In this document: positions 1 to 35,017 of the stretch, piece by piece
Layout: every line of letters begins with the position of its first letter
Numbering within the stretch: the stretch's first letter is position 1
Notes under the pieces: generated by a model
Told to the model about the DNA's origin: nothing
Seen by the model: only the letters and a program-made list of their open reading frames with translations
Databases searched by the model: none
Position numbers and translations under genes: made by a program
Source of the DNA: an uncultured Methanosarcinales archaeon
Lineage (GTDB): Archaea > Nanobdellota > Nanobdellia > Woesearchaeales > JACPBV01
Assembly: GCA_964492935.1 (NCBI GenBank)
Contig: CAZBLF010000011.1
Span: 1-35,017 of the forward strand
Direction: 5' to 3'
Length of the DNA: 35,017 nt

Positions 1-447
1 AATAACTTGGGCTTTGCGTATGATCGTATTGGTCAGTATGAGGAGGCAATTCCGTATTATCAGAATGCTATTTTAATTGATTCAAAGAATTTCAGGGCGT
101 ATTCTAATTTAGGGGTTGCCTATATTCGTTTAGAGAGGTATGGGGTTGCGGTTCGGGCCTTGAATCAGTCTATTCAGTTGGATCCTACGTATGCTAAATC
201 GCATAATTTCTTGAGTATTGCGTATCAGGAGCTCGGAAAGCCAGATGAGGCTCGAGATGCTCTGTTGACTGCGGTTTCTCTCGATCCACTGTATTATGAA
301 GCATATAATAACTTAGGAATTCTGTATGCACGCTATGGCGAGGTAGAGGGTGCTCGGAAGGCTTTCTTGAAGGCTCTGGAAATTAGTCCTTCGTACGAGG
401 ACGCAGCCTACAATCTTCAGATTTTAGAGATTGAAAAACCCCAGTAA
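1..447 (+). CDS. TPR-repeat protein, C-terminal part (5'-truncated by window)
   Basis: Repeated AYxNLG...A...F..AL...P.Y..A TPR units; frame is open back to base 1 (NNLGFAY). Confidence 0.9.
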   Translation, partial: NNLGFAYDRIGQYEEAIPYYQNAILIDSKNFRAYSNLGVAYIRLERYGVAVRALNQSIQLDPTYAKSHNFLSIAYQELGKPDEARDALLTAVSLDPLYYEAYNNLGILYARYGEVEGARKAFLKALEISPSYEDAAYNLQILEIEKPQ

Positions 448-562
448 GGCCCGTGAAGGCCTCACAAGGGAAAAAGAGGTGATAGATTACTATCACATTT
501 CAGGTTGGTTATCTCATATATAAACATTTCTGCTAGATATTATTCCGGAGTGGTGACAAAAA

Positions 563-1969
563 TCATAGTAATTTCTTCAGAACTTCTAAGACTTCTGGAG
601 GCGAGGCTTGGCCGCGAGTGGCTTTCATTACTAGACCGACGATGAAATTTAGTGACTTTTCGTTGCCGGCTTTGTAGTCTTCTACTGCTTGTGGGGCTTC
701 TTTGATTGCGGCTTTGCAGTGTGTTTCCAATTCGCTGCTATCTGCAACTGCTTCTAGTTTTTCGTCTTTGATGTGCTTTTTGATATCGAGATCGGTATGT
801 ACAAGGGTTTCTAGGATTTTTTGTCCTACGGTTTCTGTTATTTTGGATGCTTTTATGCTTGTTAGGAGTTCGATTAAGTGGTGGTCCTTGATTTTGGTGT
901 CGTCGAGCTTCTTTTTTGCGAATTTTAGTACTCGAGGCAATTCTCTTCTAATCCATTTCGCAGCTAGGTCGGGATCTACTTTCTTGGAGACTGCCTCGTA
1001 GAGTTCTGCTAGGGATTTATCTTTACTGATGATTGAGGCCATTTCTTCAGAGATGCCTTGCTCGGAGAATTTCTTGGACTTTTCATGTGCTAATTCTGGC
1101 ATGCTTTGCTCGATTTTCTTCGTCCATTCCTCGGTTAATTCTATTTGCACAAGATCGGGGTCGATGATGTAGCCGTACTCTTCTTCGGATTCCTTTAAGC
1201 GTAAGGTGGTGGAGGTTCCTGAATCTGCATCCCATGATCTGGTTTCTGCTTGGATTTTTTCGTCTTCTTTTACGGCTTTTTGTTGTCTTGCTACTTCGTA
1301 TTTCAATGCGCGTTCGATTTCTTTGAATCCGGTGATGTTTTTTACTTCTACTCTTTGATAATTTGATTCTTTGATCGAAACGTTTGCATCTGCTTTGATG
1401 ATGCACTCGTCGCTGTCGAAGATTTCTAGATATTCTAGGATGGTAATTAATTGTTTCATGAAGTTTCTTGCCTCACCGGGAGAGGTCATCTCGGGTTCGG
1501 TTACTAGTTCTACTAATGGATTTCCGGACCTATTGTAGTCGATTAAGACATATTGTGAGGCTGCTAGGCCGGAGGGATGGATTAAGGATGCGGGGTCTTC
1601 TTCGAGATGAATTCTTGTTAGGTTGATGTTTGTTCCATCTGACAGGGTGAGATGGCCTTTTTCAGCAAGCGGTAGTTCGTATTGGGAGATTTGATAATTC
1701 TTTGATAAATCAGGGTAGAAATAACTCTTTCTTGAGAAGATAAGGGTGTCTGCGATTTGGGATTTGGTTGCTAATGCTAATTTGAGTGCGAACTCGATTG
1801 CTTTTTTGTTGACGACTGGCTTTGAGCCAGGGTGACCTAGGCAGATTTCGCAGGTTCTGGAATTGGGCTCTTGTGATCCGGTTCTGGAGCAGCCGCAAAA
1901 TAGTTTTGTTTCGGTTTTTAGCTCGATGTGGACCTCTAAACCTATTACTACGTCGCTCGTGAACTTCAT
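563..1969 (-). CDS. gatB: Asp/Glu-tRNA amidotransferase subunit B
   Basis: VIGLEVH, KLFC, RKSYFYPDL, RIHLEED, DYNRSGNPLVELVTEP, EVKN motifs; C-terminal YqeY-like tail. Confidence 0.97.
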   Translation of the reverse strand: MKFTSDVVIGLEVHIELKTETKLFCGCSRTGSQEPNSRTCEICLGHPGSKPVVNKKAIEFALKLALATKSQIADTLIFSRKSYFYPDLSKNYQISQYELPLAEKGHLTLSDGTNINLTRIHLEEDPASLIHPSGLAASQYVLIDYNRSGNPLVELVTEPEMTSPGEARNFMKQLITILEYLEIFDSDECIIKADANVSIKESNYQRVEVKNITGFKEIERALKYEVARQQKAVKEDEKIQAETRSWDADSGTSTTLRLKESEEEYGYIIDPDLVQIELTEEWTKKIEQSMPELAHEKSKKFSEQGISEEMASIISKDKSLAELYEAVSKKVDPDLAAKWIRRELPRVLKFAKKKLDDTKIKDHHLIELLTSIKASKITETVGQKILETLVHTDLDIKKHIKDEKLEAVADSSELETHCKAAIKEAPQAVEDYKAGNEKSLNFIVGLVMKATRGQASPPEVLEVLKKLL

Positions 1970-3282
1970 AGTTTGGTACCTACCTTCATTAACGTCTCCT
2001 CTTGGAGATGATCTGCAATTATGAGTAAGCCAATCGGCATGCCTTCTTTATCTTCTCCCACAGGAATGCTCATGTGGGGGAGACCGGCTAGATTGGGGCC
2101 GACGGTCATGATGTCGGATTGGTAGTGTTGTAAGGGAGATAATTTCTTTATGTCTGAGAATTTTGGGGCAACGAAGGGCATGGTTGGAGAAATGAGAATA
2201 TCTACTTTCTTGAAGGCTTTCTTGTACTCGTCGATGATTTTAGTTCTGACTTTAGTTGCCTGTAAGTAATATGCATCTCGGAAGCCGGCCATTCTCGCGA
2301 ATGTACCGATGATGATTCTTCTTTTTGCTTCGGTGTTGAACGTATCTCGTGTTGATTCGAAGTATTCATTGAACGTTCCTTCAATTTTTTCTTGCTTTCC
2401 GTATCTTAATCCTGAATATTTTGCTAGATTGGTTGAGGCTTCGGCCATTGCGAGGAGATAGTAACATGCTACTCCATACTTTTCTGTAATGGGTAGCGTT
2501 ATGTCTTCTACAATTGCGCCTTGGTCTTGTAGCTTTTGAATTCCATCTGCGACCTTTTCTGCAACTTCGATATCTACGCCCTCGCCGAAGTTGTTCTTGA
2601 GTACTCCGATCTTGAGGCCTTTGATCTTCCTTGTAAGTGCTTTCGTGTAATCGGGGACGGGTTCTTGTAGGGAGGTTGAGTCTTTTTCATCATAGCCGGC
2701 AATGATTTGCATCATTGTTGCGATTTCTTCCATGGATTTCGCCATCGGACCGATTTTGTCTAGAGAATTTGCATAATCCATTAATCCATATCTGGAAACT
2801 CGACCATATGTAGGGCAGAAACCGATGACGCCACAGAATGATGCGGGTGCGACAATGGATCCGCCGGTGGATTCTGCTAGGGCTATATGTGGAAATTCGG
2901 CTGCTTTGGTTATTGCGGCTGCTCCCCCTGAAGAACCGCCACAAGATCTCGTCTTATCTACCGGATTCTTCGGTATCTGCATGTCTTTCCCGACATTTAC
3001 AGAAAAAGATCCGAAACCGAAGGCGTCTTGTGCGGTCTTGCCGATGATGGCTGCTCCGGCTTTTCGGATGCGCTCGATGACGGTGGCATCGAACACCGGT
3101 GTATAGCCTTCTAAGATAGCTGAACCGGCACGCGACTCCATACCGCGAACACAAATACAATCCTTCACCGATACTGCGATGTCCTTAAGCGGTCCCTTGG
3201 TGGATTTTGGAGCATCATCTAGGGCGTTAAAGAGATGCAGCTCTTTGTTTATTTTCTTTAAGTCGTCTGCGCGTTTGGTCAT
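1966..3282 (-). CDS. gatA: Asp/Glu-tRNA amidotransferase subunit A (amidase)
   Basis: VSVKD, GGSSGG, TGGS, PTYGRVSRYGL, KRRIIIGTF motifs; overlaps gatB by ATGA. Confidence 0.95.
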   Translation of the reverse strand: MTKRADDLKKINKELHLFNALDDAPKSTKGPLKDIAVSVKDCICVRGMESRAGSAILEGYTPVFDATVIERIRKAGAAIIGKTAQDAFGFGSFSVNVGKDMQIPKNPVDKTRSCGGSSGGAAAITKAAEFPHIALAESTGGSIVAPASFCGVIGFCPTYGRVSRYGLMDYANSLDKIGPMAKSMEEIATMMQIIAGYDEKDSTSLQEPVPDYTKALTRKIKGLKIGVLKNNFGEGVDIEVAEKVADGIQKLQDQGAIVEDITLPITEKYGVACYYLLAMAEASTNLAKYSGLRYGKQEKIEGTFNEYFESTRDTFNTEAKRRIIIGTFARMAGFRDAYYLQATKVRTKIIDEYKKAFKKVDILISPTMPFVAPKFSDIKKLSPLQHYQSDIMTVGPNLAGLPHMSIPVGEDKEGMPIGLLIIADHLQEETLMKVGTKL

Positions 3283-3283
3283 G

Positions 3284-3832
3284 CTATTGTATGGTGACTT
3301 TATTCATGACAACATCTTCATCCGGTTTATCTGCAAATCCTGTCTTGACTTTCTCGATTTTCTCGATGACGTCATAGCCTTCTATGACCTTTCCGAAGAT
3401 TGCGTGTTTGCCATCTAACCAGGGTGTTGCTGCAACCGTAATGAAAAATTGCGATCCGCCTGAATTGGGTCCGGAATTTGCCATGCTTAATATTCCGGGA
3501 GTATCGTGCTTTAATCCTTCACCAAATTCGTCTTCGATGGTGTAGCCAGGTCCACCAGTACCTCTACCGTCAGGATCTCCGCCCTGAATCATAAATTCTG
3601 GAATGACTCGATGAAAGATAACTCCATCATAGAATCCTTTATTGATCAGATCGATGAAATTTTTCGCTGTAATGGGTGCTTTATCTTCAAATACTTCTAC
3701 TTTAAAAGTTCCTTGAGTCGTTTCAAAGACTGCTATGCTATTTTCTGAACTCGTTTCTTCTGTCATTTCTTTGCCTCCGTTGCTGCATGCTGTTAGGAGC
3801 ATGAGTACAGCTATTAGTATTATTTTTTTCAT
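3284..3832 (-). CDS. Cyclophilin-type peptidyl-prolyl isomerase with lipoprotein-like signal peptide
   Basis: FHRVIPEFMIQGGDP, SMANSGPNSGGSQFFIT, WLDGKHAIFG; N-terminus MKKIILIAVLMLLTAC. Confidence 0.95.
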   Translation of the reverse strand: MKKIILIAVLMLLTACSNGGKEMTEETSSENSIAVFETTQGTFKVEVFEDKAPITAKNFIDLINKGFYDGVIFHRVIPEFMIQGGDPDGRGTGGPGYTIEDEFGEGLKHDTPGILSMANSGPNSGGSQFFITVAATPWLDGKHAIFGKVIEGYDVIEKIEKVKTGFADKPDEDVVMNKVTIQ

Positions 3833-4117
3833 TTACACCACCCTTGGACCTTTTATGTATCCATCTTTTTTTTCCTGTACGTTTGCTAATGCTTGTTCTT
3901 GTGAGAGACATTCTTTCTTAATGTCGTCTCTTGTATGGTTCTTGAGTGTGACGGGCTGAAAACTTGATTTGGTATCTTTAGTATTGACTTCTGATAGTTT
4001 TGAGAAGGTTTCCAGTACGTCTTTAAGATCATTTGTGAGGTTCTTCTTTTCTTCTGATGAGAGGTGTAATCGTGCTACTTTAGCTACCTGCTCGATGAGC
4101 GCTTCGTCGACTTTCAT
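3833..4117 (-). CDS. gatC: Asp/Glu-tRNA amidotransferase subunit C
   Basis: VAKVARLHL...RDD...ALAN...DGYIKGPRVV pattern; next to gatA/gatB. Confidence 0.93.
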   Translation of the reverse strand: MKVDEALIEQVAKVARLHLSSEEKKNLTNDLKDVLETFSKLSEVNTKDTKSSFQPVTLKNHTRDDIKKECLSQEQALANVQEKKDGYIKGPRVV

Positions 4118-4153
4118 AGGCTTTGCAGAAAGGGGAGATGTTTAAAAAGTTTG

Positions 4154-4648
4154 TTATACTTTGCCAGAGTAGATTTTATGCCAGGCTTTGACCATTTCGA
4201 TGTCCTCATCGATGAGGGTGAGTGATGTAACATGTTCAGCATCGAAATTGACGATGGCTTCGATCATTGCTTTAGCTGCGTCTTCTTTTGGAATTTTTCC
4301 AGAACCGAGTCCGGGCATCGCTACGTGGGCTATTTTATGTTCCTCTGCACATTCTAGTGCAGCTTGGGTTGCCTCTTTAATGTAGTCCAGCGAGGTTTCG
4401 CCTTCTGGTTGCTCCATGGTGGGGGCGTGAATGATGTGTTCGCATCGTAATTTTCCAGATTGTGTAAGAACAGCTGTGCCTATGGGGATGGGCGATTGCT
4501 CAGCAGCTTCCATCTCAATGTCTTGGCCGCCCTCCTTTTTGATGTCTTCTGCGATTCCACCGCCCATAAAACCATGGGTGTTCGAGGGATTAACAATAGC
4601 ATCTGCGTGAAAGCGTAGGAGATCTTCATGTAGTATTCTAATTTCCAT
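4154..4648 (-). CDS. Macro domain (ADP-ribose binding/hydrolase) protein
   Basis: DAIVNPSN, MGGGIA, IIHAPTM, MPGLGSG motifs. Confidence 0.9.
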   Translation of the reverse strand: MEIRILHEDLLRFHADAIVNPSNTHGFMGGGIAEDIKKEGGQDIEMEAAEQSPIPIGTAVLTQSGKLRCEHIIHAPTMEQPEGETSLDYIKEATQAALECAEEHKIAHVAMPGLGSGKIPKEDAAKAMIEAIVNFDAEHVTSLTLIDEDIEMVKAWHKIYSGKV

Positions 4649-5192
4649 TTTCTTTTAGAAATGCTAACAGTTTTTCTATTGCTAGACGTCTGAATTTTTT
4701 TACGTCTTTGATGTTTTCCATTTCGGCATAGGTATTTTTTGAACCTTCTGGCATAAAGATAGGGTCGTGGCCGAAGCCGTGGTCGCCGCGTTCTGTTAGT
4801 GCGATGGTGCCTTTTTCGGAGCCTACGAAAACAAGTGGGTCTTTTCCGGGTTCACAATAACCGATTGCCGAGATATACTCTGCTGCACGATTGTCTTCGG
4901 TCTCTAGTAGTTTGAGGATTCCTTTTAAGCCGATTCTTGGATGTATGTATGCTGAACAGGTTCCGGGGAATCCTTTGAGAGCATCGATGAACATTCCTGA
5001 ATCTTCTACGATGATGGTTTTGTTTAAGGTGTCGGCTAGTTGTTTTGCTGCTACCTTGGAGATTTCTCCGGGATCGTCGGAACGCATCTCAGGATAATCG
5101 ATTTCGATGTGCTCTAATTCAGCTATGCCTTCTAGAACGGCTTGAAATTCCTCTACCTTGTGCTTGTTAGAGGTGATGAAAGAAATTTTCAT
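4638..5192 (-). CDS. rdgB: Non-canonical purine NTP pyrophosphatase (RdgB/HAM1 family)
   Basis: FITSNKHKVEE, VEDSGMFIDALKGFPG, GFGHDPIF; start moved to 5192 (ATGA overlap with the aspS stop). Confidence 0.9.
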   Translation of the reverse strand: MKISFITSNKHKVEEFQAVLEGIAELEHIEIDYPEMRSDDPGEISKVAAKQLADTLNKTIIVEDSGMFIDALKGFPGTCSAYIHPRIGLKGILKLLETEDNRAAEYISAIGYCEPGKDPLVFVGSEKGTIALTERGDHGFGHDPIFMPEGSKNTYAEMENIKDVKKFRRLAIEKLLAFLKENGN

Positions 5193-6946
5193 TTTTTTGT
5201 GGTTGTAGAAAGATTCAGTTCTTTCATCTGGATGTCGTCTATATTTCCGGGGGAGCCATCCATAGGACATTCTGCTGATTTGTTTTTAGGGAATGCGATT
5301 ACTTCACGGATGTCTGGTTGGTGGAGCATCAATGCTACTACACGATCGAAGCCGATGCCGATGCCGCCATGCGGTGGGGCTCCGTACTTGAAGGCTTCTA
5401 ACAAGAATCCGAAACGTTCTTCGGCTTCTTTTTCATCGAAACCGATGGATTTCATGATTGTTTTCTGGACTTCGGGAGAGTGATTTCTTATGGAGCCGGA
5501 ACCTAATTCCCAACCATTGAGCACTAGGTCGTATTGGGTGCAGATTACTTTGCCGGGATCTGATTCTATGAACTTGATATGTTCTTCTTTTGGCATACAG
5601 AACATATGGTGGGCCATCTCCCATTTTTCGGTATCATCATCCCATTCGTATAATGGAAAATCACTGATCCAACAGAAGTTGAAGTCTTCTTTGTTGTAGA
5701 TCTTGAAATGGTCTGCCAACTTGACTCTAATTCTGCTTAGGACATGGTTGGTAGCTTTTTCTTTATCTGCAATGAACATGAGGATTTGTCCATCCTTTGC
5801 TTTTGTTGCTTTTACTAGATCTTTCTTGATCTTATCTGAGAAGTATTTTGCAATATTTGATTCTAACGTGTTGTTAGCTACTCGCATCCACGCCATTCCT
5901 TTCGCACCGTGTTCTTGTGCAAAGGCAATATATTCATCTAGCTCTTTTCTCGTTAATTCTCCTGGAGAGGCAATGCACTTGATTACTCCTTCGTGCTCCA
6001 TGATTGAGTTGAATACTCCGAAGTCTGAGCCTTTTACGATCTTGTTGACGTTTACTAGCTCTAGATCGAATCTGATGTCTGGTTTGTCCGTTCCGTATTT
6101 GTCCATCGCTTCTTTGTAGGGAATTCTTGGAAAAGGAGTTTTGAGGTCTTTGTTCAGGACTTTCTTCCAGATGTGTTTGAACAGGCCTTCGAAGGTTGTC
6201 CAGAGGTCTTCTAATTCAACGAATGACATCTCTACATCAATTTGAGTATGCTCTGGTTGTCTGTCTGCTCTTAGATCTTCATCTCTCAAGCAAATAGGTA
6301 GTTGAAAATAACGATCCATGCCGGAACACATTAGGATTTGTTTGTATAATTGTGGAGATTGGGGTAGGGCATAGAATTTTCCGGGGTTGACTCTACTCGG
6401 AACGACGTAATCTCGTGCTCCTTCCGGGGTGCTTTTTACTAGCATCGGTGTTGAAATTTCTAGGAAGTTGTTTTCGGTGAAATATTCTCGTGCGGCCTGG
6501 GCTGCGAGATGTCTAATAGCGAGATGGTGCTGCATTTTGGGTCTTCTTAAGTCTAGGTAACGATATTTCATTCGGACTTCTTCTGAAGCTTCTTTTTTAT
6601 CGTCAACCTCGATAGGCGGGGTCATGGCTTTGTTGAGAATTTCAAGATCATCTACAATAACTTCGATTTCTCCTGTTTTGATTTTTGGGTTTTCTAAATC
6701 CTTACCGCGAGCTCGTACCTTTCCCTTAATATGTAGAACGTCTTCTCTGCTGACGTGTTCCGCTATCTTATGTGCGTCTTTGTTGTGTTTTGGATCTAAG
6801 ACGATTTGTGTTAGTCCGTATCTATCTCTTAAGTCTACGAAGATGATTCCGCCGTGGTCTCTGCGAGAGGCCATCCAGCCTGCTAGCTCAACTGTTTCCT
6901 TGATTTCTTTCTTGCTGAGTTCGCCACAGGTGTGAGTTCTTTTCAT
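5189..6946 (-). CDS. aspS: Aspartyl-tRNA synthetase, bacterial type with GAD insertion, probably non-discriminating
   Basis: MKRTHTCGEL, RRDHGG, YRYLDLRR, TPEGARDY, YALPQSPQLYKQ, RDEDLRADRQPE, GAPPHGG, IREVIAFPK; 585 aa. Confidence 0.97.
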   Translation of the reverse strand: MKRTHTCGELSKKEIKETVELAGWMASRRDHGGIIFVDLRDRYGLTQIVLDPKHNKDAHKIAEHVSREDVLHIKGKVRARGKDLENPKIKTGEIEVIVDDLEILNKAMTPPIEVDDKKEASEEVRMKYRYLDLRRPKMQHHLAIRHLAAQAAREYFTENNFLEISTPMLVKSTPEGARDYVVPSRVNPGKFYALPQSPQLYKQILMCSGMDRYFQLPICLRDEDLRADRQPEHTQIDVEMSFVELEDLWTTFEGLFKHIWKKVLNKDLKTPFPRIPYKEAMDKYGTDKPDIRFDLELVNVNKIVKGSDFGVFNSIMEHEGVIKCIASPGELTRKELDEYIAFAQEHGAKGMAWMRVANNTLESNIAKYFSDKIKKDLVKATKAKDGQILMFIADKEKATNHVLSRIRVKLADHFKIYNKEDFNFCWISDFPLYEWDDDTEKWEMAHHMFCMPKEEHIKFIESDPGKVICTQYDLVLNGWELGSGSIRNHSPEVQKTIMKSIGFDEKEAEERFGFLLEAFKYGAPPHGGIGIGFDRVVALMLHQPDIREVIAFPKNKSAECPMDGSPGNIDDIQMKELNLSTTTKK

Positions 6947-6998
6947 AAGAGGTTGGATTTGAGATATGGTTTATAAAGGTTTTCTGTTTTCTATTAGT

Positions 6999-7922
6999 AT
7001 GACTGCATTTCCCAAGTTAAAAGGTAAGGCTTTGCTTAGTCCGATGGCTGGCGTTACTGATGTTGCGTTTCGTGCTTTGTGTAAGAAGTATGGTGCTGCA
7101 TTGACGTATACTGAGTTCTTATCTAGTGCTGCTCTTGTTCGAGGGAGTATGCACACCGAGAAGATGTTGGCGGTGGATAAAAGCGAAAAGCCGGTTGCTG
7201 TTCAGTTGTTTGGAAGTGATGTTAATGAGGTTGTTGAAGCTGCTCGGATTGTATCAGATAGGTTTGATATTATTGATATTAATTGTGGCTGTCCGGCGTG
7301 GAAGGTGATTAAGACTGGGAGTGGGAGTGCTTTATTGAATGATCCTGCGAAAATAGCTGGTTTTGTTTCTAAACTTGTGGGTGCAGTTAATAATCCTATT
7401 ACGGTTAAGATTAGAAGTGGGTTGACGGCTGATACGATTAATGCGGTTGCGGTTGCAAAAGCTATTGAGGATGCTGGTGCTTCAGCAGTTGCCATTCATG
7501 GTCGTACTCAGAAACAAGGCTATGCTGGGGAGGCGGATTGGTCTATTATAAAGAAGGTGAAGGATGCTGTAAGTATTCCTGTTATTGGGAATGGTGACGT
7601 TGCTAGTCCTGAAGTGTTTAAATCGCGCTTGGAGTCGAGCGGGGTTGATTATATCATGATAGCAAGAGCTGCGATGAATAATCCTTTCTTGTTTAAGCAG
7701 ATTTCTGACTATTTGGCGAAGGGTGCGTATCGGAATAAGAGTAAGAAGGTGTTGTTTAAGGAGTATTTGAAGCTGGCAAAGAAGTTTTCGATTGACTTTT
7801 CGATTGTAAAGAATCATGCGATGTCTTTTTCTAAAGGTGTTCCGGGTGGTGCTAAGGTTAGAGGTAAGTTGGCGCAGGTAAAGGAGATTGCTGACTTAGA
7901 AACGGTGTTTGATGAACTCTAA
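6999..7922 (+). CDS. dus: tRNA-dihydrouridine synthase (DusB-like)
   Basis: LSPMAGVTD, VQLFG, IDINCGCP, TVKIRSG, IHGRT, PVIGNGD; TATA box at ~6970 favours the ATG at 6999. Confidence 0.93.
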   Translation: MTAFPKLKGKALLSPMAGVTDVAFRALCKKYGAALTYTEFLSSAALVRGSMHTEKMLAVDKSEKPVAVQLFGSDVNEVVEAARIVSDRFDIIDINCGCPAWKVIKTGSGSALLNDPAKIAGFVSKLVGAVNNPITVKIRSGLTADTINAVAVAKAIEDAGASAVAIHGRTQKQGYAGEADWSIIKKVKDAVSIPVIGNGDVASPEVFKSRLESSGVDYIMIARAAMNNPFLFKQISDYLAKGAYRNKSKKVLFKEYLKLAKKFSIDFSIVKNHAMSFSKGVPGGAKVRGKLAQVKEIADLETVFDEL

Positions 7923-8497
7923 ACTTTCCCTTTAATGGATAATTCGCAGAGAAGGTCTTCTAATTTCTTTAAATCGTATTTGACTGAGTCGAACTTTCTT
8001 CTTAAGTCGTTCTCGCGAATATCTAGTTGGAGGAAATAGCTGAAGATGTCTTCTACGGCTTCTTTTGCCTTTTCGGTTTCTTTGAAGTTGCCTTTTGCTG
8101 CTTTGTTGACGGCTCTTCTTGTGAGTTCTCCGGTTAAGTCACATAATCCTGAAAGGTAATTTGAGACGTTGATGAACTCTGGGGTGTAGGGAATGATGGT
8201 GTTGTTCTTTACGTATTCAAAGTAGCCGATTGCTTCTACGTATTCCTGGATTGCTACTCGTAGGCTTCCTTCGCTCAAGAGCTTGGTGGTGTTTGCTAGA
8301 GTGGATAATGTTTTTACTTCTGCTTTGATTTTCTTTGCAAGAATTGAGGCTTCTTTAGGATCATCTCTGTGTACGGCATAGATTAATTGTTTAGATTGCT
8401 TTAACACTACACGCGATTGGATGATGACTTTCTCTCGTTGTGAGTCGTAGTCGTCCATTGCTTTCTTCACTTTCATGAAGTTTTGTTTGTTGATCAT
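7919..8497 (-). CDS. Translin/TRAX (C3PO)-family protein
   Basis: D..RE..I..SR, QEYVEA, YLSGLCDLTGELTR, LRRKFD motifs. Confidence 0.88.
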   Translation of the reverse strand: MINKQNFMKVKKAMDDYDSQREKVIIQSRVVLKQSKQLIYAVHRDDPKEASILAKKIKAEVKTLSTLANTTKLLSEGSLRVAIQEYVEAIGYFEYVKNNTIIPYTPEFINVSNYLSGLCDLTGELTRRAVNKAAKGNFKETEKAKEAVEDIFSYFLQLDIRENDLRRKFDSVKYDLKKLEDLLCELSIKGKV

Positions 8498-8606
8498 GGT
8501 ACTTTTAGATTCGAAGTCTCTTTATAAATGTTTTCTTGAATCTAATCGTCACTCCAGAGAGAGAACAGGTGTAAAGGTTTTTAAAAGAGGCATCAGTATC
8601 GTACGT

Positions 8607-10373
8607 ATGCAAGATGAGTTTTGGTTCGACGAGGATCTTGTGCTTTCTAGTACAGGGAATGAGGTGAAATCTGCTAGTTTTCTAAAAGATTGGGAGTAGA
8701 AACTGCATCGAGAGGCGCTTTTTCTGAAAGTTACTGATGAAGAGGATGCGACTAAGATTTGGTTTAGGAGAGGTCAAAAGGGATGGAGTTTCGATTTTTC
8801 AGATTTCATCTCTGCTGACGGGATGGTGCCGACTAGGTCTGATTTGTTGATGTTCGCATCGTTGAAAGGATTTGCGCCGATGAGCGAAATTGTGAATGCT
8901 GAGCCGATGGAGATTGGTAGGAACTATCTTCGCGATCAGTTGGGAATTGATAGAGATCAGGATTATAGGCAGATCGGAGGCCGAAATAATGATTATTATC
9001 GGATAGAGGTTGAGGAGCGTCATGGGGCTTCTCAGGTCTACAAGCGAATGCTCAAAGGAGGAGGTAGAATGCACTGGTGGGTGTTTAACCATACGCTTAC
9101 CGGCAAACAGATTGTGGTGCCGACGCTTTCTCGGTTTGCTGAATTTCCGTTTAGTCTGAGATATGCAGACCAGGTTACCTTAGATAAGGGCCTTGATCTG
9201 ATTCGGAAGGTTAATTCCTGGGGAGACTATGAGCGTGAAAGGGCGTCGTTCGAGCAGGAGATGGGTGGAAGTACTGCTGTTGAACATATTGATCGGAGCA
9301 GACTAGAGGAGATACTGAGAGCGTTTGCACCTGAAGATTCGATTCGTGATTTCTTGCCGCAGGTCGAAAGGCATCTGGGCCCTTTGGAGGATGCGTCATC
9401 TGATCTCGACTTATGGTCTATGGACTCTGCTAGGAGAATATTTCTTAAGGATAGTTCTGTGGTGATTAAGCGCATTAGCAATGAAGATCGTGCGACGCGA
9501 GAATTTAGTTGCTTGAATGAGGCACAGCACGATGATTATTTGGGATCGTACCTTCCTGCACTTGCGATTCCAAAATTATTTTCCTATGGGAGGAGCTACT
9601 TTTTTGTGATGAAGGATTTGAGTGAGAAGATTGTTGAGATTCCTGAATATACGCTGAAGCATTTTGCGAAGATTAATGAGATGAATACTGATGTGCAACT
9701 TGATATTTATGATCGGGGAGACTTTAAATTATATCTGGCCGGGTTGCTGCATTGGCGAGGTAGATTATTGAAGGACTCGTTGCCTCAGCATCTCTTTACG
9801 ATGTCCTACATGCCCTTTCAGAAAGTTGAGGATCGTTTTGTCGAGGGAAGGCTGCCCGGACATGACTTGCGTGTAAGTGAGTTGCTGAGCGCGCACAACG
9901 ATGGAATCGATGTCTTGGAGGGACTTCCAGCGACAACGGTGTTAGGAGGAGATATGCAGCCGGATAATTTTGTATATACTCCAGGAACCGGAAATGGACA
10001 CATCCCTGTGAGGATGGTTGATTTTGGGAAGGCTGCGTTGGGGCCGGGAAGTCTTGACACGGTGCGCTTGGTAGATTATGCGCGTTTCTCTGGTAGCTCG
10101 GTTGAGGAATTTGATGCCTCAATGGTTGAGCAGATGAAAAAATACTTTGCGATTACTCATTATCTGAACCATGGGACTGCGCTACAAATGGATCTTTTTG
10201 AAAGGGAGATGAAAATCTTTAGAACGAGTGTTATTGTAGATGGAAGTCGGATGGGATCTTGGTTGGTGGGATCTGGTAAAGTGCAGCAGCCTGGAAAGAG
10301 GCAAGTGGTTGATACGGTGCTGCGGATGGGTGCTGAGTACGCAAAAGAACCGGGGAACTATTTATGGACCTAG
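8607..10373 (+). CDS. APH/choline-kinase-like phosphotransferase with an uncharacterised N-terminal domain; in-frame TAG at 8697-8699 (uninterrupted ORF 8823-10373)
   Basis: VVIK, RE, FVMKD, GGDMQPDN, VDFG kinase-fold motifs; frame continuous from ATG 8607 except for one TAG. Confidence 0.7.
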
Positions 10374-11653
10374 CAACTGATTTGGTGGATGCGGATAGGG
10401 TCTCGAGATGGTTGGAGTATGAGGAGTTTGATGCAAGGGTATTTCGGGGAGATAGTATTATTGATACTGATTATTTTGATTGGATGGCTGCTCATATGAA
10501 TCTACATATGAAATTACCTATTCCTGGGTGGGAACGCAGCTCGCATAGCTCTTGGAAGGAGCCGTCAGGAGATTTTTTTCAGACGGGCTATCACGAATTG
10601 AAGTGGTCTGATGCGCTGATGCTTGCCTCGCTTCGAGGGTATGGTCCGATTACTACTCTTCGAAATCAGGATGCTGAGGCAATTGATTTTAAACTTGGCA
10701 AAGAGATTCTTCAGTTTGATACCAAGACGCAGCGACCACCTCTTTCTAGTAATGGGAGCCATAGAATTCAATTTAATGAACATCAAGAGTGGGGAGCTTA
10801 CGCGATGAAAGGTCTTAATGACGGTAGTCGGATGTATCTGCTTGCGTTACATTCTCCCTTCTCCGGGGAGAAACTTTTTGTTCCCGTTCTGAGTAAGATG
10901 GGTAATGAACCTCTCTTGCCATTATCTGTGCGTTATCCGGAAATGCTTTCTCAGGAGGGAGCATTTGATATTATGGAGTGTGTGTTTCATCCTGAAGAAT
11001 TTGATGAGCGGCGTAGCTTCTTTGAACGTCCCTATGAGCGTGCCTCTCAGATTAGAGACCTCTCCCCTGCAGATTTGGAGATGGTTCTTGAACAGATTGC
11101 GCCCGAACATTGTGTGAGGGACTTTTTGCCTCAGCTGGAAGCGCGAATGGATCGCATCTCTGGCGTGTCCTTAGATTTGGATCCGTACTCGCAGGAGATT
11201 GCCTCCCGGGTTCAGTTCAGTGGAAGTAGTGCCGTTATTAAGATCATTAGGGACTCTACCCATGCTCAACGAGAATACTCACTCTTGCAGGCGGCACAAT
11301 CTGACGACTACTTGCAGCACTTTGTTCCTCGATTGCTTATTCCCGAGTTATTTTCCTATCATGGAAAAAATATGTTGGTGATGGAGGATGTTAGCTCGAA
11401 ACATGTTGAGATCCCTGAATTTGTGTACGAGCACTTCAGTCGTACCGATGAGCTAACTCCCGGATTAGACCTTAGCATTGAATCGCCTAGAGATTTTAAG
11501 GTGTATCTTGCTGCATTATTTCATTCTCGAGGCGAGGTGCTCAAGGCGAAACTTCCTGATTGTCTGTTTGCTCCCTCCTACCTTTCTTTTGATTTCGTTC
11601 GGGAACGGTATCCTGACTCAACCTTTACTGAATCGGAAGGTTCCCGACTGTAG
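10364..11653 (+). CDS. C-terminally truncated paralogue of the upstream kinase-like protein
   Basis: Shared blocks SD.LM.ASL.G, RDFLPQ, DLD..S, VIK, DDYL, IP.LFSY, DFK.YLA.L.H.RG; stops before the DxxxxN and DFG motifs. Confidence 0.75.
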   Translation: MDLATDLVDADRVSRWLEYEEFDARVFRGDSIIDTDYFDWMAAHMNLHMKLPIPGWERSSHSSWKEPSGDFFQTGYHELKWSDALMLASLRGYGPITTLRNQDAEAIDFKLGKEILQFDTKTQRPPLSSNGSHRIQFNEHQEWGAYAMKGLNDGSRMYLLALHSPFSGEKLFVPVLSKMGNEPLLPLSVRYPEMLSQEGAFDIMECVFHPEEFDERRSFFERPYERASQIRDLSPADLEMVLEQIAPEHCVRDFLPQLEARMDRISGVSLDLDPYSQEIASRVQFSGSSAVIKIIRDSTHAQREYSLLQAAQSDDYLQHFVPRLLIPELFSYHGKNMLVMEDVSSKHVEIPEFVYEHFSRTDELTPGLDLSIESPRDFKVYLAALFHSRGEVLKAKLPDCLFAPSYLSFDFVRERYPDSTFTESEGSRL

Positions 11654-11655
11654 TC

Positions 11656-12342
11656 TTACTCGTCTTTTATCTGTCTCGTCAGCCAATTCTTTTCTACTAC
11701 TTGAAATTCGCCCGGCTTTAGGTTGAGTTTTAGATTTCCGATCATGATTCTCTTTAGGAATTCTATTTTGTATCCTAATTTTGCGAAGAGTTTCTTGAGA
11801 ATGTGCTTTCTTCCTTCGTGGATGCTTAACGTGACTTTCCTGCCGTTGTGCTTGACATCGTAGGTATTTACGGTTTTTGCATCGATTTCTTCTCCGTCTT
11901 TAATGTTTTTGATGTGCTCTTCGGAGACTGCATTATTAAGGACTAATTCGTAGCGTTTTGTGATGTTGTATCGTGGATGGATGATCTTGTTTGCGAACTC
12001 TCCGTCGTTTGTGAGAATCATTAGGCCTTCTGAATCTTTATCAAGTCTTCCAATGGGGAAGATTCTTTTCGGGCAGTTTACCAAATCTACAATTGTTTTT
12101 GTTCTGGTGTCTTTTGCTGCTGATAGGATGCCGATGGGTTTGTTGACGAGAATGTAGATGCCTTTTTGTCTTATGATCTTTTTTCCGTTTACTTCGATGA
12201 TTGCCTTATTTGCTTCGGCAGAATCTCCTATCTTTGCGGTGACGCCATCTACCTTTACTTTGCCTTCCTTAATGAGGTCTTCGGCGTTTCGTCTAGAGCA
12301 GACTCCGGCGCGTGCAATTATTTTCTGTACTCTTTCTAACAT
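11656..12342 (-). CDS. RsuA/RluB-family rRNA pseudouridine synthase with S4 domain
   Basis: ERVQKIIARAGVCSRR, NKPIG, IFPIGRLDKDSEGL, HPRY, EGRKH. Confidence 0.93.
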   Translation of the reverse strand: MLERVQKIIARAGVCSRRNAEDLIKEGKVKVDGVTAKIGDSAEANKAIIEVNGKKIIRQKGIYILVNKPIGILSAAKDTRTKTIVDLVNCPKRIFPIGRLDKDSEGLMILTNDGEFANKIIHPRYNITKRYELVLNNAVSEEHIKNIKDGEEIDAKTVNTYDVKHNGRKVTLSIHEGRKHILKKLFAKLGYKIEFLKRIMIGNLKLNLKPGEFQVVEKNWLTRQIKDE

Positions 12343-12381
12343 GGTGCTTTAGAAGTCCGTTCGCTATTTAAAGTATGCAGT

Positions 12382-12696
12382 TTAGGCGTAAATTACTACT
12401 TTTAGCCTCATATATTCTGGGCTACTGATTAATCTTACACTGAACTTTCCGAATTGGTCTCCTAATTCGCCTAGTACGAAGCGTGCTGTGTCCTCTCTTC
12501 CTTTGCGGATGTTCTTCTTTGCGCGAGAGGGAACTACGATTGCAGGATATTCTTGATCATCCTCTCCCCTCAGTATCACTTCTAATTCCTTATCTGTGCG
12601 TCCTGCGTATTCAGCAGGATAGATTCCTCCCTGCTCTAGTCTTTGCTTGGGTGCATACTCTCCTAAACCCATCGCTTCTACATATCCTATTGCCAT
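12382..12696 (-). CDS. Hypothetical protein
   Basis: 104-aa ORF filling the gap, plausible composition; no recognised motif. Confidence 0.6.
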   Translation of the reverse strand: MAIGYVEAMGLGEYAPKQRLEQGGIYPAEYAGRTDKELEVILRGEDDQEYPAIVVPSRAKKNIRKGREDTARFVLGELGDQFGKFSVRLISSPEYMRLKVVIYA

Positions 12697-12719
12697 AGCC
12701 TTCCTATGTGCATCTTTCT

Positions 12720-13145
12720 TTAAAAATCAGTACTATTATTGTCTTTTTCGAGTTGTTTGCAGATAAGTTCATGCATTCTTGAGGCTGCGTAGAGTCCGAA
12801 TAATTTGTCTGGTGGTCCTCCTTTCTGTCCCGGTGAGTCAACAATTGCATTCCGCATTTTCATGCTTTTGCCGGAAAGATAGACATCGTAGTGCTTTGCG
12901 TCGGAGTCCCAATAGACCATATTTCGGAATCCTTGCTTTAAACCCTCCCACCCTCCTGGAAACGCCAATTTTTTTTCAATTAGGGGGGTTTGCTTTAGAA
13001 TATTCTGATAGCTTCTTTCGAAGAGGAGATAGACCCATAAACCCTGAAAGTGTGCATTATGCCTGGCATCATGGGTTGCTCCCGCCTTTGCGATATGTTG
13101 GATGTAGAGAGGGACTTGGATGTTTCTTTCTCCAACGTTTTTCAT
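12720..13145 (-). CDS. Hypothetical protein (frame stays open upstream to 13262; possible original start at 13241)
   Basis: 141-aa ORF; upstream in-frame codons read IDQDVFPLPTKRSIDLVIAEYEGGEENWFDQK. Confidence 0.6.
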   Translation of the reverse strand: MKNVGERNIQVPLYIQHIAKAGATHDARHNAHFQGLWVYLLFERSYQNILKQTPLIEKKLAFPGGWEGLKQGFRNMVYWDSDAKHYDVYLSGKSMKMRNAIVDSPGQKGGPPDKLFGLYAASRMHELICKQLEKDNNSTDF

Positions 13146-13277
13146 TTTCTGATCGAACCAGTTCTCTTCTCCACCCTCATATTCTGCGATTACTAGGTCT
13201 ATAGACCTTTTTGTAGGTAGGGGAAATACGTCTTGATCTATCTTTTTTTTTGAAGATTGAGCCTAGAATATAAAGTT

Positions 13278-13562
13278 TTAGCTAAAGGTGCCGTTAAAGG
13301 TCCAGGTGGTGTCTTGGTTGGCCTTTATCCAGTATCCTTTAGCGGCGGAGAGATTTGTTAGCGTGTTTAGATTAGCTCTTTTGTTGTCATACGATAACCA
13401 GCTGTTTTGGAAGGAAAATATCTTTGAGAAGGTTACATCGAAGGTGGTGTTAGAGGATACGGTGCAGCCATTGGTTGGTGTTGAACCGCACTCGGCTGCA
13501 GAAACGGATAGAGAGAAGACTACGCCAAGAACTAGTACTACGGCTAACTTGTTGATTGCCAT
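13278..13562 (-). CDS. Small secreted protein, possibly a remnant of a larger surface protein
   Basis: Signal peptide MAINKLAVVLVLGVVFSLSVSA, Cys pair CGSTPTNGC, C-terminal L..L...KGYWIK...W motif; TATA-like TTTATATA ~27 nt upstream. Confidence 0.6.
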   Translation of the reverse strand: MAINKLAVVLVLGVVFSLSVSAAECGSTPTNGCTVSSNTTFDVTFSKIFSFQNSWLSYDNKRANLNTLTNLSAAKGYWIKANQDTTWTFNGTFS

Positions 13563-13777
13563 CCCCCGATAAGCTAGTACTTTTTTGAGTATATAAAGAT
13601 TGTTGGTTTGCACCATACCCTTAGATAGTTTTTTCTTAGGGATAGTTATGGTGTACTTCCAAGGGAATGTATGTGTGCGGTAATTTTGAGAAGTATGGGA
13701 AACGTACGTAATTGTATTATTGTGTTGTTTGCGAGTTCAAAGATAAGTTTATAAACAAGTTCTTTTGCTTTTCGTGT

Positions 13778-14864
13778 ATGGATATTAAGCGTTCTTTGCT
13801 CGTTAGAAAGGGCCTTCTTATTGCTCTTATCTTGTATTTTTTCTTGTTGAGTATTGAATTAATGGGTACCAGCTTTAAGTTATTTGGTGGTGGTTTTGCG
13901 GAAACGCTTATTGCCCTCACCCAGAATCCCATTGTGGGTTTATTTATTGGTATTTTAGTGACGTCTATTGTTCAAAGTTCATCGGTGACAACGTCTGTTG
14001 TTGTTGGTTTAACGGCAGGTGGCGCTTTAACGATAGGGAATGCTATTCCTATTGTGATGGGGGCTAATATTGGGACGAGTATTACGACCTTTATTGTTTC
14101 TATAGCGCATATTGGGCATAAGGAGGAGTTTCGTAAAGCGTTTGCCGTTGCTACGGTGCATGACTTTTTTAATATCTTTATTGTGTTGTTGTTGTTTCCC
14201 TTGGAATTGACATTTCATTTCTTAGAAAAGGGTGCGATGTATTTTACTCAGTTCATGTTAGGGGGAAGTGTAGGGTTGACGTTCACGAGTCCTTTTAAGT
14301 TTATTATCAAGCCTGTTGCTCAATTGTTTGTTACTTTGTTGCAGTCTCCGGGTTTCTTGTTGATATTGGCATTGGCCATGTTGTTTATTTCTCTTCGCTC
14401 GTTTGTTAAGGTGTTGAGGCCGTTTGCTGAGACTGAATTTAAGCACATTTTGCATGATCATGTTTTTAGAACGCCATTACGTAGTTTTTGGTGGGGGGAT
14501 GTTGTTGACGGTTCTCGTTCAGAGCAGTTCGGTGAGTACTTCATTATTGGTTCCGATAGCGGGTTTAGGAATACTGCAGCTGGAGAGAATCTTTCCTTAT
14601 ATCTTAGGTGCTAATATTGGTACTACGGTTACTGCTTTACTTGCTGCTACAGTTACCGGAAGTTCAGCTGCGGTTACAGTTGGCTTAGTCCATTTCTTTT
14701 TTAACGTCCTCGGGTCTTTGATTGTGTATCCGATGAGGAGAATTCCTATTGCGTTGTCTAAGTTGTTGGCAGAGGCTTCTTTGAAGAATAGAATCTTTCC
14801 GATTACGTATGTGTGTTGTTTGTTCTTTATTCTGCCTGCATTAATTATTTACTTTTTTCGTTAG
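13778..14864 (+). pseudogene. Na+/phosphate cotransporter (NptA/SLC34 family), frameshifted at ~14486-14498
   Basis: Two QSSS...GANIGT repeats split across ORFs 13712-14614 and 14424-14864; frame switches at the T5-GGT-G6 run. Confidence 0.88.
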
Positions 14865-14872
14865 AAGAATTA

Positions 14873-15091
14873 TTATCTGAATCGTCCGAATCCAGTAGGG
14901 TTGGGGCGCTCTTCCTCTCTTTGACGAGTCTTGTAATATTCATTAAGCCGCTCTACAACACTGCCAGCAACGATAACGGTCGCGACTGTAGTAGCTATCA
15001 CTACCGCCTCTGTAGCCTTGAGCGCGGCGTAGAGATTGAAAGGCATTCCTTTTCCATTCTCTTCATGGTAAAGTGTATCATTTGTATCCAT
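14873..15091 (-). CDS. Small hypothetical protein with a hydrophobic segment
   Basis: 72-aa ORF with an upstream TTTATAAA-like box. Confidence 0.5.
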   Translation of the reverse strand: MDTNDTLYHEENGKGMPFNLYAALKATEAVVIATTVATVIVAGSVVERLNEYYKTRQREEERPNPTGFGRFR

Positions 15092-15176
15092 ATTCCAGAA
15101 TAATCTAGTTTTGTTTATAAAGATATCTTGCTCTACAAAAGAAAAATATAAATAGTTGCTTTACTTTGGTAAGAGT

Positions 15177-15479
15177 ATGGTAACTACACAAATTCTCGGA
15201 ACGGATGTTTTAACGGAACAAGGAAAGGAAACGGTAGAACAAGCAGTATCGGATTACTTGGTCAAGTATGATCGAGTGTTGGATGAAATTACGTCGGTGA
15301 TTGTGCATGTGAAGATGTACAACAAGGGCGGTTTGAAGAAGGAGTATGAGATTAAAGTACGATTAGATAGTCCTTCAGGTTTTTTTGAGAGTCATAAGAC
15401 TGAATGGAATTTGGGAAAGGCGTTGAAACTGGTGTTTGATGCGGTACTGCATGAGATTCAGCATAAGTTGCGGGTTTAG
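15177..15479 (+). CDS. Putative HPF/RaiA-like ribosome hibernation factor (solo domain)
   Basis: ~100 aa with a beta-alpha-beta-beta-beta-alpha pattern: VIVHVK...YEIKVRL...FES...EWNLGKALKLVFDAVLHEI. Confidence 0.6.
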   Translation: MVTTQILGTDVLTEQGKETVEQAVSDYLVKYDRVLDEITSVIVHVKMYNKGGLKKEYEIKVRLDSPSGFFESHKTEWNLGKALKLVFDAVLHEIQHKLRV

Positions 15480-16102
15480 CGGAAAGACATTGCTTTTTTT
15501 GCGTGTTTTGGATTGCTGAATCCAATTTCGCTCACCCATTTTGCTAGTTGACTCTTGCCATTGAGTTGAATTCTTACTTTTCCTTTGCCGATCTGATATG
15601 CTCCGAAATGGAATCCTCTCTTTCTAAGGATGGATATGAATTGGTCTTGTATGGGTGAAGGACAAATTTTCATTTCCAGTCTGGGATACAACGTTCCGTT
15701 GTTATTAGTTCTTACAACTGATCCGTCGGTGTCGAAGTATCCTCTTAAGACTGCAGCTGATAGACTAGAGGATAGGAATTTCTTCGGGATTACTGCATTG
15801 TCCCACTTCGGCGAAAGTTGTAATCCAATCTTATCGACAAGTAGATCGACTATCTTTCTATTGAACAGTAGCAGATCAACCGTATTCTCGTTTTTTCTGA
15901 ATCTCACTTTTGGAACTACTCCAAAGATTTGCTCGAAGAGCGCTAGGATGGGTTTAATATAGGATCTATCGTCTATGGAATTCAGAGTTATTTTTATTCT
16001 GTTTTGACCCGAAGAATGGGGATTCCGTCTGGAAATCGAACCGTCCCCGAGTAGAATTCCTACTAGTTCCGCCATTGATTCCCTATTATCGTTTGCACTC
16101 AT
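15476..16102 (-). CDS. Free-standing two-motif LAGLIDADG homing-endonuclease-like protein
   Basis: AELVGILLGDGSI and AVLRGYFDTDGSV motifs; EIGFSNPKH tail; no intein splice motifs. Confidence 0.88.
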   Translation of the reverse strand: MSANDNRESMAELVGILLGDGSISRRNPHSSGQNRIKITLNSIDDRSYIKPILALFEQIFGVVPKVRFRKNENTVDLLLFNRKIVDLLVDKIGLQLSPKWDNAVIPKKFLSSSLSAAVLRGYFDTDGSVVRTNNNGTLYPRLEMKICPSPIQDQFISILRKRGFHFGAYQIGKGKVRIQLNGKSQLAKWVSEIGFSNPKHAKKAMSFR

Positions 16103-16254
16103 TCTAAATCCAGCTCTTGTTTAGAATGTCGAATGATATAAAGGGTTTGGCTGCGGTTGGCAAGTGGCAAGTGAGAGTTGATTCTCTAGTCTTAGAGTCC
16201 TATGGATAAGAATTATTGAGTTACAGAGTGGACAAGTTGAATTGGCAAGTGAAT

Positions 16255-16286
16255 AGAAAAAAGGCTGCGACCGAAGTCGCAACCTT
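16255..16286 (-). terminator. Hairpin plus U-tract downstream of tRNA-iMet
   Basis: Minus strand AAGGTTGCGAC-TTCG-GTCGCAGCCTT-TTTT: 11-bp stem (one G-U), cUUCGg loop. Confidence 0.7.
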
Positions 16287-16292
16287 AAAAAG

Positions 16293-16405
16293 TAGCGGAG
16301 AGTGGATTTGAACCACTGACCTGAGGGTTCCTCAGAAGTACTTATGAGCCATCCGGTCTATATTGATTATAGATCTCCGGGCACTCCTGGCTGCCCTACT
16401 CCGCT
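16293..16405 (-). tRNA. tRNA-iMet(CAT) with two introns (24 nt at 29/30, 16351-16374; 14 nt at 37/38, 16329-16342)
   Basis: AGCGGAG/CTCCGCT acceptor with A1-U72, GGGC/GCCC D-stem, spliced GAGGG/CCCTC anticodon stem with three G-C pairs, TTCAAAT T-loop; mature length 75 nt; no encoded CCA. Confidence 0.93.
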
Positions 16406-16478
16406 ATGCTACTTTGGAACTGTATCTCTTTTATAAAAGTAGCGGAAAGTTAATATGTTGGCTTCTTTTACTGACTGT

Positions 16479-17150
16479 ATGGCTGAACCATTTTCTTTGC
16501 GGAGCGGGGCGGAGGTTATTCTGAAGTTTGATCACAATAAATTAAAATTTACGTGTTTGAAGGAATGCACTTCATGTTGTCATGACCATAAGATCCCGTT
16601 AAGTCCGTATGATATCCAATCGTTGTGTAAGCAATTGGGACTGAAAACGGATGCATTTATCGAAAAGTATACTTATTTTTCTCAGGATACCGAATTTCAG
16701 AACACTCTATCGTGTAACTTGAAATTAAGCGGGCCTTGTACATTATTGAATGATGATGGTTTGTGCTCTGTCTATGATTCACGGCCTTTTTTGTGTAGAT
16801 CGTATCCGGTCGGGGTGGTATTTGGGAAGGAGAAGAATTCTTATTATCTTCACGAGAAAACATGTCCTGGACTTGGCTGTGGTAAGAAAATGAACATTGG
16901 CGACTATTATCGGGCTTCAGTCAGCGAGGAACATGAAGCGTATCATCGGAAATGGATGGTCTTTAGAGATGTGCTTGCGAAATTGGAAATACCTCAGACT
17001 GAGGCGTATCAGAAACGCTTCATCAATATCTGCTATAATTTTGATGGGCCTGTTGTTGATTCTTATATTGAGCGTTTTGGATTGCAGGGAATGGAACGTT
17101 TGGATGCCGTGTACAAAATTGCTTCTTTGGTGTTGAAGAAGGGTGCTTAA
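16479..17150 (+). CDS. YkgJ-family (CxxCxxCC) cysteine-cluster protein
   Basis: FTCLKECTSCC, LSPYD, CTLL...CSVYDSRPFLCRSYP, CPGLG. Confidence 0.88.
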   Translation: MAEPFSLRSGAEVILKFDHNKLKFTCLKECTSCCHDHKIPLSPYDIQSLCKQLGLKTDAFIEKYTYFSQDTEFQNTLSCNLKLSGPCTLLNDDGLCSVYDSRPFLCRSYPVGVVFGKEKNSYYLHEKTCPGLGCGKKMNIGDYYRASVSEEHEAYHRKWMVFRDVLAKLEIPQTEAYQKRFINICYNFDGPVVDSYIERFGLQGMERLDAVYKIASLVLKKGA

Positions 17151-17191
17151 CGGCAAGCTTTTTATACACCGTTTCAATCCAGACTCTTCTT

Positions 17192-17297
17192 GCCGAGGTC
17201 GCATAATCTGGTATTGCGCAAGATTGCTAGGATTTTTATGAAAGCGTAAATATCTTGTTTCCTTCGGGATATGCGGGTTCAAATCCCACCCTCGGCG
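17192..17297 (+). tRNA. tRNA-Ser(GCT) with a 22-nt intron at 37/38 (17230-17251)
   Basis: GCCGAGG/CCTCGGC acceptor, G discriminator, CAAGA/TCTTG anticodon stem, long variable arm with TTCG loop, BHB helix TTGC/GTAA; TATA at ~17159; T-run downstream. Confidence 0.9.
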
Positions 17298-17302
17298 TTT
17301 TT

Positions 17303-17653
17303 TTATTCAAATTGTGCTAAGAATTCTTTCATTGCTGGAACGAGTTCTTCTCTGTTGAAATAGGGTGCAAAGACATAGTAAAGGCCTATTCCTGATGGAT
17401 TGGGATTATTCTCCGGCAATCCATACCCGAGTAGTAGGCCTGCTTTGTGAAGTTCTTCTACTGCGCCAGCTAGACGTCGATCTCCGGTGTGGACCTGGTC
17501 TTGAGTAAGGAGTGGTTGTACTGCAGCGCGAGCTTTTGGATCTTCTAGTAGTGTTGCTATCTGTTCTTCTGATAGCGATTCGAGTTTTGTTGCGAGATGG
17601 CCCTCTGGCGCCTCATAATCAGTTTTCAAACGTGTGTTTAGTTCTGGTGTCAT
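17303..17653 (-). CDS. Hypothetical protein
   Basis: 116-aa ORF with plausible composition; no recognised motif. Confidence 0.6.
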   Translation of the reverse strand: MTPELNTRLKTDYEAPEGHLATKLESLSEEQIATLLEDPKARAAVQPLLTQDQVHTGDRRLAGAVEELHKAGLLLGYGLPENNPNPSGIGLYYVFAPYFNREELVPAMKEFLAQFE

Positions 17654-17786
17654 GTTCGAGAAAAGTGCAATTATGGTTAAAAAGTACCTTTTTGGAGGTT
17701 GTTTACATTAAGCTAAACCTGTGGAAATTGAAGCTTTGAATGAAATGCGAAGCCTTTATAAGATTGTGCGCGTTTGCTAAAATCAG

Positions 17787-20651
17787 ATGAGTGAGAAATC
17801 TAGCCAGGATTTACAATTGAAAGTAGCGGAAGCTATTCAGGATGATGTGAATAAAGGTATTGTAAGAATTGACAATAGTTTTATGCAGCAGATTGGTGCT
17901 CGCATCGGAGATATTGTTGAGATTGAGGGTGATCGGAAAACGGTTGCCATTACGGATCGCGCTTATCCCGGAGATATTGGTCTTAATTTGATCAGGATGG
18001 ATGGTATTGTTAGAAGAAATGCTAAATCTGGAATTGGAGAAATTGTTGCTGTTCGCAAATGCGAGGTTAAAGAGGCTAAAAAAGTTACTATTGCTCCTGC
18101 TCGTAAGGGTATTATGATTCGTGCTTCTCCTGAGATTTTTAAGCAGGGTTTATTGGGTAGAACGATGGTGAAGGGTGATGTGGTTGCATTAGGTGGAAGT
18201 CGTAGAAGAAGGAGTGCGATGGTTGAGAATCCTTTCTTTGAGGATGTTTTTTCGATGCTCGATGAAAGTATGATGGGCTTCGGTTTTGGAGATATTAAAT
18301 TTATTGTTGCCGATACGTTGCCGAAATCTGCCGTTATTATTGGGGAGCAGACTGAGGTGGTGTTTAATCCGGAAGCGGTTGAAATTACTGACGAAATTGC
18401 ACCAGGAGTATCGTATGAGGATATTGGTGGATTGGATGATGAAATTACTAAGGTTCGTGAAATGGTCGAATTGCCGTTAAAGCATCCTGAGATTTTTGAA
18501 AGACTGGGGATAGAACCGCCGAAAGGGGTGTTGTTGAATGGTCCGCCGGGTACTGGTAAAACGTTGCTGGCTAAAGCAGTTGCTAATGAGACGAACTCAC
18601 ACTTTATTTTGATTAATGGTCCTGAAATTATGTCTAAGTATTATGGGCAATCGGAAGAGAACTTACGTAAGAAGTTTGAAGAAGCTACTAAGAATGCTCC
18701 GTCTATTATTTTCATTGATGAGATTGATGCTATTGCGACTAAAAGAGAAGAAACTAAGGGTGAAGTTGAACGCCGTGTAGTTGCACAGTTGCTTGCAAAC
18801 ATGGATGGTTTACAGTCTCGTGGAAAAGTTATTGTGATTGCTGCTACGAATGTTCCTAACTTATTGGATCCTGCTTTACGAAGACCTGGGCGATTTGATA
18901 GGGAGATTGAGATTGGTGTGCCTTCGAAAGAGGGTAGATTGAATGTCTTGAAGATTCATACTCGAAATATGCCGCTCGATCACTGGGAATCATCTATCGC
19001 ATCTAAAGCTCTCTTAAAAAGAATTAACTCTTTCGAGGGAAAATCTATAAAGAAAAAGGATGAACTCAAATTAAATATTGATACTTTAGCTGGTGAGAAA
19101 TCGGAAGAAGATAGTAAACTTAAATTGTTGGAAGAGGAAATAAAGGAACTTGAGAAATCAAAAATCGCTGCTGAGGATTCGATATTAAGAAAGATAATAT
19201 ATAAGATTAGTGCTACTCATTTAAAAGTCAAGACGCTGCAAACTAAAATTGAAGAATTTGAAAAAAAGATTAATTCTCTAAATAATGAAATTGGAAAGAT
19301 TGGCAAGCAGATCGTTACTATAAATAAAAGAAGTAGTCAGATTAAGAAAAATAAAGTGCTATTGCAGGAAATAATAAATGAGATTAAATCTATAAACCAT
19401 GCCCGCATTATACGGGATCCCACGGATCCAAGAAACATTTTCTCTGAAGAAAAATTAAAAAACATTGATGAAGAAGTAAAATTAATTATTACTGATCTTT
19501 TTTCGACGGGATTAATCTTGCCAGAGTATTATGAAAACGTGAAAAAAGACTCTGCACTCTTTATGTTAAGTGAATTTGCAGCAACAACTCATGGTTTTGT
19601 AGGTGCAGACTTAGCGGCTCTCGCGAGGGAATCTGCAATGGTTCTCCTCAGAAGAATTATCCCTGAAATGGGACTCAACGAAGAAGAATCAATCTCGAAA
19701 GAATTATTAGAAAAGTTGAAAATCACCCAAGATGATTTTAAGGAATCTCTTAAAGTAGTAGGTCCCTCTGCCCTGCGTGAGGTGTTGATTGAAAAACCCT
19801 CTACTAAGTGGGAAGATATTGGTGGTCTTGAGCCGGTTAAACAGGAACTGAAAGAGGCCGTGGAATGGCCTTTGAAAAATCCGGCGGTTTTTACTCGCTT
19901 GGGAGTGAAGCCTCCAAAAGGAATCTTATTGTATGGCGCTCCTGGAACAGGTAAAACATTACTAGCTAAAGCGGTTGCTAATGAGAGCGATGCTAACTTT
20001 ATCTCTATTAAAGGTCCTGAATTATTATCTAAATGGGTTGGTGAATCGGAAAAGGCAGTTCGTGAAATTTTTAAGCGAGCTCGACAGACTGCACCTACTA
20101 TTATTTTCTTTGATGAGATCGATAGTTTGGCACCTAGGCGGGGTGGATCGTCAGAAGGTTCGCATGTGCATGAAACGGTTGTAAATCAGTTGTTAACAGA
20201 GATTGATGGGCTAGAGGAGATGCAGGATGTTGTCGTTATAGCTGCCACTAATCGTCCGGACATAATTGATACTGCTCTTTTGCGTCCTGGTCGGTTCGAC
20301 AGGAGAATTCTTGTTGGGGCTCCCGATGAATCAACGCGAAAGGAGATTTTTAAGGTACATACTGTCGATATGCCTTTGAAAGATGTTTCGGTGGGTTCAC
20401 TTGCTGCAAAAACAGAGGGGTATGCTGGTGCCGATATTGAGGCTGTTTGTCGAGAGGCTGCGATGCTCGCCTTGCGAATGAGTCATTTAAAGGCTAAAGA
20501 AGTTACCTCTGCAGATTTCGATGATGCGTTATTGAAAGTTGCACCTTCGATTACTCCAGATGTTGAGAAAGCGTATGAAGAATTGGGTTCGAAGTTTAGT
20601 TCGGCTCGCGGTAAGGAAATGAAGGCAGAGATGCTGAATTATTTTGGTTGA
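17787..20651 (+). CDS. cdc48: CDC48/VAT AAA+ ATPase with a large insertion in the D1 lid
   Basis: N domain; two AAA modules ([15 protein letters not shown] and [15 protein letters not shown]); RPGRFDR twice; C-terminal YFG. Confidence 0.96.
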
Positions 20652-20789
20652 TTTCTTCTGGAAAATTCGAACAGACTCAAGTCCGGAGATATTGTTAATT
20701 CGCATTGATATGGCTGGCCAATATATGAAAATGAATAGTGTCACTAGATTTTAGCAATGTTTATATATTCATTATCCATTATTAATTAT

Positions 20790-20948
20790 ATGAAAATGAA
20801 AGAATCGGGAGAATCAAGGAGAACAAGGTATTATGTGAGAGCTCTGCGCAGATACACTAGAGTTATTTTAGGGGCATTCATACTATTTTGTGTGATTATG
20901 GCCATTGTCTGGGCGGTACCCCGAATTTGGCATTTGGCCCTCAGTTAG
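20790..20948 (+). CDS. Small single-pass membrane protein
   Basis: Basic stretch followed by a hydrophobic helix; TTTATATA upstream. Confidence 0.45.
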   Translation: MKMKESGESRRTRYYVRALRRYTRVILGAFILFCVIMAIVWAVPRIWHLALS

Positions 20949-21014
20949 CCTATCTGAAAAGCATTGAACAAAGACGGTGTTGATCTTTGAGCTCCGAAAT
21001 TATTTTGAGTAAGC

Positions 21015-21096
21015 TTTATAAACAGATGTTTGTTTCTACTTATTACGTTACACCGGTAACGATTCTAGCGCCGCAAGGCGTGAAGGTGAGAAAGAA
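21015..21096 (+). promoter_or_regulatory. Promoter and structured 5' leader of the rps19e operon
   Basis: TTTATAAA at 21015, two hairpins (21046-21061 and 21068-21081), SD AAGGTGA at 21083. Confidence 0.6.
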
Positions 21097-21732
21097 ATGG
21101 AAGCAATATACACAGTGGATCCAAGTGATCTGATAGAACATGTATCTAAAGAATTAGAGAGTGTTGAAGCTATTAGTGCACCTGCATGGGCTGCATTTTG
21201 TAAGACAGGAGCACACGCTGAGAGACCACCTCTACGACCTGATTGGTGGAATATGCGAGCTGCATCTGTTCTGAGAAAAGTTTTCTTAAAAGGTCCTATT
21301 GGTGTTGCAAAATTAAAGCACTTGTACGGCGGTAAGAAGAACCGAGGTCACAAGCCAGAAGAATTCCGAGAGGGATCTGGTAACATTGCACGTAAAATTC
21401 TCCAACAGCTAGAAAAAGCTGGTTATTTGAAACAGGAAGCAAAGGGCGTTCATAAGGGTAGAGTTTTGACGCCTGCTGGTAAGAAAGTCTTACAGACCGC
21501 TGCTGAAACATTGTTGAAAAACAAGCCTAAGGAAGTTCCTAGGAAGGTAGTTGTCGCAGAGAAACCTGTTGTTAAAAAAGTTGAAGTTAAGAAAGAAGCT
21601 CCTAAAGCAGAAGTTAAGAAGGTTGTTGCTGAAAAGCCAGCTGCTCCGGTAGAAAAGAAAGTTGAAGCTCCTAAGGTTGAAGTGAAGAAAGAAGCTGTTG
21701 TTGAAAAGAAAGCAGAGGAGAAAAAGGAATAA
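21097..21732 (+). CDS. rps19e: 30S ribosomal protein S19e with a K/E/V/A/P-rich tail
   Basis: PAWAAFCKTGAHAERPP, DWW.MRAASVLRK, YGGKKNRG, GSGNIARKILQQLE. Confidence 0.96.
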   Translation: MEAIYTVDPSDLIEHVSKELESVEAISAPAWAAFCKTGAHAERPPLRPDWWNMRAASVLRKVFLKGPIGVAKLKHLYGGKKNRGHKPEEFREGSGNIARKILQQLEKAGYLKQEAKGVHKGRVLTPAGKKVLQTAAETLLKNKPKEVPRKVVVAEKPVVKKVEVKKEAPKAEVKKVVAEKPAAPVEKKVEAPKVEVKKEAVVEKKAEEKKE

Positions 21733-21734
21733 TC

Positions 21735-21995
21735 ATGGAAGCTACTCAGGAAGAACAGGCACAGCAGGTTGCTCAACTTGAGATGGCTTGTAAACAGAAA
21801 ATGACGAAGGATGCTGTTGAGCGATATGGCAACGTTAAGACTGCGCATCCCGATAAAGCGATGAAAGTATTGCAGATTATTGGTTCAGGGATTCAATCTG
21901 GACAGTTACAGGAAATGATTGATGGTGAACAGTTGAAGGAATTGCTTCAGAGAATTGATACTCCGCAAAGAGAAGTTACGATTAATAAGGTATAA
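21735..21995 (+). CDS. PDCD5-like DNA-binding protein
   Basis: MTKDAVERYGNVKTAHPDKA...IDGEQLKELL; conserved position after rps19e. Confidence 0.88.
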   Translation: MEATQEEQAQQVAQLEMACKQKMTKDAVERYGNVKTAHPDKAMKVLQIIGSGIQSGQLQEMIDGEQLKELLQRIDTPQREVTINKV

Positions 21996-21996
21996 G

Positions 21997-22069
21997 ATGG
22001 CAAGATAGCCACCCACCTTTTTAACAAAAAGTTGGACCAAAAATAACAAAGTGAAAAAATGGCAAGATA
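21997..22069. repeat. 11-bp direct repeat ATGGCAAGATA flanking an imperfect palindrome
   Basis: Copies at 21997-22007 and 22059-22069; CCACCTTTTT-AAC-AAAAAGTTGG between them. Confidence 0.75.
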
Positions 22070-22232
22070 CAAACACCCCAGCAGAAAAAAGCGATTAGGC
22101 AAGTTGAATAGTCTTACTCGATGGGCTCCTTTTTGGACCGTTCCTAAGATTTATGGAAAGGGAAGAAGAGTGCACCCTGGAAGACATACTGCTAAAAAGC
22201 GAAGCTGGAGAAGAGTGAAGGCTAAAGCATAA
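22059..22232 (+). CDS. rpl39e: 50S ribosomal protein L39e (57 aa; not in the ORF track)
   Basis: MARYKHPSRKKRLGKLNSLTRWAPFWTVPK...HP...KRSWRR; lies directly before rpl31e with a TAATG overlap. Confidence 0.9.
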   Translation: MARYKHPSRKKRLGKLNSLTRWAPFWTVPKIYGKGRRVHPGRHTAKKRSWRRVKAKA

Positions 22233-22753
22233 TGGCTAAAAAAGAAACTACTGAGAAACCTGCACTGGAAAGAACCTATGTTATTCCTCTTAGAAAGGTC
22301 TATCAGCGAGCTCCTCGATGGAAAAGAACGCCTCGTGCAGTAAAAGCGGTTAGAGAATTCATTGTTAAACATATGAAGGCTGCCGATGTTAAAATCGGTA
22401 AACATTTGAACCTTCTTCTTTGGAAAGATGGGATGAAGAATCCTCCTCACAAGGTTGAGGTTGAATGTGTTAAGGATAAAGACGCTGTTGTTACTGTTGA
22501 AATGGTTGGCGCTCCTAAGGAAGTTAAGAAAGAGGAGAAGAAACCCGCTAAAAAAGCAGCCTCAAAAGATGATAAGAAAAAAGATGTTGAAGTTGCTGTA
22601 AAAGATGCGCTTTCTGGTAAGGAAGAAGAAACTAAAAAGAATGAAAAGGAAGAATTAAAGACGATTAAAAAGGAAAAGATTCCTGTTCCTAAAGAGGCAG
22701 CTGCTCCGAAACAGGTTCAGCAGCAGCCAAACGCTCCGGCTAGTAAAGGTTAG
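22232..22753 (+). CDS. rpl31e: 50S ribosomal protein L31e with a charged C-terminal extension
   Basis: ERTYVIPLR, PRWKRTPRAVKAVREFIVKHMK, LNLLLWKDGMKNPP. Confidence 0.95.
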   Translation: MAKKETTEKPALERTYVIPLRKVYQRAPRWKRTPRAVKAVREFIVKHMKAADVKIGKHLNLLLWKDGMKNPPHKVEVECVKDKDAVVTVEMVGAPKEVKKEEKKPAKKAASKDDKKKDVEVAVKDALSGKEEETKKNEKEELKTIKKEKIPVPKEAAAPKQVQQQPNAPASKG

Positions 22754-22800
22754 TTCTTTTAATACAAAGATTATTAAATCGATTGGCAACTTTTCATGCT

Positions 22801-25287
22801 ATGGGAAAGCTACCGTTTGAGGAAGTACAGAGAGACATTCTTGTTAGGCAGGAGGCTGGTGTACAGACTCAGTCGGAACTGCCGATGGACGAGCTTATTG
22901 AGTATGGAATTGTTAATGTGGATAAGCCTAAAGGTCCTACATCGCATCAAACTGCTGAATTTGTTAAGAAAATCTTTGGATTGAAGAAGGCTGGGCATTC
23001 TGGGACTTTAGATCCTGGTGTTACTGGCGTGCTGCCGTGTGCGATTGGTAAGGCTACTCGGATTACGCAAGCTTTGTTGCCGGCGGGAAAGGAATATGTT
23101 GCTTTGATGTACCTGCATCAGGAGCTTGATGAACAGGTTATTCGTAAGGCGTTTGATGAGTACAAGGGCAAGATTATGCAGATGCCTCCGGTGAAGAGTG
23201 CAGTAAGGAGAATTTTGCGGCCTCGAAGCGTGTATTATATTGATATTATTGAGATTGACGGTAAGCATGTACTTTTTAGGATTGGATGCGAGGCTGGGAC
23301 GTACATTCGGAAGTATTGTTTGCATCCTGACACTACCATTTTGACGGATGGGGGCGCTGTTTTAGCTTCAGATTTTTACCTTAATCCCTTACCTGTGTAC
23401 TCGTTGCGTCAAGGTAACATGATTAAGAAAAAATCTTCAGCAACACAAAAATTACGCTCTCCTTCAAAATTACTTAAAATCACGATGACTTCAGGAATAG
23501 ATTTCACTGTTACCAAAGATCATGAAATGTTAGTTTCGAAAGATTATGGTTATGAGATGATAGAAGCTCAAAAACTAAGAAACAACGATTATCTTGTGAG
23601 AAGCTTCAACTATCCAGAAAGCGATAGTAATCTTGTGATAGCAGATTTGCTGGATGATGACTATCTTGTAGATCAATCCGAGATTAAAGAACTATGTAAA
23701 GAAGCCTTCTTGAAAAAATACGGAAGCATCAGAGCCATGTATAGGGATCTTAAGATCGATAGAAAAGCATTTTTATCGGGATCAAAAAATGCCATCACCA
23801 TTCGTCATCTAAAGTTATCTGGAATATACTCGCTTGTCAAGAAGAAGATTTATTCGTTCAAGACGCATAAAGGTTCTACTATTGCCATGAAGAAATTGGA
23901 TACTGATTTCTTCTATCTTCTTGGCTTGATCGCATCCGATGGCAATAATACGAAAGAGAAAAATACTACAAGACACACAAGAATAAAATTTCACAACAAT
24001 AATGAATCTCTTGTAGATACTTTTATTACGAAATATCAAAAGATTTTTCCAGAAATACCCATCAGTAAGAAAAAGGTGACTCCTAAATTATTTCAACTAG
24101 ATACTTCAAATAGCTTTCTTGCAACAATAGCTGCATCACTTGGGATAAAAAGCCCGCAAAAGAATTCGTGTTTGTTGTCCATCTTGAATGTGCATCCGTC
24201 CTTGATTAGGTCTTTTATCAAGGGTTGCTTTGACGGTGATGGTTCTGCATACTTCAAAAAGAAGAAATCAAAAAGAAGCCAACATACCTCCATTAGCCTA
24301 CATACTGCTAGCTATGAAGATGCAAAGACAATGCATAAAATGCTTCTAAAGATACAGATCCCAAACCGGATTTTCTATCGAAGAGTTAAGAAGAGAAGCC
24401 CATTGAGAAGTATAATGATGCATAAAGACAAATACTATGATATGTATGAAATCTCCATTAAGACTGTTTCTGCACAAAAAAAATTCATCATAGAGGTCGG
24501 AAGCGAACACTCCTTCAAATTGGCCAAATTTGATCAGATCATGTCAATAAAAAACCAATCTGAAGTAGGTGATCAGTATTATGTTCCCCTGCATTTCAAG
24601 AAAGATATCAAAATACAAAAGTCTAAGTTACACTCCATGGGAGGAAACCTTTCCAGAGTCATCACTGGCAACATACCCCTCACTCGAGGATTCTACAAAA
24701 AAGCTTCATCATTGATCAAGTTGCCCCACTTAGATGACTTTATCATCGAAAAAATAAAATCCATAGAAGAAGTTGATGGAACAGATTTTGTTTACGATAT
24801 GACTGTACCTAAGATTCATAATTTTCTTATTGAAAGTGGTTTTGTCAGTTCAAATTGTCACGACCTAGGTAGACGATTAGGATGTGGGGCGCATATGGCT
24901 CAGTTGAGGAGAAGTAAAGTTGCGACGTTTGATGAATCTACTGCGTACACCTTACAAGACATTGCGGATGCGGTGTGGTATTACAAACATGAAAAGAATG
25001 AGACGTTCCTTCGTAAGATTGTTCAGCCGATTGAGACTGGAGTTAGGCATTTAGGAAGAGTATGGGCATTAGATAGTACTTTGAAGCCGATGAGTCATGG
25101 TCGTGATTTAGCGGTGCCAGGTATTGTTAAGGTTGAAAGTGATATTGTGAAGGGTGACTTGGTTGCTGTTATGAGTATGCAGAATACTCTCGTATCATTA
25201 GGTATTGCACGATTGAGTTCTGAGAAGATGGTTTCGGCTGAGCGTGGAATTGCCGTTACAAACGATAAAGTGTTCTTGCCGCAGTGA
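22801..25287 (+). CDS. cbf5: H/ACA pseudouridine synthase Cbf5 (TruB family, PUA domain) containing an intein
   Basis: DKPKGPTSHQ, GHSGTLDPGVTG, KEYV, QMPPVKSAVRR, CEAGTYIRKY|CHDLG, GAHMAQLRR, PUA tail. Confidence 0.95.
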   Translation: MGKLPFEEVQRDILVRQEAGVQTQSELPMDELIEYGIVNVDKPKGPTSHQTAEFVKKIFGLKKAGHSGTLDPGVTGVLPCAIGKATRITQALLPAGKEYVALMYLHQELDEQVIRKAFDEYKGKIMQMPPVKSAVRRILRPRSVYYIDIIEIDGKHVLFRIGCEAGTYIRKYCLHPDTTILTDGGAVLASDFYLNPLPVYSLRQGNMIKKKSSATQKLRSPSKLLKITMTSGIDFTVTKDHEMLVSKDYGYEMIEAQKLRNNDYLVRSFNYPESDSNLVIADLLDDDYLVDQSEIKELCKEAFLKKYGSIRAMYRDLKIDRKAFLSGSKNAITIRHLKLSGIYSLVKKKIYSFKTHKGSTIAMKKLDTDFFYLLGLIASDGNNTKEKNTTRHTRIKFHNNNESLVDTFITKYQKIFPEIPISKKKVTPKLFQLDTSNSFLATIAASLGIKSPQKNSCLLSILNVHPSLIRSFIKGCFDGDGSAYFKKKKSKRSQHTSISLHTASYEDAKTMHKMLLKIQIPNRIFYRRVKKRSPLRSIMMHKDKYYDMYEISIKTVSAQKKFIIEVGSEHSFKLAKFDQIMSIKNQSEVGDQYYVPLHFKKDIKIQKSKLHSMGGNLSRVITGNIPLTRGFYKKASSLIKLPHLDDFIIEKIKSIEEVDGTDFVYDMTVPKIHNFLIESGFVSSNCHDLGRRLGCGAHMAQLRRSKVATFDESTAYTLQDIADAVWYYKHEKNETFLRKIVQPIETGVRHLGRVWALDSTLKPMSHGRDLAVPGIVKVESDIVKGDLVAVMSMQNTLVSLGIARLSSEKMVSAERGIAVTNDKVFLPQ
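23317..24855 (+). mobile_element. 513-aa intein with LAGLIDADG homing endonuclease
   Basis: Starts CLHPDT; block B TKDH; LLGLIASDG and FIKGCFDGDGS; block F VYDMTV; ends HNFLIESGFVSSN with +1 Cys; A-rich relative to the host gene. Confidence 0.95.
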
Positions 25288-25332
25288 TCGTATTGTAGAA
25301 ATCTTTATATAACCTGCACTCTCTGTGTTATT

Positions 25333-26517
25333 ATGGATTTAGATTTGTTAAAGAAGTGGCAGAGTGAAGGGGTTATCAACGCGACTCAGGCTCAACGCAT
25401 GCGGAAAGACGTAGATGCCCATAAGCGGGAAAAAGGTTCGGATAAACTTATCACTGCTATTTCCACTATTGGGTCCCTTCTTTTGGGAATTGGTGCGATT
25501 CTCTTTATTGCCTCCAACTGGAGTCAGCTTCATCGGATTGTTAAGGTGATTATTCTTCTAGCATCCACTTTTGGTTCATATGGTGCAGGTTACTTTTTTG
25601 CTTACTCTCGAGCAAACCTTCCTCGAGTAGGCAAGTCTCTCCTGTTTTTAGGTGCTCTCCTATTTGGAGCTACACTCATCTTAATTGCTCAAATTTACAA
25701 TCTTAATGCCAATACCCATATCTTGGTCTTGTTATGGCTGATTGGAATTATACCTATCTCCTACACCTTGAGATCTAAACCGCTTGCGGTATTATCTACG
25801 GTCCTCTTCTTTATCTGGATATTGGAATTTATTTCAGTGGGAAATGAATGGTGGAGTTTCTTTGAGCTGGGTAGGGGCCTCTTTCCCATTCTGATGCTCA
25901 CCGCAACCTGTCTCTTTGCTTTTGGAGGATTGCATCACGCTCTCAGCACCCGTAAAAGAGATTTGCACACGATTGGTGGTATCTACCGCATTAGCGCATT
26001 GCAGGTGCTTTTCATTAATCTTCTTTTTTTGACCTTTGAAGTATTTTCTAGAGGTGATGAGTTGGGATTTCGCTCTTCTGAATCGAGTCCTTGGCATTTG
26101 GTCTGGATTATCGGTCTAGCGGTTTTGAGTGTAGGATTCATGATCTTCAATTGGTTCTCTCCTAGCAAAGAGGGTCTTTCTTTTATTGAGCTCCCTGCGG
26201 GATTGGTTCTTGTCGGTCTTTCATTGCTGTTTTACTTTTACCCTTCAGAATCTTATTTGTATCCGGTTGTCTTTAATCTCGTCATGCCTGCGTTGGCAAT
26301 TCTTGTATTGGTAGGCGGATATATTCACCATGAAATGCGCCTTGTTAATTTAGGAATGTTCTGGCTTTCTGTTTTCATTTTCTTCAAATACTTTGATTGG
26401 TTCTGGGAATTACTTTCGAGGTCCGCATTCTTCATTGTAGGCGGTGCTTTGCTTGTTGCAGGAAGTATTGCTCTTGAGCGGAAGCGTAGACAAATCAAGA
26501 AGGAAATTGTTAGATAA
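25333..26517 (+). CDS. DUF2157-family multi-pass membrane protein
   Basis: W..EGVI...QA, IGSLLLGIGAILFIASNW, GATLILIAQIY, KYFD.FW.LL.RS.FF. Confidence 0.85.
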   Translation: MDLDLLKKWQSEGVINATQAQRMRKDVDAHKREKGSDKLITAISTIGSLLLGIGAILFIASNWSQLHRIVKVIILLASTFGSYGAGYFFAYSRANLPRVGKSLLFLGALLFGATLILIAQIYNLNANTHILVLLWLIGIIPISYTLRSKPLAVLSTVLFFIWILEFISVGNEWWSFFELGRGLFPILMLTATCLFAFGGLHHALSTRKRDLHTIGGIYRISALQVLFINLLFLTFEVFSRGDELGFRSSESSPWHLVWIIGLAVLSVGFMIFNWFSPSKEGLSFIELPAGLVLVGLSLLFYFYPSESYLYPVVFNLVMPALAILVLVGGYIHHEMRLVNLGMFWLSVFIFFKYFDWFWELLSRSAFFIVGGALLVAGSIALERKRRQIKKEIVR

Positions 26518-26518
26518 T

Positions 26519-27067
26519 ATGAAAAAAATGCACTGGTATATGTTAATTGCTGCCTTCTGGTTAGTGCTGATTTTTGGATTTATTGGAGTTAAGGAGTTCA
26601 CTCTTCAGACGGGAGAGGAGGTTATTCTGAAAACTCGGCCTGTTGATCCTCGAGATCTTTTTAGAGGAGATTATGTCATTCTTTCGTACCAGATCTCCTC
26701 TGTCGATTTAGGTAGTTATGGCCTGTCTTCTGAAGATATTGGTCTGGGAGATACTCTCCATGTGGCATTAGATCGGGATTCTGAAGGATTTGGAATCATT
26801 TCTGGGGTTTCGGAGAGGTCGTTTGAAACGCTTTCGATTCGAGGAAAGGTCGTTGATATCTCTTCTGAGACTGTGGAACTGGAGTATGGTATCGAAAGTT
26901 ACTTTGTTCCTGAAGGTCAGGGATATCAGATTGAGCGCCAACTCCGTGACTCGCTTTCTGTAGCAGTAGTTGTAGATGATTTTGGAAATGCGGTTATTAA
27001 CTCCCTACTCATTGATGGAGAGGAAGTTACTGTAGAAAGTAATTATGATTCTCGATTAATCAGTTAG
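26519..27067 (+). CDS. GDYXXLXY-domain membrane-anchored protein
   Basis: L.T.PVDPRDLFRGDYVILSY and YGIESYFVPEGQG; usual partner of DUF2157. Confidence 0.9.
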   Translation: MKKMHWYMLIAAFWLVLIFGFIGVKEFTLQTGEEVILKTRPVDPRDLFRGDYVILSYQISSVDLGSYGLSSEDIGLGDTLHVALDRDSEGFGIISGVSERSFETLSIRGKVVDISSETVELEYGIESYFVPEGQGYQIERQLRDSLSVAVVVDDFGNAVINSLLIDGEEVTVESNYDSRLIS

Positions 27068-27364
27068 TTATCCGTTAATGATGTCGTTCTGAATTCTCTT
27101 TGCTTCATTAAATACAGATAGAAATATTTCTTCGGTGAACGAATCTTCAAGACCTTGCTCCTTGGCTAGGCCTTTGAGTCTGTTCATGATTTCGATCTCT
27201 CTGGCTTCGTCGTAGATAGGAAGTTCTTTCTTCTTCTTGTACTGAGCGATATCGTGAATGAGTTGAATTCTCTCTGCGAGTGCGGTGATGATGACGATAT
27301 CGGTACGATCGATATGTCTGCGAATCTTGTTAATTTTGTCCTTCTCAGTTGTTTGGTCTGACAT
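27068..27364 (-). CDS. Chorismate mutase, AroQ type
   Basis: IRRHIDRTD..I...LAER......IAQYKK....PIYDEARE. Confidence 0.85.
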   Translation of the reverse strand: MSDQTTEKDKINKIRRHIDRTDIVIITALAERIQLIHDIAQYKKKKELPIYDEAREIEIMNRLKGLAKEQGLEDSFTEEIFLSVFNEAKRIQNDIING

Positions 27365-27400
27365 ACTTACGAGGACTTTTTGGAGATATATAAATGTTGT

Positions 27401-27593
27401 GTTGCTTTACTCTTCATCAACGCTGAGTTGAGCAGTGGATGCTGCTTCGCATCACAACACGGTGCGATTATGAAATTTCTTCGAATTTTCATGCACCTCA
27501 ATGGGTTCTTAAAAATCGGAAATTTTTGGAACCCCCAGAAATCACTCGTGATTTCTCGTGGGCGTCAGCGTTGCTGATTACTCTTCATCAACG
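27401..27593. mobile_element. Putative non-autonomous structured insertion (MITE-like or ncRNA)
   Basis: 16-bp direct repeat TTACTCTTCATCAACG (27407-27422, 27578-27593); 13-bp inverted ends (12/13 match); four internal hairpins. Confidence 0.65.
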
Positions 27594-27859
27594 GTAAACA
27601 GTTGATTGTCGCCGCCAACATCGAACAATCCGGTTCTTGCCCCACAATCAAGCCAGCCGTGTGCGTAGTTGACGCAGGCAAACGCATTTACAAAATCGCC
27701 TTTAGAATGAAAATGGAGTGCGTCTTGATAGTAGCGGGTTGCCATATCAAGAGCGTCCTCTGCTTTTTCTTTTGCTGCAGAAATAATCTTTACTTTAGCT
27801 AGGGCACGCTTTGTAATATCTAGGTAGCGCGTAATCTTAGCAGGAGTGATTTCCTTCAT
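27578..27859 (-). CDS. DUF357-family protein
   Basis: MATRYYQDALHF..KGDFVNAFACVNYAHGWLDCGARTGLF. Confidence 0.88.
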   Translation of the reverse strand: MKEITPAKITRYLDITKRALAKVKIISAAKEKAEDALDMATRYYQDALHFHSKGDFVNAFACVNYAHGWLDCGARTGLFDVGGDNQLFTVDEE

Positions 27860-27861
27860 GG

Positions 27862-28128
27862 TTACTCTTCTGCTTTTACGGGTGCTTTTGTGCTTTTTTC
27901 GGGCGCTCCATAGCCTTCCACAACAGGAAGGGGGCGGGTTACGCTGATAGGCACTACACCTGCTTCGAATTCCTTCTTGGCAATCTCGACGGGGTTGTAC
28001 TTCAACTCCTTGAGATCTTTCTCTTCCAATTTGATGAGGAAGGGTGCACCAGAAGAGATCTGAAGAGCGCGAGCTCCGATGATCCTTGCGATTTCGTACT
28101 TGGTTAGCTTTTCTTTTTCTTCTGCCAT
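27862..28128 (-). CDS. rpoK: DNA-directed RNA polymerase subunit K (Rpo6)
   Basis: [22 protein letters not shown]...[17 protein letters not shown]. Confidence 0.95.
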
Positions 28129-28136
28129 CGTATCAC

Positions 28137-28916
28137 CTATTTATCAAGGACTGCTCGTAATTCCTTGGCTTTTTCTAATCCTAGATCAAGCATCTTATCA
28201 AGATATTCTGAACTGATAGGCTCGTCTCCACCTTTCTGGAGTGCACATAGATTTCCATCTTCCATGGAGACTACTGCTATACGAGAATCGACTACCTCTT
28301 CTTCCTCAGGTAGAGGATCTACAACAAGGTGTTTTCCAATCTTGCAGACGTTGACGAGAACGGGTGTATGATCTAGCGGTACATGCTCATCTGTCTTTTC
28401 CTTGTAGACGGGTTTTCCATCTACTACTTTAGGGAAGACTGCGTCCTGAACTGCTGCAAGGGCACCAAGTGATGCTGCATCAAACAGATTTCCTGCATCA
28501 TTTAGGGTGCAGACGTCGATAATAACGATCCAACATGATTCGCCTTCTTCGATGCAGAGTTTCTTGAAATCTATGCTATGAGATTCACGAATTCCACGAT
28601 CGATGACTCGAGCCATTTCGATTGCCTGAATACCAGGCGGTCCGGTTTCGAATTTTGGACTGGACAGTGGCAAGAGTTCGGTATTGATCATGATTGACCC
28701 TTGATCGGGTGAATCGGGGTAGGGTCTGCCGACTTCCAGCTTTACACCTACTAATACTTCGGTTTCGCCAATTTTTACACGTGCAGAACCTTCTGCGGTT
28801 TTGGTGAACCCTCGTTCAATACTGATGTCTTTTCTATATTCAGTTAGTTTGCGCCCATCTAATCGGGTTCCTGCATCTAACAGACTGATGATATGTGCTT
28901 TTTGACTTTCACTCAT
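28137..28916 (-). CDS. rrp42: Exosome subunit Rrp42
   Basis: [54 protein letters not shown]. Confidence 0.95.
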
Positions 28917-29625
28917 TTTTTTCACTTCCTGCATATTTTAGACGTAGTGCATCTTTTTGGATTTTGCTAATCTCGACACATGCCTTTTTTCCAAGTTCTA
29001 CAACCTTTACGAGGTCTTCCTTTGGAATGATTCCATCCATCTGCAATAGCGTTAGTTTTCCGGTTGCCGGAACCATTGCTATTGGGATGTCTGCAACATG
29101 TCCTCCGGGGTAGCTTTCTTCGGTGTAGTCGAGATCGACAACTAATTTGTCGTCTACTCGGCCAACTGAAACGGCTGCCACGATGTCTTTTACTTTCAAT
29201 CCTGCATCGGCTAATGCCATAGCAGCTGCATTAATGCCTGCGCATCTGCTGCCTGCTTCGGTTTCCGGTAGTTCGATGAATACATCGACTACTGAATTCG
29301 GATATTCAGATAAATCTAACGCAGGTAAGAGCGACTTAGCTGTTACCATAGAGATTTCTTTGCTTCTTCTACTGCCGCCTGGCCTTACACGATCTCCTAC
29401 ACTTGAGAAGGGCATCATGTTATAGTGGCACCGTAGAATCCCTTTCTGAGGGTTCTGCATAAAGCGCGGGTATAAGGTTCGAGGCCCATACACGGCTGCA
29501 TATGCCCAGGTATTTCCAAACTTGAAATATGCTGAGCCGTCTGCTCGCTTAATGACTCCTACTTTTGCTTCCATCGGTCTACAGTCTTCAAACTTTCGAC
29601 CATCAGCTCGTTCTTTGTAACTCAT
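28909..29625 (-). CDS. rrp41: Exosome catalytic subunit Rrp41
   Basis: RADGR, ADGSAY, AAVYGPR, SRRSKEIS, AGSRCAGINAA.MALADAG, LLQMDG. Confidence 0.95.
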   Translation of the reverse strand: MSYKERADGRKFEDCRPMEAKVGVIKRADGSAYFKFGNTWAYAAVYGPRTLYPRFMQNPQKGILRCHYNMMPFSSVGDRVRPGGSRRSKEISMVTAKSLLPALDLSEYPNSVVDVFIELPETEAGSRCAGINAAAMALADAGLKVKDIVAAVSVGRVDDKLVVDLDYTEESYPGGHVADIPIAMVPATGKLTLLQMDGIIPKEDLVKVVELGKKACVEISKIQKDALRLKYAGSEKNE

Positions 29626-30317
29626 GCTTTCACCTTTACTTGTTCATCGAGGAATTTCCCAATAGCTTCCGTTAATCCTGCAATATGGGCTTCAGCTTCG
29701 ATTTTTTTAATTGTGTTTTGTGCTAGTAATTCCATGTCGGGTTTGCCGGAAATCCAGACTAAGCCGTTTTGACCTACTGAGATTTTACAACCTGTTTTTT
29801 CCTTGATCAGGCCTACCATGCTTCCCTGTTTGCCAATGATACGTGGCACTTTGTTGGAATCTACTTTGATGACGCGTCCACCGGTGAGTTTCATAAGACC
29901 GGGGCCTTTCATCGTAACATCGATAAGCATCTGGCTGGTAACGTTGGTTACGCCGCACAGAATGTAATCTCCGATGCTGTGGTACTTACTTAAATCTGCT
30001 CCACGCTGGATGTAGTCTGAGCTTCCGTCTCGCAACGAAAGCATTGCTGGGTATGCAGAATTGGTTTCTACATTCCATCCATTCATGGTGATGTTGAAGA
30101 CTTTTGCAATGATTAAGTCATCTCTCTGGGGCACGTAGGCTCCGGAAAGGGGGATTAATTTTACGGTTCGTCCATCAACTTTTACTACGCCAATACGCTC
30201 TGCGTAAATAGCTTGTGCTTCTCGGTATGTTCCATAGCCGGGAAGAATGTCCATTCCCTCAACGAGTTTATCGCCGGGGACTACAATATCTTTATTTTTT
30301 ACTTTAATTTCAGTCAT
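29622..30317 (-). CDS. rrp4: Exosome RNA-binding subunit Rrp4
   Basis: VVPGD, IPLSGAYVP, KVPRIIGKQGSM (KH domain), VGQNGLVWI. Confidence 0.95.
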   Translation of the reverse strand: MTEIKVKNKDIVVPGDKLVEGMDILPGYGTYREAQAIYAERIGVVKVDGRTVKLIPLSGAYVPQRDDLIIAKVFNITMNGWNVETNSAYPAMLSLRDGSSDYIQRGADLSKYHSIGDYILCGVTNVTSQMLIDVTMKGPGLMKLTGGRVIKVDSNKVPRIIGKQGSMVGLIKEKTGCKISVGQNGLVWISGKPDMELLAQNTIKKIEAEAHIAGLTEAIGKFLDEQVKVKA

Positions 30318-30324
30318 TTTTTCC

Positions 30325-31074
30325 TCATTTCTTCTTATTTTTTTTAAGTGGTTTAGTTTCCCCGATGATTCTCATTAGGGATTCCTTAGCGAATTTCTTA
30401 AATTTCTTTTCGCTTGTTTTGATGTAGGCTGCGTCGATTCTTTCTGCGGAGAAGTTTTCTCCTAAGGCATTTTGTAATGCTTTCAGACAAAGCTGCAGGC
30501 CTTCTTCAATCGTTAATTCGGGTTTGTATTCTTTGTGTAGAATTTCCTCGATTTCTACTTCCTGCTCGCCAATAACGGAAGCTCGATACTCGAAATAGAT
30601 TCCCGTAGGATCGGTTTCGAATAATCTTGGAGTTTTATCATCGATGCCGCCAACCAATACACTCACTCCAAACGGTCTTAGGCCACCGGATTGGGTGCAG
30701 ATTTGCTTAAGATTAGCGATGTCTTTCACTACGGAAATAACATCGATTGGAGAATCATAGGTTACTTTGTTTTGCTGTGCTTTTAATTGAGCACGTTCGA
30801 TGAGTACTCTAGCATCCGATAAAATACCGGATGCGGTTGCGCCCATGTGATCGTCAATTTGCCAGATCTTTTCAACTGATTCCGGCACCACGAGTGAATC
30901 GACAATGCGTTTGTCGGCTACGAAAAGTAATCCATCTGCGCAGACAATACCGATTGCGGTACTTCCTTGGCGGACTGTCTTTTTAGCGTACTCAACTTGT
31001 AAGAGTCTTCCATCTGGGCTGAACATCGTGATTGCACGATCATATCCCATTACTTGGTGTGGCATTGGTTCCAT
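30325..31074 (-). CDS. psmA: Proteasome alpha subunit
   Basis: GYDRAITMFSPDGRLLQVEYA, GSTAIG, TQSGGLRPFGVS, LFETDP. Confidence 0.97.
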   Translation of the reverse strand: MEPMPHQVMGYDRAITMFSPDGRLLQVEYAKKTVRQGSTAIGIVCADGLLFVADKRIVDSLVVPESVEKIWQIDDHMGATASGILSDARVLIERAQLKAQQNKVTYDSPIDVISVVKDIANLKQICTQSGGLRPFGVSVLVGGIDDKTPRLFETDPTGIYFEYRASVIGEQEVEIEEILHKEYKPELTIEEGLQLCLKALQNALGENFSAERIDAAYIKTSEKKFKKFAKESLMRIIGETKPLKKNKKK

Positions 31075-31090
31075 TTTTGTTATTCCCCCT

Positions 31091-31381
31091 TTATGCAGTT
31101 AGGAACTTTTTTTCGGCAACCCTTAAGATACCGGACGTTCCTAACGTTTTAAATTCCCTTGTAGCGTTCATTGCTTCGATAAATGATTTTGCATGTTTAT
31201 TTGTGATGCGTACCATTGCTTTGTTGTTTACTACTTTTATTACTTTCATTTTGGTATCGTCTTGTGTCATAGCTTTTGCTAGCTTCCACAAGCTCTTTTC
31301 TATTGATTGTTTATCTTGTATTTTACTCATTTCAAAGACGATGTATCTCTTTTTTGGTCTTTGCGAGGGCTTCAGTTTCAT
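31091..31381 (-). CDS. RNase P protein Pop5/Rpp14 family
   Basis: KPSQRPKKRYIVFE and TLGTSGILR; conserved position before psmA. Confidence 0.85.
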   Translation of the reverse strand: MKLKPSQRPKKRYIVFEMSKIQDKQSIEKSLWKLAKAMTQDDTKMKVIKVVNNKAMVRITNKHAKSFIEAMNATREFKTLGTSGILRVAEKKFLTA

Positions 31382-31466
31382 TTGAGCCGGTGAGAAACTA
31401 GTTGTTCTCTCGTTTTTCTTCTCACGTAGGTTTGAGGGGTCATATTGCGTTTATAAATGCATCGTT

Positions 31467-32159
31467 TTAACTACTTTCTTGAGATGCTGCTCTTGCTATA
31501 TATCTGCCAATGTTTTCTGCATCTAGTCTATGGTAGTCGATCTGGCGGTTGTAGCCTTGTGCTTGTGCGGCTTGGATACATGCTTCTGGCATGAATGAAA
31601 TATTAACTCCCTCTGGCTCTAGGATGTAGACCGCGGGATTTCTATTATTGTGTCTCCCAATTCTCATTGCGTTAACAATTGCTTGACTACCTGAATTGCC
31701 CACCCCGCTGAGGACTGCTATGTGCACTTGATATTGCTGCAAGATATCTAGATTAATAGCAGATGTTATAAAATCGTCTAACGGAAAATTACTACTCTTA
31801 ATTCTTCCTTCTATCATTAGTTTCAAGTTTTGGGCGTCGGGTTCTAGGTGTGAATACCATTTTGCCGGGCAGATGTTTATCGCTCCTTCTTGAATCGATA
31901 CCTGAGTGTTACTCACATCGTCTTCAATATCAGCGTCTTCAGGGAATAAGTGTTTGAATTGAAGCTTTGTATGTTTCCCAGCCAAGTAATCGGTGGTGAA
32001 ATCGGTCATGTAGGGTTCCGTGCTGTGGGCTCTAATGATTCCCGTAAGATTTCCATTCTCTGTCAAAGGACTTTTCTCAAGGGCTTTCAAAAAACCCGGA
32101 AGATGATTTTTTATTCCTCCTGCTGACATTCCTAGTATGAACAAATGCTCTTTTGACAT
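31467..32159 (-). CDS. Hypothetical protein (alpha/beta-like)
   Basis: 230-aa ORF; no recognised family. Confidence 0.65.
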   Translation of the reverse strand: MSKEHLFILGMSAGGIKNHLPGFLKALEKSPLTENGNLTGIIRAHSTEPYMTDFTTDYLAGKHTKLQFKHLFPEDADIEDDVSNTQVSIQEGAINICPAKWYSHLEPDAQNLKLMIEGRIKSSNFPLDDFITSAINLDILQQYQVHIAVLSGVGNSGSQAIVNAMRIGRHNNRNPAVYILEPEGVNISFMPEACIQAAQAQGYNRQIDYHRLDAENIGRYIARAASQESS

Positions 32160-32235
32160 ACCCTTAGAGTTAGAACTGTAGTTAAAAGGTTAACTTTGGC
32201 AAACATTAATAAGTTGAGTTAGCGTCTTCTTTGGT

Positions 32236-33105
32236 ATGGATGAAGCGGTGGTTGCGGCGGTTAGAAAACATTTCCCTACGTCTTCTGTTACTAAGGTAAG
32301 TCGCTATGAAAAGGGCATTATGAACGCTACGTACAAGGTAGAGATGAGTTCTCCTGCAAACTTAGTGGTATATCGATCGTATCGTCGCGAGGGGTGGAAG
32401 GCGGCGAAGGAACAGTATCTGTACACGTTGATTCGCGATAGAACTACGGTGCCGGTGCCAGAGGTGCTGGCCAAGGGTAAGGACTACAGTATTTTGTCGC
32501 ATGTTGCTGGTAGGGAGTTGGATGTTACTGATTCTAAATTAGTGTTTTCTGCTGGGGCGATGCTTGCTAAGATTCATTCTCTCCGCATGCCTTCGTTTGG
32601 ATGGATTATTGGAAATGCGATTGAACCTTCTTTTTCCGATTGGGAAGCGTTTGTACGGTTTGATACGGAACATAAGCTTTCGAAGTTGCCGCATTCTACC
32701 GAGCATGAGGAGATTAAGGAAAGAATCATGGAGTTGCTGGATGAATCTTCTGATTTGCTTGAAATTGAGGTGCGACCGTGCTTGGTACACAAGGACTATC
32801 ATGCATCGCATATTTTGGTTGGTGAAGGTCGAATAACTGGCATTATCGATGTGGAATGGGCGATTGCGGGGCATCATGAATTGGATTTGGTGAAATCTTG
32901 CGAGTGGATGTTTACTTCTTCTGATATGGAGGAGGTGTTCTTGGATGGTTATCGTTCGGTGGGTTCGATAAGTCCCGAATATTCTAATCGTAAGAAATTG
33001 TATCGGATTTTGATTTTGTTATCGTCGCTTGTTATTTCGTATGATTGCAATAATGCTGAGCGGTGTCATGAGAATAGAGAACGGTTGCAGCAGTTGTTAG
33101 ATTAA
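32236..33105 (+). CDS. Aminoglycoside-phosphotransferase-like kinase
   Basis: GIMNATY, KE, VPVPEVL, IHS, LVHKDYHASHIL, GIIDVEWA..G...LDL. Confidence 0.88.
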   Translation: MDEAVVAAVRKHFPTSSVTKVSRYEKGIMNATYKVEMSSPANLVVYRSYRREGWKAAKEQYLYTLIRDRTTVPVPEVLAKGKDYSILSHVAGRELDVTDSKLVFSAGAMLAKIHSLRMPSFGWIIGNAIEPSFSDWEAFVRFDTEHKLSKLPHSTEHEEIKERIMELLDESSDLLEIEVRPCLVHKDYHASHILVGEGRITGIIDVEWAIAGHHELDLVKSCEWMFTSSDMEEVFLDGYRSVGSISPEYSNRKKLYRILILLSSLVISYDCNNAERCHENRERLQQLLD

Positions 33106-33660
33106 ATGACCCATTTTGTCTTTCTTGGTTTGCATGTATTCTTTCGAGTGTTCGGTTGGATCTGTAATTAAAGAGACACGCTCGCTTATTTCTATGCCTT
33201 CTGCTTCTAGGGATTTAATTTTATCGGGATTGTTGGTTAAGAGTCTTACTTTGGTGATGTTGAGTTCCTTTAGGACGTCGGCTGCGCATTGAAATGAGCG
33301 TTGGTCGGGTTTGAATCCTAATTCCTCATTTGCTTGGACGGTGTCGCGGCCTTGCTCTTGTAGGGCGTAGGCTTTGATCTTGTTTGCTAGCCCTATGCCA
33401 CGACCTTCTTGGTTGAGATAGATGATGATGCCGCCTTGCTTGCCGATCTGCTTTAATGAGGCTTCTAATTGGGCGTGGCAGTCGCATTTTTTTGAGTGGA
33501 AGGTGTCTCCGGTCAGACATTGAGAATGAATTCTTACTAGCGGATTGTCTTGATAGGGTTCTTTTGATAATACGGCATGTTCCTTTTCCCCTGTCTTGTA
33601 GACGGTAATGGTGAAGTCTCCGTACTCGGTGGGAAGGTTGGCTTGTGCTGCTTTTTCCAT
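33097..33660 (-). CDS. ribA: GTP cyclohydrolase II
   Basis: LPTEYG, VRIHSQCLTGD, CDC, QEGRGIGL.NK, LLTNNP.K, KMGH. Confidence 0.95.
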   Translation of the reverse strand: MEKAAQANLPTEYGDFTITVYKTGEKEHAVLSKEPYQDNPLVRIHSQCLTGDTFHSKKCDCHAQLEASLKQIGKQGGIIIYLNQEGRGIGLANKIKAYALQEQGRDTVQANEELGFKPDQRSFQCAADVLKELNITKVRLLTNNPDKIKSLEAEGIEISERVSLITDPTEHSKEYMQTKKDKMGHLI

Positions 33661-33736
33661 GTGCCTTGAGATACTGATTTTTATTTAAAGGTATGGCATC
33701 ACAAGATTTATATATTCAATTTGTCAAAAGTGGGTT

Positions 33737-33961
33737 ATGAAGAAGGTGTTGTTACTGATGTTGTTGCTTGTTGCTAGTTTTGCTTTTGCTGAGGAGGTTG
33801 CTGATGCTGAGCATGTTGAGGCTGCTGCAGAGGAGCATGTGGAGAATTCGCATGCTGAGGACGATCATGAGGAAGAACACAGTAATGTAGGTTATATTAT
33901 TCTGGTATTTGTTGCTATCGTCGGCGGACGCTATTATTTGAAAAGTAAGGCTCGAAAATAG
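33737..33961 (+). CDS. Small membrane-anchored exported protein with a His/Glu-rich ectodomain
   Basis: Signal peptide (AFA), HVE..HVENSHAEDDHEEEH, C-terminal TM helix plus basic tail. Confidence 0.7.
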   Translation: MKKVLLLMLLLVASFAFAEEVADAEHVEAAAEEHVENSHAEDDHEEEHSNVGYIILVFVAIVGGRYYLKSKARK

Positions 33962-33995
33962 TTCTTGATTAAAAAAATAAAAAAATAAAAGAATA

Positions 33996-34169
33996 TTAGT
34001 CTTCAGAACTTTCGTCCTGATCTTCTTCATCTTCTTCAGAAGCGTCTTCGTAACCTTGCATGAACGCTTCTTCTCCTGCGCTCATCTCGTCACTCTCGAC
34101 AAGATCCTTACGGCCTGCTTCATCGTAGATGGTTTCGCCCATCTCTTCTTCTATAATTTCGTCTGACAT
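33996..34169 (-). CDS. Small acidic hypothetical protein
   Basis: MSDEIIEEE...IYDEAGRKDLVESDEMSAGEEAFMQGY; GGGGT SD-like sequence and TATA upstream. Confidence 0.7.
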   Translation of the reverse strand: MSDEIIEEEMGETIYDEAGRKDLVESDEMSAGEEAFMQGYEDASEEDEEDQDESSED

Positions 34170-34410
34170 GAAATACCCCAAAATTAATTTCTCTGGGGAT
34201 GTATAAAAAGGTTTCTTTAATGTTTATATAAAAAAGAGAAGTCGATTGCTTTCTTAATTGTTTAACGAGTAAATAATGGACCCCTCCATCCGTATTCTTA
34301 TTCTATTGAAGGATTTCTGAGTAAACAATCATGTGATTGTTTGGGAAGTTCGCATGATGGGGTTTCTATTCAGTCAGAAATCGGTAGTACAGAAGAGTAG
34401 AGGCAAACTT

Positions 34411-35016
34411 CTAAACTTCCTTATAACCTTCATGAGTATATTGATACTTTCCAGAACCAATTCTATATTTCGAGGGGATTTTATAATTTAGTTTTTTAAT
34501 CCAATATGCTCTATTAGGGTACTCTACACTAAATCTACTAAATCCTATTTGTTTTGCTAATTTTTCTACAAATAATGCGCATTTAGTTCCTATTCCTTTT
34601 CCATGAAATGATTTTTCAACATTGATATAATCCCATATAAACAAATTTTTGTTAAAATTTAACGTAAAAATAAATTGAGTATCTCTCCAAGATTGAAAGA
34701 TACCATAATAACTCAATTTTCTTGGATCATAGTTAGGCGAAAATCTCTTGCTCAAATAATTGACTTTAATAAGTCCTTTTTTCTCTTCAGTAATCCTAAT
34801 AGCATCTGTTTCATGATAAATATGCAATTTCTCTAATTCCCTCTTGACATATTTGATTACGGACTTGGGTTTTTGGATAGGTTTAGCTTTTTTAATTTCC
34901 CGTTCTAATAAATCCCTTAATCCCTTCAACATTTTAACAACTATTTTTGACCAATTTTTCTCTTTCTTTACACAAATCAAATCTTGGATCAGTTTTTTAG
35001 TTGAAATATCGTATGC
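34411..35016 (-). CDS. Protein with a C-terminal GNAT acetyltransferase domain (5'-truncated by window)
   Basis: INVEKSFHGKGIGT motif A; frame open to the window edge; AT-rich. Confidence 0.75.
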   Translation of the reverse strand, partial: AYDISTKKLIQDLICVKKEKNWSKIVVKMLKGLRDLLEREIKKAKPIQKPKSVIKYVKRELEKLHIYHETDAIRITEEKKGLIKVNYLSKRFSPNYDPRKLSYYGIFQSWRDTQFIFTLNFNKNLFIWDYINVEKSFHGKGIGTKCALFVEKLAKQIGFSRFSVEYPNRAYWIKKLNYKIPSKYRIGSGKYQYTHEGYKEV

Positions 35017-35017
35017 T

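Follow-up and report, generated by a model that had tools for sequence, protein, structure and literature searches.

The structured segment between the DUF357 and chorismate mutase genes of an uncultured archaeon (GTDB order Woesearchaeales) is probably a decayed composite, one member of a MITE-like family whose copies move as DNA. It lies in the 35,017-nt stretch analysed here (the window), which is contig C11 of the genome referred to below as G000. Judged from its sequence, the window copy appears to be an old, degraded and nested member of a family of small non-coding mobile elements. This is a new family of miniature transposon, ordinary in kind save for an unexplained conserved asymmetric loop. 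The features of the locus are listed in Table 1, together with a second, classical MITE family of the same genus.

Table 1. Features at the DUF357-chorismate mutase junction (window positions) and locations of the second MITE (contig or locus and positions).
Feature	Position	Strand	Basis or remarks
Chorismate mutase gene, 98 aa; downstream neighbour	27068..27364	-	ORF; Pfam CM_2, E 1.3e-20
TATA-like A/T-rich box	27386..27395	-	~22 nt upstream of the chorismate mutase ATG; sequence reading
Left direct-repeat copy, GTTGCT + TTACTCTTCATCAACG	27401..27422	+	Repeat finder, sequence reading
Closing stem P1, 5' arm	27414..27426	+	Inner part CAACGCTGA fits the usual family arm CAAYGCTGA
Extra hairpin (hairpin 1) breaking the conserved 5' junction	27427..27456	+	Consensus GAGGCACGG is here GAG, 30 additional nt, CACGG
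Family core	27458..27507	+	CACGG, P2a of 5 bp (GGTGC/GCACC), 4-nt bulge GATT, hairpin P2b, CCTCAATGGG
Nested two-hairpin module (AAAAAT/ATTTTT + AGAAATC/GATTTCT)	27503..27556	+	Splits the conserved 3' junction AUGGGCG
Remainder of 3' junction (GGGCG) and P1 3' arm TCAGCGTTGCTGA	27560..27577	+	
Right direct-repeat copy	27578..27593	+	Final DUF357 codons (V D E E) and stop, reverse-complemented
DUF357 gene, 93 aa, intact	27578..27859	-	ORF; Pfam DUF357, E 1.4e-26
Second MITE, G000	C1:21850-21971, C3:23569-23715, C4:20334-20455, C13:8977-9098, C20:20793-20917, C21:2941-3062, C23:7322-7444, C30:3296-3417, C39:374-499, others		
Second MITE, G001 (congeneric genome)	L048:1846-2040		

By direct reading, the element lies 49 nt from the chorismate mutase start. 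The TATA-like box is probably the promoter of a leaderless chorismate mutase mRNA, and it is not part of the element, since the ortholog in the one congeneric genome (G001) retains ATATATAAATGTT at this position. The direct repeat described in the first-pass annotation was recovered by a repeat finder at 27407-27422 and 27578-27593 with 100% identity, as were its 13-nt inverted arms at 27414-27426 and 27565-27577 (92%, one mismatch). Its hairpins are likewise present: the repeat finder gives 27470-27492, 27503-27534 and 27532-27561, and GATGC/GCATC at 27438-27453 is apparent by direct reading. The hexamer GTTGCT had been placed immediately 5' of both repeats, which holds for the left copy (27401-27406, abutting) and not for the right one, where GA intervenes between 27570-27575 and the repeat; the redundancy therefore amounts to 22 of 24 nt with a 2-nt indel. 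The last 9 nt of the left copy double as the outer part of the closing-stem 5' arm. The right copy is the ancestral one, because the congeneric DUF357 ortholog has an almost identical end (VDEKE before the stop). When folded, both strands of the element beat 200 of 200 shuffles (z -3.5 and -3.9). An assembly error, considered earlier as a source of the repeat, is excluded because contigs from three further studies (runs X3, X7 and X9) span 26900-28100 with 0, 2 and 0 differences; in metagenome run X2 the region is divided among three contigs. Run X1, from which this DNA may itself derive, was kept out of the comparison. The organism occurs in marine and vent metagenomes of 17 studies, and none of the runs listed for the locus is an RNA run.

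The suspicion that this is a repeated structured element is borne out by DNA and covariance-model searches, which found both other copies and covarying homologues. A DNA search of the genome itself and its relatives matched only around hairpin 2, once on G000 contig C16, where a canonical copy stands at about 11781-11856, and twice in the congeneric genome. These three matches are short versions of ~76 nt, made up of closing stem, junction, bulged hairpin, junction and closing stem. The covariance model R1, derived from these three, matched G000 15 times (once as a reverse-strand echo) and G001 14 times; a further 12 genomes of the same taxonomic family gave no match. With 26 copies as its basis, model R2 placed the element at 16 sites in the window genome and at 14 in the congener, and it likewise found nothing in those 12 genomes, among them the unpublished G005 and G013. 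Outside the genus the distribution is patchy, in other families of the order: R2 matched 3 of 150 other genomes in an order sample and 9 of 150 in a 'phylum' sample in which every listed genome is labelled with the same order, including 7 of 16 genomes of family f95 and with 8 places in G176, all of these being minimum figures because stricter filters were used. A pattern scan for GGCACGG..CCTCNNTGGGCG in public genome and viral collections returned at least 120 genome loci and at least 119 viral loci; the matches listed appear to be chance hits in G+C-rich bacteria, and R2 matched none of the first 100 of the genome loci. Reading frames across the core differ between family copies, and the unit is non-coding; a small peptide was rejected on this ground and because the 3'-junction AUG becomes AUU or UUG in remote copies. 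The literature we consulted holds no description of this hairpin family, and the supplementary MITE lists of PMC11602168 might contain one.

The family unit is an imperfect hairpin of ~76-85 nt with two helices. Read 5' to 3', the consensus consists of a P1 5' arm of 10-15 nt of any sequence, YGA-GGCAC, GG NNN (P2a), the bulge RNUU, P2b with a variable tip, NNN CC, UCNAUGGGCG-UCR and the P1 3' arm. The part that is near-invariant across distant genomes, GCACGG / CCUCNAUKGGCR, contains an asymmetric internal loop, with GCAC on the 5' side and UCNAUKGGCR on the 3' side. Minimum-energy folds of five copies return the same structure with two added G-C pairs within the loop, which make it a 2-by-7 asymmetric loop. 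Some copies carry an additional hairpin between P2b and the 3' strand of P2a. An extra module of 40-70 nt (GAAGCGAGCGAGA...CGCTTCTCGCAACAG) is inserted at this position in G000 (C8:27759-27885, C3:58908-59049, C3:59843-59993 and C25:11834-11955) and in G001 (C52:5179-5331).

Seen against this unit, the window structure is not the single cloverleaf that was first proposed. It is a family core with small modules nested in it, as indicated by the recurrence of hairpins 3 and 4 in other genera: this module is single-copy in G000 and is found elsewhere at four places in G004 and one in G008. At the 3' junction of the window copy the order is CCTCAATGGG, hairpins 3 and 4, GGGCGTCAG. The core scores 37.1 bits against R1 (E 2e-07) and 31.3 bits against R2; the R1 match covers model positions 21-70 only, because the core motifs are partly broken. 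In G004 (L010:1300-1740, L062, L063 and L064), the 27503-27556 module is contained in a multi-hairpin repeat of >330 nt, present in four copies, with 2-3 internal tandem repeats of ~33 nt and long closing stems.

The pairing pattern of the family bears on a rival explanation, that of a functional structured RNA (protein-binding, processed or self-cleaving) that rides transposons or has been adopted by the host, with the window copy as an expanded or dead member. In the alignment, which is model-fitted and includes four reverse-strand rows so that its figures lean towards structure, pairing is seen in 89.7% of cells, whereas shuffles give 74.6% and slid partners 33-47%, and 21 of 26 pairs vary on both sides, a level reached by 0 of 500 shuffles. 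Optional hairpins at the tip and the junctions, as in many RNAs, also fit a structured RNA. Quasi-palindrome correction in DNA, however, can mimic covariation. Stem mismatches of the G-U and A-C types occur in similar numbers (32 vs 23, p 0.28), a balance to be expected of a DNA palindrome and not of a single functional RNA strand. The copies are also oriented at random with respect to their neighbours and have no promoter at a constant distance. TATA-like boxes, where present, lie by eye at variable distances on either side of the copies. On this evidence we regard the structured-RNA explanation as somewhat unlikely.

The asymmetric loop, which counts in favour of that explanation, is retained in at least five taxonomic families while all stems vary. 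In four orthologous pairs it differs at 5 of 60 positions, P1 at 23 of 96 and P2a at 8 of 40, which makes the loop ~3 times better conserved; some of the stem differences between orthologs are compensatory. Among copies within one genome, the stems all differ and the loop is nearly invariant. The pattern in the stems could result from quasi-palindrome correction, but the preservation of an asymmetric loop cannot. Each copy appears to be under selection for something, since neutral relics should not keep the loop while their stems vary, and the conserved loop hints at an undescribed function.

Rfam 15 was scanned, and no family fits the element: five matches in region 27300-27700, at 9-17 bits, all fall far below the gathering threshold, three canonical family copies gave no match on the element, and the absence of a match even at E values up to 10 speaks against a structured RNA. 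ARAGORN with default settings finds no tRNA or tmRNA in the window. Across the whole window Rfam reports only two tRNAs, both elsewhere. These are the intron-containing Met(CAT) (16292-16405, minus strand) and Ser(GCT) (17191-17298, plus strand), which the intron option of ARAGORN also detects and the default misses; many tRNA genes of this genome have introns of up to ~70 nt. C/D box, H/ACA, kink-turn, hammerhead and tetraloop-receptor motifs were compared by eye, and none fits the conserved positions.

A structural parallel is the archaeal bulge-helix-bulge intron. The unit has two bulges on opposite strands of a short helix, and each strand runs in the order helix, helix, bulge, helix, a topology that can be counted towards an RNA function. 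The canonical motif has a 3-nt bulge, a 4-bp helix and a 3-nt bulge; the bulges here are 4 nt and 5-7 nt around 5 bp, their sequences are conserved and the window copy is intergenic. Cutting at the bulges would not remove the element either, because the motif lies in its middle. It is conceivable, and in our judgement unlikely, that the invariant loop with its opposed bulges is the working part of an undescribed nucleic-acid module of the order, either an RNA or a folded single-strand recombination site. Such a module would hitch-hike on transposons that differ in their ends and be selected at ~15 sites, and the swapped-end redundancy at the window site would reflect a circular or tandem intermediate of more than one unit. 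As an RNA it could be a self-cleaving or endonuclease-processed motif or a protein-binding site; as DNA it could work like an integron attC. The attC analogy is functional: the family shares with these sites variable-sequence imperfect hairpins right behind stop codons and conserved extrahelical features, and no attC core sites are evident by eye in the element.

The preferred reading, of a MITE-like family that moves as DNA, draws on insertion polymorphism. When the 14 congeneric copies were compared with the corresponding G000 flanks, four sites were empty in G000 (C1, C4, C24 and C31), four were filled in both genomes, two were internally deleted remnants in G000 (C2 and C9, both of which keep ATGGGCGTC) and four were uncategorised. 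The four orthologous sites provide, for other family members, the empty alleles that a mobile element should leave. For the window site, no empty allele was seen in G001 or in four metagenome runs, and none is available from the congener because its DUF357-chorismate mutase junction is occupied by a different transposon, a member of a 134-nt family. At one polymorphic site (G001 L020 vs G000 C4:30005), the flanking genes overlap (ATGA) where the element is absent and are separated by a 115-nt insert where it is present; the insert supplies a TATA-like box for the downstream gene, and the end of the element completes a new stop codon.

Outside the genus, five remote copies (family f95 and other families) have the core within elements that bear outer inverted repeats of 14-16 nt and 8-10-bp target duplications, an anatomy typical of miniature transposons, and at least two of these copies are near-identical. 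Within the genus, the copy on C46 of G001 is bounded by an outer inverted repeat of 8 nt and a duplication of 7-8 nt, and three further inserts found only in G001 have duplications of 4-7 nt. Of the 28 copies in the genus, however, 26 have flanks no more alike than chance allows, and the repeat at the window site is 16-22 nt long.

The positions of the copies relative to genes follow a simple pattern. Among the 28 copies of the two congeners, 13 of 22 stop-facing flanks lie within -6 to +5 nt of the stop codon and 20 within 33 nt, and all 29 start-facing flanks keep a distance of at least 40 nt. Orientation is balanced: in 12 copies the 3' end faces a convergent stop, and in 10 the 5' end follows a co-directional one. 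Since every start-side flank keeps at least 40 nt, we take the copies to occupy simply the dispensable stop-to-promoter space, the only room that these compact genomes leave. The proposal that the element inserts at stop codons without breaking the gene thus stands in part: the window copy abuts the stop, the gene is intact and most relatives are placed likewise, but targeting of the stop as such finds no support.

With prokaryotic MITEs the family shares small size, lack of coding capacity, multiple intergenic copies, terminal inverted repeats, presence/absence polymorphism and, in some copies, short duplications. It differs from them in that its terminal stems vary within one genome, its asymmetric loop is invariant, no autonomous IS was found and most copies in the genus are without a recognisable target duplication; a textbook MITE of the same genome is near-uniform. 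In the census of PMC11602168, a Woesearchaea genome is among the archaea of highest MITE density. The textbook MITE of G000 measures ~134 nt, has a terminal inverted repeat of 14 nt (GTATGTGCATAGCA) and is bordered by target duplications of 8-9 bp. It has 12 copies in G000 (Table 1), most of them identical in sequence as printed, which points to recent activity, and no matching transposase was seen.

Searches for DDE_Tnp_1, Y1, Cas1, reverse transcriptase and tyrosine recombinase domains identified no mobilising enzyme for the hairpin family. DDE_Tnp_1 has no match in G000, G231 or G237, one sub-threshold match in G001 and three matches in G176; the outer repeat of the G176 copies was found only on the three small elements of that genome, without an autonomous insertion sequence. 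Cas1 or casposase genes were found in 0 of 5 genomes, and reverse transcriptases above the cut-off likewise in 0 of 5. Tyrosine recombinases are encoded in both congeneric genomes (2-3 in each, with two in G000); the G000 Phage_integrase matches lie only on contigs C42 and C57, and no integrase stands beside the element. The only Y1_Tnp gene of G000 lies at C16:1666-2010 (locus L049:1471-1899, minus strand), and none was found in G001. This lone gene encodes 142 aa of the IS200 type, has no TnpB partner and is flanked by unrelated small G+C-rich hairpins; it could be a domesticated or REP-type transposase.

The REP/RAYT system was considered for the family and rejected, as the unit is 76-85 nt with two helices and the sole Y1 gene of G000 is not flanked by the family (best score 4.4 bits within 1.5 kb). 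The resemblance to REP/BIME elements lies in imperfect palindromes at gene 3' ends, in both orientations and in some cases a few nucleotides from the stop, and in a CGTC tetranucleotide at the foot of one arm. As defined in PMC3733652, a REP is a palindrome of 20-40 nt with an unpaired GTAG or CGTC head, and GTAG- and CGTC-tagged REPs exist. REPs are single short hairpins, often in hundreds of copies and as dimers, whereas this family has ~15 copies with conserved loops.

The window repeat stands apart from the duplications of the family. In a null set of 756 mismatched left/right flank pairs from family copies, the maximum was 13 matched bases; the window has 17 of 18, and the only other copy in the genus to exceed the null is that on G000 C9 (15 of 16), giving 2 of 28. 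The locus reads GTTGCT, TTACTCT, TCATCAACG+CTGA, core, TCAG+CGTTGCTGA, TTACTCT, TCATCAACG. The 7-nt TTACTCT alone would fit the short duplication usual in the family, and the flanks outside it are the element's own ends in swapped order, which plain transposition does not explain. The P1 5' arm fits the family consensus CAAYGCTGA and is yet identical to the ancestral end of the gene. Partial copies of the 3' arm stand just 5' of the 5' arm at G000 C3:28265 and C4:7058 as well; at C3:28240-28280 and C4:7127-7150, as in the window, part of the element's own 3' junction or 3' arm precedes the 5' arm, which gives the impression that copying ran on past one unit length. One of three readings may account for the window repeat: the target may already have been a hairpin when 16-24 nt of it were duplicated; the element may have been copied beyond a single unit, in tandem or as a circle; or a double template switch may have run through CAACG and GTTG microhomologies. 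A further variant would combine a 7-nt duplication of TTACTCT with flanks that were made alike.

The same repeat invites comparison with integrase-mediated insertion, for which PMC3293823 gives a model based on duplicated tRNA ends. In this explanation, the segment would be a minimal integrative element, moved by a tyrosine recombinase, with the repeat as attL/attR. Its closing stem includes a direct as well as an inverted copy of the DUF357 end and, once the element folds as a single strand, would mimic the target duplex, much as integron attC sites or the attachment sites of single-stranded phages do. The repeat is indeed identical to the 3' end of the target gene, the 3' arm is an inverted copy of it and both genomes encode tyrosine recombinases. 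To our knowledge, however, every archaeon has a Xer-type recombinase, and the G000 genes are on other contigs. Since 26 of 28 family copies lack such repeats, other copies have 5-10-nt duplications and the 5' arm fits the family consensus and so was not simply copied from the gene, we consider an integrative origin very unlikely.

The first-pass annotation also raised a translation-coupled switch, which finds no support in the family. In this explanation, a cis-acting switch or terminator would operate in the mRNA, with TCAGCAACG pairing either with the coding end or with the distal copy and so coupling termination to downstream expression. On paper both pairings can form on the minus strand, and the stem begins right after the stop codon; in E. 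coli, according to PMC12306157, translation is affected by REP hairpins that lie no more than 15 nt from a stop codon. The duplicated arm is, however, confined to the window copy, long repeats occur in only 2 of 28 copies, and the family stands beside unrelated genes in both orientations (12 vs 10). In addition, the same-genus ortholog has a different transposon at the junction, and chorismate mutase apparently has a promoter of its own. A switch of this kind is therefore highly improbable. The window copy is most likely of no use to the DUF357 or the chorismate mutase gene.

We return to the MITE-like family and to how its members may have arrived. The unit, a variable closing stem of 10-15 bp, the conserved asymmetric loop, a 5-bp helix, a 4-nt bulge and a variable tip hairpin, would move by cut-and-paste through a transposase supplied in trans, a chemistry that we infer from the outer inverted repeats and 8-10-bp duplications in some genomes. 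Copies in this genus would be mostly old and persist, whichever way they face, only in the dispensable stretch that separates a stop codon from the promoter after it. The window copy would have inserted behind the DUF357 stop codon, ahead of the promoter of chorismate mutase, and later taken up small hairpin modules into both junction strands. Several findings count against a MITE: the lack of an autonomous partner, repeats beyond chance in only 2 of 28 copies, a window repeat of 16-22 rather than 8-10 nt, flanks in swapped order and a loop that is invariant despite varying stems.

For genome annotation, the locus is a warning: a 'cloverleaf-like' structure between genes of such genomes can consist of several small elements nested in one another. 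Marine archaea with small genomes like this one are regarded as streamlined, and against that picture this genome has ~16 members of the hairpin family and 12 of a classical MITE, both fitted into the few bases that separate stop codons from promoters. The family also offers a natural experiment, as its core is found in some genomes within a transposon that moved recently and in others as an old, conserved resident. If it is true that the loop is a protein or ribozyme site, the family would provide a new archaeal RNA/DNA motif with more than 40 covarying examples aligned.
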